Positions 1 to 64,000 of a DNA stretch of 64,000 nt are shown here, piece by piece. Numbering within the stretch: the stretch's first letter is position 1; each line of letters begins with the position of its first letter. The notes beneath the pieces are model-generated. The model saw only the letters and a list, made by a program, of their open reading frames with translations. It was not told the DNA's origin and ran no database searches. Location: positions 11,931 through 75,930 of the forward strand of contig JAQWMR010000013.1 in NCBI GenBank assembly GCA_029246685.1, written 5' to 3'. This DNA comes from Acidimicrobiales bacterium. Its GTDB lineage: Bacteria > Actinomycetota > Acidimicrobiia > Acidimicrobiales > Aldehydirespiratoraceae. The position numbers and the translations under genes are program-made.

Positions 1-1602
1 AACTCGCGGCGAGCGACCGCGTGCGCTCCGACATGGTGACGCACCTGACATCGGCCTAGGCGCAGGTGGACAGCGACGCGCCAGCGCGGCTCGATCGAGC
101 CGACGGTGACCTGCTTCGCGCGGCGCGCCGAGCAGATCGCCCGGACCCCTGGACAGGGATGCAGGACGTCCCCGCGCGGATCGCCGAACTACGCCAGAGC
201 ATCGTCGCAATGGACGACACCCTCGAGCGCCTCGCGAGCGGCGACCGGCCCGCGCTCGCGGCGGCCGCCGCGTCGGCGCGAGCCGCGATCGTGGGTGTGG
301 ACGGTGGCAAGGCGTCGAGTCCTGAAGCTGCGGCACTTGCGCAGGCATGGCTGGGAGTCCATCAGCGGCTCCGCGGTCTCGAGTCGAAGCAGCAGGCGGC
401 GGAACGGAAGCCGTGGCGGCGCGCCTCGATGAGGCGCGCAACGCGTCGCGAGCAGCCGAGGACGCCGCCGTGCCGCGGCGAGTCACCGGTGAGGAGACCG
501 CCGAGCTCGAGCAGCTCCACGAAGAGATGATCGACGCCGAATCCAAAGCCGGCCGCGGCATGCGCCGTAGTGCGGGCCGTTCGGCGTTCGACAAGGCCGA
601 GGCCGATCTCCAGAGCGCTCTTGCGCCTCTCGGCTATCCGGCCTGGGCCGCGTTCCGCATGGGCAACGGCATGGCGGCCGTGTCGGCCGAAGTCATGGTG
701 GAGTACGACCTCGTTCAGACGGAGCTCGAGGCTGCGGAGGCCGAGTGGGCCGAGTTGATGGCTCGCCTCGAACGCGACACGGAACTCCAGGACGTCCTCG
801 AAGCGATCGACCGTGCCCATGAGCACGCCGTGACCCTTCTCGGGTCCGATCCACTCGCCGACGGTCGTTCGCCCGAGGTCATGGCTGAAGCCTTCCAGGC
901 GCACCTCGTCGATGCGGCCAGCATCGGCATCGACTGAACCGCCGGGATGCATCACCTGCGCGGCGCAATGGCCGAGGCGGGCGCAGCCGGGCACGAGGAG
1001 CTCACGAGCGATCGGTTCGTTGTCGCCCTCGCGGACTCCTGGCTCGGCGTCCTCATGGCAGCCGACGAACTCGCGGTGCGCATCTGCGTGACCGGGAACG
1101 CGCGACGGACGAACTGACTGCGCTCGAGACCCTCGGCGATGGCTCACGAGTCGATCGCCTCGATGAAGAACGAGCGTCTGTTTGCGAAGCAGAGCGGTGC
1201 GTCGCCTTGAATCGCGACGCACTCGCCGAGGTGGTCCAGGCGCGTCTGCAGCTCCATGTGCTCGCTGCTGCCGAGTTGAACCTCGCGGAGGAGCACGATG
1301 ATCGCCTCGTGCAGCGTGAGAGCTCACAGGTCTTGGTCGATCTGGCCTCCCGCCGTCTCGCGGGGCGTGCGTCCGAGGACACAATCTCGGCGCTGGCCGA
1401 TCGTGTGCCGCGTGGCGTCGCCGGCCCGATTCCGGTGGTCGTCGTGATGGGCGATGCTCCGGCTTCGGCCCTCGACCGCCTCGCCGGGCTACCCGACGAC
1501 GTGCAGATCCTCGTCATCGGCGAAGGGTCGGGTGCCGACGAGTGGATCGCCGAGGCCGGCCCCGATGTCGCCGCGATGGTTGACGTCGGCCCGCTCGTCT
1601 GA
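1..1602 (+). pseudogene. Disrupted alanine-rich helical/coiled-coil hypothetical protein (5' end outside window)
   Basis: One coding-like reading is split across three frames: in-frame TAG at 57-59, frameshift near 380-390 (LES|RVEAAGG), in-frame TGA at 935-937, frameshift near 1083, then ORF 1207-1602 to the stop. Confidence 0.75.
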
Positions 1603-1659
1603 ACGGCACGCGTCAGAAACGCGGGTCTTGGCCATAGGCCCGCTCGCTAGCCTGTGTTG

Positions 1660-2838
1660 ATGGAGTTTCGCCGTATCAACGGGCTGCCGCCCTACGTCTT
1701 CACCATCATCGATTCGCTGAAGATCGAAGCCCGGCGAGCAGGCGAGGACGTGATCGACCTCGGCTTCGGCAATCCCGACCTTCCCTCGCCCGACATCGCT
1801 GTCGACAAGCTGATCGAGGCGGCGCAGAACTCGCGTAACCACCGGTACTCCTCGAGCCGGGGCATTCCGAAGCTCCGTGAGGCAGTGGCCGGGCTCTATG
1901 ACCGACGGTTCGGCGTCACCCTCGATCCCGAGACCGAGGTCATCAACACCATCGGCGCCAAAGAGGGATTCAGCCACTTGATGTGGGTGCTCCTGCAGGC
2001 GGGCGATTCGGTGCTCGTTCCGTCTCCGTCGTATCCGATCCATCTGTTCGCGCCGTTGTTCGCGGGGGCCAACGTCCGCGAGATGCCGGTCACCAACGAT
2101 CAGGACGCGTTCCTCAACACACTCCAGGAGCGCTTCGAGTACTCATGGCCCCGCCCGCGAGTGATCGTGCTGTCGTTCCCGCACAACCCCACGACCACCT
2201 GCGTCGACCTCGACTTCATGCAGCGAGTTGTGGACTTCGCCCGCGAGAAAGAGGTCATCCTCGTCCACGACTTCGCCTACGCGGACCTCGGCTACGATGG
2301 TTACAAACCGCCCTCGATTCTCGAAGCAGAGGGAGCCAAGGAGGTCGCGGTCGAGCTCTACTCGATGACGAAGAGTTTCTCGATGGCCGGTTGGCGCGTG
2401 GCGTTCATGGTCGGCAACCCGGAGCTCGTCGCCGCTCTGGGGAAGCTCAAGAGCTATCTCGACTACGGAACGTTCCAGCCCGTGCAGATCGCGGCAACGG
2501 TCACGATGAACGAGGCTCCGGACTACCCGGCAGAGGCGTGCGAGGTCTACGAGAGCCGGCGCAACACGCTGATCGATGGCCTCGCCCGGATCGGCTGGGA
2601 CGTCCCGGCGCCGCGCGGCACCATGTTCACCTGGGCAGAGATTCCCGAGCCCTATGCCGAGATGGGCAGCGTGGAGTTCGCCTCGATGCTCGTGCGCGAC
2701 GCCGGCGTGGCGCTGTCGCCTGGCGTCGGCTTCGGCCCGGGCGGTGAGGGTCATGTGCGGTTCGCGCTGATCGAGAACGAGCACCGGATCAATCAGGCCA
2801 CCCGCAACCTCGGTCGCGCGCTCACAAAGCTCGGCTAA
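1660..2838 (+). CDS. alaC: PLP-dependent class I/II aminotransferase, AlaC/YfdZ-like alanine transaminase
   Basis: EFRRINGLPPYVF N-terminus, DLGFGNPD, FPHNPT, DFAY and SMTKSFSMAGWR (PLP lysine). Confidence 0.85.
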   Translation: MEFRRINGLPPYVFTIIDSLKIEARRAGEDVIDLGFGNPDLPSPDIAVDKLIEAAQNSRNHRYSSSRGIPKLREAVAGLYDRRFGVTLDPETEVINTIGAKEGFSHLMWVLLQAGDSVLVPSPSYPIHLFAPLFAGANVREMPVTNDQDAFLNTLQERFEYSWPRPRVIVLSFPHNPTTTCVDLDFMQRVVDFAREKEVILVHDFAYADLGYDGYKPPSILEAEGAKEVAVELYSMTKSFSMAGWRVAFMVGNPELVAALGKLKSYLDYGTFQPVQIAATVTMNEAPDYPAEACEVYESRRNTLIDGLARIGWDVPAPRGTMFTWAEIPEPYAEMGSVEFASMLVRDAGVALSPGVGFGPGGEGHVRFALIENEHRINQATRNLGRALTKLG

Positions 2839-2892
2839 CCGCTGCACTTGGGGTCAGACCCCCGCTGCACTTGGGGTCTGACCCCAAGTGCA
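2839..2892. repeat. REP-like palindromic tandem repeat filling the gap between convergent alaC and glpK
   Basis: Two 23-nt units CCGCTGCACTTGGGGTC(A/T)GACCC at 2839-2861 and 2862-2884; perfect 13-bp inverted repeat TGCACTTGGGGTC-T-GACCCCAAGTGCA at 2866-2892. Confidence 0.85.
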
Positions 2893-4374
2893 TCAGCTCA
2901 GGTCCCAGTCTCGGCTTCGTTCGACCGCGCGCAGCCACGTTGCGTAGCCCGCTTCGGCCGCGTCGCGATCGTCGGCCGGCGTGAAGGTGCCGTCGGCAGC
3001 CCAGTTCGCGGCGACGTCGTCGACACCCGACCAGACGCCCTCTGCAATGCCGGCGAGGTAGGCCGCACCGAGCGCGGTGGTCTCCGCCACGGAGGCCCGC
3101 ACGACCGGCACGTCGAGTTGGTCGGCTTGGAACTGCAGCAGCACGTCCATGACGGACGCGCCGCCGTCCACTCGCAGCTCCGTGAGCGCGGTGCCGGATG
3201 CGGCCGCCATCGCGTCGACGACGTCTCGCGATTGGTATGCCATCGACTCCATGGTGGCTCGCACGATCTCGGCCCGGCCCGTGCCTCGGGTCAGCCCGAC
3301 GATCGTTCCGCGCGCACGTGGATCCCAATAGGGCGCGCCGAGGCCGGCCAGGGCCGGCACGAAGACCACGCCACCCGTGTCGTCCACCGACTCGGCGAGC
3401 GGTCCGGTCTCTGCTGCATCGTCGATGATCCCGAGCCCGTCGCGCAGCCACTGAATCGCCGCCCCGGTCGCGAAGATCGCGCCCTCGTAGGCGTAGGTGG
3501 TCTCCGGTCCGTTCGGTCCGTCGAGCGTCCACGCCACCGTCGTGAGAAGGCCATCGACGGGGTCTGGACAAGACGTGCCGACGTTCATCAGCACGAACGA
3601 ACCGGTGCCGTAGGTGTTCTTGGCCTGTCCGGGAGCGAAGCATGCTTGGCCGAACAGCGCCGCCTGCTGGTCGCCCGCGATGCCGCTGACCGGTATGCCA
3701 GCCCCCGTCGGGATGTCGCTGGTCGTCACGCCGAAACGACCGGACGACGGTCGGACTTCGGGAAGGACACCGAGCGGCACACCGAGGAGGTCACACATCT
3801 CGGGTGACCACTCGTTTGCCGTGATGTCGTAGAGCATCGTGCGGCTGGCGTTGGAGGCATCGGTGACGTGCTCGCCGCCGGTCAGCTTCCAAACGAGCCA
3901 GGAATCGATCGTGCCGAACACCAGGCTGTCGTCCGCTTCAACGCCTCCCTCGGTCAGCAGCCATTCGACCTTGGTTCCCGAAAAGTAGGGGTCGAGGACG
4001 AGGCCGGTGGTTCGACGCACGACGTCGAGTGCGCCATCGGCGGTGAGTTCCTCGCACCGGCTGGCGGTCCGGCGGTCCTGCCAGACGATGGCGTTGTGGC
4101 GGGGGCGTCCGGTGACCCGATCCCACAGGACGACCGTCTCGCGCTGGTCCGTGATGCCGATCGCGGCGATCGGCTGGTCGAGCGCCGACACCAACTCGGC
4201 GAGGGTGGCGACGACGGCATCCCAGATTTCGTCGGCGTCGTGTTCAACCCAACCGGGCCGGGGGAAGCGCTGCGTGAACTCTCGATAGGTGACGCCCACG
4301 GGTGTGCCCCGTTCGTCGATGGCGAACGACCGTACGCCGGTGGTTCCCGCGTCGATGGCGATGACGATTCCCAT
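2893..4374 (-). CDS. glpK: Glycerol kinase
   Basis: IDAGTTG, PGWVEHD, NAIVWQDRRT, DPYFSGTK, GDQQAALFGQ, KNTYGTG, GLGAPYWD; start reset to MGIVIAID (ATG at 4374). Confidence 0.95.
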   Translation of the reverse strand: MGIVIAIDAGTTGVRSFAIDERGTPVGVTYREFTQRFPRPGWVEHDADEIWDAVVATLAELVSALDQPIAAIGITDQRETVVLWDRVTGRPRHNAIVWQDRRTASRCEELTADGALDVVRRTTGLVLDPYFSGTKVEWLLTEGGVEADDSLVFGTIDSWLVWKLTGGEHVTDASNASRTMLYDITANEWSPEMCDLLGVPLGVLPEVRPSSGRFGVTTSDIPTGAGIPVSGIAGDQQAALFGQACFAPGQAKNTYGTGSFVLMNVGTSCPDPVDGLLTTVAWTLDGPNGPETTYAYEGAIFATGAAIQWLRDGLGIIDDAAETGPLAESVDDTGGVVFVPALAGLGAPYWDPRARGTIVGLTRGTGRAEIVRATMESMAYQSRDVVDAMAAASGTALTELRVDGGASVMDVLLQFQADQLDVPVVRASVAETTALGAAYLAGIAEGVWSGVDDVAANWAADGTFTPADDRDAAEAGYATWLRAVERSRDWDLS

Positions 4375-4435
4375 GGGCGGCGACCCTACCCCTCGGCGCT
4401 GACTACGATCCGGCTCTCGCGACGAGGGAGAACCG

Positions 4436-5464
4436 ATGCGAGTCGGGGTGCTGACAGGTGGGGGCGATTGTCCGGGACTGAACGCGGTGATCCGCGGTGT
4501 GGTGCGCAAGGCAGAGCACGACTTCGGCGACGAGGTCGTCGGTTTCCTCGACGGCTATCTCGGCATTCTCGAGGACCGCACGATGCCGCTCGACGTAGCG
4601 GCCTGCCGAGGCATCCTGCCTCGGGGCGGGACGATCCTCGGTACGTCCCGCCACACCCCGTACATGGTCGACGACGGCCTCGACACCGTGAAGGCCACGA
4701 TGGCTCGCCACGACATCGAGGTCTTGATCGTCATCGGCGGTGAGGGAACGCTCTCCTGCGCGAATCGGCTACAGGGGGACGGCGTTCCGGTCGTCGGTGT
4801 CCCGAAGACCATCGACAACGATGTCGGCGGGACCGAGATGACCTTCGGGTTCGACACTGCCGTGCAGATCGCCACTGACGCGATCGACCGTCTCCACACC
4901 ACTGCGGAGTCGCACGACCGGGTGATGGTCGTGGAGGTGATGGGCCGCCACGTCGGCCACATCGCGACGTGGGCCGGGATCGCCGGCGGCGCCACCGTCA
5001 CGCTCGTCCCCGAGGAACCGTTCGACATCGCCGCAGTGTGCGACTCGCTGAAACGCCGCCACGAACGGGGCCGCTTCGCGTCGATCGTCGTGGTCGCTGA
5101 GGGGGCGATTCCTGCCGAGGGCACGATCAGCATCCCCGATCCAACGGTGGACGAGTACGGCCATCAGCGACTCGGCGGCATCGTCAACGTCGTCGCCTCG
5201 GAGATCGAGGCACGAACCGGGTTCGAGACCCGAGTGACGGTGCTCGGCCACGTGCAGCGGGGCGGCACCCCGACGAGCTTCGATCGCGTGCTGTCCACCT
5301 GGTACGGCGTGGCGGCGATGGAGGCCGCGCATGACCGTGACTTCGGCACGATGGTCGCGCTTCGCAACGGCGAGGTGGTGCGAGCGCCGCTGGCCGAATG
5401 CATCGCCGAGCTGAAGTACACGCATCCGGATCTGCTCGCCGCGATGCGGACCTTCTTCGGCTGA
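4436..5464 (+). CDS. pfkA: 6-phosphofructokinase
   Basis: GVLTGGGDCPGLNAVIR, GGTILGTSR, PKTIDND, EVMGRH, LGHVQRGG. Confidence 0.95.
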   Translation: MRVGVLTGGGDCPGLNAVIRGVVRKAEHDFGDEVVGFLDGYLGILEDRTMPLDVAACRGILPRGGTILGTSRHTPYMVDDGLDTVKATMARHDIEVLIVIGGEGTLSCANRLQGDGVPVVGVPKTIDNDVGGTEMTFGFDTAVQIATDAIDRLHTTAESHDRVMVVEVMGRHVGHIATWAGIAGGATVTLVPEEPFDIAAVCDSLKRRHERGRFASIVVVAEGAIPAEGTISIPDPTVDEYGHQRLGGIVNVVASEIEARTGFETRVTVLGHVQRGGTPTSFDRVLSTWYGVAAMEAAHDRDFGTMVALRNGEVVRAPLAECIAELKYTHPDLLAAMRTFFG

Positions 5465-5476
5465 CCCGTCGGCCCG

Positions 5477-6154
5477 CTATTCGTCCGGCGGGACGGTGGT
5501 GGTGGTTGTCGTGCTGGTCGTCGAAGTCGTCTCGTCCGGTGGCTCGTCGGGGGCTTCGGCGTCGTAGATCCGGTAGTCGTCACGGCTGAGCAACTCGTCC
5601 GTCTGCCCTTCCTGGGTCGGGATGTCCTGCGTCTCACCGTCGATGACGAACTCGATGAGCTCGATTCCGTCGACGCCGGTGAGCGTCCAGACCAGTTGAG
5701 CGGCGACGTCCACCAGCTGTGAATTGTCAGGCGGCTCGACCTCGGGATCGATCGTGAGCGCGACGGTTGCGGTGGACGCCTCGGGGGTGAACGTCACGCT
5801 CTCCACCTCGTATAGCCGGACCCGGTTGATCGTCACGTCCGGGTCGGCACCGATGCTCTCCGGGAAGCCCTCGACCGCCATGGCGGCGATCGTCACGCTG
5901 ATCGACTGTGACTCCGGAATTGCGACGACGACCTGCTGAAGCTTGCGGCCCTCCTCGGTATCGACGAGGAGGTAGTACGCGAAGTCGACTGTCAGCGGCG
6001 GTGGAAGCGTGGTGGAGGAGGTGGTCGTGGTCACCCGTTGCAGCGCACCGTCCAGGCGTTCCTGATCGATGATCTGCGCGCTCTCGTCATTAGGCAGCGA
6101 GCATGCGGCCGCGACCAGCATCAGAGACGCGAGGGCCAAGAGGGGCCGTCTCAT
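5477..6154 (-). CDS. GerMN-domain lipoprotein (short LpqB-like) associated with the two-component system
   Basis: Lipobox LVAAAC, AAQLVWTLT GerMN-like motif, Thr-rich linkers; overlaps the kinase stop codon. Confidence 0.75.
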   Translation of the reverse strand: MRRPLLALASLMLVAAACSLPNDESAQIIDQERLDGALQRVTTTTSSTTLPPPLTVDFAYYLLVDTEEGRKLQQVVVAIPESQSISVTIAAMAVEGFPESIGADPDVTINRVRLYEVESVTFTPEASTATVALTIDPEVEPPDNSQLVDVAAQLVWTLTGVDGIELIEFVIDGETQDIPTQEGQTDELLSRDDYRIYDAEAPDEPPDETTSTTSTTTTTTVPPDE

Positions 6155-7569
6155 TCGAAGTCCTCTCCGACCGGATCGCCGATCGGCAATGTGATCACGA
6201 ACCGAGCGCCTCGATTGCCGTCGAGGCGATCCTCCACCCAGATGCGCCCGCCGTGAAGACCGACGTGTTCGGCGACGAGCGACAGGCCCAAACCGCTACC
6301 CGTGTCGTAGCCCCGGCGCCCGCCCGAGGACCCTCGACTGAACCGGTCGAAGATGATCTCTCGTTCTGCCTCGGCCACACCGGGGCCTTCGTCTTCGATC
6401 GCGAGGATCGCGGCTTCGCCGTAGGTCGAGATCTGCACCTCGATGCCGCCGCTGCCGTACTTGTCGGCGTTCTCGATCAGGTTCGCGATGACCTGCGCGA
6501 GCCTTCGCTTGTCGGCGGAGACCACAAGATCCCCGACGTCCGGCGTTGCGACGACGAGCGAGTCGGGTCTGGTCGAGTGCGTCACCGCCTGACGCACGAA
6601 CTCGACGAAGTGCAGCGGCTGACTCTGTAGCGATGCGGTGCCGACGTCGAAGCGGCTGATCTCGAGTAGATCCTCGACCAATTGAGTGAAGCGCTGGATG
6701 TCGTCGTTGAGGAGCCCGAGTGCCTGTTGTCCACGCTCGGGCATCGAGTCGCGGTTGTTGTTGAGCACTTCCACGGACGCGCTGAGGGTCATGAGCGGCG
6801 AACGCAGTTCGTGGCTCACCTCGCTCGCGAAGCGCGCATCGCGTTCGATTCGGTCCTCCAGCGATTGGGCCATGCCGTTGAATGACGCGGCGAGTGACGC
6901 GAGGTCGGCGTCGGCCGGGGCCTGGAGTCGGGTGTCGAGCTCACCGGCCGCGAGTGACGCGGCGACGCGGCGAACGTCGCCGACGGGGGAGAGGGCACGT
7001 CCCGCGGCCCAGGCACCGAGCGCCGCGGCGAGCAGGGTCGTGGCGAAGCTTGCCGCGACCAGCACGACGCCGATCGACGAGAGAGTGTCTTCGACGTCGT
7101 CGAGAAAGAGCGCTTCGTAGTAGTCCGCATCGCGGCTGGAGTTCGTGAGCCGGATCCCGGAGATGATCGCGGGAACACCGTCGATCGTCGTCCGCATCGC
7201 CGCCGCGTTGTCCGCCTCGACGAGGGAGAGGAGGCTGTCCGGAACGCCGTCGGTGTCGAACCGGGTGCTGTTGCGTCCGGTCCAGATGTCGTCGACCCGA
7301 AGGAGCGGGAACGCCCCGCGTGACGTGGACAGAGACTCGATGATGGCGTCGATCGCCTCCTGGTCCGCGTCTTCGGTCAGCTGCGCCTGGACATCGAGAC
7401 CGTTGCTCGTGAATGACGCGAAGGCGGTGTCGTCTCGTTGATCGAGAAGGTTCTGGCGGGTGAAGGTGAGCGTGGTCAGGCTCAAGACGATCGAGAGCAA
7501 GAGCCCGCCGAACGCGAAGATGAAGGTGACACGGGCTCGAAGGCCGAGGCGTTCCCATCTCGACCGCAT
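6151..7569 (-). CDS. HAMP-domain sensor histidine kinase (MtrB-like)
   Basis: Two TM segments, HAMP, H-box VSHELRSPL, N-box NLIENADKY, G1 DEGPG, G2 GSGLGL. Confidence 0.93.
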   Translation of the reverse strand: MRSRWERLGLRARVTFIFAFGGLLLSIVLSLTTLTFTRQNLLDQRDDTAFASFTSNGLDVQAQLTEDADQEAIDAIIESLSTSRGAFPLLRVDDIWTGRNSTRFDTDGVPDSLLSLVEADNAAAMRTTIDGVPAIISGIRLTNSSRDADYYEALFLDDVEDTLSSIGVVLVAASFATTLLAAALGAWAAGRALSPVGDVRRVAASLAAGELDTRLQAPADADLASLAASFNGMAQSLEDRIERDARFASEVSHELRSPLMTLSASVEVLNNNRDSMPERGQQALGLLNDDIQRFTQLVEDLLEISRFDVGTASLQSQPLHFVEFVRQAVTHSTRPDSLVVATPDVGDLVVSADKRRLAQVIANLIENADKYGSGGIEVQISTYGEAAILAIEDEGPGVAEAEREIIFDRFSRGSSGGRRGYDTGSGLGLSLVAEHVGLHGGRIWVEDRLDGNRGARFVITLPIGDPVGEDFE

Positions 7570-7575
7570 CGCCTG

Positions 7576-8256
7576 TCAGGCCTGCAGCTTGTAACCGAGC
7601 CCTCGGACCGTGACGACGTAGCGGGGGTTCGCGGCGTCTGGCTCGATCTTCGTGCGCAACCTGCGAATGTGGACGTCCACCAGTCGGCCGTCGCCGAAGT
7701 AGCCGTATCCCCACACCCGGTCCAGCAGAACTTCGCGGGAGAACACCCGGCCGGCATTCGAGGCGAGCTCGACGAGAAGCCGGAACTCGGTCTTGGTGAG
7801 GTGGACGTCTTCTGCGCTGACTCGCACGACACCTTCGTCCGGGATGATCTCCAATTCGCCGAAGACCATCTGGCGACTACCGGCATCCGTGGACCGAACC
7901 CGCCGCAGCAGCGCTCGAATGCGGGCCGACAGCTCCTTCGGGGCATGGGGTTTCGTGAGGTAGTCGTCCGCACCGGCTTCGAGACCGGCGACGACATCGT
8001 GGGTGTCGGCGCGGGCCGTGACCATCACGATCGGGACGTCGGAGATCTTGCGGATCGCTCGGCAGACCTCGAACCCGTCCATGCCCGGAAGCATGATGTC
8101 GATCAGTACGACGTCGGCGGGGTCGTGCCCGAACGCCAGGAGCGCGTCCTCGCCCGACTCGGCTTCGATGACCTCGTAGCCCTCGTCTTCGAGGGCGAGC
8201 CGGACCGAGGTCCGGATTCGCTCATCGTCCTCAACGGTAAGAATTCGGCTTCCCAC
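7576..8256 (-). CDS. OmpR/PhoB-family response regulator (MtrA-like)
   Basis: ILTVEDD, DIMLPGMDG, GADDYLTKP, winged helix RLVDVHIRRLRTKIE, TVRGLGYK. Confidence 0.95.
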   Translation of the reverse strand: MGSRILTVEDDERIRTSVRLALEDEGYEVIEAESGEDALLAFGHDPADVVLIDIMLPGMDGFEVCRAIRKISDVPIVMVTARADTHDVVAGLEAGADDYLTKPHAPKELSARIRALLRRVRSTDAGSRQMVFGELEIIPDEGVVRVSAEDVHLTKTEFRLLVELASNAGRVFSREVLLDRVWGYGYFGDGRLVDVHIRRLRTKIEPDAANPRYVVTVRGLGYKLQA

Positions 8257-8310
8257 GGCCGCGATGGTGCCAGATTCAGGCGGCCCGCGGGGACCACCAC
8301 CCCAATCTCG

Positions 8311-9099
8311 TCAGCCGCGGTGGGCGCCGGCGTGATCGAGGAGGCTGAAGAACGGCTCCGCGATGGCGGGTGTTGCACCGGCCAACGCGCCGCCGGCTGC
8401 CATCCGATCATCGAGAATCGCTCCGGCCTCAGCGGCGATCAGCGCTCCTGCCGCAAAGTCCCACGGGCTGAGCCCGAGCTCGTAGTACGCGTCGACGCGC
8501 CCGCACGCGAGTGCGCACAGATCGATCGCCGCGCCGCCGAGACGTCGAATGTCGCGCACCGCGGGGAGGACGCCGACGAGCGTCTCCGCCTGTGTGCGGC
8601 GTCGGGTCGCGTCGTAGGAGAAGCCCGTGGCAACCAGCGCAGTTGCTAGGTCGATGTTGCCGCTGACCTGGATCGATCGACCGTCGCGGCTCGCGCCCTC
8701 GCCCCGGACGGCTCGGAATCGTTCGTCGCGAACGAGGTCATGTACTGCGCCGACGGCGCGCTCCCCGTCGATCGTCGCGGCGACGGAGACGGAGCTGCCC
8801 GGTAGGTCATAGACGAAGTTCGTGGTGCCATCGATCGGGTCGAGCAGCCAGACAACTCCAGTCTGACCCTCGACCGAGGCCCCTTCCTCGCCGATGAATC
8901 CATCGCCAGGCCGGGCCGCGGTGATCAGAGCGACCATCGTCTCCTCGCTCCACCGGTCGCACTCCGTCACGAGATCAGTGGCGGACGACTTGGTTTCCGT
9001 GGCGAGGTCCGTGCGCTGGTGGGCGGCGCGCAGCCGGGGCACAACTGCGTCGATCGCGGCGTTGGCGATCTCGGCGAGTTCGCCGGGGTTCGTGCTCAT
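8311..9099 (-). CDS. suhB: Inositol monophosphatase family protein (SuhB-like)
   Basis: DLVTECD, GEEG, WLLDPIDGTTNF, RRLGGAAIDL, WDFAAG; start reset to MSTNPG (9099). Confidence 0.88.
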   Translation of the reverse strand: MSTNPGELAEIANAAIDAVVPRLRAAHQRTDLATETKSSATDLVTECDRWSEETMVALITAARPGDGFIGEEGASVEGQTGVVWLLDPIDGTTNFVYDLPGSSVSVAATIDGERAVGAVHDLVRDERFRAVRGEGASRDGRSIQVSGNIDLATALVATGFSYDATRRRTQAETLVGVLPAVRDIRRLGGAAIDLCALACGRVDAYYELGLSPWDFAAGALIAAEAGAILDDRMAAGGALAGATPAIAEPFFSLLDHAGAHRG

Positions 9100-9404
9100 T
9101 CTGCGCCCGGTAGACGATGGGCGCGTTCCATTGCTTCCTTGGCTCGCCATTCGGCCATCGCCCGCAGCGCGAGCACTGCCACGATGGCGACGCCGACAGC
9201 GCAACCGATCGCGCTCGCGAGGCCGACGGCGCTCGCGGCTCCGGTACAACCATCCGTGCACGAGATGTCGGTCACGGCGAAGCCGATCAGCCCGCCGCAG
9301 AGGCCGCCGATGAGGATCGCGAGAACGGCGAGCACGCGGGCGAGCAGCGGCGGCGCCGCGCTGGCCGGAATGTTCGCGCTCGGGACGGCAGGATCGGACG
9401 CCAC
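9096..9404 (-). CDS. Small two-TM membrane protein
   Basis: Two hydrophobic helices with a CxxxC loop; stop overlaps the suhB ATG; TAGAGT -10 just upstream of the start. Confidence 0.75.
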   Translation of the reverse strand: MASDPAVPSANIPASAAPPLLARVLAVLAILIGGLCGGLIGFAVTDISCTDGCTGAASAVGLASAIGCAVGVAIVAVLALRAMAEWRAKEAMERAHRLPGAE

Positions 9405-9470
9405 GGCCGGAACTCTACCGAGCCGAGATGGGCGTGACCGTGCCGGGCTTCCCCCTAGAGTGGCCCGCCA

Positions 9471-10193
9471 GTGCGTGCCCTCGTCGTGATTCCGACATTC
9501 AACGAAGCAGCGAACATCGAAGAGGTGCTTCGCCGTCTCCGTGACGCGTGCCCGAAGGCCAATGTCCTGGTCGTCGACGACGCCTCACCGGACGGCACCG
9601 CGGACCTGGCTGAGGGCGTGGCCGTCGAACTCGGCGACATCGAAGTCATGCGCCGGCCGGGGAAATCCGGACTCGGATCGGCCTACCGGGACGGCTTTCG
9701 CCACGGCCTCGTGAACGGGTTCGACATCCTGGTCGAAATGGACAGCGACCTGCAGCATGATCCTGCCGCGCTGCCCTCGCTACTCGAAGGAGTCGAAGGC
9801 GGCGCCGATCTCGTGATCGGGAGCCGCTACGTGCCTGGCGGGTCCATTCCGGACTGGACATGGCACCGCCGCGCGCTGTCGCGGTGGGGGAACCGCTACG
9901 CCGCCACCGTGCTGGGCTTCGGGGTGCGCGATGCGACGAGCGGCTACCGCGCCTACGCGGCGGGCGCCTTGGCCGAGATCGACTTCCAGACCGTCCGGGC
10001 AGACGGCTACGGCTTCCAGATCGAGATGGCGCACCGCGTGCTCCAGTCCGGCGGCCACGTCACCGAGGTGCCGATCAAGTTCGGCGACCGGGAGCGGGGC
10101 GAGTCGAAGATGTCGAGCCGCATCGTGGTCGAGGCGTTGGTCCTCGTCACGTGGTGGGGCGTACGCGATCGCGTACTCAGATTCCGTCGCTGA
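9471..10193 (+). CDS. ppm1: Polyprenol monophosphomannose synthase (GT2)
   Basis: VVIPTFNE, VVDDASPDGT, GLGSAY, EMDSDLQH, GSRYVPGG, DATSGYRAY, GYGFQIEM. Confidence 0.9.
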   Translation: MRALVVIPTFNEAANIEEVLRRLRDACPKANVLVVDDASPDGTADLAEGVAVELGDIEVMRRPGKSGLGSAYRDGFRHGLVNGFDILVEMDSDLQHDPAALPSLLEGVEGGADLVIGSRYVPGGSIPDWTWHRRALSRWGNRYAATVLGFGVRDATSGYRAYAAGALAEIDFQTVRADGYGFQIEMAHRVLQSGGHVTEVPIKFGDRERGESKMSSRIVVEALVLVTWWGVRDRVLRFRR

Positions 10194-10211
10194 CCGCCGA
10201 TGGATCGGGGT

Positions 10212-10873
10212 ATGTCCTCGACCACGTCCCTCGTCCCCCGCGACGTCTCGGCGCGCTGCTCCGCGCCGCGCGAGTGGCGGGCGGACTCGAGCACGGTCGG
10301 CGCGACTTGGATGAGGCGACCCTCGACACGCTCGTGCGGATCTGCGGCGTGGAGGACGCGGGCCTCGTCCCTAAACGGTCGCAGCTCGTCATCGATCTCG
10401 ACGACGGGCGCATCGCGGTCAACCACACGGATCTCGACGTCGACCCGCTGTCGGGGCCGGATGCCGTTCTCGCTCGCTACCTCGCACTCGTGTATCGGCT
10501 TCGCGATCTGCCAGTCGGCTCCAAGCTCCATCTCCGAGATGTCGACATCGACGTGCTCTCGACGGCACTCGCTCGGCAGTCCGACGACGTCGAGTCGCGG
10601 CTGCTTCAGCTGATCGCTGACGAGTCCGACGTCGCGCAGGACCAGAAGCGGATTCGCCGCCAGCTGCTGATGCCGCTGGTGGGCGTGGTCATCGCCGCGA
10701 CCGCGGTCGGAACGCTCGTTCTCGTCGCTGAGCAGAACGACGCGATGCCACCACCCCCTCCGGTCGCGACCCAGACTGAGGTCGACATCGCCACGCCGGC
10801 GATCGAAGAGGCACCCGCTGGCATCGCCGACATCGGCAACGGTGGCGCCGTCGAGGAGAGCCCGAACGGCTGA
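10212..10873 (+). pseudogene. Frameshifted membrane-anchored protein with remnant XRE-type HTH N-terminus
   Basis: ATG 10212 (MSSTTSLVP) is out of frame with PRRLGALLRAAR at a C-run (10235-10239); LGALLRAAR is followed almost directly by LEHGRR, so the HTH core appears missing; one C-terminal TM helix. Confidence 0.6.
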
Positions 10874-10905
10874 CGACTGCGGGGCCGGGCTGGCATGCTG
10901 AGCGC

Positions 10906-11394
10906 ATGGGTCGATGGAAGGTCGCCGGAGGACTGATCACTCGAGGAGCAGAGACGCTTCTCGTAGCGAACCGTCGTCGCGACGGCCGGGTCGACTGGAG
11001 CACGCCGGGCGGCGTCGTCGACGAGGGTGAGACACCACTGTTCGCGCTCTCGCGTGAGGTGCACGAGGAGACCGGCCTGAAGGTCGACGACTGGTCTCGG
11101 CTGTGCTGGACGACCGAAGTGGACTTCGTCGACCTCGAGATGCACCTCCTCGCCGAGGTGCATCTCGCGGAGTCGTTCGCCGGCGATCTGCTGATCGACG
11201 ACCCGGATGGCATCGTGGTCGAGGCTCACTTCCTGGACGCCGCGAAGATCGACACCCGGCTCACGACCGCGCCGGTCTGGGTGGCCGAACCCATGCGCGA
11301 CTGGCTGACCGGCCCGTGGGACGAGATTCGACACTTCGGCTACCGGGCGATGGGGCGAAGCCCGGCGGAGATGTCGGCCGAACGCGTCAGCTGA
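10906..11394 (+). CDS. NUDIX hydrolase
   Basis: Nudix box GGVVDEGETPLFALSREVHEETGL. Confidence 0.9.
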   Translation: MGRWKVAGGLITRGAETLLVANRRRDGRVDWSTPGGVVDEGETPLFALSREVHEETGLKVDDWSRLCWTTEVDFVDLEMHLLAEVHLAESFAGDLLIDDPDGIVVEAHFLDAAKIDTRLTTAPVWVAEPMRDWLTGPWDEIRHFGYRAMGRSPAEMSAERVS

Positions 11395-12665
11395 TGTCCT
11401 CGGCTCGTCCGCCCGACGGCACCCTCGGCTTCGTTCACGTCGACATGGACGCGTTCTTCGCATCCGTCGAGCTGCGCCGTCACCCTGAGCTCCAGGGGCA
11501 ACCGGTCGTGGTCGGCGGCACGGGCGACCGCGGCGTGGTCGCCGCGGCGAGCTATGAGGCACGTCTCTACGGCATCCACTCCGCGATGCCCTCCACCCGG
11601 GCCCGGCGGGCGTGTCCGCACGCGGTCTTCCTTCCTGGGGACCATGCGCACTATGCCGAGGTGAGCACGGAGGTGATGGCCATCCTGCGAGACACGACCC
11701 CGCTGGTCGAGCCGCTGTCCCTCGACGAGGCGTTCCTCGACGTCCGTGGCGCTTTGCATGGTGAGGATCGAGCGGCGGAGCTGGCGGCCGAGATCCGGGC
11801 CCGCGTACTTCGGGACCTCCGGTTGACCTGCTCCGTCGGCGTCGCCACCAACAAGTTCATCGCCAAGCTGGCGACCGAACGTGCCAAGCCCAGCCCGTCG
11901 GCTCGCGGCCCCGTGTTCGGTAGCGGGGTGTTCGTTGTTCCCGCCGGCGAGGAACTCGCGTTTCTGCACCCCATTCCGGTCCGGGAGCTCTGGGGGGTCG
12001 GTCCGGCAACGGGCCGCAAGCTGTCCGGAATGGGTATCGAAACGGTCGGGGATCTCGCCACCCAGCCGCTGAGCCGCATCGAGGCCGGAGTCGGTCGGGC
12101 CGCCGGCGCGCACCTGCACGCTCTCGCGAACGGGCGAGACGAACGACCGGTCGAGGTCGATCAGGAGCTGAAGTCGATCGGTCATGAGGAGACGTTCGCT
12201 CGCGATCTCGTGGTGATCGAGGACATCCGTCCCCATCTGGTTCGCATGGCCGACGCGGTCGCCGCTCGGCTTCGGAAGGGGTCCGTGCTTGGCCGCACGG
12301 TGACCATCAAGGTCCGGTTCGCAGACTTCACGACCATTACGCGATCGATCACGCTGTCCGAACCGATCGATGGCGCGAGAGTGATCGCGACCGAGGCAGA
12401 GACGATGCTGGCAAGGCTGGATCCGACGCCAGGTGTGCGGCTGTTCGGTGTCTCGCTGAGCCAACTCGTCGACGGATCGATCCGTCAGCTGTCGCTCGAT
12501 GAGGTCGCCGGACCCGCGTGGACGGACGCGGATGCCGTCATTGACGACATCCGCGACCGATTCGGATCGAGCGCAATCGGCCCAGCCGCGCTGGCCCGAC
12601 CGGGCGAAGGGTTACGGCGATTCGAGGTCGGGCAGCAGCAATGGGGACCCGACGAACGGCCCTGA
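11394..12665 (+). CDS. dinB: DNA polymerase IV
   Basis: HVDMDAFFASVE, AASYEAR, SLDEAFLD, LWGVG, KSIGHEETF; ATG overlaps the NUDIX TGA. Confidence 0.95.
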   Translation: MSSARPPDGTLGFVHVDMDAFFASVELRRHPELQGQPVVVGGTGDRGVVAAASYEARLYGIHSAMPSTRARRACPHAVFLPGDHAHYAEVSTEVMAILRDTTPLVEPLSLDEAFLDVRGALHGEDRAAELAAEIRARVLRDLRLTCSVGVATNKFIAKLATERAKPSPSARGPVFGSGVFVVPAGEELAFLHPIPVRELWGVGPATGRKLSGMGIETVGDLATQPLSRIEAGVGRAAGAHLHALANGRDERPVEVDQELKSIGHEETFARDLVVIEDIRPHLVRMADAVAARLRKGSVLGRTVTIKVRFADFTTITRSITLSEPIDGARVIATEAETMLARLDPTPGVRLFGVSLSQLVDGSIRQLSLDEVAGPAWTDADAVIDDIRDRFGSSAIGPAALARPGEGLRRFEVGQQQWGPDERP

Positions 12666-12763
12666 CGCCCGCGAAACGGGCCAAATCGCCCAGTGCCGCG
12701 CGTTGTCCAGCCAGATCGGCTGTGCGACACTGGAGGGCACGACACCCGGGCTGGAGGAGATCG

Positions 12764-13147
12764 GTGCCGCTTTCCGAGGACGAACAACGAATCCTTACGG
12801 AGATTGAAGACCATCTCTATGAAAGCGACCCTGCGCTCGCGCGCGAGGTGGCCCAGACGACGATCTACACGCACGCGTTCCGCAACCTGAAGTGGGCGAC
12901 CGCCGGCTTCCTGCTTGGCACGGTGCTTATGGTGATCCTGCTGTCCACGTCGTTCATCTTCGCCTTCGGCGGCTTCCTGCTCATGCTGGCAAGCCTGCTG
13001 TGCTTCGAGAACAACGCCCGCAAGCTCGGGCGCGCCGGTCTCGAACAGATGACGGAGAACTTCCGCGGCGGAGGGCTACGCGACGCCATGGGCGGCGCGG
13101 GCGACCGGATGCGCGAACGCTTCCAGCGTCCTGAAGACGTCGACTGA
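12764..13147 (+). CDS. DUF3040 family membrane protein
   Basis: PLSEDEQRILTEIEDHLYESDP signature followed by two TM helices; GGAGG RBS upstream of the GTG. Confidence 0.88.
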   Translation: MPLSEDEQRILTEIEDHLYESDPALAREVAQTTIYTHAFRNLKWATAGFLLGTVLMVILLSTSFIFAFGGFLLMLASLLCFENNARKLGRAGLEQMTENFRGGGLRDAMGGAGDRMRERFQRPEDVD

Positions 13148-13162
13148 ACCCGTCGAGCGTTC

Positions 13163-13810
13163 TCAGCCGAACAGTGGTGCCGGCGCCGGCAGTACCAGGG
13201 TGCGCGGGTCGAGCGCGTCGCGAATGACAGCGCCCCGACCAACGAGTGTGCGGACGAGACCGACGATCGCCGCTGCTGCGTCCTGGGCGGCGATGGCGCG
13301 TTCGACGGCACCGTCCTCGTCGCCGGCATAGCGGAGGCACGTCACGTCGTCGGCGAGCTCGCGGATCGGGCCGAGGTCTCGCGTGCTGCGCTCGACGATC
13401 GACGCGAACTCGTGGGGCGTCTGGGTGCTGGTCGGCGTGAATCCGAGGAGCCGCAGCGCGCCGAGCGCGTCGTCCCACGCAACCTCGCCTCGACCGATCG
13501 GGTCCGCGGCAACGGCGCGCAATCGGGATCGGCGTCGCACGGCCTGCGTCGTCGGGACGAAGCCCACAATGGCGATAATCACCAGCAGGCCGAGAAGAAT
13601 GGCGAGCCAGCGCCCGCGCCCGGATCCGTCGTCTCCGACGGGGAAGCCGGCAGTCGACGGGTCGTCGCCGGGTGCGGTCGTGGTGGGTCCGTCGCCGGGC
13701 TGTTGGCTCTGACCAGGCTCTGAGGTTGTCGGACCGCCGGGGATGGTCGTTGTGTTGTCGAGGGGTGGGGCCGCAGTCTCAGATCCGGCCTGCTGGGGAG
13801 CGGGGCACAG
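13163..13810 (-). pseudogene. C-terminal remnant of a transglutaminase-like (TgpA/DUF3488, DUF4129-tail) membrane protein
   Basis: Pro/Thr linker, TM helix, then AWDDALGALRLLGFTPTSTQTPHEFA...LRYA (DUF4129-like); no catalytic domain and no credible start before the divergent ROK gene. Confidence 0.65.
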
Positions 13811-13841
13811 GCATTCGCGCGCTGGGGCGTAGGTTGTTGCC

Positions 13842-14717
13842 ATGTCCCGCGCTCTCGCTGTCGACATCGGTGGCACGAAGTTCGAGGTCGCCGTCGTCGA
13901 TGACTCCGGTGTGATCGAGCAGCGCGGCCGGGTCTCGTCGACTGACGCCGTCGATGCGGAGGACCTGTTCTCGCGGCTTGCCGGCCTCATCGCCGAGACA
14001 GACCTCGACGGCTTGGATGTCTGCGGCGTCGGCTCGGGTGGGCCGATGCGGCGAGGCGGGGTGGCGGTGTCCCCGCTCAACATCACGGTTTGGCGAGACT
14101 TTCCGCTGCACGAGCGAGTGGCGGCCGCCTGTGGCTTGCCGACGTTCGTGGACAACGACGCCAAGGCGCTGGCGCTGGCCGAGGGTTGGCTCGGAGCTGC
14201 TCGGGGCGTCCGTAACTACATCGGCATGGTCGTGTCCACCGGTGTCGGCGGCGGCATCGTCCTGGACGGTCGGCTTCTCGACGGCGACGATGGCAACGCG
14301 GGCCACATTGGTCACATCATCGTCGAGCCGAACGGCACGGAGGTCCCCGGTCACGTCCGAGGTGTTCTCGAAGCGGAAGCGAGCGGCACAGCGATCGCCT
14401 TCCGGACCGGCGCATCGGCCAAGGAAGCGGACCTCGATGAGCGGCGTCGGGTCGGAACCATGGTCGGGCGCGCGGTTGGTTCGGTTGCGAACCTTCTCGA
14501 CCTGCAGCTCGCAGTGGTGGCCGGCTCGGTTGCCCTCGGGTATGGCGAGGACTTCTTCAGCGCCGCCCAGGCCGAGATCGATCGGGTCGCCGTGCTCCAG
14601 CACGCTGAAGGAACCCGGATCGTTCCCGCCGGCTTGGGCGCCGACGGACCGATCGTGGGCGCGGCAGCCGTCGGCTTCGTCGGTCAGGGTCAAGATCTGC
14701 TCGGGACGGGATCGTGA
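13842..14717 (+). CDS. ROK family sugar kinase (glucokinase-like)
   Basis: AVDIGGTK, VDNDA, STGVGGG, GNAGHIGH. Confidence 0.9.
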   Translation: MSRALAVDIGGTKFEVAVVDDSGVIEQRGRVSSTDAVDAEDLFSRLAGLIAETDLDGLDVCGVGSGGPMRRGGVAVSPLNITVWRDFPLHERVAAACGLPTFVDNDAKALALAEGWLGAARGVRNYIGMVVSTGVGGGIVLDGRLLDGDDGNAGHIGHIIVEPNGTEVPGHVRGVLEAEASGTAIAFRTGASAKEADLDERRRVGTMVGRAVGSVANLLDLQLAVVAGSVALGYGEDFFSAAQAEIDRVAVLQHAEGTRIVPAGLGADGPIVGAAAVGFVGQGQDLLGTGS

Positions 14718-14980
14718 GCGCCGTCGCCGGCATCGCTCGCGTCGCAGCGACCGTCGCCCTTCGTCCCACACTCTGGGTCACGGCAGTCGTCATGTATGTG
14801 CGTCTCGTGCCGGACAGCTGGTGGCGGGAGTCGCCCCGACTCCCTGTGCCGGATCGCGACATGCTCGCGTTCCGGGCGACCACACAGTACGGCGATCCGG
14901 ACTACGCGCCCGTCGCCGATGACCTGGTGTCGTGGCTGCGCTGGTGCAAAGCCGAGAACCAGCGCGGCCGCATTCGGTAG
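14714..14980 (+). CDS. Small hypothetical protein coupled to the ROK kinase
   Basis: GTGA overlap with the ROK stop; Trp-rich 88 aa ORF. Confidence 0.7.
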   Translation: MSAVAGIARVAATVALRPTLWVTAVVMYVRLVPDSWWRESPRLPVPDRDMLAFRATTQYGDPDYAPVADDLVSWLRWCKAENQRGRIR

Positions 14981-14991
14981 ATTCTCCCCTC

Positions 14992-15498
14992 ATGACCGGA
15001 GTCCTCGTTCTCAACGCGACGTTCGAGCCCCTTGCCGTGGTGCCGACCCGACGGGCGATCTGTCTGATGCTCGCCGAGAAGGTCGAACTCCTCCACGGTT
15101 CGGGGCGACGAGTGCGAAGTGAACGACTCGCGCTCGACGAGCCATCCGTCGTGCGGCTCAGCCGCTATGTCCACGTGCCTTACCCGAAGCACCGCGCGCC
15201 GAACCGGCGCGGCGTGCTCGCTCGGGATCACCACACCTGCCAGTACTGCGGCAGCAACGCTGAGACAGTGGACCACGTGGTTCCCCGCAGCCGCGGGGGG
15301 CGCCACACGTGGGACAACGTCGTCGCGGCGTGCCGCCGATGCAACGGAGGGAAGCGGGACCGGCTGCTGGGTGAGACCACCATGCGTCTGGCCCGCGCTC
15401 CCGGGCCGCCACCGGCGAGCACCTGGATCGAGGTGGCTGTGGGCACGGTTCCGTCCGCGTGGACGCCGTACCTCGCGCCCGAGCGCCGCTCCGCGTGA
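14992..15498 (+). CDS. HNH endonuclease
   Basis: VLVLNATFEPL, RDHHTCQYCG, TVDHVVPRSRGG, WDNVVAACRRCNGGK. Confidence 0.92.
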   Translation: MTGVLVLNATFEPLAVVPTRRAICLMLAEKVELLHGSGRRVRSERLALDEPSVVRLSRYVHVPYPKHRAPNRRGVLARDHHTCQYCGSNAETVDHVVPRSRGGRHTWDNVVAACRRCNGGKRDRLLGETTMRLARAPGPPPASTWIEVAVGTVPSAWTPYLAPERRSA

Positions 15499-15508
15499 AC
15501 GAGTCCGT

Positions 15509-16174
15509 GTGAACGAGGTCTGCGGCTGGGCGTGGCGGCGCCGCACCGGCGCCGCCGCCGATCTTCACGCGTGGGAGCCACCAGAGGAGTCGATTCCGAC
15601 GGTCGACTCGATGAACGTCGAGCGAGCGGCGCTGGCGCTCGGGAGCGCTCAGGACGACGACGTCGTCGACGCTGATTCGGCGACGCGCAATGGGATCGAG
15701 GTGGTTCGGCGCCGGAGCGGCGGGGGAGCAGTACTGCTCGTGCCGGACGAGCACATCTGGATCGATCTGTGGCTGCCGGCCGGTGACTGCCGTTGGAACG
15801 ATGACGTGGTCGTCGCGAGCGCGTGGGTGGCGGACGTCTGGATTGCGGCCGCGAGGGAGGTCGGCCTCGAGAATCTGCGGATGCATGCGGGTCCGCAGAC
15901 AGGGGACGACTGGGCGCGTGAGGTCTGCTTCACCGGGGCCGGGCCGGGTGAGGTCTTCAGCGGGGACCGCAAGCTCGTCGGTCTGAGCCAGCGTCGAACC
16001 CGGGACTGGGCTCGCTTCCAGTGCCTGGTCCACCGTCGTTGGGACAGCGACGCCACCTTCGGCCTGATGGCCGCGGCCGCAGCCGAGGATGCGGTGCCGT
16101 ACCGCTCGACGGTGGCTTCGGTGGGCGATCTCGATCTCGAGTTGGCCTTCCTCCGGGCGCTAGCGCTGAGCTGA
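15509..16174 (+). CDS. Lipoate-protein ligase/octanoyltransferase family protein
   Basis: LALGSAQ, VRRRSGGGAVL, CF...GE...KLVGLSQRR; start uncertain. Confidence 0.8.
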   Translation: MNEVCGWAWRRRTGAAADLHAWEPPEESIPTVDSMNVERAALALGSAQDDDVVDADSATRNGIEVVRRRSGGGAVLLVPDEHIWIDLWLPAGDCRWNDDVVVASAWVADVWIAAAREVGLENLRMHAGPQTGDDWAREVCFTGAGPGEVFSGDRKLVGLSQRRTRDWARFQCLVHRRWDSDATFGLMAAAAAEDAVPYRSTVASVGDLDLELAFLRALALS

Positions 16175-16189
16175 GCCCGCGTTGCCGGA

Positions 16190-16211
16190 CGGCCGCCGAT
16201 CCCGGCGGCCG
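16190..16211 (+). terminator. GC-rich hairpin after the ligase gene (possible terminator)
   Basis: CGGCCGCCG-ATCC-CGGCGGCCG, 9-bp perfect stem, no clear U-tract. Confidence 0.45.
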
Positions 16212-16255
16212 ATTCGACGCGCGCGGCGACCGCGGCGACCACCGCCCACGATCAC

Positions 16256-16269
16256 CGAACGTGCGTTCG
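16256..16269. promoter_or_regulatory. LexA (SOS/Cheo) box
   Basis: CGAACGTGCGTTCG matches the Gram-positive consensus CGAACRNRYGTTCG at every position. Confidence 0.7.
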
Positions 16270-16290
16270 CTCGCGCGCAACGTCAAAGAA

Positions 16291-16380
16291 ATTGTGGGGG
16301 ATTGTCTTGCATCTGTGGAGAGGTGAGGAGTAGAGTGGTGCGATATGGAGGCCTAGGGAGAACTGGGGAGAGAGGGGGTG
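16291..16380 (+). promoter_or_regulatory. MraZ autoregulatory binding array
   Basis: GTGGAG-like hexamers at exact 10-nt period ending at 16320 (GTGGAG), 16330 (GAGGAG), 16340 (GTGGTG), 16350 (ATGGAG), 16360 (AGGGAG), 16370 (GGGGAG), 16380 (GGGGTG), plus GTGGGG ending at 16299. Confidence 0.8.
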
Positions 16381-16384
16381 ACAC

Positions 16385-16855
16385 ATGGCGACCACAGGAA
16401 CAACCGCATCAGGAAGCGCCCGATTCGTCGGGAACTTCGAGCACACGCTGGACGACAAGGGTCGCCTCATCTTGCCGTCGTCTTTTCGGGCGAAGCTGGC
16501 CGAGGGTGCCTTCGTCACCCCGCTGGATCACTGTCTGGCGATCCTTCCCGCCGCCGAGTTCGACCGGATGGCCGACGCGCTCGAGGAGCAGGTCGCCACT
16601 GGCGAGGTGGATGTGAATGCGGTCCGTGCGTTCGCGAGCCAAGCCGACGAGGTGGTGCCGGATGCCCAGGGGCGGGTTCGCCTCCTTCCGCATCTGCGCG
16701 AGATCGCCGGTCTCGACCGTGCCGTGATCGTCACGGGCGCGTTGCGTCGCATCGAAGTCTGGGCCCCGGAGCGCTGGTCCAGCATGTCGCCTGCCGGCAC
16801 GGAGAAGTTGGCCGAAGCCATCGAGCATGGCCACGGCTTGGGGGCTCGTGGATGA
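16385..16855 (+). CDS. mraZ: Division/cell wall cluster transcriptional repressor MraZ
   Basis: FVGNFEHTLDDKGRLILP, DAQGRV, RIEVW; first gene of the dcw cluster. Confidence 0.95.
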   Translation: MATTGTTASGSARFVGNFEHTLDDKGRLILPSSFRAKLAEGAFVTPLDHCLAILPAAEFDRMADALEEQVATGEVDVNAVRAFASQADEVVPDAQGRVRLLPHLREIAGLDRAVIVTGALRRIEVWAPERWSSMSPAGTEKLAEAIEHGHGLGARG

Positions 16856-16929
16856 GCTACGCCACCACCGCACTCGCCGACACCGTTCTTGTTCGCACGA
16901 TTTCTACTCGTCCAACGGAAAGGAGCGCG

Positions 16930-17110
16930 CCGGACCCTCTGGTCTGAAGTGACGACTCGGTCATCTGCAGTCTTCCGACCGACAAATGGAAGACCCGTAC
17001 TCCGCCCGCTTGCCATTAGTTCGACCGGGGAGACATCCCGGCCGACGCCGTCGGTCGGGGGACTGCAGATGACCGACGTCGGCGCACTTCGCACCGACCA
17101 CAGCATCCGG
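16930..17110 (+). ncRNA. Structured cis-regulatory RNA candidate in the mraZ-rsmH spacer (position of the actinobacterial mraW RNA motif)
   Basis: 16957-16983 pairs with 17050-17076 over 27 bp (two G-U); outer helices GAAGTG/CACTTC, TGGTC/GACCA, CCGGA/TCCGG; two inner hairpins. Confidence 0.7.
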
Positions 17111-17119
17111 CGGTTCATC

Positions 17120-18100
17120 ATGGGGGATCTCGATCACAGCGGCGGCAGTGATCCGGCGTTCGCACACGACTCCGTGATGCTCGCCGAGATAACTGAAGTG
17201 CTCGCCGAGGTTCCCGACGGCTACGTCGTCGACGCCACCCTCGGCGGTGCCGGCCACGCGGACGCTCTTCTCGCGGCAAACGACGGCATCGCTCTGGTCG
17301 GTCTCGACCAGGACCAGATGGCGCTCGACGCCGCCGGTGCCCGGCTCGCTCCCCATGGCGACCGGGTCACCCTTCGCCATCGTCGATTCGACGGTCTGGC
17401 CGAGGAGCTCCGCTCCCTCGGCATCAACGAGGTCTCCGGGGTCCTGTTCGACCTCGGAGTCAGCTCGCCACAGCTGGACATCGCCGCACGCGGGTTCAGC
17501 TTCCGAAACGACGGTCCGCTCGACATGCGCATGGACCAGACGGCGTCCACGACCGCCGCGGATCTCGTGAACGGACTCGAAGAACGCGCCCTCGAGTCAT
17601 TGCTGCGGCGCAACGCCGACGAGTCCCATGCCCGCCGAATCGCTCGCGCGGTAGTCGCGGCCCGTCCGATCGAGTCGACGGCTGAGCTGGCTGACATCGT
17701 CCGCGACGCCGTACCGGCGGCAGCACGGCGCAAGGGTGGCCATCCGGCGCGACGGACGTTCCAGGCCCTTCGGATCGAGGTCAACCGCGAGCTCGAGATC
17801 CTCGACGACGCCGTGCATCAGGCCATCGACCTGCTCGCGCCGGCCGGCCGCTGCGCAGTGCTCTCCTACCACTCGGGTGAGGATCGGATCGTGAAGCGTC
17901 GGTTCCGCGACGCGGCGGGTGAAGCGCCGCCGCCTCGGCCGGATCTTCCCCCGCCGCCTGGATACGAGGCAGAGGTACGACTCCTCTGGCGAGGTGCCCG
18001 CACTCCGGACGCAGCTGAAGTCGACCGCAACCCCCGCGCCGAAGCGGCGAAGTTCCGCGCCGTTGAGAAGCTTCCCATTGACGATTCGAAGGCTGCCTGA
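17120..18100 (+). CDS. rsmH: 16S rRNA m4C1402 methyltransferase
   Basis: HDSVM, VDATLGGAGH, DLGVSSPQLD, RGFSF, PLDMRMD, FQALRIEVN, SYHSGEDRIVK, NPRA; alternative in-frame ATG at 17069. Confidence 0.95.
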   Translation: MGDLDHSGGSDPAFAHDSVMLAEITEVLAEVPDGYVVDATLGGAGHADALLAANDGIALVGLDQDQMALDAAGARLAPHGDRVTLRHRRFDGLAEELRSLGINEVSGVLFDLGVSSPQLDIAARGFSFRNDGPLDMRMDQTASTTAADLVNGLEERALESLLRRNADESHARRIARAVVAARPIESTAELADIVRDAVPAAARRKGGHPARRTFQALRIEVNRELEILDDAVHQAIDLLAPAGRCAVLSYHSGEDRIVKRRFRDAAGEAPPPRPDLPPPPGYEAEVRLLWRGARTPDAAEVDRNPRAEAAKFRAVEKLPIDDSKAA

Positions 18101-18576
18101 TGGCGGCTCCCTCCCTCGCCGCCGCGCCGAAGCGGTCCACCGCGCCACGCAAGGCCGCGGCCGCACAGCCGCGCCTACGCGTTGTCCGTCACGACGAACG
18201 TGTCCGCACCGTCGGCACGATCAGCACCATGGTGGCCGCGTTCTTCTTCGTGGTCATGCTGGCGCTCGCCGGCCTCCACGCGATCGTCGTCCAAACGCAG
18301 GCAGATCTCGACGGCGTCAATGACCAGATCGCCGACCTCGAAACCGGCCGCGTCCATGCCCTGGCCGAGCTCGCCTGGGCAGAATCAGCCGCCGGACTCT
18401 CCGAAGTTGCAGCGGCTGCCGGCTACGTCCCCGCGGCCGACCATGAGCATCTGGCCCTCGTCGCCCCCGCCGCGCTGGAGGCCCCGGTAACCGTCGATCC
18501 ATTCCGGCCCGGAAGCGCCGCGCTGCCGGAACCGACAGAGCCCGCCCCGGTCGAGCTCGAGGTCGGTGCGCGGTGA
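18100..18576 (+). CDS. ftsL: Cell division protein FtsL-like
   Basis: Basic N-terminus, single TM, short coiled coil; located between rsmH and ftsI. Confidence 0.75.
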   Translation: MAAPSLAAAPKRSTAPRKAAAAQPRLRVVRHDERVRTVGTISTMVAAFFFVVMLALAGLHAIVVQTQADLDGVNDQIADLETGRVHALAELAWAESAAGLSEVAAAAGYVPAADHEHLALVAPAALEAPVTVDPFRPGSAALPEPTEPAPVELEVGAR

Positions 18577-20492
18577 GCCGCGCGCGGCACCCACAGTCTC
18601 CGTTCCGTCAGCTGTCGACCTTGGGTGCGCGTGGCCGCGCGCAGATCGGTGAACTCGCAGGAAGCCGACGCCCATCGAAGAGGGTGGTCGCGGCCCGACC
18701 GACCGTCAGTCGATGGCGGGTATTCACACTCCTGCTCGTTCTCGCCCTGCTCACGTCGGCATTCGGCTGGCGGCTCGCGGACCTCCAGCTGAGCCCGGAT
18801 GCTGCACTCGCAGCCGACATCGGAAGCCAGGTTCGCGAGGAGACGATTGCGGCGCCGCGCGGCGACATCGTGGACCGCCATGGCCGCACGATCGCTGTCT
18901 CGCTGCCCCGGCCGTCCATTGTCGCCAACCCCCAGATCCTCCAGGCCGAGGACGTCAAAGCTGCGGACCGGGATCTTCTCGGCGAGGCAGTCCACGACCT
19001 GTCGGCGCTGCTCTCGACTCACCCGGAGATTCTTCGCGAGCGGCTCAGCAGCGACAAGTACTTCCGCTACCTCGAGCGCCAGGTCGACCCCGACGTGGGC
19101 GAGGCTGTGCGTGCGCTGCAGATCCCCGGTGTCTACATCGACGAGGAACAGCGCCGCGAGCACCCAAACGGCGACTGCTCCGGGCTTGCGGTCGCGGGGC
19201 GCGTCGACGTCGACCAGAACGGCGTGAGCGGCCTCGAACTCGACTACGACGAGCACCTCACCGGCGAAGAGGGAACGGTCGTCCGCCAGACCCAGGGCGG
19301 CGGCGCCGTCGAGATCCCCGGTGGCTCACAGATCATCGAACCGATGACGCCAGGCGAGGATCTGGTCCTGACGATCGACCGGAACGTGCAGTTCGAGGCT
19401 GAACAGCTCCTCATCGAGGCGGTGGATGCCAGCGGCGGCGATCACGGGATCGTGATCCTGGCCGACCCGAACCGGTCCGAGATCATCGCCATGGCGAACG
19501 TCGTCCGCGACCCGGAGACCGGGACCGCCCGCTGTACCACGACGAACCTTGCCGCAACGTGGACGTACGAGCCGGGCTCGATCATGAAGCCGTTCACGTT
19601 CACATCCGCGTTCGAGAACGACGCATGGCCCGAGACCAACGCGTTCGACATCGAGAAGGTCATCTCGATCCAGCTCGAGGACGACAAGGTCCACCGGTAC
19701 GAGGACTACGCCCTCTCTCGGTCGGTGGAGAGCCACACCCCACAGTGGGTGCTGAAGGTCTCGTCGAACAACGGCACGATGACCATGGCGAAGGCGGTCG
19801 GGGCCGACGCGCTCTATGACACCATGACCGGCTTCGGATTGGGTGAGGTGACGTCCCTCGAACTCAACGGCGAGGCCAGCGGCATCCTCGACTCCCTCGA
19901 CTCCCACGCATTGGAGCTGTCGAACGCCTCGATCGGTCAATCGGTGGCGGTCACGCCGCTCCAGATGCTGCTGGCGTACAACACACTCGCCACCGGTGGC
20001 GTCCGGATGGACCCGTCTCTCGTGCTCGCGGAAGCGGGGCTCGGCGAAGCCCAGCGTGTGGTCAGCGAGGAAACCGCCTCGACCGTCGTCGACATGATGC
20101 GCTTTGTCGTGCTCGACGGCACCGGCAAGCGAGCGGATATCGACGGCTACACGGTGGCCGGCAAAACCGGCACTGCCTGGCAGCCATGCGGGATCGGCTA
20201 CGACTGCGACGGCCTCGGCACCCGTCATCTGACGGCGAGCTTTGCCGGTGTGGTCAGCAATGATCACGGCGCGCAGCTCACCGCCATCGTCGTGATCGAT
20301 CGTCTCGAGGACCCGACGGCTGGCGGTGGCAGCGTGGCCGCGCCGGTGTTCGCCGACATCATGAGCTACGCGCTCCGCCAGTTGCGCATACCGCCACTCG
20401 TCCACGGGGTTGTTCCCGAAGACCGGGTACGCGCCGCGGCTGCTTCCGTGCCGAGCGCGGACCCTGAGGCGAACGCGATCGAGGGACCGTGA
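18573..20492 (+). CDS. ftsI: Septal penicillin-binding protein (PBP3)
   Basis: TM, RGDIVDRHG, YEPGSIMK (SxxK), SSN, KTGT. Confidence 0.93.
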   Translation: MSRARHPQSPFRQLSTLGARGRAQIGELAGSRRPSKRVVAARPTVSRWRVFTLLLVLALLTSAFGWRLADLQLSPDAALAADIGSQVREETIAAPRGDIVDRHGRTIAVSLPRPSIVANPQILQAEDVKAADRDLLGEAVHDLSALLSTHPEILRERLSSDKYFRYLERQVDPDVGEAVRALQIPGVYIDEEQRREHPNGDCSGLAVAGRVDVDQNGVSGLELDYDEHLTGEEGTVVRQTQGGGAVEIPGGSQIIEPMTPGEDLVLTIDRNVQFEAEQLLIEAVDASGGDHGIVILADPNRSEIIAMANVVRDPETGTARCTTTNLAATWTYEPGSIMKPFTFTSAFENDAWPETNAFDIEKVISIQLEDDKVHRYEDYALSRSVESHTPQWVLKVSSNNGTMTMAKAVGADALYDTMTGFGLGEVTSLELNGEASGILDSLDSHALELSNASIGQSVAVTPLQMLLAYNTLATGGVRMDPSLVLAEAGLGEAQRVVSEETASTVVDMMRFVVLDGTGKRADIDGYTVAGKTGTAWQPCGIGYDCDGLGTRHLTASFAGVVSNDHGAQLTAIVVIDRLEDPTAGGGSVAAPVFADIMSYALRQLRIPPLVHGVVPEDRVRAAAASVPSADPEANAIEGP

Positions 20493-21895
20493 GCGTGCGC
20501 CTCGACGCCGTCGGGGAACGACTCGGCGTGGCCCTCGCGCCGGCGGATGCCATCCTGCAGATCGCCGACGTCGAGCACGACTCTCGCCGCGTCGCACCGG
20601 GCGCCCTTTTCTGTTGCGTCGTGGGAGTGAACACCGACGGTCACGATCACGCCTGGGAGGCGATCGCCGCTGGAGCAGTCGCGCTCCTCGTCGAGCGACC
20701 GCTCGGGCTTGGCGTCCCAGAACTGGTGGTGCCGTCCGTTCGATCGGCGATGGGGCCCACCGCGGCGGTCGTCCACGGCGATCCCAGCCGCAACATCGCT
20801 GTCGTCGGCGTGACCGGCACGAACGGGAAGACGACGACCGTCCGTCTCGTGGCCGGCATCCTCCGCACCCTCGGCGTCTCGGCCCGCGAGGTCGGCACAC
20901 TCACGGGCGCACGGACCACGCCGGAAGCACCTGATCTCCAGCGTCTACTCGCGGATGCTCGCACCGCGGGCGATCGGGTGGTCGCCATGGAGGTGTCGTC
21001 ACATGCGCTCGATCAGTATCGAGTCGACGGGACTCACTTCGCCGCGGTCGGGTTCACGAACCTCGGGGTCGATCATCTCGACCATCACGGCACGGTCGAG
21101 GCCTACTTCGCAGCCAAGCAGAGGCTCTTCCGCAGTGGTTTCGCCGACATCGCGGTCATCGACATTCGTCAGACGTGGGGTGAGCGGATCGCCGAAGCGT
21201 CCGACATGGAGGTCGTCACGATCGGCGACGAACTCCTGGACAACGCGACGACGGGGCCGCGTTCGAGCACGTTCGTCTGGTCCGGCCACGAGATTGCCCT
21301 TCCCCTCGGCGGCGCATTCAACATCGCCAACGCCGTGATGGCGGCCGAGCTCGTGCGCACGCTGGGATACGACGAGTCCGACATCGCGGCCGCCCTTGCC
21401 GAGGCCCCGTCGGTCCCGGGTCGTTTCGAACCGATCGACGAGGGCCAGGCGTTCTCGGTGATTGTCGACTACGCCCACACGCCCGACGGGCTCGAAGCCG
21501 TCCTCGATGCTGCTCGCACCGTGACGGAGCGAAACCTCGTCGTCGTCTTCGGCGCTGGCGGCGACCGCGATCGCTCGAAGCGACCGCAGATGGGCGAGGT
21601 CGCCCGCAGGCTCGCTGACCTCGTGGTCGTCACGAGCGACAACCCCAGGGGTGAAGACCCTGACGCCATCATCGCGAGCATCGTGTCGGGGATGGATCGC
21701 CCCCCGGAACTCCTCGAAACGGATCGACGCGCCGCGATCCGCCACGCGCTGGCCAACGCACGCAAGGGTGATGTCGTGTTGATCGCCGGCAAGGGCCACG
21801 AATCCACCCAGACCATCGGAGACGACGTCGTCGACTTCGACGACCGCGACGTCGCGCGTGACGAACTTCGCCGACTCGAGGGCCGCGCGTCGTGA
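20489..21895 (+). CDS. murE: UDP-MurNAc-tripeptide synthetase (meso-DAP type)
   Basis: GVTGTNGKTT, TTPE, MEVSSHAL, DYAHTPD, DNPR (meso-DAP specificity), AGKGHE. Confidence 0.95.
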   Translation: MSVRLDAVGERLGVALAPADAILQIADVEHDSRRVAPGALFCCVVGVNTDGHDHAWEAIAAGAVALLVERPLGLGVPELVVPSVRSAMGPTAAVVHGDPSRNIAVVGVTGTNGKTTTVRLVAGILRTLGVSAREVGTLTGARTTPEAPDLQRLLADARTAGDRVVAMEVSSHALDQYRVDGTHFAAVGFTNLGVDHLDHHGTVEAYFAAKQRLFRSGFADIAVIDIRQTWGERIAEASDMEVVTIGDELLDNATTGPRSSTFVWSGHEIALPLGGAFNIANAVMAAELVRTLGYDESDIAAALAEAPSVPGRFEPIDEGQAFSVIVDYAHTPDGLEAVLDAARTVTERNLVVVFGAGGDRDRSKRPQMGEVARRLADLVVVTSDNPRGEDPDAIIASIVSGMDRPPELLETDRRAAIRHALANARKGDVVLIAGKGHESTQTIGDDVVDFDDRDVARDELRRLEGRAS

Positions 21896-22956
21896 CCCGT
21901 CTTCTGGTCGCCGCGGCGATCTCGATGATGGTCTCGCTCTTCGGGACGAAGGCGCTGATCAACTGGCTGACGCGCCACCGGATGGGCCAGCCCATCCGAG
22001 ATGACGGCCCACAGGGCCACCACCTGAAGGCCGGCACGCCGACAATGGGTGGGCTCGCCATCATCGCCGGCGTCACGGCCGGCTACATCGTCTCCGAGCT
22101 TGCAGGCGCGACCTACACCCGCCGCGGCATCTTCGTGATGCTTGCGATCATCGGTGGCGGCGTCGTCGGGCTCATGGACGACTGGGTCAAGGTCAAAGCC
22201 GCCCGGAACCTCGGCCTGAACAAGAGGGCCAAGATGGCGGGACTGCTGCTCGTGGCAGTCGGCTTCGCCTTCCTCATGACCCAGTTCACCGAGGTCCAGC
22301 ACGCCATCTCGTTCACCCGCTTCGACAGCCCTGGTTGGGACATCGGTCGAGTCGGGTGGATGTTGTGGGCAGTTCTTCTCATTCTCGGCACGACCAACGC
22401 AGTCAACCTCACCGACGGTCTTGACGGTCTGGCCGCGGGCGCCGGCGCGTTGGCATTCGCGGCGTTCACGTTCATCAGCTTCTGGCAATTCCGCCAGACC
22501 GAGGTCGATCCGATCACCGGAGATGTCATCAATCTCTACGGCCTCACTGCCGCCCTCGATCTCGCCGTCGTATCTGCGGCGATGGTCGGCGGAATCATCG
22601 GCTTCCTCTGGTGGAACGCCGCCCCGGCGCAGATCTTCATGGGTGACACCGGATCCCTCGCCATCGGCAGCGGTCTGGCTGCGCTGGCGCTCTCCACCAA
22701 CACCCATCTCCTCCTGCCCATCATCGGCGGGCTGTTCGTGGTCGAGACGATCTCTGTGATTCTTCAGGTCTTCGTCTTCCGGATGTTCAACGGACGACGG
22801 CTGTTCCGGATGGCGCCGGTCCACCACCACTTCGAGCTGCTCGGGTGGCCGGAGACGACCATCCTCATTCGGCTGTGGATCATGACCGGCCTCTGCACAG
22901 CGGTCGGCCTCGGGTTGTTCTACGCCGACGCGATCAATGCGGGGTTCACCTCGTGA
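21892..22956 (+). CDS. mraY: Phospho-MurNAc-pentapeptide transferase
   Basis: GTPTMGG, NAVNLTDGLDGL, IFMGDTGS, MAPVHHHFEL. Confidence 0.97.
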   Translation: MTRLLVAAAISMMVSLFGTKALINWLTRHRMGQPIRDDGPQGHHLKAGTPTMGGLAIIAGVTAGYIVSELAGATYTRRGIFVMLAIIGGGVVGLMDDWVKVKAARNLGLNKRAKMAGLLLVAVGFAFLMTQFTEVQHAISFTRFDSPGWDIGRVGWMLWAVLLILGTTNAVNLTDGLDGLAAGAGALAFAAFTFISFWQFRQTEVDPITGDVINLYGLTAALDLAVVSAAMVGGIIGFLWWNAAPAQIFMGDTGSLAIGSGLAALALSTNTHLLLPIIGGLFVVETISVILQVFVFRMFNGRRLFRMAPVHHHFELLGWPETTILIRLWIMTGLCTAVGLGLFYADAINAGFTS

Positions 22957-24284
22957 GCGAGCTCTCGGAGCTCCTGAGCGGGTCGGCGCGGGCCCTTGTG
23001 GTCGGTATGGGTGTCACCAACCGCGCCGTCGCCGGTGCGTTGTTGCGGCGCGGTCACTCGGTGGTCGCGGTCGACGACCGTCCGGACGACACGCTCCGGC
23101 GTGCCACCGCCGATCTCGGGATCGAACTCGTCGAGACGCCCGATGCCGCTCAGCTCGCCGTGCTCGCCGAGGAGACCGACATCGTCCTCCCTGCCCCCGG
23201 CCTTCCGGAGTCGCACCCGGCTTTTGCCCTCGGCCGCCCGGTCGCGTCCGAGCTCGACTTGGCCGCGGTCTGGGACGACCGGCCGATCGCCGCCATCACC
23301 GGTACCAACGGCAAGACGACTGTCGTGGAGCTGTCGGTTCTCGCCGCCGCGCACGCGGGTGTCACCGCTGTCGCTGCCGGCAACACGGACGTCCCGCTTG
23401 TCACGGCAATCGATGCGCCCGACACCGATGCCTTCATCGTCGAGGCTTCGTCGTTTCGGCTTGCCCACGTCGAGGACTTTGCCCCGCTCGTCGGTACCTG
23501 GCTCAACTTCGCGCCGGACCACCTCGATGTGCACCGTGATCTCGATGCGTACGAGTCCGCCAAGGCGCGGGTCTTCTCGTCGATCGCCGAAGGGGGCACT
23601 GCCGTCGCCAACGTCCTCGACCCGGTCGTGATGCGTCATGTGTCGACTGACCGCGACGTCGTGACCTTCGGCGGGCCGGGCGCTCACTGGCACGTCGACG
23701 GCGACAAGCTTGTCGGTCCGGACGGGCCGTTCCTCACCGCCGACCGGCTCTGGCGGTCGCTGCCGCACGACATCGAGGACGTTCTGGCAGTGGCGGCCAC
23801 TGTCGCCCCGCTCGGCATTACCCCCGAGGCGGTCGCCGCTGCCGCGGAGACGTTCCCGGGCCTCCCGCACCGGGTCACGCCGATCGGCGAGCTTGACGGC
23901 TCGGTCTTCTACGACGACTCCAAGTCCACCACCCCGCACGCAACCGTTGCCGCGCTCCGTGGGTTCGACGATGCCGTGCTCATCGCCGGTGGCCGCAACA
24001 AGGGCATCGATCTCGGGGAGCTCGCGGCCGGAGCGAGCCATGTGCACGCAGTCGTGGCGATCGGTGAAGCCGCCGCCGAGATCGAGGCGGCCTTCACTGA
24101 CCACTGCCCGGTGGTGGTGGCTGACGACATGGACGCCGTAGTCGCGGCCGCACGGGTGTTGGCATCGGGAGGGCGCCCGGTCGTTCTCAGCCCGGCTTGT
24201 GCCTCGTTCGACTGGTACGACAGTTACGGCGAACGGGGCGACGACTTCATTCGCGCCGTGCGCGACGCAGGGGCGGCGCAATGA
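22953..24284 (+). CDS. murD: UDP-MurNAc-L-Ala:D-Glu ligase
   Basis: ITGTNGKTT, EASSFRL, DHLD, DDSKST, SPACASFD. Confidence 0.95.
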   Translation: MSELSELLSGSARALVVGMGVTNRAVAGALLRRGHSVVAVDDRPDDTLRRATADLGIELVETPDAAQLAVLAEETDIVLPAPGLPESHPAFALGRPVASELDLAAVWDDRPIAAITGTNGKTTVVELSVLAAAHAGVTAVAAGNTDVPLVTAIDAPDTDAFIVEASSFRLAHVEDFAPLVGTWLNFAPDHLDVHRDLDAYESAKARVFSSIAEGGTAVANVLDPVVMRHVSTDRDVVTFGGPGAHWHVDGDKLVGPDGPFLTADRLWRSLPHDIEDVLAVAATVAPLGITPEAVAAAAETFPGLPHRVTPIGELDGSVFYDDSKSTTPHATVAALRGFDDAVLIAGGRNKGIDLGELAAGASHVHAVVAIGEAAAEIEAAFTDHCPVVVADDMDAVVAAARVLASGGRPVVLSPACASFDWYDSYGERGDDFIRAVRDAGAAQ

Positions 24285-25480
24285 CCGCCGTCGAGCGGCG
24301 CCAGCCGCGCAAGAAGCAGAAGGTCGCGGCGCGCGGACGCCACCCCGTGTCGCGTGTCGAACCGGACGGCCGGGGTCCCCGGCGACCGGTCGGTCGGCGG
24401 ACCGGGCCATTCCTCGTCCTGTTCCTCGCCGTCATCGCGCTGGTGCTTCTCGGTGTCGTGATGATGCTGTCCGCATCGGCGGTCGTCAGCATCAACACCT
24501 CGGACTCCGCGTTCAATCTGTTCCTCGGCCAGCTGATGTGGACGGCGATCGGCGTCGTCGTGATGTTCGTCGTGATGCGCATCGACTACCACCGGCTCCG
24601 GCTGCTGGCGGTTCCAGCGGTGGTCGGCTCCGTTGTGTTGCTCGTCCTCGTCCTGGTTCCGGGATTCGGGGTGGACGTTCGCGGCGCCACCCGCTGGATC
24701 CGAGTCGGTCCGTTCTCGTTCCAGCCCTCAGAGGTTGCAAAGCTCGCGCTGATCCTCTTCACCGCTGACATCCTGAGTCGCCCGAGCCGGGACATGCGCA
24801 ACACTGCCGTCACGTCCCGGCCCGTCGTCGCCGTCACGAGCCTGTTCATCATCCTCTTGATGTTCCAGCCCCACCTCGGCAACGCCCTCGTGATGGCTGC
24901 GGCCGTCTGCACCATGCTCTTCATCGCGGGTGCGCCGCTGATCAATCTCGCCGCCGTCTCGGTTGTCGGCGCGGCAGGAACCGCCGTCGCCGTCCTCGGC
25001 ACCTCGTGGCGCCGCCAGCGTTTCCGGGCGTTCCTCGACCCATGGAGCGATCCGGATGTCGGCTACCAGACGCTGCAGTCGCTCCATGCGATCACTGTCG
25101 GTGGCCTCACGGGCGTCGGCCTGGGAGCGAGCAAGGCGAAGTGGGGTTTCCTTCCGTTCGCCCACTCCGACTTCATCTTTGCGATCATCGCCGAGGAGCT
25201 CGGCCTTCTCGGCGCAGGGTTCATCGTCATCTTGTTCGTCACTGTCGCCGTCGCCGGCGTTCTCGCCGCGCTTCGAGCGCCGGACCGATTCGGGATGCTG
25301 CTGGCGGTCGGCATCACCGCTTGGATCGTGGGGCAGGCGTTCCTCAACATCGGCTCGGTGATCAACCTCGTGCCGGTCGTGGGAGTCACGCTTCCGTTCC
25401 TTTCATTCGGCGGCACGTCGCTCGTCGTCACGATGGCGGCAGTCGGCGTGCTGCTCAACATCGCCCGCCAGGGGCGGTGA
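24281..25480 (+). CDS. ftsW: SEDS peptidoglycan glycosyltransferase
   Basis: GATRWI, FQPSEVAK, HSDFIFAIIAEELG, LPFLSFGG. Confidence 0.95.
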   Translation: MTAVERRQPRKKQKVAARGRHPVSRVEPDGRGPRRPVGRRTGPFLVLFLAVIALVLLGVVMMLSASAVVSINTSDSAFNLFLGQLMWTAIGVVVMFVVMRIDYHRLRLLAVPAVVGSVVLLVLVLVPGFGVDVRGATRWIRVGPFSFQPSEVAKLALILFTADILSRPSRDMRNTAVTSRPVVAVTSLFIILLMFQPHLGNALVMAAAVCTMLFIAGAPLINLAAVSVVGAAGTAVAVLGTSWRRQRFRAFLDPWSDPDVGYQTLQSLHAITVGGLTGVGLGASKAKWGFLPFAHSDFIFAIIAEELGLLGAGFIVILFVTVAVAGVLAALRAPDRFGMLLAVGITAWIVGQAFLNIGSVINLVPVVGVTLPFLSFGGTSLVVTMAAVGVLLNIARQGR

Positions 25481-25483
25481 GCC

Positions 25484-26623
25484 ATGTCCCGTCGCTGGGC
25501 CGTCATCGCCGGGGGAGGCACTGCCGGCCACGTCTCGCCAGGGCTCGCAGTCGCAGAGGCCCTTGTCGAACGTGGCGTGCCTCGCGATGCCGTGCACTGG
25601 ATCGGGAGCCGTCGTGGTCTCGAGACGTCCTTGGTTCCCGACGCCGGCTTTGCGTTGACCGCGCTGCCGGGTCGCGGCATTCAGCGTCGCGTCACGCCAG
25701 CCAACATCGGCGCGGTCCTCGGTCTGGTCGTGGGGATCGTTCGCGCGGTCGGTGGCTTCGCCCGACGACGGCCCGCGGTGCTCGTCGCGCTCGGCGGCTA
25801 CGCCGCGGTTCCGGGAGTCGTCGCCGCGATCGTGTGGCGAGTGCCGATCGTCGTCACGGAGCAAAACGCGGTCCCGTCCGCCGCGAACCGGCTCGCCGCG
25901 CGTTTCGCAGCGGCTGTCGCCGTCCCGTTCCCCGGCGCACCGGTCGACGGGGCGATCTGGACGGGCAACCCGGTCCGTCCGGCGATCGTCGCCGTGAATC
26001 GCGCAACGGATCGAGCCTCCGCCCGAGCCCGACTCGACGTCAAGGACGACCAGATGCTGCTCGTCGTGATGGGTGGTTCGCTCGGCGCTCGCCGCATCAA
26101 CGATGCGTTGTTCGAGGCCCTCGCCGACTGGCGCAATCGGGCCGATCTCGTCGTCCACCACATCGCCGGTGCTCGAGATCACGACGATCTCGCCGCTCGC
26201 ATCCCGTTGTCAGAGCGCGACCCACTTGACTACCGCCTGATCCGGTACGAAGACGACATGGCATCGGTCTACACGGCGGCAGATCTTGCGCTGTGTCGGG
26301 CGGGTGCGAGCACGGTCGCCGAACTCGCCGTCGTCGGACTGCCGTCTGTTCTCATCCCTCTTCCCGGAGCGCCGGGCGATCACCAGACCGCCAACGCCCG
26401 CGCCCTCGAACAGCCGGGCGGCGCCGTCCGTGTCGTCGACGGTGATCTGGACGGCCCTCGTCTGATCCACGAAGTCGACGCGCTCATCGCCGAGCCCGAG
26501 CTGTTGCGGGCGATGAGCGACGGGGCCCGTTCGGTGGGTCGGGCTGATGCGGCCGCCGCGATTGCCGACCTCGTCCAAACCCACGCGCGCCGCCCTGCCC
26601 CTGGAGGCTCTGGTGATTCCTGA
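25484..26623 (+). CDS. murG: Lipid II N-acetylglucosaminyltransferase
   Basis: AGGGTAGH, GGY, EQN, TGNPVR, GGSLGA, HQTANA. Confidence 0.95.
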   Translation: MSRRWAVIAGGGTAGHVSPGLAVAEALVERGVPRDAVHWIGSRRGLETSLVPDAGFALTALPGRGIQRRVTPANIGAVLGLVVGIVRAVGGFARRRPAVLVALGGYAAVPGVVAAIVWRVPIVVTEQNAVPSAANRLAARFAAAVAVPFPGAPVDGAIWTGNPVRPAIVAVNRATDRASARARLDVKDDQMLLVVMGGSLGARRINDALFEALADWRNRADLVVHHIAGARDHDDLAARIPLSERDPLDYRLIRYEDDMASVYTAADLALCRAGASTVAELAVVGLPSVLIPLPGAPGDHQTANARALEQPGGAVRVVDGDLDGPRLIHEVDALIAEPELLRAMSDGARSVGRADAAAAIADLVQTHARRPAPGGSGDS

Positions 26624-27992
26624 TCTCAGTCGACCCCGTCGCGTGCACGTCGTCGGCGCCGGCGGCGCCGGGATGGGCGCGATCGCGACCGTTCTTCATC
26701 GCATGGGGCATGCCGTCACGGGTTCTGACCTGAAGCCGGGGCCGGTCGCTGAGCGGCTGCTGGCCGAAGGCGTCGCCGTTTCCATCGGGCACGATGCAGC
26801 CAACGTCGGCGACGCAGAGTTGATCGCGATCAGCACGGCCATCCCTGAGCACAACCCCGAGGTTCGTCATGCCCGAGAGGTGGGTCTCGACGTGTTGCGC
26901 CGCTCCGACATCCTCCCGGCGATCGCGGCCGAGCGTCGCGCCATCGCCGTCGCTGGCACCCACGGCAAGACGACGACCAGCTCAATGCTCTCGCTCGTTC
27001 TTGTCGAGGCGGGGCTCCAGCCGTCGTTCATCATCGGCGGCGACGTCAACGAGATTGGCTCGGGCGCCGTGTGGGACGACGGTGAATGGTTCGTCATCGA
27101 AGCGGACGAGTCGGACAAGACGTTCCTTGCCCTCGGGGCCGAAGTCGCCCTCGTCACCAACGTCGAGCCGGACCATCTCGAGACGTACGGCAATGATCCT
27201 GCCGCGCTCGAAGCGGCGTTCGCCGACTTCGCGAACGCGGCTACGACGCGGGTGCTGTGTGCTGACGACGCAGGCTCTGCCGCGCTGGCATCCGCCCTCG
27301 ACCAGACGATCACCTACGGAACATCGGAGACCGCCGACTACCGGATGGTCGACGTCGTCAGCGGCCGCAGCTCCATCGCGTTCACGCTGCACCACAACGG
27401 GGAGGATCTCGGCCGGATCGAGGTGCCGACCCCGGGGCTTCACAACGGGCGCAACGCCGCCGCGGCGGCCGTGACCGCATTGGCGATCGGCGCGCCGATC
27501 GACGCCGCCGTGCGCGCGCTCGCCCGATTCGGGGGAGTGGCCCGGCGTTTCGAGTTCCGCGGCGAGGCCGCCGGGGTGACGTTCATCGATGACTACGCGC
27601 ACCTGCCGTCCGAGGTGGCCGCCATGGTCGATGCGGTTCGCGATGGCGGATGGGATCGCGTGGTGTGTGTCTTCCAACCTCATCGTTACTCCCGCACGGC
27701 CGCGCTCTGGCAGGACTTCGCCGACTCGTTCGTGGGCGTCGACACGCTGGTGCTGACCGACATCTACAGCGCCGGCGAGACGCCTCGGCCCGGCGTCAGC
27801 GGGAAGCTGCTCGTCGATGCGGTACTCGATGCGCATCCGTGGACCAACGTCGCCTACATGCCCCGCCTCGACGACGTTCAGAATTGGCTCGGCGCCCGCC
27901 TGCGGCCCGGCGATCTGTGTCTGACGCTCGGCGCCGGCGATCTGACGGGCATACCTGATCCCGTGATCGACCAGTTGCGTGAGTCCGCCTGA
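26613..27992 (+). CDS. murC: UDP-MurNAc:L-Ala ligase
   Basis: GAGGAGM, AGTHGKTTT, EADESD, DDYAHLP, FQPHRYSRT. Confidence 0.96.
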   Translation: MIPDLSRPRRVHVVGAGGAGMGAIATVLHRMGHAVTGSDLKPGPVAERLLAEGVAVSIGHDAANVGDAELIAISTAIPEHNPEVRHAREVGLDVLRRSDILPAIAAERRAIAVAGTHGKTTTSSMLSLVLVEAGLQPSFIIGGDVNEIGSGAVWDDGEWFVIEADESDKTFLALGAEVALVTNVEPDHLETYGNDPAALEAAFADFANAATTRVLCADDAGSAALASALDQTITYGTSETADYRMVDVVSGRSSIAFTLHHNGEDLGRIEVPTPGLHNGRNAAAAAVTALAIGAPIDAAVRALARFGGVARRFEFRGEAAGVTFIDDYAHLPSEVAAMVDAVRDGGWDRVVCVFQPHRYSRTAALWQDFADSFVGVDTLVLTDIYSAGETPRPGVSGKLLVDAVLDAHPWTNVAYMPRLDDVQNWLGARLRPGDLCLTLGAGDLTGIPDPVIDQLRESA

Positions 27993-27993
27993 C

Positions 27994-28923
27994 ATGAGCA
28001 CCGCGCTCGCGTCTCTCCTGGAACGCCTCGCCGATGGCCCGCTCGCCCCGAGGGTCGAGAGCGATGCGCCCTTGGGCGCCCGAACCACCTATCGCGTCGG
28101 CGGCCGGGCGGCCGCGCTGGTCACGCTGCACCGCACGAGTGAGGCAGACGTACTCGCGGCCGCGACCGCAGGCCTCGGTGTCGACACGGTCACCATCGGG
28201 CGGGGGAGCAATCTGCTCGTCAGCGACGACGGCTTTTCCGGCCTCGTTGTTGTGCTCGCCGAGGATTACGAGGCGGTCTCCGTCGAGGGTCGTGACGTCC
28301 ACGCCGGAGCGGCGGCCAAATTGCCGGTTGTGGCCCGCGCCACGGTGAACGCGGGGCTGACTGGATTCGAATGGGCGGTCGGCGTGCCCGGGTCTGTCGG
28401 TGGTGCCGTGCGCATGAACGCGGGCGGCCATGGTGCGGAGATCGTCGACTCGATCGTGGACGCCGACATCGCGAACCTCGCCAGCGGCGAGGTCGGACGC
28501 CGTCCCTGTGCCGAGCTCGCTCTGGCCTATCGGTCGTCGTCGCTCACCGACTCCGATGTCGTTCTGGCCGCCCGGTTCTCCCTGGACGTTGGGGACGTCG
28601 ACGCGGGGAAGGCCGAGGTGCTCGAGATCGTGCAATGGCGCCGCGAGAATCAGCCTGGCGGCCAGAATGCCGGCTCCGTGTTCACCAACCCGCCCGACGA
28701 CAGCGCAGGTCGACTCATCGACACCGCTGGCCTGAAGGGCTTACGGATGGGTACCGCGATGGTCTCGGAGAAGCACGCCAACTTCATCCAGGCTGATCCG
28801 GACGGACGAGCCGCCGACGTTCTCGCGGTCATGCGTGCAGTTCGGGATCGAGTTGCGGAGCATCACGGTGTCGACCTCCACGCCGAGACGCATCTCATCG
28901 GCTTTCCCGAAGACGAGGTCTGA
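27994..28923 (+). CDS. murB: UDP-N-acetylenolpyruvoylglucosamine reductase
   Basis: TYRVGG, GRGSNLLVSD, PGSVGGAVRMNAG, YRSS, AGSVFTNP, SEKHANF. Confidence 0.95.
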   Translation: MSTALASLLERLADGPLAPRVESDAPLGARTTYRVGGRAAALVTLHRTSEADVLAAATAGLGVDTVTIGRGSNLLVSDDGFSGLVVVLAEDYEAVSVEGRDVHAGAAAKLPVVARATVNAGLTGFEWAVGVPGSVGGAVRMNAGGHGAEIVDSIVDADIANLASGEVGRRPCAELALAYRSSSLTDSDVVLAARFSLDVGDVDAGKAEVLEIVQWRRENQPGGQNAGSVFTNPPDDSAGRLIDTAGLKGLRMGTAMVSEKHANFIQADPDGRAADVLAVMRAVRDRVAEHHGVDLHAETHLIGFPEDEV

Positions 28924-28926
28924 CCG

Positions 28927-29730
28927 ATGGCGATCGATGCCAGGCTCCGTCAACGGCGGGTAGCGGTTCTTCGGGCTGCGGGCCGGCGCCGGTTGCGGCT
29001 CCTCGCGACCGCGCTCGGGCTGGTGCTGGTGATCGTCGGAGTCTGGGGGCTGACCCGGACTGCTTTGCTCGACCTCGACCATGTGAATGTCGACGGTGTC
29101 GAGGGCACAGAGGTCGCCGTCGTCGAGTCGTTGGCGAACCTGGAACGAGGCACAGCGATGTTCGACCTCGATCTCGGCGCCGCAAGAGCGGCGGTCGCCG
29201 AGTTGCCGTGGATCAAGTCCGTCGCCGTCGAGCGCTCGTGGCCCGGGTCAGTCGACATCACCGTCGCGCGTCGGGCGCCGGTCGCTGTCTTGGCCGGGGA
29301 CGGCGGCGCGTTCCTCGTCGACGAAGAGGGGGTCGTCATCGCGGAGCTCAGCGGAGACAGCACCCTTCCCGTCGTGGAGTGGACGGTCACGGCGATGCCG
29401 GGGGAGGCCGAACGCGAGGCTCTCCCCGCGATCGCGGTCGCTCGCTCCATTCCGGACGATCTCGCTCCGTGGGTCGAGTCCGTCACCATGACTTCGGGCA
29501 CCGCCGGCAGTCCGGTCGATCTCGGGCTCGATCTCACGGGATCGGCGTCGGCCGATCTCGGCAACGCCGACCTGATCGAGGACAAGCTCGCCGCAGTACG
29601 AGCGGTGCTCCAGCGCATCGACCTCGCGTGTCTCGACGTGATCGATGTGACGGTCGCCGACCTCGCGACGATCACCCGCGACGAAGTGTGCGACGCTGCA
29701 ACGGGTGGTGGTGAGGTGAATGACGGCTGA
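28927..29730 (+). CDS. ftsQ: Cell division protein FtsQ/DivIB
   Basis: Basic N-terminus, TM, POTRA (LPWIKSVAVERSWP); directly upstream of ftsZ. Confidence 0.88.
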   Translation: MAIDARLRQRRVAVLRAAGRRRLRLLATALGLVLVIVGVWGLTRTALLDLDHVNVDGVEGTEVAVVESLANLERGTAMFDLDLGAARAAVAELPWIKSVAVERSWPGSVDITVARRAPVAVLAGDGGAFLVDEEGVVIAELSGDSTLPVVEWTVTAMPGEAEREALPAIAVARSIPDDLAPWVESVTMTSGTAGSPVDLGLDLTGSASADLGNADLIEDKLAAVRAVLQRIDLACLDVIDVTVADLATITRDEVCDAATGGGEVNDG

Positions 29731-29852
29731 GCGTCCGCCAAACCCCAGGTCACCTCGGATAACGTTGAACGTTGATTCGCACGGATTTCGTGCGGTGGTC
29801 GGTTTCCCGTTCGCATTCTTCCAGTACCGCTCTCAACGAGGTCTCGCTACCG

Positions 29853-30956
29853 ATGTCTGATCCGCAGAACTACCTGGCTGTTATCAAGGTCATCGGCGTC
29901 GGTGGCGGCGGCGTCAACGCCGTCAACCGCATGATCGATGCCGGGCTCAAGGGCGTCGAGTTCATCGCAGCCAACACCGACGCGCAGGCGCTCTTGATGA
30001 GCGACGCCGACGAGAAGCTCGACATCGGCCGAGACCTCACCCGTGGCCTCGGCGCGGGCAGTGATCCCGAGATCGGCCGCCAGGCCGCCGAAGAGCACCT
30101 CGACGAGATTCGTGAAGCTATCCGTGGCGCCGACATGGTCTTCATCACAGCGGGCAAGGGCGGTGGCACCGGCACCGGTGCCGCTCCGGTCATCGCGGAG
30201 ATCGCAAAGTCCGAGGGTGCGCTCACCATCGGCGTGGTCACCCGGCCGTTCGCCTTCGAAGGTCGCCGTCGATCGGTGCAGGCCGAGGCCGGCATCCAGA
30301 AGTTGAAGGAGAAGGTCGACACGCTGATCGTCATTCCGAACGATCGACTGCTCACGGTCGCAGACACCAACACCTCGGTGCTCAACGCGTTCAAGATGGC
30401 CGACGAGGTGCTGCTGCAGGGTGTCCAGGGCATTACCACCCTCATCACCACGCCGGGTCTGATCAACACGGACTTCGCCGACGTGCGCACGATCATGACC
30501 GACGCCGGCAGCGCACTCATGGGCATCGGCCAGGGCACCGGCGAGGGTCGCTCCATCACCGCGGCCCGAGCGGCGATCTCCAGTCCGTTGCTCGAAGCGT
30601 CGATCGAGAACGCTCGCGGCATCCTGCTGAACATCAGCGGTGGCCCGGATCTCGGGCTCCTCGAAGTCAACGAGGCTGCGGAGATCATTCACGCCGTCGC
30701 CCATCAGGACGCCAACATCATTTTCGGCGCGGTCATCGACGACGAGATGGGCGACGACGTCCGCGTCACCGTGATCGCCGCCGGCTTCGATCGCTGGGAT
30801 GACGGTGCTCGCGCCTCAGCCCCGGCGCCTTCGGCGTCACTCGACCCGGGTGAGGCCACCGGGGAAGTCCCGATTGCTGATGTCTTCGCGCACAACGATG
30901 ACGGCGACCTCGATCTCGGCGACGACGACTTCGACGTCCCGTCCTTCCTCAAGTAG
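29853..30956 (+). CDS. ftsZ: Cell division protein FtsZ
   Basis: [31 protein letters not shown]-terminal DVPSFLK. Confidence 0.98.
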
Positions 30957-30960
30957 GCCC

Positions 30961-31641
30961 GTGATCGAGCGGCTCCTGCCTGCAGGGCCGACCCGGCGGA
31001 TCCGCGTGCGAATCTCCTCACGCACGGACGGCGACTTTCACGTGGACGCAGAGCCGACGTCGCTCGCATCGCGCCGCCAGGCGCTTGCGGCCGGGGAGTG
31101 GACGTGGCTGCGCCAGGTGCACGGCGCCCACGTCGTGCTGGTCGAATCCGCCGGAGACGGCGCAGGCACGGAAGCCGATGCGAGCGTCACCAGCGCTCTG
31201 GGCGCGGTTCTGGCGGTCCAGACGGCCGATTGTGCTCCCGTGGTGCTCGTGGCCGACGGGGCGATCGGAGTTGCCCATGCCGGTTGGCGAGGCCTGGTGG
31301 GCGGCGTGATCCCGGTGGCCGTCGACGCCGTGCGGACCGCTGGTCGCGGGCGGGTCACGGCGCTGCTCGGTCCCGTGATCCATCCCTCGTCCTACGAGTT
31401 CGGCGAATCCGACCTGGCGCAGGTCGCCGCCGCCGTCGGCGCATCGGTCCGCGGCGAGACCGCCACGGGCGCACCCGCGCTGGACATGCCTGCCGCTGTC
31501 GCGGCAGCCCTCGCGTCGGCCGGGGTGGACGATGTCGTCGATCTCGGTATCGACACGGCTGGTCCAGAGTGGTTCTCGCACCGGGTCCGCGGTGACGTCG
31601 GACGCCAGGTGACCACCGCGACACTCGAGGCGGTCGAGTGA
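30961..31641 (+). CDS. pgeF: YfiH/PgeF family purine nucleoside phosphorylase / peptidoglycan editing factor
   Basis: QVHG, TADCAPV, AHAGWRG, FSHR; follows ftsZ. Confidence 0.88.
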   Translation: MIERLLPAGPTRRIRVRISSRTDGDFHVDAEPTSLASRRQALAAGEWTWLRQVHGAHVVLVESAGDGAGTEADASVTSALGAVLAVQTADCAPVVLVADGAIGVAHAGWRGLVGGVIPVAVDAVRTAGRGRVTALLGPVIHPSSYEFGESDLAQVAAAVGASVRGETATGAPALDMPAAVAAALASAGVDDVVDLGIDTAGPEWFSHRVRGDVGRQVTTATLEAVE

Positions 31642-32282
31642 TCGACCCGGTCGAGGTGGCCGCCCGGCTCGAACAGATGCAAGCCACGCTGGGTGGGCGG
31701 GCCGCCGAAATCACTGTCGTCGCCGTGACGAAGGCGTTCGAGTTCGATGCGATTGCGGCGGCCGAAACCGCCGGAATCGACGTGGTGGGTGAGAGCTACG
31801 CCCAGGAGTGCATTGCAAAGCTCGAGGGCCGCACGATCGGGCCGGCGGTGCACTTCATCGGCCGGCTGCAGCGCAACAAGGTCCGACGGCTGGCGGCCCT
31901 CGTCGACGTCTGGCAGAGCGTTGATCGGCCGGAGCTCGTGGACGAGATCGCGAAGCGCGCGCCGGGTGCCTCCGTGATGATCCAAGTCGACATCTCGAAC
32001 GAACCCCAGAAGGGCGGGTGTCCGCCGGCAGACCTGTCGCGCCTGCTCGATCGGGCCCGTGAGTCGGGGCTCGTGGTCGCGGGCTTGATGGGGATCGGAC
32101 CGATCGGCGAACCCGAACTCGCTCGGCCCGGCTTCGCCCGACTCCGACGGCTCGTCGACGACCACGGGCTCGAGTCGTGCTCGATGGGCATGAGCGCGGA
32201 CCTCTCTGTGGCCGTCGAGGAGGGCACCACGATGGTTCGGGTCGGCACGACACTGTTCGGCCCGAGGCCGCCGCGCGGATGA
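31638..32282 (+). CDS. yggS: PLP homeostasis protein YggS
   Basis: VAVTK, HFIGRLQRNK, SMGMSAD, VRVGTTLFG. Confidence 0.93.
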   Translation: MIDPVEVAARLEQMQATLGGRAAEITVVAVTKAFEFDAIAAAETAGIDVVGESYAQECIAKLEGRTIGPAVHFIGRLQRNKVRRLAALVDVWQSVDRPELVDEIAKRAPGASVMIQVDISNEPQKGGCPPADLSRLLDRARESGLVVAGLMGIGPIGEPELARPGFARLRRLVDDHGLESCSMGMSADLSVAVEEGTTMVRVGTTLFGPRPPRG

Positions 32283-32382
32283 TCTGCCGGTTGTCGACCG
32301 GGACATTGCCGGTGACCTGGGGGGATGCCCGAAATCAGCCCCGCGCGAGAGGTAGCCTGTCGGTAAGGCAGGAGCGGTGAGC

Positions 32383-32964
32383 ATGTTCAAGAAGGCGCTG
32401 ATCTATCTGGGCCTCGGCCCGGACGAGGAATATGAGCAGTACGACGACTTCGCGCCGTCCGGCGGTGCCGCGACCGAAGAGGGTCGGCCTGTGGTTCGCG
32501 CCGTCGAGCCGCCTCCGCGTCAGGCGAGTTCCGCCGTTCGACCCTTACCCGCAACACGGTCACCGGCCAGGGTCAGCACCGTGCGCGTCGTCCCGGCTGA
32601 TCCCACGCTCGAGGAGGACGAGCCCGCTCCCACGCTCGTCTCCCCCTCGCCGACGCCCGCCGAGTCCGCTGACGGCGCATCGGCGATCCGCATCGTCGAC
32701 ACCGCACCGACCAAGCCCTACGCGGTCACGCCCACCTCGTTCAACGAGGCGCAGGCCATCGGCGATCGCTTCAAGTCCGGACAGCCTGTGATCGTCAACC
32801 TGCAGGGCATCGAGCGGGATCTACGGCGACGTCTCGTTGACTTCGCGAGCGGCCTCTGTTACGCGCTCGGCGGGAAGATGGATCGAGTCGCCGATCAGGT
32901 GTATCTACTCATTCCGGCCGACGTCGAGGTGTCCTCCGACGACACCCGACGCGCCCTCGACTGA
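32383..32964 (+). CDS. sepF: Cell division protein SepF
   Basis: N-terminal amphipathic FKKALIYLGL; C-terminal IGDRFKSGQPVIVNL, RLVDFASGL. Confidence 0.93.
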   Translation: MFKKALIYLGLGPDEEYEQYDDFAPSGGAATEEGRPVVRAVEPPPRQASSAVRPLPATRSPARVSTVRVVPADPTLEEDEPAPTLVSPSPTPAESADGASAIRIVDTAPTKPYAVTPTSFNEAQAIGDRFKSGQPVIVNLQGIERDLRRRLVDFASGLCYALGGKMDRVADQVYLLIPADVEVSSDDTRRALD

Positions 32965-32979
32965 AGCGGGGTCGCGATC

Positions 32980-33237
32980 GTGACCGAGATCATCTGCAAC
33001 CTCCTGCTGATCGTGTTGTTGATCTTTGTCCTTCGGGCGGTGCTCAGTTGGTTCCCGCTCGATCCGGACGGCGGCGCGGCTGTCGTCGCCGGTTTCCTCT
33101 TCATGGTGACGGACCCGGTGCTGCGCCCGCTGCGACGGGTGATCCCGCCGCTCCGCATCGGAGGCGCGGCGTTGGATCTATCATTTCTGATCGTCGTGTT
33201 CGGCATCTCGATAGCGCGTGGTGTGATCGGCTGCTGA
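32980..33237 (+). CDS. yggT: YggT/YlmG membrane protein
   Basis: LSWFP, TDPVLRPLRRVIPP, LDLS. Confidence 0.9.
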   Translation: MTEIICNLLLIVLLIFVLRAVLSWFPLDPDGGAAVVAGFLFMVTDPVLRPLRRVIPPLRIGGAALDLSFLIVVFGISIARGVIGC

Positions 33238-33288
33238 GCCTCGTCGAGGCTCCCTGATTCGGCGGACTACGGGGTCTACGCTCGCCGC

Positions 33289-34866
33289 ATGGACGAAGTC
33301 TCACCCTTGTTCCAGGAGATCGAGTTCCACGAGCGGCTTCGCGGCTACGACCCCGATGAGGTCGATGCATACGTGGATCGGGTGGCACGCGCGGCGGCGG
33401 TGCTTCGCGGACGGCTCATGGAGCTGCAGGAGCGCGTCGACGCGGCGGAATCTCGAGAGCGGGCTGGCGCGGCCGGATCCACGGAGAGTGAGGAAACGCT
33501 TACTCGCACGCTCGTTCTCGCGCAGCGCACTGCGGATGCGGCGATCGCCGAGGCGCAGGAGGAGGCCGATCGAGTCACCGCGGATGCCGCGACGAGCGCC
33601 CAGGCGATCCTGAGCGGCGCAGAAGCCGAAGCCCAGGTCACACTGCGCGAAGCGCAGGCCGAGGCCGCTGGGCAGCTGCGAGAGAGCGAGGATCGAGCGG
33701 CCTTCGTCTTGGCTGAGGCCGAGACAGATCGCCGTTCGATTCTGGCCGAGGCCGAATCGCTGGCCGCGCAGGCCGCCATCGATGAACGCGATCGGATTGC
33801 CGCTGAGGTTTCTGAGCTCCAGGAGTACCGAGCATTTCTCGCTGACGACATTGAGATCCTCGAGCGCCACCTCGGCGAGGAGCGCCACCAACTCACCGTG
33901 TCGCTGTCCGCGCTCACTGACCTTCTCGAGTCGCCCGATGCCTTCCGTTCGTCGCGTGCGCCGGAGACGAGTGGTGTTTCGGTCGACGAGGGCCGCTTGG
34001 AGTCGATCGCGATCGATCTGACCACCGAGCCGGCAGACAGCGCCGAGTCTCTCGACTCGCACGCTCTCGACGTCGAGCCAGAGGTCGACGCTGAGGAGAC
34101 CGTCGAGACGACGGCCGACGAGGTTGTTCTCGACGAGGCCGAGATCATCGAGGCGGCGGTCGAGGAATCCGTCGAGTTGCCCGAGGTCGAGATCGCAGCC
34201 GCAGAGGAGATTTCGGGCGAAGAACCTGCCGTCGAGGACGTGGTCGATGACTTCACGATGGAGGACATCGCTGTGGAGGACGTCGCTCCAGCGGTCAACG
34301 CTGCGCAGCCCGAGTCGACCATGGTCGACGACGTGGTCGTCGCCGATCCCGATCCCGAGCCCGAACCCGTTGGTGCGCCGGTGTTTGCTCCGAGCGAATT
34401 CGACGAGTTCGACGCCTCGACGATCGATCTCGTCGCTGCTGAGGTCGACGACCTGCGCGTGCCAGAGTCCGAAGAGGTCGCCCTGTCGGAGATCGACCTC
34501 GACGGGGCCGTACTCGATGACGGTCGCACGACGTGGGCGGACGATGTCGCGTACACCACAGTCGCCGAGGCGCCGTCTGTGGCCTCCCCGCCCCGGCTCG
34601 TGACCGCCGCCGACCCCGAGTCGTCCACTCGGGCGGCGCCGGCGCCGCCGGTTGACGGCGGTCCTGCCACCGCCCCGGTGCCAACGATTCACGAGGAATC
34701 GCTCTTCAGCGATCCTGTACCCGCCGACGCGGACCCCTTCCTGTCGCAGTTGCGAGACGCTATGGAGGGTGAGGTCGTGGTGGACTCCGACGACGATGCC
34801 TTGACGGCGTTCTTCGATCAGGAGGACGACGAAGGCGATCGTTCCTGGTTCGGCCGTCGCCGCTGA
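33289..34866 (+). CDS. divIVA: DivIVA-domain protein with long acidic disordered extension
   Basis: EFHERLRGYDPDEVDAYVD, coiled coil, RTLVLAQRTAD; about 300 aa Asp/Glu-rich C-terminal region. Confidence 0.88.
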   Translation: MDEVSPLFQEIEFHERLRGYDPDEVDAYVDRVARAAAVLRGRLMELQERVDAAESRERAGAAGSTESEETLTRTLVLAQRTADAAIAEAQEEADRVTADAATSAQAILSGAEAEAQVTLREAQAEAAGQLRESEDRAAFVLAEAETDRRSILAEAESLAAQAAIDERDRIAAEVSELQEYRAFLADDIEILERHLGEERHQLTVSLSALTDLLESPDAFRSSRAPETSGVSVDEGRLESIAIDLTTEPADSAESLDSHALDVEPEVDAEETVETTADEVVLDEAEIIEAAVEESVELPEVEIAAAEEISGEEPAVEDVVDDFTMEDIAVEDVAPAVNAAQPESTMVDDVVVADPDPEPEPVGAPVFAPSEFDEFDASTIDLVAAEVDDLRVPESEEVALSEIDLDGAVLDDGRTTWADDVAYTTVAEAPSVASPPRLVTAADPESSTRAAPAPPVDGGPATAPVPTIHEESLFSDPVPADADPFLSQLRDAMEGEVVVDSDDDALTAFFDQEDDEGDRSWFGRRR

Positions 34867-34977
34867 CCTGCTGAGCGCCCGCTGGGGGCATCCGTCCAAT
34901 TTGTTGCCACCCTGCCTAGAATGCGCGCTTCGAACCGGGGTGTCGGCCTCGTTTCGCGGGGCAAGGAGCCACAACCC

Positions 34978-35583
34978 ATGGCGACGGCGAAAAAGAGCAC
35001 AAGAAAGGCAGCCAAAAAGGTCGCCGCGACGAAGCGCAGCACCAAGAAGTCCGTGAAGAAGTCTGTGAAGAAGGCCGCGGTGTCCTCGACCAAAAAGTCA
35101 ACAGCCAAGAAGCCAGCGGCGAAGAAAGCTGTGAAGAAGGCGCCGGCAAAGTCCGCGTCTACAAAGAAGCCAGCGGCGAAGAAAGCTGTGAAGAAGGCGG
35201 CCAAGTCGCCATTCGGCAAGAAGTTCAACGACGAGATGAAGGAGCGCTTGACCGCGGAACGCGCCAAGTACCTCCACTCCGCCGAGGAGTACCGCGCCGA
35301 GGCCGATGCCCTCATCGAGGGTCGTGAACCGGGCGATGTGCAGTTCGACGAAGAGTCCGGTGAGGGCGACACCCTCGCCGTCGAACGCGAGCGTGACCTC
35401 GCCCTCAGCGCACAAGCGCGCGGCGCGGTCGACCAGATCGACGCGGCGCTCGATCGCATCAAGGCCGGCACCTACGGCGTGTGCGTCGCGTCCGGCCTGT
35501 CGATCCCGCAGGAACGCCTCCGTGCGATTCCGTGGGCCGCTGAGCGTGTCGAGTACAAGGTCGGGGGACTCGGGCGCCTCTGA
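34978..35583 (+). CDS. TraR/DksA family regulator with histone-H1-like N-terminal tail and degenerate zinc finger
   Basis: IDAALDRIKAGTYGVC...IPQERLRAIPWA; only one Cys; about 80 aa Lys/Ala tail; AAGGAG RBS. Confidence 0.85.
   Translation: MATAKKSTRKAAKKVAATKRSTKKSVKKSVKKAAVSSTKKSTAKKPAAKKAVKKAPAKSASTKKPAAKKAVKKAAKSPFGKKFNDEMKERLTAERAKYLHSAEEYRAEADALIEGREPGDVQFDEESGEGDTLAVERERDLALSAQARGAVDQIDAALDRIKAGTYGVCVASGLSIPQERLRAIPWAAERVEYKVGGLGRL
35107..35199 (+). repeat. 36-bp exact direct repeat within the DksA-like tail
   Basis: AAGAAGCCAGCGGCGAAGAAAGCTGTGAAGAAGGCG at 35107-35142 and 35164-35199 (KKPAAKKAVKKA x2). Confidence 0.9.
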
Positions 35584-35603
35584 GCCCGAGCCTCGCGGTC
35601 ACC

Positions 35604-36524
35604 ATGCGTCCGCGACTCGACGAGACCATCCCGGAAGCCCTCGCCGGCGAGCGTGTGGACCGCGTTGTCGCGCTGCTGGGCGACATGAGTCGGTCAGCGG
35701 TCGCTCGTCTGGTGGACAATGGCAGCATTCGTCTGGACCGCGCCGTCATCCGGTCGGCGTCACGCCGCGTCGAGGTGGGGGAGCGGCTGGAGGTCGAGCT
35801 TCCGGAAGCGGTCGACCCGCGGCCCGCTCCTGACGACTCGGTGGACTTCGCCGTCCGCCACGAAGACGAACACATCCTCGTAGTCGAGAAGCCTGCGGGC
35901 CTGGTGGTTCACCCGGGCGCCGGGAACGAGGCGGGCACTCTGGTCAACGGCCTGGTCGCGCGGTACCCCGACATCGCCGACGTCGGCGATGTGCATCGGC
36001 CCGGAATCGTGCACCGCCTCGATCGGGGGACATCCGGCCTACTCGTCGTCGCCCGTACCGCAGCCGCCTATGAGGAGCTCGTGCGGCAGATGTCCGCCCA
36101 TGAGCCGGAACGGATCTATACCGCGCTGACGTGGGGCCATCCCGAGAACGACGGAGGCGTGATCGACGCCCCGATCGGGCGTTCGCCCCGTCATCCGACA
36201 CGGATGGCTGTCAGCCAGCACGGTCGCGACGCCGTCACCCACTACGCCGTGGACCAGCGATTCGACGAACCCCGCGAGACCGCCCTGCTCACCTGCCGAC
36301 TGGAGACCGGGCGCACCCACCAGATCCGGGTTCACCTGCGGGCCATCGGACACCCGGTCGTGGGCGACCGCGATTACGACGGTGGTCGACCGGGGCTCGA
36401 CCCGGGTCGCCCGTTCCTTCACGCCGGCGAGCTACGCGTCGTCCATCCGGCGACCGGCGAGGAAGTGCGCGTCGTCGCCGAGCTTCCGGATGACCTGCAA
36501 GCGTGTCTGCGCGAGTGTCGCTGA
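35604..36524 (+). CDS. rluD: RluA-family pseudouridine synthase with S4 domain
   Basis: KPAGLVVHPG, VHRLDRGTSG, LETGRTHQIRVH. Confidence 0.93.
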   Translation: MRPRLDETIPEALAGERVDRVVALLGDMSRSAVARLVDNGSIRLDRAVIRSASRRVEVGERLEVELPEAVDPRPAPDDSVDFAVRHEDEHILVVEKPAGLVVHPGAGNEAGTLVNGLVARYPDIADVGDVHRPGIVHRLDRGTSGLLVVARTAAAYEELVRQMSAHEPERIYTALTWGHPENDGGVIDAPIGRSPRHPTRMAVSQHGRDAVTHYAVDQRFDEPRETALLTCRLETGRTHQIRVHLRAIGHPVVGDRDYDGGRPGLDPGRPFLHAGELRVVHPATGEEVRVVAELPDDLQACLRECR

Positions 36525-36971
36525 TCAGGCGTCGTCGAGGCTCGGCCAGGGGCTGCGACCGCCGGCCATCTCCGCGATGTCGGCCAGCGTGAACGAGTCC
36601 AGGAAGGTGCGCATGTGGTTGCCGGCCGCGCCCCAGATCGTGAGGAGCACGCACTGGCCTTCGTGGTCGCAGGCGCTATCGGTGTGAGGCTCGCCGAAGT
36701 CGCCCGCCGTGATCGGACCGTCGACGGCTCGGACGATCTCGGACAGCCGGATGCTGTCGGGTTCGCGGGCGAGCACGTAACCGCCGCCGACGCCGCGCTT
36801 CGAGCGGACGAGGCCTGCGCCCTTGAGGGCGAGGAGAATCTGCTCGAGGTAGGGCTGGGGAAGTCCCGTTCGTTCAGCGATCTCGCGCACGGACGTGGGT
36901 GCGGCTTCGGTGTGGAGCGCGAGTGAGAGCAGCGCTCGCGCCGCATAGTCTCCTCGGGTCGACACACGCAT
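36525..36971 (-). CDS. Rrf2 family transcriptional regulator (IscR/CymR-like)
   Basis: MRVSTRGDYA, YLEQIL, SKRGVGGGYVLA, C-terminal ACDHEGQC. Confidence 0.9.
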   Translation of the reverse strand: MRVSTRGDYAARALLSLALHTEAAPTSVREIAERTGLPQPYLEQILLALKGAGLVRSKRGVGGGYVLAREPDSIRLSEIVRAVDGPITAGDFGEPHTDSACDHEGQCVLLTIWGAAGNHMRTFLDSFTLADIAEMAGGRSPWPSLDDA

Positions 36972-37062
36972 CGCTGAGAGCCTAGATCCTCGGGTGCGAT
37001 TCCGACGGACTCCGATCCAGACTGAGGTACCATGGGACAACGAGCCGCGAACGAGGCGAGCG

Positions 37063-38175
37063 ATGACGGCGGCTGACGACGTTCTGGTACTGCCGGACTA
37101 CGGCGGCGACTGCCTGACCGAGATCATCCCCGCCATCCTCGGATCTCAGGAGCTCGGACCCGACTCGATCATGGATGCCGCGATCGCGGATGCGCCGGCG
37201 GTCGTCGTTCTCGTCCTCGACGGGCTCGGATGGAACCAGCTGCAGGATCGATCTTCGGTGGCGCCGACGCTGGCTGAGCTCGCCGGCGGACGGATCACCA
37301 CCGTCGCGCCATCAACCACGGCAACTGCGCTCACGTCCATCAGCACAGGCACGACACCTGGCGTCCATGGCGTGGTCGGCTACCGGATCGACGTGGGCGG
37401 CGAAGTGCTCAACACGCTCCGCTGGACGACACCACGAGGTGACGCCCGAGAGCGGATCGGTCCCGGCGTGTTCCAGCCCGAGCCTGCGTTCCTCGGCCAG
37501 CGGCCGGTGGTGGTCACCATGGCCGGCTTCGAGGGAACGGGCTTCACGATGGCTCATCTCGCGGATGTGCGCCACGACGGTTGGTACACGCTGCCCGGCA
37601 TTGCGGTGACGGTTCGCCAGGCCGTGGCCAGCGGCGAACCGTTCGTCTACGCGTACTACGACGGCATCGACAAGACCGCCCACGTCCATGGATTCGGCGA
37701 GCACTACGACGCCGAGCTGGCTGCGTGTGACCGGATGGTGGCGGATCTGATGATGTCGCTGCCCCGGGGTACGTCGCTCGTCATCACGGCCGACCATGGG
37801 GTCGTCGACTGTGCCGGACAGGCGGTTGCGCTCGATCCCGGGCTCACCCGCCACATCGACCGCCAGTCGGGCGAGGCGCGGTTCCGGTGGCTCCACGCAG
37901 AGCCGGGCCACGCCCGCGATCTCGTCGCGGCGGCGGCCGACGCCCACAGCGACACTGCCTGGGTCCGCAGCGTCGAGCAGGTCATCGACGAGGGCTGGTT
38001 CGGCCCGACGGTGAGCGACGACGCTCGCGGCCGGCTGGGCGATGTCGCCCTCGTCGCGAAGGAGCGCTGGTACTTCCTCGATCCCGGCGACGCCCCGCGT
38101 ACGGAACTGATCGGTCGGCATGGTTCACTGACGCCCGACGAGATGTACGTCCCGCTGCTCACGTACGCGGGATGA
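37063..38175 (+). CDS. Alkaline phosphatase superfamily nucleotide pyrophosphatase/phosphodiesterase
   Basis: LVLDGLG, PSTTATAL, DKTAHVHG, TADHG, GRHGS. Confidence 0.85.
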   Translation: MTAADDVLVLPDYGGDCLTEIIPAILGSQELGPDSIMDAAIADAPAVVVLVLDGLGWNQLQDRSSVAPTLAELAGGRITTVAPSTTATALTSISTGTTPGVHGVVGYRIDVGGEVLNTLRWTTPRGDARERIGPGVFQPEPAFLGQRPVVVTMAGFEGTGFTMAHLADVRHDGWYTLPGIAVTVRQAVASGEPFVYAYYDGIDKTAHVHGFGEHYDAELAACDRMVADLMMSLPRGTSLVITADHGVVDCAGQAVALDPGLTRHIDRQSGEARFRWLHAEPGHARDLVAAAADAHSDTAWVRSVEQVIDEGWFGPTVSDDARGRLGDVALVAKERWYFLDPGDAPRTELIGRHGSLTPDEMYVPLLTYAG

Positions 38176-38184
38176 GAGGAACCG

Positions 38185-38736
38185 ATGACTGTGTCTGACC
38201 CTGTGCCTGATTCGACTGGGCCCGATCCGACTGTGCCTGATCCGCCCGCTCCCACGCCGGTGCCGGAGCTCCTGGACAACCCCGAGGTGCTCGAAACCAC
38301 CGGCGACGAGGAGGACGTCGACGAGACGATCGATCATCCTGCGAAGGTGATGCGGATCGGCACGATGCTCAAGCAACTGCTCGAGGAGGTCCGCTCCGCG
38401 ACCCTCGACGAGGCCAGTCGCGACCGGCTGCGTGAGATCTACACCACGTCCGTCGACGAGCTCGGCTCCACTCTGTCGCCGGATCTGCGTGACGAGCTGG
38501 GTCGGCTCGCGCTGCCGTTCAGCGGCAACGACGTTCCGAGCACGGCCGAGCTGCAGGTCGCGAAAGCGCAACTCGTGGGCTGGCTAGAAGGGCTCGTGCA
38601 GGGCATGCAGGCGATGCTTTTCGCCCAGCAGATGGCCGCGCAGCAGCAGCTGCAGTCCATGCGCGGTGAGCTCGGTCCGCCCGCGACCGAAGGCCCTCCA
38701 CCGGCAGGCGACGAACGGCCCGGTACCTACCTCTAG
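38185..38736 (+). CDS. bpa: Bacterial proteasome activator Bpa (PafE)
   Basis: PAKVMRIGTMLKQLLEEVR, AQLVGWLEGL, C-terminal GTYL (HbYX motif). Confidence 0.93.
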   Translation: MTVSDPVPDSTGPDPTVPDPPAPTPVPELLDNPEVLETTGDEEDVDETIDHPAKVMRIGTMLKQLLEEVRSATLDEASRDRLREIYTTSVDELGSTLSPDLRDELGRLALPFSGNDVPSTAELQVAKAQLVGWLEGLVQGMQAMLFAQQMAAQQQLQSMRGELGPPATEGPPPAGDERPGTYL

Positions 38737-38775
38737 CGGGGTCTGGCGCATGCCAGGTTGATACAGCTATGGTCG

Positions 38776-38828
38776 AATCACACGCTTGTGATTTGTCCAC
38801 AACGCGTCCACAGGTCGGTCCACAACGC
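38776..38828. promoter_or_regulatory. Palindrome plus three DnaA-box-like repeats upstream of dnaE
   Basis: AATCACA-CGCT-TGTGATT (38776-38793); TTGTCCACA (38793-38801), GCGTCCACA (38804-38812), CGGTCCACA (38816-38824). Confidence 0.6.
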
Positions 38829-38845
38829 TCGAAACGGGGGAGTTC

Positions 38846-41800
38846 ATGGGCGATTCGTTCACCCACCTCCACGTCCACACCGAGTATTCGATGCTCGACG
38901 GTGCCTCGCGCCTGGACGACCTCATCCACGCGGCTGCAGTGGACGGCCAACCCGCACTCGGGATCACCGATCACGGCAACATGTACGGCGTCCTCGACTT
39001 CTACCGCGGATGTCGCGACCAGGGCATCAAGCCCATCATCGGCACCGAGGTCTACCTCGCTCACGAATCGCGTGAGGAGCGCCCGAGCCGACGGGGGAAG
39101 GCCGATGACTCGGGCGGAGACACTGGTGGCGGCAAGAAGCTCTATTACCACGCGATCCTGCTCGCTGAGAACGACGTCGGTTACAAGAACCTGATCAAGC
39201 TGTCGTCGAAGGCCTTTCTGGAAGGCTTCCATTACAAGCCCAGAGCAGATTGGGAACTGCTCGACAAGTATCACGAGGGGCTGATCATCACCTCCGGGTG
39301 TCTGGGTGGCCACGTGCTGCAGAGCCTCATGCAGGGTCAAGAACAGGTCGCCCTCGAGCAAGCCGCGCGGTTCCAGGAGATCTTCGGGCGCGACAACTTC
39401 TTCATCGAAATCCAGGATCACGGCATCCCGGAGCAGCGTCAGACGAACCCGATGCTCTTGGAGATCGCGAAGAAGATCCAAGCGCCCGTCCTGGCGACCA
39501 ACGACAGCCACTACACCCATCAGCACGACGCCGAAGCCCACGACGCGCTCCTGTGCGTCCAGACGGGCGCCCTGCTGAGCGACACCGACCGCTTCAAGTT
39601 CCACGGTGACCAGCACTACCTGAAGTCCGCGGGCGAGATGCGCCGCTTGTTCGACGAGGTGCCCTCGGCGTGTGACAACTCGCTGTGGATCGCGGAGCGG
39701 GCCGACGTCACGATCGAATTCGGCCAACCGCAGTTGCCGGAGTTCCCTCTCCCGGAGGGTTTCATGACCGACACCGACTACCTGCGGCACCTCACCTACG
39801 AAGGGGCCAAAAAGCGGTGGGGTCAGACGCTGTCCCCGGAGATCACCGACCGGCTCGACTACGAGCTCGGTGTGATCGACAGCATGGGCTTCTCGGCGTA
39901 CTTCCTGATCACCTGGGACCTGATCAAGTTCGCCCGTGACCGAGACATCCGGGTCGGACCAGGTCGTGGATCGGCCGCAGGGTGCGCCGTCGCCTACACG
40001 CTCTGGATTACCGATCTCGACCCGATCAAGTACGACCTGCTGTTCGAACGCTTCCTCAACCCGTCGCGTGTGTCGATGCCCGACATCGACATGGACTTCG
40101 ACACCCGCTACCGCGACAACATGATCCGCTACGCGGCCGACAAGTACGGCCGCGACAACGTCGCCCAGATCGTCACCTTCTCGCAGATCAAGGCGCGCGC
40201 CGCTGTGCGCGACGCCGCCCGTGTGCTCGGCTACCCCTACGCCGTGGGCGACAAGGTGGCGAAGGCGATGCCGCCGCTGATCATGGGTCGCGACACGCCG
40301 CTCAAGTACTGCTTCGAGGAGCACCCGAAGTACATGGACGGCTACAACGCCGCCGGCGAGCTACGAGACATGGTGTCGTCCGATGCCGACATCGGTCGGG
40401 TCGTCGAGGTCGCCAAGGGGCTTGAAGGCATGCGGCGCCAGGACGGCATCCATGCCGCGGCGGTGGTGATCACCAACGAACCGCTCACCGAGTACCTGCC
40501 GATCCAGCGCAAGCCGGAGGCGGGCAAAACCATCGAAGAAGCGCCGGTGGTCACCCAATACGAGATGCACGGGGTGGAGGACCTCGGGCTGCTCAAGATG
40601 GACTTCCTCGGCCTGCGAAACCTCGATGTCATCTCGGACTGCCTCGAGTTGATGCAGGAAACGCAGGGTGTCGAGCTCGACATCGATGCGGTGGACCTCG
40701 AGGACGGGCCGACGTTCGATCTGCTGAAGGCGGGCAACACCATCGGCGTGTTCCAGCTGGAGTCCGGCCCCATGCGGTCCCTGATCCGGTCGCTGGCCCC
40801 CGACTCCTTCGACGACGTCGCCGCGCTCGTCGCGCTCTATCGGCCCGGGCCGATGGCGGCGAACATGCACAACGACTACGCCGATCGCAAGAACGGTCGG
40901 CAGGACATCTCGTTCATCCACGACGACGCCCGCGAGATCTTGGGCGACACCTACGGCCTGATGATCTATCAGGAGAGCGTCATGCGGATGGCGCAGAAGT
41001 TCGCCGGCTACTCGCTCGCCGAAGCGGACTCGTTACGCAAGGCGATGGGCAAGAAGATCCGTGAAGCGATGGAGAAGGAGCGTGAGAAGTTCGTCACCGG
41101 CGTCATCGACAACGGCTACGAAGAGCGTCTGGCGACGGAGATGTTCGACATCATCGCCCAGTTCGCCGACTACGCATTCAACAAGTCCCACTCCTACGGC
41201 TATGGCTACGTCGCCTACCAAATCGCCTACCTGAAGGCGAACTTCCCGGTCGAGTACCTGTCGGCGCTACTCACGAGCGTCAAGACGAAGCTGGAGTCAG
41301 CCGCCGTCTACCTCAACGAGTGCCGGCTCATGGGCATCGAGGTCGAGGTGCCCGACATCAACCGCTCGGAGTCCGACTTCACGCCGGTGCCGGATCTTGA
41401 TCCGGACGCCACCAGCCCGGGCAACATCGTCTTCGGCCTCTCTGCCATCCGCAACGTGGGTGTCGGCTTCGTCGAGAAGGTGCTCGAGGAGCGCAACGCC
41501 AACGGACCGTTCGAGTCGTTCGTCGACTTCGTGGAGCGCGTCGATCTCGAGGCGCTCAACAAGCGCACGATCGAGTCGTTGATCAAGGGCGGCGCGTTCG
41601 ACTCGCTGGGTCATGCCCGCAAGGGGCTGCTCCAGGTCCACGAGCAGATCATCGATCTCACGGTGCAACGCCGCAAAGAGCACGACATGGGCGTCATGTC
41701 GCTCTTCGGCGAGTTGGATGACGGGCCAAGCTTCGACGAGCGCCCGACGGTGTCCGACGTCGAGTTCGACAAGATGCCGAAGCTCGCCCACGAGAAGGAA

Positions 41801-42382
41801 ATGCTCGGTCTCTACATCTCCGATCATCCGCTGCTCGGCTTCCAGCAGCACGTGCGGCGCAAGGCCGACTGCGCGGTGGCCGAACTCGCCGACGCCGAAG
41901 ACGGGGCGATCAAGAAGGTCGGTGGCGTGATCACCAATCTCCAGCGCAAGTGGACGCGCAAAGGCGACCTCATGGCGGTCTTCGAGCTCGAGGACCTCGA
42001 AGGCACCGTCGAGGTCATGGTGTTCCCTCGCACGATGCAGGAGCACGGTCCCAAGTTGGAGGACGACACGATCGTGCTCATTCGCGGGCGTCTGGAGAAC
42101 TCCGACGACCTGCCGAAGATGTTTGCCCAGGACATCGAGATCATCGAGGACCTGTCCGACAACCAGCCGGTCCGCGTGAAGTTTCCTCCCGACAGCGGCG
42201 ACGACGGTCAACTGGCCGAACTTAAGTCGATCCTTGCCGCCCATCCCGGCGACTCGCCGGTCGAAATCCACCTCAGCGACCGCCGGGTCATTCGGCTGCC
42301 GGAGGAGTATGCGGTCAACAACGCGAACGGCGTTGTGGCCGAGCTACGGGTGCTTCTCGGCCCCGATGCGATCCTCGTCTGA
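38846..42382 (+). CDS. dnaE: DNA polymerase III alpha subunit (replicative DnaE1)
   Basis: HLHVHTEYSMLDG PHP domain, GRGSAAG, PDIDMDF, KMDFLGL, YAFNKSH; no intein evident. Confidence 0.98.
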   Translation: MGDSFTHLHVHTEYSMLDGASRLDDLIHAAAVDGQPALGITDHGNMYGVLDFYRGCRDQGIKPIIGTEVYLAHESREERPSRRGKADDSGGDTGGGKKLYYHAILLAENDVGYKNLIKLSSKAFLEGFHYKPRADWELLDKYHEGLIITSGCLGGHVLQSLMQGQEQVALEQAARFQEIFGRDNFFIEIQDHGIPEQRQTNPMLLEIAKKIQAPVLATNDSHYTHQHDAEAHDALLCVQTGALLSDTDRFKFHGDQHYLKSAGEMRRLFDEVPSACDNSLWIAERADVTIEFGQPQLPEFPLPEGFMTDTDYLRHLTYEGAKKRWGQTLSPEITDRLDYELGVIDSMGFSAYFLITWDLIKFARDRDIRVGPGRGSAAGCAVAYTLWITDLDPIKYDLLFERFLNPSRVSMPDIDMDFDTRYRDNMIRYAADKYGRDNVAQIVTFSQIKARAAVRDAARVLGYPYAVGDKVAKAMPPLIMGRDTPLKYCFEEHPKYMDGYNAAGELRDMVSSDADIGRVVEVAKGLEGMRRQDGIHAAAVVITNEPLTEYLPIQRKPEAGKTIEEAPVVTQYEMHGVEDLGLLKMDFLGLRNLDVISDCLELMQETQGVELDIDAVDLEDGPTFDLLKAGNTIGVFQLESGPMRSLIRSLAPDSFDDVAALVALYRPGPMAANMHNDYADRKNGRQDISFIHDDAREILGDTYGLMIYQESVMRMAQKFAGYSLAEADSLRKAMGKKIREAMEKEREKFVTGVIDNGYEERLATEMFDIIAQFADYAFNKSHSYGYGYVAYQIAYLKANFPVEYLSALLTSVKTKLESAAVYLNECRLMGIEVEVPDINRSESDFTPVPDLDPDATSPGNIVFGLSAIRNVGVGFVEKVLEERNANGPFESFVDFVERVDLEALNKRTIESLIKGGAFDSLGHARKGLLQVHEQIIDLTVQRRKEHDMGVMSLFGELDDGPSFDERPTVSDVEFDKMPKLAHEKEMLGLYISDHPLLGFQQHVRRKADCAVAELADAEDGAIKKVGGVITNLQRKWTRKGDLMAVFELEDLEGTVEVMVFPRTMQEHGPKLEDDTIVLIRGRLENSDDLPKMFAQDIEIIEDLSDNQPVRVKFPPDSGDDGQLAELKSILAAHPGDSPVEIHLSDRRVIRLPEEYAVNNANGVVAELRVLLGPDAILV

Positions 42383-42526
42383 GGCCCCCGCGACAAGAAA
42401 TCGCGTAGGGATGCGACGCGTTCACGCGGTGTGAGGTTGCGAATCGGCCTCGAACCCTGAAAACTGTATGGGCCCGGTCGAGCGGTCGGGGAGTACCAGA
42501 TTCACGTATGTGGGGGCCGGCAGCCG

Positions 42527-43195
42527 ATGGCAATCGAAGTCGAGACGAAGGACTGCACGGCGGTCAGCGATGCCGAACTGGCGGAGATGGCAGATCTCTG
42601 TGCCGAGTCGCCCAACGCATTTGAGGTCGGGCTGCTGTCGAAGCAGTGCGAAGAGTGGGTCCTCGTGACCGTCGCGAGCGAGGGTGGCAAGATCCGCGGA
42701 TTCTCGTTCTGCACGCTCGAGCGCATCGGTGGCACGCCGAGCCTCCTCATCGGTGCCGGACACATCTGCCGCACGACCAAGCGCGACACCGTGCTGCGAG
42801 CGATAATGTCCGACCAGCTCCGACGCAGTGTTCTTGCGTTCCCCGACGAAGACGTCCTCGTCGGCACCCAAATCAACGATGCGGGTGCGTTCGAGGCCTA
42901 CAAGGCGCTCGACGACATCGTTCCCCGGCCCGGCCACAAGGCATCCGGTGAGGAGCGAGCATGGGGCCGTCGCCTCGTGAAGCGCTTCGGCATCGATGCC
43001 GGCACCTACGAAGATCGCGAGTTCACGGTCCGAGGCGATGGCGCTCCCGCGGTCGTCCTCGACCATGCCAGCTCGAAGCCCGAGAAGATCGACGCCGATG
43101 TCGCTGCGCAGCTCGACGGCCTCGACATAGCGGCCGGCGACACGCTGATCGCGTTCGGCTGGGCCATGGCCGAGGATCTCGAGAAGCTCCTCTGA
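42527..43195 (+). CDS. Hypothetical protein (possible degenerate GNAT-like fold)
   Basis: Clean 222 aa ORF with strong GC3 bias; beta-strand pattern IRGFSFCTLERIGG; no definite family recognised. Confidence 0.7.
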   Translation: MAIEVETKDCTAVSDAELAEMADLCAESPNAFEVGLLSKQCEEWVLVTVASEGGKIRGFSFCTLERIGGTPSLLIGAGHICRTTKRDTVLRAIMSDQLRRSVLAFPDEDVLVGTQINDAGAFEAYKALDDIVPRPGHKASGEERAWGRRLVKRFGIDAGTYEDREFTVRGDGAPAVVLDHASSKPEKIDADVAAQLDGLDIAAGDTLIAFGWAMAEDLEKLL

Positions 43196-43205
43196 GCGGA
43201 GCGTC

Positions 43206-43814
43206 CTGACCGACGACTCCTTCGCCGACGTCGTTCGCCGCCGGCGGATGACCCGGGCGTTCCTCGGTACGCCAATCGAGCCCGGCGTGATCGACGCCAT
43301 TCTCGACCGCGCTCGGCGGGCGCCGTCGGCGGGTAACACCGGTTCCATCGAATTCTTGGTCCTCGAGGGTCCCGAACAGATCGCCTCGTACTGGGACACC
43401 ACGTTGCCGATCGAACGGCGGGCGACGTTCCCTTGGCCTCGGCTGCTCGACGCGCCCGTGCTGGTGGTGCCGTGGGTGGACCCGGCCGGCTACGTCGAGC
43501 GTTACGCGGAGGCCGACAAGGCCCACACCGGCCTCGGCACAGCTGACGACGCATGGCCCGTGCCGTACTGGTTCGTCGACGGCGGCGCCGCGGTGATGGC
43601 GCTGCTTCTCGAGGTGGAGGCCCGCTCGCTCGGCGCGCTGCTGTTCGGGCTCTTCGGCCACGAAGACGCCGTTCGCTCCCGCTTCGACATCCCCGCCGGC
43701 CGCCGCGCCGTCGGCACGATCGCCATCGGCCACCCCGCGCCCGACCGCCCATCGGCCTCGGCGTCGCGCCCCCGGGGCCCCCTCGACGAGATCATCCACC
43801 GCCGCCGTTGGTAG
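43206..43814 (+). CDS. Nitroreductase family protein
   Basis: VVRRRRMTRAF, ARRAPSAGN, YWFVDGGAA, IAIGHP; start codon uncertain. Confidence 0.87.
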   Translation: MTDDSFADVVRRRRMTRAFLGTPIEPGVIDAILDRARRAPSAGNTGSIEFLVLEGPEQIASYWDTTLPIERRATFPWPRLLDAPVLVVPWVDPAGYVERYAEADKAHTGLGTADDAWPVPYWFVDGGAAVMALLLEVEARSLGALLFGLFGHEDAVRSRFDIPAGRRAVGTIAIGHPAPDRPSASASRPRGPLDEIIHRRRW

Positions 43815-43914
43815 GTCAGACCTGGTGACGGTGAACGCCGGGGCGGGTTGGTGGGATCGGGAACGGCGACGTTACGCTCGGATCTGTTCCCCAACTCCCC
43901 ACTCGGAGGCATCG

Positions 43915-44379
43915 ATGGCCGCCAAAAAGGCCGCAAAACGTCCCGCCAAGAAGTCGGCGGCGAAGAAGCCCGCCAGGAAGAAGGCGACGAAGCAGATTCC
44001 GCTCGTCGAATACCTGCGCCTGGGGGAGCGGCCCTATCTGTCCGCCAACGAGTGCAAGAGCTGTGGTGCTCGGTACTTCGACCGGCGCAACGCCTGCGCG
44101 AGTTGCGGCAGGCAGGAGTTCAAGAAGGCTCGCGTTCGCAACGGCGCCAAGCTGAAGGCGTTCACCATCGTGCACCGTGCTGCCCCCGGTATTCCGGCGC
44201 CGTACGTGTCGGCGATCGTGGAGACCGACGATGGCACCACCGTGCGTTCCAACGTGGTCAACTGTGATCCCACTCCCGAGACCGTCAACCTCGGTATGAA
44301 GCTGAAGCTCACCACCTATCCGATCGGCAAGGACGACGAGGGCACTGAAGCCGTCGCGTTCGGCTACGAGCCGGTCTGA
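43915..44379 (+). CDS. DUF35 Zn-ribbon/OB-fold thiolase partner with Lys/Ala-rich N-terminal tail
   Basis: CKSCG...CASCG, FTIVHRA, PYVSAIV; GGAGG RBS before ATG 43915. Confidence 0.88.
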   Translation: MAAKKAAKRPAKKSAAKKPARKKATKQIPLVEYLRLGERPYLSANECKSCGARYFDRRNACASCGRQEFKKARVRNGAKLKAFTIVHRAAPGIPAPYVSAIVETDDGTTVRSNVVNCDPTPETVNLGMKLKLTTYPIGKDDEGTEAVAFGYEPV

Positions 44380-44408
44380 CGAGACCGGTCCTGAAAGGCA
44401 GAACAGAC

Positions 44409-45725
44409 ATGGCAGCAAAGAAGTCCCCGACAAAGAAGAAGACAGTGTCTAAAAGGACGCAGCCGAAGAAGACACAGCCGAAGAAGCCCGCCGCAAAGAA
44501 GAAGACCGCGGCGAGCAAGATCGACGACAACAGCGTGTGGCTGATCGGCACCGACATGACGGCCTTCGGTCGTTACCCGGATCAGGATCTCGTCGACCTC
44601 GGCGCCCAGGTGGCGATGAATGCGATGGCCGACGGTGGCGTCACGATCCAGGACATGGACGTGCTGGGCGCCGGCACCCTGTTCCAGGCGAGCACCGGCT
44701 ACGGCCAGCGTCTTCAGAAGCAGATCGGCCAGACGGGCAGCCCGGTCTTCAACGTTTCCAACGCATGCGCGACTGGGGCCACCGCGATTCGCACGGTCTA
44801 TCTCTCGATCAAGGCCGGCGAGGCCGACATGGGCCTTGCCGTCGGCGCTGAGCAGATGGGCAAGATGGGGCTGCTGGGCGGCGCTGGTTCGAAGAAGGAG
44901 AAGAACGTCTACGAACCGAGCGGCCGAGAAGGCGCGGTCACGGGAACGGACGGATACCTCGGTACCGCCGGCATGCCCGGCGTCTTCGCCCAGGCCGGCA
45001 TGGAGTACGCCAACGACTACGACGGCGTCGGCTTCGAGCAGTTCGCCAAGGTGGCCTACAAGAACCACCTCCATTCCACGCTGAACCCGCTGGCGCAGTA
45101 CCGCAAGGAGTTCTCGATGGAGGAGATCATGGGTGCGCCCACGATGTCCTACCCGAACACTCTGCTGATGTGCTGCCCCACTGGTGACGGTGCCGCGGCT
45201 GCGGTGCTCGTCTCCGGCGAGCGGCTCAAGAGCATGCCGAAGAAGGTCCAGAAGCGGGCCGTGAAGATCTCGGCTTCGGTGCTGACCTCGGACCCGTACA
45301 CGGAGTCCGCCCAGGTACAGCCCGACGTGAACACGCTGACGCAGAACGCCGCCGCGCAGGCCTACGAGACTGCGGGTGTCGATCCGAAGGACCTCGACTT
45401 GGTGGAGCTGCACGACTGCTTCGCCACGGCCGAGCTCATCCACTACGACAACCTCGGCCTGTGTGAGAAGGGTGGTGCCGGCGACTTCATCGACTCCGGC
45501 GCCCCGTTCCGCGACGGCGCGACCCCGGTCAACGTGTCGGGCGGTCTGATCTCGAAGGGCCACCCGATCGGTGCAACTGGCGTCGCGAACGTCTACGAGG
45601 TCGCCACCCACCTTCGCGGTGAAGCCGGTGATCGTCAGATCAAGGGTGCCAAGGTCGGCTTGGCCCACGTGATCGGCCTCGGATCGGCGTGCGGCGTGCA
45701 TGTCATGGAGAAGTCCGGTCTCTGA
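44409..45725 (+). CDS. SCP2-type thiolase (lipid-transfer protein family) with Lys-rich N-terminal tail
   Basis: NACATG, GDGAAA, ELHDCF, NVSGGLISKGHPIGATG. Confidence 0.9.
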   Translation: MAAKKSPTKKKTVSKRTQPKKTQPKKPAAKKKTAASKIDDNSVWLIGTDMTAFGRYPDQDLVDLGAQVAMNAMADGGVTIQDMDVLGAGTLFQASTGYGQRLQKQIGQTGSPVFNVSNACATGATAIRTVYLSIKAGEADMGLAVGAEQMGKMGLLGGAGSKKEKNVYEPSGREGAVTGTDGYLGTAGMPGVFAQAGMEYANDYDGVGFEQFAKVAYKNHLHSTLNPLAQYRKEFSMEEIMGAPTMSYPNTLLMCCPTGDGAAAAVLVSGERLKSMPKKVQKRAVKISASVLTSDPYTESAQVQPDVNTLTQNAAAQAYETAGVDPKDLDLVELHDCFATAELIHYDNLGLCEKGGAGDFIDSGAPFRDGATPVNVSGGLISKGHPIGATGVANVYEVATHLRGEAGDRQIKGAKVGLAHVIGLGSACGVHVMEKSGL

Positions 45726-45755
45726 TCATCGGCCTCGCACGGGTCGTCTGATCCG

Positions 45756-46220
45756 GTGAACGATTCGCAACGGGCACGGTCCGGCTCCGATGGGGTCTGG
45801 GTCCGTGCCCGTGGCGCGTATGTGGCCCTGCTCGGCGATGAGGACCCTGCTGCCGCCGCGCTGGCGACGGGTGCGGTGGATCTTCGGCCCGGCCACTCGG
45901 ACGAGGTCCCTGACTCGGCGGCTGCAACCCTCGTCTCCGGCCCCGACGATCTTGCCGAACTGCGCGAGATCGTCGAGTCGGCCACCGGTGTCGGCACATG
46001 GCCGAGGTCGTCGGCCACGGACGGCGAGATCATCACGGTCGAGCTACGGCTGGAGCGTCCGGCCGCGCTTCTCGGCCTCCTCCTGGCTATGGAAGGCGTC
46101 ATCGAGCGGCGCAGCCCGTGGGGTCGGTGGCGGACGATGGTCGACACGATGGCGGCACGGGTCCAGGAACTGGATGTCGTGACGATCGACAACCGACTTC
46201 GAAAGTCGCTCGACGACTGA
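45756..46220 (+). CDS. Hypothetical protein
   Basis: 154 aa ORF with host-like codon bias filling the gap; no motif recognised. Confidence 0.55.
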   Translation: MNDSQRARSGSDGVWVRARGAYVALLGDEDPAAAALATGAVDLRPGHSDEVPDSAAATLVSGPDDLAELREIVESATGVGTWPRSSATDGEIITVELRLERPAALLGLLLAMEGVIERRSPWGRWRTMVDTMAARVQELDVVTIDNRLRKSLDD

Positions 46221-46261
46221 TCGCTACCCCTACAGTTCCGTCGCACCTCTGGAGGAGGCCT

Positions 46262-46888
46262 GTGGATCTGTCGACGGTGATGGTCAACGTGGCGTACGCG
46301 ATCTACGTCGGCTCGACGTTCTTTCGCGATATCTTCCGCCTTCGGCTGATGCTGATTGCCGCGAGCGTGGCCTTCCTCGTTTGGGGAGTAGCCGACGACA
46401 ACCTGAGCGTGGTGCTCTGGAATGTCGCGTTCGGCGGATTCAGCGCCATCCAGGTGCTCCGGCTGCTTCGCGTCCGCCGTGCCGTGACGCTGTCGGAGCT
46501 GGAGACGAAGATCCGCGCGGACCGGTTCTCGGCGATGAGCAACCACGACTTTCTGCCTTCTGGGAGATGGGGGTGATCGGCGAGGTGATCGACGAGCGGC
46601 TGTCGGTCGAGGGTGAACATCACGGACGGCTCCTGCTCGTCACCAGCGGCTCGGTGTCCGTGCAACGCGTCGGGAAGGAGCTGCGTCAGTGTGGTGTCGG
46701 TGACTTCGTCGGCGAGATGAGCTTGCTCAGCGACGAGCGCCGATGCGATCGCCGATGGGCGGGTCACGTATCGGGAATGGACCCATGAGCGAATAAGTGG
46801 TCTTGCGCGGTCGGAGCCTGCACTCTCGGCGTCGATTCGGGCCGCGTCGGCCGGCGGGCTGACGCGAAAGTTCGGCATCGACCGCTAG
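46262..46888 (+). pseudogene. Frameshifted Popeye-domain-like (3-TM plus cNMP-binding) membrane protein
   Basis: GGAGG RBS and GTG at 46262; 3 TM helices (RDIFRLR, WNVAF); frameshift near 46553 into FWEMG...GDFVGEMSLL; second shift near 46735 into SADAIADG...TRKFGIDR, stop at 46886-46888. Confidence 0.7.
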
Positions 46889-46959
46889 CCGGGTCACCAT
46901 GGAAAATCCCTCTCGCGCGATGCGCGCGGGCCCCCGATCGCTCGTCTAGGTTCGACGTA

Positions 46960-49815
46960 GTGACGCTACGCATCGACGTGACCGCCGCCGACGATCCGGA
47001 GGGCGCCCAGGTGCTTGCTGCGGCTCCGCTCGTCGGCGTGGCGACGCTCACCGGCTGCCGCGTGTCGCGGGTGTACCACGTGGCCGGCGAGATCAGTGCC
47101 GACGAGATCGACCGCCTCTGCGCGGAGGTCCTCGTGGATCCCGTCGTCGATCGGCATTCGATCGGTGATCCCCCCGCGTCAGTCGGGCGAGCGGTGGAGG
47201 TCGCGCCGATGGCGGGCGTCACCGATGCCGACGCTCGTGAGCTGGAGCGAGCTGCGAGCCAGCTCGGACTGGCCGAGATCCAGGTGTCCACCGCTCGTCG
47301 CTACGACCTCGAGGGCGACATCGACGAGACCGCTGTGGCCACGATCACGCGCCGACTTCTCGCGAACGACACGATCGAGCGGTCCGTGGAGGGCGCGCTC
47401 GAGCCGATCTTCGCGGGCGAGGCAAGCGTCGATGCCAGCGTCGACCTCGTGCCGCTCGCGTCTCTCTCGGACGACGAACTCGAGGCGCTCAGCCGCGATC
47501 GTGTCCTCTCGCTCGACGTCAACGAGATGCGGGTCATCCAAGCGCACTTCGCAGGTGAAGACCGGCCGCCCACGGACGCCGAGTTGGAGACGCTGGCGCA
47601 GACGTGGTCCGAGCACTGTGTGCACAAGACGTTCCGGGCTCGCATCGAGCTGACCCACACCGCGGCCGATGGCACCGTGACGGTCACCGAACACGACGGC
47701 CTGCTGCCTGCGCTACGCGAGGTCACCGAGGAGCTCGACCCCTGGTGGCTCCGCAGCGCGTTCGTGGACGACGCCGGGATCATCGCGTTCGATGAGGACT
47801 TCGATCTCGCGTTCAAGGTGGAGACTCACAACCACCCCTCGGCGCTCGAGCCGTTCGGCGGCGCGAACACCGGCGTGGGTGGGGTGGTGCGCGACATTCT
47901 CGGGGTCTCCGCCCGACCGATTGCGTGCACCGACGTGCTCTGCTTCGGGCCGAGCGACCTGCCGGACGATCGGCTTCCCACCGGCGTCCTGCATCCGCGA
48001 CGCATCCGCGACGGCGTGGTGGCCGGGATTGGCGACTACGGGAACAAGCTTGGCCTCCCTACCGTCAACGGTGCCGTGATCTACCACGAGGGCTACGTCG
48101 GCAATCCGCTCGTCTACTGCGGTGCGCTCGGCCTTCTCCCCGCGGGATCGCATCCGACCGAAGCACACATCGGCGACCGCGTGATCTCGATCGGTGGCCG
48201 GGTCGGCCGCGACGGCATCCACGGCGCGACGTTCTCCTCCGCCGGCATGGACGCATCCACGGTGGACTCTGTGGGTTCGGCGGTCCAGATCGGTGACCCG
48301 ATAACCGAAAAGGGGTGCATCGAGGTTGTGGAGCGAGCTCGCGACGCCCGGCTCTACACGGCGATCACCGACTGCGGAGCCGGAGGCTTCTCGAGTGCGG
48401 TCGGCGAAATGGGGGAGGACCTCGGCGTCGAGATCGATCTCGCTGGTGTGCCGCTGAAGTATCCGGGTCTGCAGCCCTGGGAGATCTGGCTGTCCGAAGC
48501 GCAGGAGCGGATCGTGATGGCGGTTCCGCCGGACAAGCTCCCCGCGCTGCAGACACTCTGCGACGACTGGGACGTGGAGCTCACCGACCTCGGTCACTTC
48601 ACCGGCGATGAGCGCCTCCGCGTCGGCTACGAGGGTCTCTCGGTTGTCGACATGCCGATGGCATTCCTGCACGACGGACTACCGCGGCGCGACATGGTCG
48701 GTGCGTGGTCGGACGTCGCTCCTGTCGCTCCTGTCGCCCACACGCCCGACGCGAAGCTGGTTCTCGCCTTGCTCGCGCACCCCGACGTGGCCTCCAAAGA
48801 GGACATCGTCCGCCGCTATGACCACGAGGTGCGCGGCGGCACCATCGTGCGGCCCTACGTGGGCCCCGAGGCCGATGGCCCCGCCGACGCCGCAGTGATC
48901 AAGCCGCTCGGAACCGGCCATAACACCATCGCAGCCGTCCTGAGCAATGGCATCTGCCCCCGGGTCGGCTTCCACGACCCTTGGGCGATGGCGCTTCTCG
49001 CCATAGATGAGGCTGTCCGGAACCTCGTAGCCGTCGGGGGCGATCCGGATCGGGTCGCGGTTCTCGACAACTTCTGTTGGGGAGATCCCACGAAGCCCGA
49101 CCGGCTGGGCGGGCTCATTCGGGCGGTGCAGGGCTGCACGGACGGAGCTCGGCGCTATGCGATGCCGTTCATCTCCGGCAAGGACAGCCTCTTCAACGAG
49201 TTCGACGGCCAGGCGATCCCGGGTACGTTGCTCATCTCCGCCGTCGGGCTCGTGCCCGACATGGCGCACGCGATCAACAGTGCGGGCATGCATCCCGGCG
49301 ATGATCTGTGGCTCGTGGGTCGCGGCGGCGCTGCCCTCGGCGGGTCTCTGGTGGACGCGGTGCTGGACCTCGGCGCGACCGAGGTACCGCAGCCGCTCGA
49401 CGACCCGTTGCCGCGCTACCGAGCCCTCCACGCGGCCATCAGCGGTGGACTGATCACCGCGGCGCACGACTGCAGCGACGGCGGCGTGGCCGTCGCCATT
49501 GCCGAGATGGCAATCGCCGCCCGCGCCGGTGTTCACGTGACGGTTCCAGCCGACGGGCTCGACCCACTCGGCGCGCTCACCAATGAGGCGCCGGGCCGAC
49601 TGGTGGTCGCGGCCAGTCCCTCCGATCGCGATGCCGTCGCCGCGGCGCTGGGGTCCTTCGGTCGCCGCGTCGGCGAAGTGATGGATGACGACCGGATCGC
49701 CATGCGCGTCCCCGACGCCGATGACGCTGCCGCGGGCTTGGACCAGGCGAGCCACACGATCATCGAGGTGTCGATCGCCGACGCACTCGCCGCGTTCACG
49801 GGGGGCGACGCATGA
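46960..49815 (+). CDS. purL: FGAM synthase large subunit with fused N-terminal PurS-like domains
   Basis: QTWSEHCVHK, KVETHNHPS, GANTGVGG, DCGAGG, HDCSDGG; N-terminal PurS-like repeats ending LVDPVVD and LLANDTIE. Confidence 0.93.
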   Translation: MTLRIDVTAADDPEGAQVLAAAPLVGVATLTGCRVSRVYHVAGEISADEIDRLCAEVLVDPVVDRHSIGDPPASVGRAVEVAPMAGVTDADARELERAASQLGLAEIQVSTARRYDLEGDIDETAVATITRRLLANDTIERSVEGALEPIFAGEASVDASVDLVPLASLSDDELEALSRDRVLSLDVNEMRVIQAHFAGEDRPPTDAELETLAQTWSEHCVHKTFRARIELTHTAADGTVTVTEHDGLLPALREVTEELDPWWLRSAFVDDAGIIAFDEDFDLAFKVETHNHPSALEPFGGANTGVGGVVRDILGVSARPIACTDVLCFGPSDLPDDRLPTGVLHPRRIRDGVVAGIGDYGNKLGLPTVNGAVIYHEGYVGNPLVYCGALGLLPAGSHPTEAHIGDRVISIGGRVGRDGIHGATFSSAGMDASTVDSVGSAVQIGDPITEKGCIEVVERARDARLYTAITDCGAGGFSSAVGEMGEDLGVEIDLAGVPLKYPGLQPWEIWLSEAQERIVMAVPPDKLPALQTLCDDWDVELTDLGHFTGDERLRVGYEGLSVVDMPMAFLHDGLPRRDMVGAWSDVAPVAPVAHTPDAKLVLALLAHPDVASKEDIVRRYDHEVRGGTIVRPYVGPEADGPADAAVIKPLGTGHNTIAAVLSNGICPRVGFHDPWAMALLAIDEAVRNLVAVGGDPDRVAVLDNFCWGDPTKPDRLGGLIRAVQGCTDGARRYAMPFISGKDSLFNEFDGQAIPGTLLISAVGLVPDMAHAINSAGMHPGDDLWLVGRGGAALGGSLVDAVLDLGATEVPQPLDDPLPRYRALHAAISGGLITAAHDCSDGGVAVAIAEMAIAARAGVHVTVPADGLDPLGALTNEAPGRLVVAASPSDRDAVAAALGSFGRRVGEVMDDDRIAMRVPDADDAAAGLDQASHTIIEVSIADALAAFTGGDA

Positions 49816-50600
49816 GCGCCCCACCGATCCTCATCCCTCACGCGTCCGGCACGAACCGCGACGGCGAGGCAGCTCAGGCCGTCGAGCTCGCGGGTGGTGA
49901 CCCCCGCATCGTTCACATCAACGAACTCCGTCGCGGGGATGTGGCGTTCGCCGATCATGCCGCGGTCCTGCTTCCGGGCGGGTTCTCGTACGGCGATGCG
50001 CTCGGCGCCGGCGGTCGTCTCGCGCTCGAACTGCGGACCTGGTTCGGCGAGGAGCTCGCCGCCACCGTGGCAGCTGGAAAGCCCCTCTTGGGGATCTGCA
50101 ACGGCTTCCAGGTTCTCGTGAAGGCGGGGCTGCTCCCTGGGCCGATGTCCGCGCCACGCGAGGTGACGCTCACCGAGAACGCTCGGGGTCGCTTCGAGTG
50201 CCGCTGGGTGACGCTGCGGGTCGATGTCGGCACGCCGAGTTGGCTCAGTGCCGCCCACGGGGCGCTGATCCGGTGCCCGGTCGCCCATGGCGAGGGCCGC
50301 ATCGCGGTCGCGGATCCACGCGTCACCCAAGAGATCGAGGATCGCGGGCTCGTGGCGTTTCGCTACATGCATACCGGTGCAGCGCCGCTCGAGGACCCGC
50401 TCAAGCCGGCCGATGGTGCGTATCCGGCCAACCCCAACGGCAGCGTGAACGACATCGCGGGCCTCTGCGATGCCCCCGGTGCAGTCGTCGGGCTGATGCC
50501 GCACCCGGAGGACCACGTCCTGTCGTGGCAACGCCCGTCCGGTCCGGAGGAGGGCGCCGGCCTCCCCGTGTTCGAGGCGTTCGTCGGAGCCGCGCGGTGA
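49812..50600 (+). CDS. purQ: FGAM synthase glutaminase subunit
   Basis: GTNRD, PGGFSYGD, GICNGFQ, AHGEG, NPNGS, MPHPE. Confidence 0.95.
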   Translation: MSAPPILIPHASGTNRDGEAAQAVELAGGDPRIVHINELRRGDVAFADHAAVLLPGGFSYGDALGAGGRLALELRTWFGEELAATVAAGKPLLGICNGFQVLVKAGLLPGPMSAPREVTLTENARGRFECRWVTLRVDVGTPSWLSAAHGALIRCPVAHGEGRIAVADPRVTQEIEDRGLVAFRYMHTGAAPLEDPLKPADGAYPANPNGSVNDIAGLCDAPGAVVGLMPHPEDHVLSWQRPSGPEEGAGLPVFEAFVGAAR

Positions 50601-51568
50601 CCGTGGACCTCGCCCCGGCGTTCGCGACGCCGTTCGATGGCATCGACGCGGCCGCGGTCGCCGATGCCGGGCCGATGACCCGTGGCAAGGTGCGCGACAT
50701 CGTGGATCTCGGCGACACGCTCGCCCTGATCGCGACGGACCGCATCTCCGCATTCGACCGCGTTCTCGGGACTGTGCCGTACCGCGGGCAGGTACTCAAC
50801 GAGCTCGCTGCTTGGTGGTTCGAGCGAATCGCCGACATCGTCGCCGGCCACGTCGTCGCCGTGCCCGACGCTAACGTCACCATCGGTCGCAAGTGCGCCA
50901 CCCTGCCCGTCGAGGTGGTGGTGCGGGGTCGGCTCTCCGGATCCACATCGACGGCGCTGTGGACCGGCTATGCGCAGGGGTGCCGTGAGATCTACGGGAT
51001 CACCTTCCCGGATGGCATGGCGAAGAACGATGCCCTGCCTGAGCCGATCATTACGCCCACGACCAAGGCTGAGCAGGGCGGTCACGACGAGCCGATCACC
51101 GAGCTCGAGATCGTGGAGCAGGGGCTCGTGGACGCCGAGCGGTGGGACGAGGTACGGACCGCTGCTCTCGCGCTCTTCGCCCGCGGCGAGGAACTCGCGG
51201 CCGAGTCGGGTCTGGTCCTCGTCGACACGAAGTACGAGTTCGGGATCGACCCTGAGGGCCAGCTCACGATCATCGACGAAGTGCACACTCCAGACAGCTC
51301 CCGCTACTGGCGGGCGGCCTCGGTCGATGAGCGTCTTGGGGCCGGCCTCGAGCCGGAGAACCTGGACAAGGAAGCAGTGCGCCTCGTGTATGCGGAGCGC
51401 GGGTACACCGGCGACGTTGAACCGCCGCCACTCGATCGCCCGCTGGCCGAGCTGGCCGCCGAGGTCTACCAAGAGGCGTTCACCGCGCTCACCGGCGAAG
51501 CCCTGAAGCCGGCGCCCTATCCCGCGGCGCCACGGGTCGTCGACGCGATCCGAGCGGCGGCATCGTGA
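50597..51568 (+). CDS. purC: SAICAR synthase
   Basis: [38 protein letters not shown]. Confidence 0.95.
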
Positions 51569-51644
51569 TCCGGATTCATCCCCCGCGGGTGCCGTTCGCC
51601 GCGCGAGGATGCACACTGGTCGGGAGCTCGGGGAGGACGACCGC

Positions 51645-52136
51645 GTGAGTGACGATCCGCTCGTCGGCGTGATCATGGGCAGCGACTCCGATTGGGAGAC
51701 GATGCAACTCGCTGCCGACACCCTCGGCGACTTCGGCGTGGCCTACGAGGCCCGCGTCGTCTCGGCCCATCGCACGCCGGATCTGATGGTCGAGTACGCG
51801 GAAGCCGCCGAGACGCGCGGACTCCAGGTGATCATCGCCGGCGCCGGTGGCGCGGCCCATCTGCCGGGCATGGTGGCCGGCCACACGATCGTTCCGGTGA
51901 TCGGCGTGCCGATCAAGAGCCGCGCCCTCAACGGGATGGACTCCCTCCTCTCGATTGTCCAGATGCCGGGCGGCGTCCCGGTGGCAACGATGGCGATCGG
52001 GCCGGCGGGCGCAACCAACGCGGGGTTAATGGCGGTGGCCGTGCTGGCCCGCCACGACGACGCGCTGGCCGATGCGCTTCACTCCTACCGCGCTCAGCGA
52101 AATGCCCAAGTTCGCTCGATCGAGCTGGACCACTGA
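51645..52136 (+). CDS. purE: N5-CAIR mutase
   Basis: [32 protein letters not shown]. Confidence 0.97.
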
Positions 52137-52138
52137 CG

Positions 52139-53275
52139 ATGGCGCCGCTACTCCCCGGATCTACGATCGGTGTGGTGGGTGGCGGACAGCTCGGGCGGAT
52201 GCTGACACAGTCGGCGCATCAGCACGGATACCGGGTGGCTGTGTTCACCGGTGGGGCAAAGGACAGCCCTGCGGGCCGGATCGCCGAGATTGAGGTCGCC
52301 GCCCCGTTTGATGATGAGACAGCGCTGGCACGTTTCTTTGCCGAAGCCGACGTGGTCACCTGGGAGTTCGAGAACGTCGACCCGGCTCTGGGCACGGCGG
52401 CCGAAGAGGCCGGCCTCGCTGTGCGGCCCTCCGGGGCGATCATCGAGGCCGCTCAGGACCGAGAGAAGGAGAAGCGAGCGCTCGAGTCGGCAGGCGTGGG
52501 CGTGGCGCCGTGGCGGAGCGCGACCACCGCAGACGAGCTCCGCCGGGCCGTGACCGAGCTCGGAGTGCCCGTGATCGCCAAGTCGGCGCGCTTCGGCTAC
52601 GACGGCAAGGGGCAGGTCAGGATCGACGATGCGGCTGAGGTGGACGCCGCGTGGGTACGGCTCGAGGGAGCCCGCCTCGTGGTCGAATCGGTGATCGAGT
52701 TCGAACGTGAGCTGTCGGTCATCATCGCCCGGAGCGCGGATGGCGACATCGCGGATCACGGGGTCATGGAGAACGACCACGTCCACCACATCCTCGACAC
52801 CACGATGACCCCACCGCGCCTTCCGGCGGAGCGGATCGAGGAAGCTCGTGCGCTTGCACGCAGCGTTGCGAAGGGATGGGGCCTCGTCGGCGTGCTCTGC
52901 GTGGAGATCTTCGACACCGGCACCCGGATGCTCGTGAACGAGGTCGCGCCGCGGCCACACAATTCCGGCCACTGCACGATCGAGGCCGCCGCTGCGAGTC
53001 AGTTCGAGCAGCAGCTCCGAGCAGCCTGCGGGCTTCCGCTCGGCGATGGTTCCTGTCGGCCGGCGGCGATGGTTCAGCTGCTCGGCGACCTCTGGGACGA
53101 TGGCGAACCGGCGTGGGCGGACGCTCTCGCGGACCCTGCCGTTCACCTTCATCTCTACGGCAAGGCCGATGCCTGGCCGGGCCGCAAGATGGGCCACATC
53201 ACCTGTGTGGGCGACGATGCCGACCAGGCATTACAACAAGCTCTTGATGCGCGTACTGCGCTTTCCGGACGGTGA
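52139..53275 (+). CDS. purK: N5-CAIR synthase
   Basis: GGGQLGRM, EFENV, GYDGKGQ, NEVAPRPHNSGH, RKMGH. Confidence 0.96.
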   Translation: MAPLLPGSTIGVVGGGQLGRMLTQSAHQHGYRVAVFTGGAKDSPAGRIAEIEVAAPFDDETALARFFAEADVVTWEFENVDPALGTAAEEAGLAVRPSGAIIEAAQDREKEKRALESAGVGVAPWRSATTADELRRAVTELGVPVIAKSARFGYDGKGQVRIDDAAEVDAAWVRLEGARLVVESVIEFERELSVIIARSADGDIADHGVMENDHVHHILDTTMTPPRLPAERIEEARALARSVAKGWGLVGVLCVEIFDTGTRMLVNEVAPRPHNSGHCTIEAAAASQFEQQLRAACGLPLGDGSCRPAAMVQLLGDLWDDGEPAWADALADPAVHLHLYGKADAWPGRKMGHITCVGDDADQALQQALDARTALSGR

Positions 53276-53281
53276 TTCTGC

Positions 53282-54706
53282 GTGTTTCCGCTAGGTGACG
53301 ACCTCCACGAAGAATGCGGGGTGGTCGGTATTCATGCCCCTGGGCAAGATGCCGCCCGACTCGCGTTCTTTGCGCTCTACACGCTGCAACACCGCGGTCA
53401 GGAGGCGGCCGGCATCGTCACCAGTGACGACGGCGTCGCCCACATCCACAAGGGGCAAGGCCTCGTTGCCAGCGTGTTCAACGAGGAGAACCTCTCGACG
53501 CTGCCGGGCGACCTGGCGATCGGTCACAACCGCTATTCGACCACCGGTGGGTCCGGGCTACGCAATGCCCAGCCCCAGGTCATCGAGACCATCGAAGGCC
53601 CGCTCGGCGTCGCTCACAACGGCAACCTGGTCAATGCCCACATGTTGCGCCGGGAGCTGCTCGAGCGCGGCGTCGGCCTGCAGACGTCGAGCGACACCGA
53701 GGTGATGGTGCACCTGCTCACCGGCGCGGGCGGCGATTGGATGAGCCGCATCAAGGTCCTGATGAGCCGGGCCGAGGGAGCGTTCGCGCTCACCATTCTC
53801 ACCCGTGATGCCGTCTACGGCGTCCGCGATCCGTGGGGGTTCCGTCCGCTCGTCATCGGCGAGATCGAGTCCGGCTACGTCCTGGCCTCTGAGACCTGTG
53901 CGTTCTCGGCTATCGGCGCCACGTTCCTGCGCGAGGTCGAGCCCGGCGAGATCGTTCGCATCGACGACAACGGCCTCCGCATCGAACAGGGCGCGGTGCC
54001 GAAGCAGAAGGCCTTCTGCACCTTCGAGCAGATCTACTTCTCACGGCCCGACTCCATGCATGACGGGCAGCTCGTCCACTCCACCCGTCAGCGGCTCGGA
54101 CGAGAGCTCGCCCGAGAAGCACCAGTCGAGGCGGACCTGGTCTGCCCCGTGCCGGACTCCGGCACGCCTCATGCCGTCGGTTTCGCCCAGGAGTCGGGCA
54201 TTCCCTACACGGAGGGGCTGATCAAGAACCGCTATGTGGGTCGGACGTTCATCGAGCCAACCCAGCAGCTTCGCGACGCCGGCGTGGCCATGAAGTTCAA
54301 CCCACTGGGCGACAACCTCTTCGGCAAGCGCGTGGTGATGGTCGACGACTCGATCGTGCGAGGCACGACATCGGGCCCGCTCGTGCAGATGTTGCGCGAT
54401 GCCGGAGCCGCTGAGGTTCACGTGCGGGTCGCGTGTCCGGCAATTACTGACCCCTGCTACATGGGCGTCGACATGGCGTCGCAAGACGAGCTGATCGCCG
54501 CGACCAAGAGCGTGGACGAGATCTGCGAGCACATCGGCGCGGATTCACTCGCATTCCTGTCGATCGAAGCGCTCATGCGGGGCCTCGAGGCCGATGAGGG
54601 CTACTGCAACGCCTGCTTCACCGGGTCCTACCCGTTCGAGTCCGAGCGCTTCGTCCAGCTGCAGTTGAAGACGAAGGAACAGTTCGCCCAGGTGTGGGGC
54701 GACTGA
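53282..54706 (+). CDS. purF: Amidophosphoribosyltransferase
   Basis: EECG propeptide cleavage site, QHRGQ, GHNRYST, VDDSIVRG, Fe-S cysteines (CNACF). Confidence 0.97.
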   Translation: MFPLGDDLHEECGVVGIHAPGQDAARLAFFALYTLQHRGQEAAGIVTSDDGVAHIHKGQGLVASVFNEENLSTLPGDLAIGHNRYSTTGGSGLRNAQPQVIETIEGPLGVAHNGNLVNAHMLRRELLERGVGLQTSSDTEVMVHLLTGAGGDWMSRIKVLMSRAEGAFALTILTRDAVYGVRDPWGFRPLVIGEIESGYVLASETCAFSAIGATFLREVEPGEIVRIDDNGLRIEQGAVPKQKAFCTFEQIYFSRPDSMHDGQLVHSTRQRLGRELAREAPVEADLVCPVPDSGTPHAVGFAQESGIPYTEGLIKNRYVGRTFIEPTQQLRDAGVAMKFNPLGDNLFGKRVVMVDDSIVRGTTSGPLVQMLRDAGAAEVHVRVACPAITDPCYMGVDMASQDELIAATKSVDEICEHIGADSLAFLSIEALMRGLEADEGYCNACFTGSYPFESERFVQLQLKTKEQFAQVWGD

Positions 54707-54707
54707 G

Positions 54708-55994
54708 GTGGGCCGCCGCGTCCTCGTGATCGGCGGTGGAGGCCGCGAGCACGCGCTCGCCTGGACGCTGGCCCGTTCGTCGCAGGTCGACGAGATCCTC
54801 GTCGCACCTGGCAATGCCGGCACCGCCACGGAGCCCCGTTGCCGCAACGTCGCCGTCGCAGCGACGGACATCGAGGGCATCCTTTCGCTCGTCGCCGACG
54901 AGGAGATCGATCTCGTGGTCGTCGGGCCTGAGGACCCACTCGTGGCGGGCGTGGTCGACCGTCTCGCCGAAGCCGGCGTGCGGGCATTCGGGCCGAGTGC
55001 CGCCGCCGCACAGCTCGAGGGTTCCAAGTCGCATTGCAAGGACTTCCTCGTGCGTCATGGGATCCCGACCGGCGCCGCCGCCACCTTCACCGATGTCGAC
55101 GAGGCCCTTGCCCATCTTCGGTCTCTGCCCGCTGTCCCGGTCATCAAGGCCAGCGGCCTCGCCGCGGGAAAGGGTGTGATCGTCGCAGAGACCGAGGAAG
55201 AGGCCGCCCAAGCCATTCGCGAGATCCTCCTGGATGGCCGCTTTGGATCGGCGGGTGATGAGGTGCTGCTCGAGGAGCGGCTCCACGGTCCGGAAGTGTC
55301 GATCCTTGCGTTCTGTGACGGGCTCGACTTCCATGTCATGCCGGCTGCCCAGGACCACAAGCGGCTGGGTGAGGGCGACATGGGCCCCAACACCGGTGGC
55401 ATGGGGGCATTCCACCCGTCACCGATCGCCGACGATGCGCTGCTCGAACAGGTCGGCAAAGAGGTGATCGCGCCCACGCTGCAAGCAATGCTCGACGAGG
55501 GACGGCCCTACCGCGGGGTGCTCTACGCCGGCATGATGCTGTCGGCCGATGGCCCCAAGGTCATCGAGTTCAACTGCCGCTTCGGCGACCCAGAGACCCA
55601 GGTGGTGCTTCCCCTCCTGGCCAGCGACATCGTCGATGTCATCGATGCCTGCATCGACGGAACGCTGGGCGACACCGAAGTCCAATGGGCTGACCGCGCC
55701 GCCGTCACCGTCGTGATGGCCAGCGAGGGTTACCCTGTGTCGAGTTCGGCGCCCACGGCGATCTCAGGACTGGATGATGCCGGCGACGGGAACCGCGTGG
55801 TGTTCCACGCCGGCACCGCCATGGCCGACGGAGTTCCTCACACGGCCGGAGGACGCGTCCTCGCCGTCACCGCGGTTCGCTACACGCTCGCCGCCGCAGC
55901 CGACGCAGCCCACGAAGGCGTCGCGCGAGTGAACTTCGCGGGCGCACAACACCGCGACGACATCGCCAGGGCGACGGCAGAGGTGACCCGATGA
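54708..55994 (+). CDS. purD: Phosphoribosylamine-glycine ligase
   Basis: GGGGREHAL, GLAAGKGV, QDHKR, NTGGMG, EFNCRFGDPE. Confidence 0.97.
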   Translation: MGRRVLVIGGGGREHALAWTLARSSQVDEILVAPGNAGTATEPRCRNVAVAATDIEGILSLVADEEIDLVVVGPEDPLVAGVVDRLAEAGVRAFGPSAAAAQLEGSKSHCKDFLVRHGIPTGAAATFTDVDEALAHLRSLPAVPVIKASGLAAGKGVIVAETEEEAAQAIREILLDGRFGSAGDEVLLEERLHGPEVSILAFCDGLDFHVMPAAQDHKRLGEGDMGPNTGGMGAFHPSPIADDALLEQVGKEVIAPTLQAMLDEGRPYRGVLYAGMMLSADGPKVIEFNCRFGDPETQVVLPLLASDIVDVIDACIDGTLGDTEVQWADRAAVTVVMASEGYPVSSSAPTAISGLDDAGDGNRVVFHAGTAMADGVPHTAGGRVLAVTAVRYTLAAAADAAHEGVARVNFAGAQHRDDIARATAEVTR

Positions 55995-56989
55995 CCTCGT
56001 ATCGCGATGCCGGCGTCGACATCGATGCCGGAAACCGCACCGTCGAACTGCTCGGTGAGGTCGTCAAGGGGACCAACACCGCCGAAGTGCTGTCTGAACT
56101 GGGCGCGTTCGGTGGGCTGTTCGCGGCCGACAACCTCGGTCCCGGCAAGGTGCTCGTCGCCTCCACCGACGGCGTCGGGACGAAGGTCGAGCTCGCCGCA
56201 CGTCACGGAGCCTGGCGCGGCGTCGGGGCTGATCTCGTGAATCACTGTGTGGACGACATCCTCGTGCAGGGTGCTCGGCCGCTGTTCTTCCTCGACTACA
56301 TCGCGACAGCCTCGCTGGTGCCGGAGATCGTTGCGGAGGTCGTCACCGGCATGGCCGAGGCCTGCCAGGCGGTCGGCTGCGCGCTTCTTGGAGGGGAGAC
56401 GGCCGAGATGCCCGGCGTCTACATGCCGGGCGCCGTCGACATCGCGGGGACGATCGTCGGCGTTGCCGAGCGTGACCGGCTGTGGCCCAGCACCGACGAT
56501 CTTGCCGAAGGCGACCTGCTTGTCGGGCTGGCCAGTCGGAGCCCCCACACCAACGGCTACTCGCTCATACGGCTGCTGCTCGAAGACAACGAACCCACAG
56601 CCGAGATGCTGGAGTGGCTGCTCACGCCGCACATGCCATACATCTCCGAGGTCGATGCGCTGACGGCCGCCGGGGTCGACATCCTCGCGCTCGCGCACAT
56701 CACCGGTGGTGGCCTCTTCGAGAACGTCCCCCGCGTGCTGCCTGACAATCTCGCCGCCCAGTTCGAGCTCGGCAGCTGGGACGTGCCGGACCACTTCCGC
56801 ACCCTGGTGGGCTGGGGCGAGGTGCCCGACGAAGAGTCCTTCCGCGTGTGGAACATGGGAGTCGGCCTCGTCGTCGCGGTTCCCGCGGCCCAACGTTCGC
56901 TCGTGAACGAGCTGGACCTTCCGATCATCGGCGAACTCGTCGCCGCGACTGGAGACGAGCGGGTCAGCCTTGTCGGGGACTGGCGGTGA
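55991..56989 (+). CDS. purM: AIR synthase
   Basis: YRDAGVDI, TDGVGTK, GGETAEMPG, HTNGYS, HITGGG, NMGVG. Confidence 0.96.
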   Translation: MTSYRDAGVDIDAGNRTVELLGEVVKGTNTAEVLSELGAFGGLFAADNLGPGKVLVASTDGVGTKVELAARHGAWRGVGADLVNHCVDDILVQGARPLFFLDYIATASLVPEIVAEVVTGMAEACQAVGCALLGGETAEMPGVYMPGAVDIAGTIVGVAERDRLWPSTDDLAEGDLLVGLASRSPHTNGYSLIRLLLEDNEPTAEMLEWLLTPHMPYISEVDALTAAGVDILALAHITGGGLFENVPRVLPDNLAAQFELGSWDVPDHFRTLVGWGEVPDEESFRVWNMGVGLVVAVPAAQRSLVNELDLPIIGELVAATGDERVSLVGDWR

Positions 56990-57597
56990 CGGGGCGACTC
57001 GTCGTCCTCGCCTCCGGCTCCGGCTCAAACCTGCAAGCCCTCATCGACGCGATTGCCGGCGGCCGGCTCGATGCGTCGATCGAGGCGGTCTATGTCAACC
57101 GACGTTCGGCCTACGCCCGCGAACGGGCCGATGACCACGGCATTCCCCAGAACTTTGTACCGCTCGGGCCGTTTCGCGACGCGTACGCGGAACCCCGGAA
57201 GGCCAGAGAGGCCTACGATACCGCGCTGGCGGGTCGCATCGCCGAGCATCGTCCGGACGCGATCGTTCTGGCCGGTTGGATGCACATCTTCACGAGCGCG
57301 TTCCTCGACCAGTTCGCCGGCAAGGTCATCAATCTCCATCCGGCGCTGCCGGGCACGTTTCCTGGCGCGAACGCGATCGACGACGCCTGGGCTGCCCATC
57401 AAACGTCCGGTCTCGAACGCACGGGCGTGATGATCCATCTCGTTCCGGACGAAGGCCTGGACGACGGTCCGGTCCTAGCGTCCGCTGCGGTGCCGATCCG
57501 CTCGGACGACACCCGGGAGTCCCTCGAGCAACGCATACACGACCTCGAACATGAGCTGCTCGTGTCGGCTGTAGCCGACCTGATCGGCGCGCCATGA
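56986..57597 (+). CDS. purN: GAR formyltransferase
   Basis: ASGSGSNLQA, LAGWM, INLHPALP, LDDGP. Confidence 0.95.
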   Translation: MTGRLVVLASGSGSNLQALIDAIAGGRLDASIEAVYVNRRSAYARERADDHGIPQNFVPLGPFRDAYAEPRKAREAYDTALAGRIAEHRPDAIVLAGWMHIFTSAFLDQFAGKVINLHPALPGTFPGANAIDDAWAAHQTSGLERTGVMIHLVPDEGLDDGPVLASAAVPIRSDDTRESLEQRIHDLEHELLVSAVADLIGAP

Positions 57598-58487
57598 CGT
57601 CACCCCTCACCGGGATGAAGCTGTGGCTTGCGGGCGCCCGACTCCGGACACTTCCCGCCGCGATCGTTCCTGTGGTCGTGGGGACCGCAGTGGCGGTCGG
57701 GCAGGGGACCGACACGGCGTGGTGGCGCTCCGGGGCCGCGCTGGTCGTCGCCCTCGCGCTGCAGGTGGGTGTCAACTACGCGAATGACTACTCGGACGGC
57801 GTGCGGGGCACGGACGGCGACGAGCGAGTCGGTCCGCTTCGCCTCGTCGGTTCCGGGCTCGTGGCGCCCACCGCCGTCAAGCGAGCGGCGACGGGTGCGT
57901 TCGCAGTCGCCGGCGTGTTGGGAGCGGTACTCGCGCTCGTCGTCGGGCCGGAGCTCTTCGTCGTCGGTGTGCTCTGCCTGGTCGCCGGATGGACCTACAC
58001 CGGTGGTCCGAGGCCCTACGGCTATCTCGGTCTCGGCGAGGTCTTCGTGTTCGTGTTCTTCGGGCTCGTCGCCACGGTCGGGACCACCTACGTCCTGCTG
58101 GAGACGGTCGACGCGACGGCGGTCTGGTGCAGCGTCACGGTCGGACTGTGGGCGGTTGCGCTCATGCTCACGAACAACTTGCGCGACATTCCCGGCGACA
58201 CCGTGGCAGGCAAGCAGACTCTTGCGGTTCGGATCGGCGACTCACGCACCCGCGTCGTCTATGTCCTGATGCATGTCGCCGCGCTCGCTTTCGCCGTTGC
58301 AGCCACCTTTGTGACCGGCCGGGTCGCGCTGGGCGCGCTCGCGGCGCTGCCGTTTGCGGCGATGGCGGCGGCCACGGTCAGGCGGGGCGCTCGCGGTCCG
58401 GCACTGATCCCGGTCCTCGGGATGACGGCGCGTGCGCAGATGCTCGGCGGACTCGGACTGACGCTGTCGTTAGCGCTTTCTGCCTGA
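57594..58487 (+). CDS. menA: DHNA polyprenyltransferase
   Basis: GARLRTLP, NYANDYSDG, YTGGPRPYGY, NNLRDIPGD. Confidence 0.93.
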   Translation: MTSPLTGMKLWLAGARLRTLPAAIVPVVVGTAVAVGQGTDTAWWRSGAALVVALALQVGVNYANDYSDGVRGTDGDERVGPLRLVGSGLVAPTAVKRAATGAFAVAGVLGAVLALVVGPELFVVGVLCLVAGWTYTGGPRPYGYLGLGEVFVFVFFGLVATVGTTYVLLETVDATAVWCSVTVGLWAVALMLTNNLRDIPGDTVAGKQTLAVRIGDSRTRVVYVLMHVAALAFAVAATFVTGRVALGALAALPFAAMAAATVRRGARGPALIPVLGMTARAQMLGGLGLTLSLALSA

Positions 58488-58532
58488 GCAGCTGCTGGCT
58501 GAGCGAGCACTGTTTGAATAACCAATCACAGC

Positions 58533-58898
58533 TCAGAGCCGCTGGTTCAGCTCGATCTGGTTTCCCGCTGGATCGCTGAAGAACGCCTGCAGGCAGACGC
58601 CCTCGATCGGGCTCGGTTCGCCAACCTCGACGCCGCGTTCCGCGAGGATGGAGCGGGCCTCGGCGATGTCGTCGACCGGGATCGCGAAGTGGGGGCCGTA
58701 GCCCTCGGTGAGCGGCAGCTCCACGAGATGGAGCTCCTGTGGCCCCATCTGCAACCAGACGCCACCGATGCCGAGGTCGGGTCGCTCGATCTGCTCGAAC
58801 CCCAGCTTGTCGACATAGAAGTCGCGGCACGCCTCCACGTCGGCGACGTTGATCGAGACGTGGTGGACGCCCCTCGTGAACATGTCGGTGGCAGCCAT
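58533..58898 (-). CDS. VOC/glyoxalase family protein
   Basis: HHVSINV, FYVDKLG, HFAI, DPAGNQIEL. Confidence 0.88.
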   Translation of the reverse strand: MAATDMFTRGVHHVSINVADVEACRDFYVDKLGFEQIERPDLGIGGVWLQMGPQELHLVELPLTEGYGPHFAIPVDDIAEARSILAERGVEVGEPSPIEGVCLQAFFSDPAGNQIELNQRL

Positions 58899-58907
58899 GA
58901 GTTGAGG

Positions 58908-59636
58908 CTAGCCCCCGCGCGTGGCGGTGATGAGATGGGCGCCGACGAAGACCTTGCGCTCGACGTCGCTGAAACCCGCCGCCTCGATGCGGCTCCGCAG
59001 CTCGGACCACGGCGGCATGTAGGCCAGCGATTTCGGCAGATAGTCGTAGGCCGTCCGGTCGGAGAATAGGCCTCCGATACGAGGCACGATCTTGCCGAAG
59101 TAGATGCCGTGGCCCCAGCGCAGGATGCGATTCTCGGGCTCGGCTGCATCGAGCAGGGAGACCCGGCCGCCCGGGCGGATCGTTCGGGCCAGTTCGTCGA
59201 AGAAGCCGGGCAATTCGACGAGGTTGCGGAGGGCAAACCCGCAGGTCGCGCCGTCGGCGGTGCCGGCGGCGACCGGGAGAGCCAGAATGTCGCCGTGGAC
59301 GAGCGGCGCGTCGGTGCGGGCGGCGACGAGCATGCCCATCGACAGGTCCATGCCGATCGGGGCGAGGCCGGCCTTGGCCGACTCGCGGCAGAAGTCGCCG
59401 GTGCCGCAGGCGAGATCGAGCACCGTGGACCCGGCCGGAAGGCCGAGACGCTTGAGCGCCTGCTTGCGCCAGCGCACGTCGAGGCCGAATGTCATGATCC
59501 GGTTCACAAGGTCATAGCGGGGCGCGATCGTGTCGAACAGCGAACGAACGGCCTCTCGCTTGTCGTCGCCTTCGGGCAGATCGTCGGGATCGAGCGTCAC
59601 GCCGTCCTGGCGAATCGTCGGGTCCGGCGTGGTCAC
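58908..59636 (-). CDS. menG: Demethylmenaquinone methyltransferase (UbiE/MenG)
   Basis: FDTIAPRYDLVN, VLDLACGTGD, FALRN, AYDYLPKS. Confidence 0.9.
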   Translation of the reverse strand: MTTPDPTIRQDGVTLDPDDLPEGDDKREAVRSLFDTIAPRYDLVNRIMTFGLDVRWRKQALKRLGLPAGSTVLDLACGTGDFCRESAKAGLAPIGMDLSMGMLVAARTDAPLVHGDILALPVAAGTADGATCGFALRNLVELPGFFDELARTIRPGGRVSLLDAAEPENRILRWGHGIYFGKIVPRIGGLFSDRTAYDYLPKSLAYMPPWSELRSRIEAAGFSDVERKVFVGAHLITATRGG

Positions 59637-60031
59637 CGGAAGTAGATCCGCTGATGCTGGGCGCTCTGCTGGTGCAGGAGCAGGCCGAGCACGGCGAGGT
59701 CGAACAGGAGACTGATCGGCTGGAACGAGAGCGCGTCGCCGATCCCGTAATCGATCGCCCACTCGAGGCGGATGACGAACGGCATGCATGCCGCAGCGAC
59801 ACCGAGGCGCCAGCCCCATTTGAACGAGTTTGCGATGCCGTAGGCGGCCGCCGTCGCTCCTACTGACGCCAGCAGGATCACTGCCGCAGCAATGGTCGCG
59901 GAACCGAAGAGTTCCGTCCGGCCGAGCGCCGCGAGGCTCAGCAGACCGATCACGCCTCGGATATAGAGGAGAAGCTGGGCGATGTAGAGCGTCTGGGGGA
60001 CGCGATTGTTGATCCAGATCCGGTCGGTCAC
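59633..60031 (-). CDS. Four-TM hypothetical membrane protein
   Basis: Hydrophobic helices; stop overlaps the menG start; CATACT -10 upstream. Confidence 0.75.
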   Translation of the reverse strand: MTDRIWINNRVPQTLYIAQLLLYIRGVIGLLSLAALGRTELFGSATIAAAVILLASVGATAAAYGIANSFKWGWRLGVAAACMPFVIRLEWAIDYGIGDALSFQPISLLFDLAVLGLLLHQQSAQHQRIYFR

Positions 60032-60061
60032 TGCTCCAGTATGGAGCCTGTGGCGCCGCGA

Positions 60062-61141
60062 TCAGCGACGGCGGGGCGGATCCACGAGCTGACGGCTCGC
60101 TCGAAGTTGGCCGCACGCCGCATCGATCTCGGTGCCTCGCGTGCGGCGGATGGTCACGTTCACGCCGAGATCCTCGAGGTGGTCTCGAAAGGAGCGCACG
60201 CCAGCCGCAGACGTCCCTCGGGTGAGGTAGCCGGGCGTCGGGTTCAACGGGATGAGGTTGACATGGGCGCGCAGTTGTCGACAGATCACGGCGAGCTCTT
60301 CGGCGTCGATCGCCTGGTCGTTCACCCCGTCGATGAGCGCCCACTCGAATGACAGACGCCGGTTCTTCGCGTCGATGTAGCGCCGGCACGCATCGACGAG
60401 ATGGTTCAGCGGGTATTGCCGGTTGATCGGGACGAGTTCGTCGCGTAGGTCGTCATTCGCGGCATGGAGCGAGACCGCGAGGTTGACCGGGAGTGCCTCG
60501 GTCGCAAGACGCTCGATTCCGGGGATTACCCCGACGGTCGACAGCGTGATGTGGCGGGCGCCGATTCCCAACGCGTCGTGGATGCGCTCGACGGCGGCCC
60601 ATGTGCGGTCGTAGTTGGCGAACGGCTCGCCCATACCCATGAAGACGATGTTGGATACCCGGCGCGGCGCAGAGGTACGCCGGGCTTGGATGACCTGTTC
60701 GACGATCTCGCCCACCGAGAGGTGACGGTCGAATCCGCTCTGGCCGGTGGCGCAGAAGCCACAGCCCATGGCGCAGCCCGCCTGCGACGACACGCACACG
60801 GTCGTGCGGTCGTCGTAGTGCATGAGGACGGTCTCGATCGTGTGCCCGTCGTGGAGCCGCCACAGCCACTTCACGGTGTCGCCCTCGTCGCTGACCGACT
60901 CGGTCTCCGGGGTCAGGCCCATCGGCAGCAGGTCGCCGAGGCGGGCCCGCAGGGTCTTCGGGAGATTTGTGAGGTCCTCGAGCTCGCCTCCCTGTTCGTG
61001 AATGCCGTCCCATACCTGGTCGACGCGGTAGCGCGGCTCGTCAGCGAGCACCTCGGCGAGCTCGTCGCGGTTCACGTCGTAGCGAAGCGTCGGGCCGTCA
61101 CGTCGGGCGCGGCCGGCCGCCTCGAGCGGTGTGCCGGTCAT
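60062..61141 (-). CDS. rlmN: Dual-specificity RNA methyltransferase RlmN
   Basis: CVSSQAGCAMGCGFCATG, MGMGEP, SLHA, IDAACGQL. Confidence 0.95.
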   Translation of the reverse strand: MTGTPLEAAGRARRDGPTLRYDVNRDELAEVLADEPRYRVDQVWDGIHEQGGELEDLTNLPKTLRARLGDLLPMGLTPETESVSDEGDTVKWLWRLHDGHTIETVLMHYDDRTTVCVSSQAGCAMGCGFCATGQSGFDRHLSVGEIVEQVIQARRTSAPRRVSNIVFMGMGEPFANYDRTWAAVERIHDALGIGARHITLSTVGVIPGIERLATEALPVNLAVSLHAANDDLRDELVPINRQYPLNHLVDACRRYIDAKNRRLSFEWALIDGVNDQAIDAEELAVICRQLRAHVNLIPLNPTPGYLTRGTSAAGVRSFRDHLEDLGVNVTIRRTRGTEIDAACGQLRASRQLVDPPRRR

Positions 61142-61833
61142 CGGGTCAGCCGATAGGCGCGGTTGGTGTGGTGCCGGCTGAACCCGATGCCGGCATAGGT
61201 GGCGTTGGCCGGGTCGTTGTCGGACTCGACGTACAGCATCCCGTGCTGGAGGCCGTGATCGCTGAGCCACTCCAGTCCGGCGAGCGTCATGGGCTTGCCG
61301 AGGCCGCGGCCGTGAGCGCCCGGGTCGACGGCGATGACGTAGATCTCGCCGAGTGGCGGATCGTGCTCAGCGTGGATCTGGGTCCAGCAGAATCCGATTA
61401 GCCGGCCGTCCCTGTCGTGATCGTGGAGGAGTCGGAAGCCGTCGGCGTCGAACCAGGGCTCCTCCATCGTGGCCAGGACCGACTCACGGGTGAGGTCGCC
61501 CTGCTCGGGATGCCAGTGGAACGCCCGATTGTTCACGCCCACGAAGTCGTCGAGGTCATCGAGCGTGAACGCCCGCGTGACGAGGTTGCTTGCAGCGCTG
61601 GGCAGCGGATATCGCAGCTGCCAGAGGTCGCGGTACTGCTCGAACCCGAGGTCCAGTGCCGCGTCGTCGGCTGCGTGGTCGACCTCGCGGATCCATAGCT
61701 GGATCGAGCCGTCTTCGCATTCGTCGATCGCCGTCACGAGCGCGGCGCGAACGTCGAGCTCGGCGCGACGTTCCGAGACGTTGATCGTCCACCGGAATTC
61801 GCCCTCATTCGGTCCTTCCACAAGCAACGCCAC
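61138..61833 (-). CDS. mshD: Mycothiol synthase-like GNAT acetyltransferase (short N-terminal domain)
   Basis: AFHWHPEQG, GFCWTQIH, GEIYVIAVDP, GRGLGK, LYVESDN. Confidence 0.8.
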   Translation of the reverse strand: MALLVEGPNEGEFRWTINVSERRAELDVRAALVTAIDECEDGSIQLWIREVDHAADDAALDLGFEQYRDLWQLRYPLPSAASNLVTRAFTLDDLDDFVGVNNRAFHWHPEQGDLTRESVLATMEEPWFDADGFRLLHDHDRDGRLIGFCWTQIHAEHDPPLGEIYVIAVDPGAHGRGLGKPMTLAGLEWLSDHGLQHGMLYVESDNDPANATYAGIGFSRHHTNRAYRLTR

Positions 61834-61860
61834 GTCGGTCAGCGTAGCTAGTGTCACCGG
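61834..61860. promoter_or_regulatory. Back-to-back -10 elements for divergent leaderless mshD and nth
   Basis: TACGCT on - (61846-61841), 7 nt before the mshD GTG; TAGTGT on + (61849-61854), 6 nt before the nth ATG. Confidence 0.6.
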
Positions 61861-62502
61861 ATGGCCAAGCCCCGTAGTCCCAAGGGTCGAGCGCAACGCA
61901 CCCACGAGCGCCTCGTCGGCGAGTACCCCGACGCTGAGTGCGAGCTGGATCACCGCAACCCATTCGAGTTGTTGGCGGCGACGATCCTGTCGGCGCAAGC
62001 CACCGACGTCGGGGTGAACAAGGCGACGCCAGGGTTGTTCGCCCGCTTCCCCGATCCGTGGTCGTTGGCTACCGTCGACCCCGAGCAGGTCGAGCCCTAT
62101 GTCGACACGATCGGTCTCTTCCGGCAGAAGTCGAAGAGCCTCGTCGGCATGGCGCAGCTGCTGGTGGACGAATACGATGGGGAGGTCCCGAGTGCCATGA
62201 AGGACCTGACTCGGCTTCCGGGAGTGGGTCGCAAGACGGCGAACGTCGTGCGCAGCGTCGCGCTGAACCAGCCGGGACTCCCGGTGGACACCCACGTCAT
62301 CCGACTGTCGAACCTCCTCGGTATCACCACTGAGAGCAATGCCGTGAAGATCGAGATGGAGCTCAACCCGATGGTTCCGGCGATGGAACGTGGGCAGTTC
62401 AGTCTGCGAATGATCCTGCACGGTCGGCGCGTCTGTATTGCGCGGCGGCCTCAATGCGAGGATTGTGTCCTCAACGACTTCTGTCCGTCGAGCCGGGTCT
62501 GA
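61861..62502 (+). CDS. nth: Endonuclease III
   Basis: LSAQATD, LPGVGRKTANV, VDTH, C-x6-C-x2-C-x5-C Fe-S motif. Confidence 0.96.
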   Translation: MAKPRSPKGRAQRTHERLVGEYPDAECELDHRNPFELLAATILSAQATDVGVNKATPGLFARFPDPWSLATVDPEQVEPYVDTIGLFRQKSKSLVGMAQLLVDEYDGEVPSAMKDLTRLPGVGRKTANVVRSVALNQPGLPVDTHVIRLSNLLGITTESNAVKIEMELNPMVPAMERGQFSLRMILHGRRVCIARRPQCEDCVLNDFCPSSRV

Positions 62503-62617
62503 GCGCGCCTCTGGCGCAACGGCAGGGAAAACCGGTCGAATTCTGAACGTTGTCTGAAGAACGTGCTGCTCGGTGACAGAATTCTCCCCCGAGACGCGGC
62601 GCGCGCCATCGCCCCGT

Positions 62618-62626
62618 TGCTATATT
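62618..62626 (+). promoter_or_regulatory. Extended -10 promoter for the candidate sRNA
   Basis: TG-C-TATATT, with hairpin 1 beginning 7 nt downstream. Confidence 0.6.
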
Positions 62627-62632
62627 CACCTC

Positions 62633-62737
62633 CTGGCTGAGCGCCCGCCGCTCGGCCAGAATCGACGACGTAAGGGATCCGCCTCCCTGTGTCGTCATGG
62701 CGGCCGCTCTCGTTCACGAGGGCGGCCGCTGTCTTTT
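62633..62737 (+). ncRNA. Candidate three-hairpin small RNA with C-rich loops
   Basis: Hairpins at 62633-62659 (11 bp, loop CCCGC), 62664-62696 (13 bp with one bulge, loop UCCGCC) and 62697-62732 (16 bp), followed by CUUUU. Confidence 0.7.
62697..62737 (+). terminator. Intrinsic terminator
   Basis: GCGGCCGCTCTCG-TTCA-CGAGGGCGGCCGC followed by TGTCTTTT. Confidence 0.8.
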
Positions 62738-62769
62738 CGTGGACGGGCTCAGCGGCCAGACTCCTCGCC

Positions 62770-63420
62770 GTGCGCAACCGGATCCTGCTCCTCGTCGCTC
62801 TCGTAGCTGCCGGCGTCGCGTTCATCGTTCTGGGCGGCTGGGACTTCGTCAGCGACGGGGACCGGGTCGAAGAGTTCTTCACCGAGCGTGGCGCCCTCGG
62901 GCCGATCGTGTTCATCCTGATCATGTGGGCGCTCCAGCCGGCCGGCGTGCCCGGACTCGTGTTCATGGTCCCGGCCGCAGTCGTCTGGCCGCTCCCGACT
63001 GCGATAGCGCTCTCGTGGATCGGCAACATGGGCGCCTCCACGATCGCCTTCGTGATCGCGCGCTACCTCGCTCACGACTGGGCGCAGGAACACATGCCGA
63101 CTCGACTGAAGACGTGGGACGAACGGCTGTCCAATGGTGGACTCCGGGAGGTCTTTCTCCTCCGCGTCGTCACGGGCCAGCTCACCCCGGCGGACTGGCT
63201 GCTCGGTGTCAGCGGCGTGCGTCTGCGGACGTTTCTGCTCGGGACTGGACTCGGCATCATTCCGGGAATCGTCCTGGCGACGACGGTCGGTGGCAGCCTC
63301 GTCGATCTCATGGGGGACCGACAGACGCGGCTGCCGATCCTGCTCGGCCTCGCGGCCTTCGTGGTGATCAGGCGAGTGCGGCGGCGCCGACGGGTGGCCG
63401 AGATAGAAACGATCACGTGA
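62770..63420 (+). CDS. TVP38/TMEM64 (VTT/DedA superfamily) membrane protein
   Basis: GPIVFI...P..VPG, GASTIAFVIARY, FLLGTGLGIIPG. Confidence 0.85.
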   Translation: MRNRILLLVALVAAGVAFIVLGGWDFVSDGDRVEEFFTERGALGPIVFILIMWALQPAGVPGLVFMVPAAVVWPLPTAIALSWIGNMGASTIAFVIARYLAHDWAQEHMPTRLKTWDERLSNGGLREVFLLRVVTGQLTPADWLLGVSGVRLRTFLLGTGLGIIPGIVLATTVGGSLVDLMGDRQTRLPILLGLAAFVVIRRVRRRRRVAEIETIT

Positions 63421-63467
63421 CGTCCATCGCCGTGAACACGAACGACGTCGCGCTGATCGGTGTCGCT

Positions 63468-63659
63468 TCAGGCGAGGTCTCGCGCTGTTGATCGGAGCCG
63501 CCGCTCGGCAGTGACCAACATCCGTTCGATCTCGTGGAGACGACCGATCAGCGGATCGTCGGGGTCCTCCGCGCGGCGTTCGGCGATCTTCCCGATGCGC
63601 GCGGCGGCGTCGGAGATGACGGTGGTGAGCGACGAGATCTCGGCGGCATCGGGGTCCAT
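63468..63659 (-). CDS. Small helical hypothetical protein
   Basis: 63 aa amphipathic two-helix ORF with a CAGACT -10-like element upstream. Confidence 0.6.
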   Translation of the reverse strand: MDPDAAEISSLTTVISDAAARIGKIAERRAEDPDDPLIGRLHEIERMLVTAERRLRSTARDLA

Positions 63660-63757
63660 GGGCGGCAGTCTGGGGCATGCGACGCCGTGGGTAAAGGCAC
63701 GGGTCGTCGCCCGGGAAAGGCAAGGGACCGGCGGACCGTGCGCGGTAGCGTGGTCGG

Positions 63758-64000
63758 GTGCTCACCCGAATCGACCTACGCGGCTTCGCCGGCGACGTCG
63801 CGGATCGCTTGCCTCGACCGGCTGCGCCCGCCGACGGTCCAGTTGACGCTGTGCGGGAGATCCTTCGTGAAGTGAGCGAGCGCGGCGACGACGCCCTGAT
63901 CGAATTCACCCAACGTTTCGACGCTGTCGAACTGACCGAGACGCAAGTTGACCCAGCCGACATCGAGGCCGCTCTCGACCGGGTGCCGGCCGATGTTCTT
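63758..64000 (+). CDS. hisD: Histidinol dehydrogenase, 5' part (runs off the window)
   Basis: Not in the ORF track; hand translation gives MLTRIDLRG...LPRP...VREILREVSERGDDALIEFTQRFD; TAGCGT -10 upstream. Confidence 0.88.
   Translation, partial: MLTRIDLRGFAGDVADRLPRPAAPADGPVDAVREILREVSERGDDALIEFTQRFDAVELTETQVDPADIEAALDRVPADVL

Follow-up and report, generated by a model that had tools for sequence, protein, structure and literature searches.

Introduction

The described systems closest to the RNA element reported here are the 6C RNAs of Actinobacteria and the cuckoo RNAs of Alphaproteobacteria. 6C RNAs are defined by six or more C residues in each of two loops (PMC5014011), and for 6C of M. 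tuberculosis, chaperone-free pairing of the C-rich loops with G-rich mRNA has been reported, one loop being dominant (PMC6486639). Cuckoo, alpha-r14 and RSs0680 RNAs are described as 2-4 adjacent hairpins that share one loop motif on variable stems (PMC4615179). Two further RNAs of Actinobacteria serve for comparison, namely F6 of mycobacteria, which is reported to be SigF-dependent and located between fadA2 and fadE5 (PMC8557902), and the targets of ANTAR proteins, for which hexanucleotide loops with A1 and G4 are given (PMC8164766). In a search of the openly accessible literature, we found no small RNA described for Acidimicrobiia or Acidimicrobiales and no sRNA with CCGCC loops; the main text of PMC11109978 makes no mention of Actinobacteria.

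Here we describe an element with twin CCGCC loops, located in a stretch of 64,000 nucleotides from an Acidimicrobiales bacterium (assembly GCA_029246685.1, contig JAQWMR010000013.1), which will be referred to as the window. Judged from its sequence, it represents an uncatalogued RNA family and likely a new small regulatory RNA of the C-rich-loop kind, the function of which we infer.

Structure and Extent of the Element

The element comprises 105 bases of the + strand (62633-62737) arranged in three hairpins, and lies 130 nt 3′ of nth and 32 nt 5′ of a gene encoding a VTT-domain protein (Table 1). A preliminary description of this locus had placed an extended −10 motif, with TG at 62618-62619 followed by TATATT, in front of three hairpins with the loops CCCGC and UCCGCC and a terminal TTTT, all of which were found at the positions given. 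The P3 hairpin itself covers 62697-62732 and is followed by TTTT at 62734-62737. A consensus promoter scanner found no −35/−10 pair at the element.

Table 1: Features of the element and its neighbouring genes (positions in the window).
Feature	Position	Strand	Evidence
mshD-like mycothiol synthase, divergent context	61138..61833	−	TIGR03448 above cut-off; start from own gene calling
nth (endonuclease III), context	61861..62502	+	TIGR01083 above cut-off
TANNNT-type −10 hexamer (TATATT), G at −2 in most cases	62621..62626	+	box in 121/145 homologues
Predicted transcription start	about 62632-62635	+	inferred from −10 box
Hairpin P1, loop motif CCCGCC at 62644-62649	62633..62659	+	fold; covariation; loop conservation
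Hairpin P2, near-invariant loop, core UCCGCC at 62678-62683	62664..62696	+	fold; loop conservation; covarying lower stem
Hairpin P3 and U-tract, intrinsic-terminator-like	62697..62737	+	terminator scan; covariation
VTT-domain gene, lineage-limited neighbour	62770..63420	+	PF09335
63-aa protein gene, convergent with the RNA	63468..63659	−	without Pfam or NCBIfam family

Folding of the region 62633-62738 yielded a minimum free energy of −69.6 kcal/mol (z −8.1), and none of 200 shuffled sequences was equally stable. Since P1 and P2 without the terminator hairpin still gave z −5.5, the stability signal is not due to the terminator alone. The − strand of the element folds 11 kcal/mol worse than the + strand. 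On the minus strand, positions 62626-62635 directly beyond the −10 box form a perfect Shine-Dalgarno word (AGGAGGTGA), which the homologues do not share and which lacks a start codon at a suitable spacing.

Distribution in Acidimicrobiales

The element is present as a single copy in its own genome. With BLASTN, 25 of 36 relatives from the same family showed long matches (66-125 nt, E ≤ 4e-7); the 24 genomes of other families showed none. Two covariance models were then used in genome searches that scored just 25 candidates per genome and missed members: R1, built from 25 of these matching sequences, found the element in 42 of 151 genomes of the order, and R2, built from 53 sequences, found it in 25 of 151 genomes of the class, every one belonging to Acidimicrobiales, and in 6 of 151 genomes of a phylum sample, that is five of the order and one weak terminator-only match. 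Scores of members on R2 ranged from 35 to 124 bits. Examination of 27 nth loci from initially negative genomes revealed six with a member of at least 44 bits and four more with diverged CCGCC hairpins, and a deeper search recovered one further member in five genomes. For other orders, the model detected no member in the class sample or in five nth loci. Three near-complete genomes from the family to which the window belongs were likewise searched without success; two of them have nth and hisD adjacent, and the third carries an unrelated insert at this place.

A strict two-loop pattern matched 154 of 401 genomes of the order; its reversed control matches about 15 of the rows listed, and the pattern misses the variant of the window itself. 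A few of its matches arise by chance, two of them sitting 2 kb from a true copy in apparent rlmN coding sequence. A loose pattern applied to 301 genomes of the class was swamped by chance matches. In viral contigs the strict pattern gave no match and the loose one ten, none of which scored, and a metagenome scan added at least 120 pattern matches. In a named collection, 77 of the 80 matches listed scored with R2; the three failing matches, which include Micromonospora and Anaerolineae records, were rejected as chance. The record titles of the named carriers read Acidimicrobiales, Ilumatobacteraceae, Microthrixaceae, Acidimicrobiaceae or an unspecific Actinomycetota; Salinilacustrithrix flava (L148) is a named cultured carrier, and Ilumatobacter records are also among them. 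One full member (L156, 72.9 bits) derives from a record titled uncultured Bifidobacterium sp., for which mis-binning or a mislabel is possible. According to these searches, the element is a conserved, order-wide family spread across many families of Acidimicrobiales.

Two loci of unusual build were observed. In genome G274, a second copy (L226, 1501-1620, − strand) carries four UCCGCC repeats, is seemingly promoter-less and scores 40 bits on R2. This copy extends from the stop codon of a gene for a secreted-looking protein to the start of another gene, presumably surE-like as judged from its translation; it may represent a 3′-end-derived sibling RNA. L238 (2186-2261, + strand) is a two-hairpin variant in which the U-tract directly follows the second CCGCC hairpin, a build nearer to that of 6C.

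Conservation of Loops, Stems, and Signals

The homologue set consisted of 145 distinct sequences, 72 chosen by the loop pattern and the other 73 by similarity. In 123 of the 145 predicted folds, each of the two loops exposed a single-stranded CCGCC. Loop 2 reads exactly GGGATCCGCCGCC in 134 homologues, and loop 1 retains CCGCC in 137; among the 73 sequences outside the loop-pattern picks, which are still similarity-picked, CCGCC is found in loop 2 of all 73 and in loop 1 of 65. The loops of the family are 7-8 nt long and pyrimidine-led (P1 UCCCGCC or ACCCGCC; P2 AUCCGCCG), and their closing G-C pairs are invariant. The consensus of P2 is GGG-AUCCGCCG-CCC, from which the copy in the window deviates by G>U at 62684. 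Loss of the P1 loop motif with retention of its stem was observed in five members of the genus to which the window belongs, so that the loop of P2 is taken as the indispensable one.

In a plain MAFFT alignment of 25 sequences, compensatory changes occurred in 19 of 35 pairs and 96% of the cells were paired. Related sequences can beat a shuffle control, but in slid controls pairing dropped to 36-55%. A model-fitted alignment of 53 sequences, which leans toward the structure, showed covariation in 31 of 35 pairs, with compensatory change at 8 of 9 pairs of P1, a covarying lower stem of P2 and covariation at all 14 pairs of P3. One locus (L025, terminator damaged beside an N-run) was excluded from alignment A2; the same genome is present in A3 as L051. 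Conservation in relatives thus reaches beyond the terminator hairpin, as both the loops and the stems of P1 and P2 are kept. G-U pairs exceed A-C pairs (108:20 and 119:59), and therefore the + strand was taken as the RNA.

A TANNNT box ending within the 7-base span before hairpin 1 was present in 121 of 145 homologues, compared to 167 of 9818 control windows (1.7%), and 78 of these 121 have G at −2. The TG extension occurs in 13 of the 121, so that the extended −10 motif of the preliminary description is retained as a TANNNT-type box without its extension. At the 3′ end, 85 of the 145 homologues have five or more T within 8 bases, and the U-tract is weak in 60. The spacing of the loops shifts by single bases and is spread across all three phases (49/50/31 modulo 3, n = 130); no reading frame is therefore maintained. 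A 75-aa ORF on the minus strand across the element was rejected on account of frame-breaking length changes in the homologues. With a conserved −10 box, covarying stems, C-rich loops, a terminator and no frame kept, the earlier view of a stand-alone non-coding unit is borne out.

A second proposal made for this locus was an anti-Shine-Dalgarno-like CCUCCC in P2. The sequence is present at 62682-62687, but half of it belongs to the stem, and just 2 of 145 homologues have it, CCGCCC being the reading of the family at this place. The central G of the conserved seed CCGCC mismatches GGAGG, which speaks against this reading and makes a general anti-Shine-Dalgarno action unlikely.

Genomic Context

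Neighbouring genes were counted at 134 loci with sufficient flank. In 109 loci nth precedes the element in the same orientation, and in 24 it was not found; mshD lies upstream on the opposite strand in 108, and hisD follows downstream in 73. The 63-aa gene is located downstream and convergent in 54 loci, and the VTT gene is downstream in just nine. A convergent gene often stands between the element and hisD. In L075 the RNA alone is inverted in place, and in G040 nth is found elsewhere while the RNA remains between rlmN and the his genes. Persistence without nth, inversion and changing downstream genes argue that the element is not the tail of nth or a leader of the VTT gene or hisD.

Transcripts were sought in four metatranscriptome runs. 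No transcript of the element was observed in them. Two runs, both of the oligo-dT type, partly covered the element with contigs of depth 2-3, which cannot fix start, strand or RNA origin; these contigs cross the terminator into the VTT gene and may be DNA.

We consider it very unlikely that the element acts in cis, as the 3′ tail of nth, as a leader or attenuator of the VTT gene or hisD, or merely as a shared terminator. The element has its own conserved −10 box, the proportions of loci with the VTT gene or without nth and the inverted RNA of L075 do not fit a fixed partner, and a convergent gene often separates the RNA from hisD. The folds offer no alternative antiterminator, the three stems being mutually compatible, and the loops fail the A1/G4 hexaloop rule of ANTAR targets. 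What a cis element would explain is the association with the nth/mshD-hisD locus and, in several relatives, the position of P3, which abuts the convergent 63-aa gene; the contigs passing the terminator into the VTT gene would also fit, though they are uninformative about origin. P3 may double as a terminator for the 63-aa gene.

That the element acts at the DNA level, is mobile, or is an antisense or antitoxin RNA to the convergent 63-aa gene is hardly credible, even though its inverted repeats are strong and the small gene is convergent in the 54 loci mentioned. The single copy, the lack of scoring matches in viral contigs and the G-U strand asymmetry all argue against it; moreover, a complementary site in the small gene is kept in at most 9 of 67 cases, and the 63-aa product reads as a charged helical protein and not as a hydrophobic toxin peptide.

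Several features of the surroundings deserve mention. The 63-aa protein (63468-63659, − strand) is conserved and helical, and many Acidimicrobiales encode it in the interval from the RNA to hisD; for this protein, the Atlas shows Actinomycetota hypothetical clusters only. According to our own gene calls, the divergent genes mshD and nth have start codons about 27 bases apart (61833-61861), and each seems to be leaderless. In L236, a near-perfect inverted repeat of about 60 nt and a gene for a secreted protein are inserted between nth and the RNA, the −10 box of which falls in the last codons of the inserted gene.

Search for Targets and Proposed Function

Opening of the P2 loop core costs about 0 kcal/mol, and the accessible seed is only 5-7 nt long in a G+C-rich genome. 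The dominant ribosome-binding word in the window's genome is GGAGG, and about a fifth of the genes look leaderless, both by our own calls. All target screens were based on our own rough gene and start calls and, except for the neighbour screen, covered −40 to +30 of shared genes in one or two genomes, so that their power is low. A duplex scan of a single genome with accessibility gave a best net energy of −10 kcal/mol and seed sites in 952 of 4024 called genes, with no standout target. When the co-conservation of words was compared in 879 orthologue pairs (G000/G146), Shine-Dalgarno words ranked first and third for shared position and GGCGG ranked 51st of 1024 five-letter words. Intersecting the energies of two genomes left two shared strong sites where about one was expected; these two hits, which are at chance level, are presumably a predicted methyltransferase and pyrG, as judged from their translations. 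Among four neighbour genes no conserved complementary site was found.

Repeats in CsrB and RsmY are binding sites for CsrA. By this precedent, the two near-identical GG-N-YCCGCC-R-CC hairpins could be repeated sites for one RNA-binding protein on a stand-alone decoy or scaffold RNA, an explanation that is possible, if rather doubtful. It would account for a motif that is present twice with invariant closing G-C pairs, for the four UCCGCC repeats in the second copy of L226 and for target screens that gave no mRNA. On the other hand, 8 of 145 homologues do without the P1 motif, and YCCGCC hairpins are not enriched genome-wide, with 20 intergenic occurrences compared to 9-36 for six control words; this count weighs little, as the scan missed the element's own hairpins. 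In addition, a pairing role of C-rich loops has been tested for an actinobacterial sRNA, as reported in PMC6486639.

We consider that the element is probably a stand-alone sRNA acting in trans, with CCGCC as seed for pairing with GG(C/U)GG sites in mRNAs. The class features of a trans-acting base-pairing sRNA are present as sequence signals, namely promoter and terminator signals, lack of coding capacity and a conserved exposed seed. The unit of promoter, two hairpins and terminator would be transcribed as a separate small RNA of about 105 nt, whose two CCGCC loops would nucleate pairing with unpaired GG(C/U)GG in mRNAs, and pairing would then block translation or trigger decay of the mRNA. 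Of the two hairpins, P2 would provide the principal seed, with P1 in an accessory role, since the P1 loop has been lost in some lineages and the P2 loop kept. Because the central G of the seed poorly matches canonical GGAGG, the set of sites (GGCGG/GGUGG) would be narrower than for 6C or cuckoo RNAs. Transcription, action in trans, base-pairing and repression are all proposed here by analogy with 6C of M. tuberculosis, and pairing with G-rich mRNA had likewise been put forward by analogy in the preliminary description. More speculatively, and with considerable doubt, one may think of a modular CCGCC-loop RNA system of Acidimicrobiales, with the element as its founding member, that ignores the Shine-Dalgarno sequence and either titrates an RNA-binding protein or reads GG(C/U)GG, for instance in G-GUG-G start contexts, extra copies such as that of L226 being 3′-end-derived siblings.

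Judged from record titles, metagenomes from soil, freshwater and the sea commonly contain Acidimicrobiales, and the family, which covaries strongly and is order-wide, is ready for an Rfam model. If a trans-acting pairing RNA is the true reading, the family would add to 6C and cuckoo RNAs another instance, seemingly of separate origin, in which C-rich loops are repeated, and a seed avoiding the canonical ribosome-binding site would offer a test of chaperone-free sRNA specificity in high-G+C, leaderless-rich bacteria. Natural comparisons are provided by species that have lost the P1 loop and by genera that have lost the whole RNA.

Comparison with Known RNA Families

Rfam 15 gave no gathering-level match in the whole window, and at E ≤ 10 only sub-threshold noise for the element and 10 homologous loci, in agreement with the preliminary description, which had assigned the RNA to no named family. 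Matches to FinP on the opposite strand (19-29 bits, cut-off 45) were rejected as noise. The 6C model RF01066 (gathering score 47 bits) produced no match at E ≤ 10 over the element or the 10 homologous loci. One weak 6C-like match was observed in a genome of the window's family (G036; L038, 1501-1570, − strand), with 33 bits against the cut-off of 47 and one UCCUCCCCC loop.

6C (RF01066; B11 of M. tuberculosis, cgb_03605 of C. glutamicum) resembles the element in being an actinobacterial RNA of about 80-110 nt with two C-rich loops. A dominant loop for pairing (PMC6486639) and a housekeeping-type promoter (PMC5014011), as reported for 6C, can also be likened to the element. The loops, however, read YCCGCC and do not contain the six or more C of 6C, the element has a separate terminator hairpin whereas in 6C the second C-rich hairpin comes last, and a LexA-box-like motif, set as a difference from 6C, is found upstream of just 1 of 145 homologues. 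6C adjoins a HAD-hydrolase/ssd gene pair, and the locus of the element differs. The gene names ssd and tadA come from our own reading of translations and are to be taken as presumed.

It is quite unlikely that the element is a highly diverged 6C RNA whose CCCCCC loops changed to CCCGCC and which gained a terminator of its own. RF01066 gives the element no score, and on R2 no genuine 6C locus exceeds 22 bits, compared to 35-124 for members. The carrier G146 keeps the 6C-type HAD-hydrolase cluster, where the gap measures about 80 nt and an RNA of this kind is missing, the new RNA lying 1.6 Mb away. Apart from the two C-rich loops in both RNAs, a common origin would agree with the absence of 6C above cut-off in all 61 relatives and with the L238 variant, which uses its second CCGCC hairpin as terminator as 6C does. 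In two further genomes of the phylum, nth is followed on the same strand by 6C, at distances of 9.3 and 15.3 kb; this synteny was rejected as a sign of kinship, as the RNA stays with mshD/rlmN-hisD where nth moves or is lost and as the 6C-type locus of G146 is without the RNA.

F6 (SfdS) of mycobacteria is, like the element, an actinobacterial sRNA of about 100 nt, and the preliminary description had listed it among the C-rich-loop sRNAs; the element differs by its TANNNT −10 box, its mshD/nth-hisD context and the lack of an Rfam match. ANTAR-target RNAs of Actinobacteria share with it two adjacent hairpins with a short linker, whereas the loops of the element are pyrimidine-led with 7-8 nt and no downstream gene is constant. 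The arrangement of adjacent hairpins with one loop motif and variable stems is shared with cuckoo, alpha-r14 and RSs0680 RNAs, but the loops of cuckoo RNAs are reported to carry the anti-Shine-Dalgarno sequence CCUCCUCCC (PMC4615179), compared to CCGCC in the element with a partial CCUCCC in 2 of 145 homologues. Moreover, cuckoo RNAs belong to Alphaproteobacteria, whereas the element is found under Acidimicrobiales or related labels, is nearly always single-copy and has no Rfam match. On the basis of these comparisons, the element is built like 6C and cuckoo RNAs and is a member of neither family.
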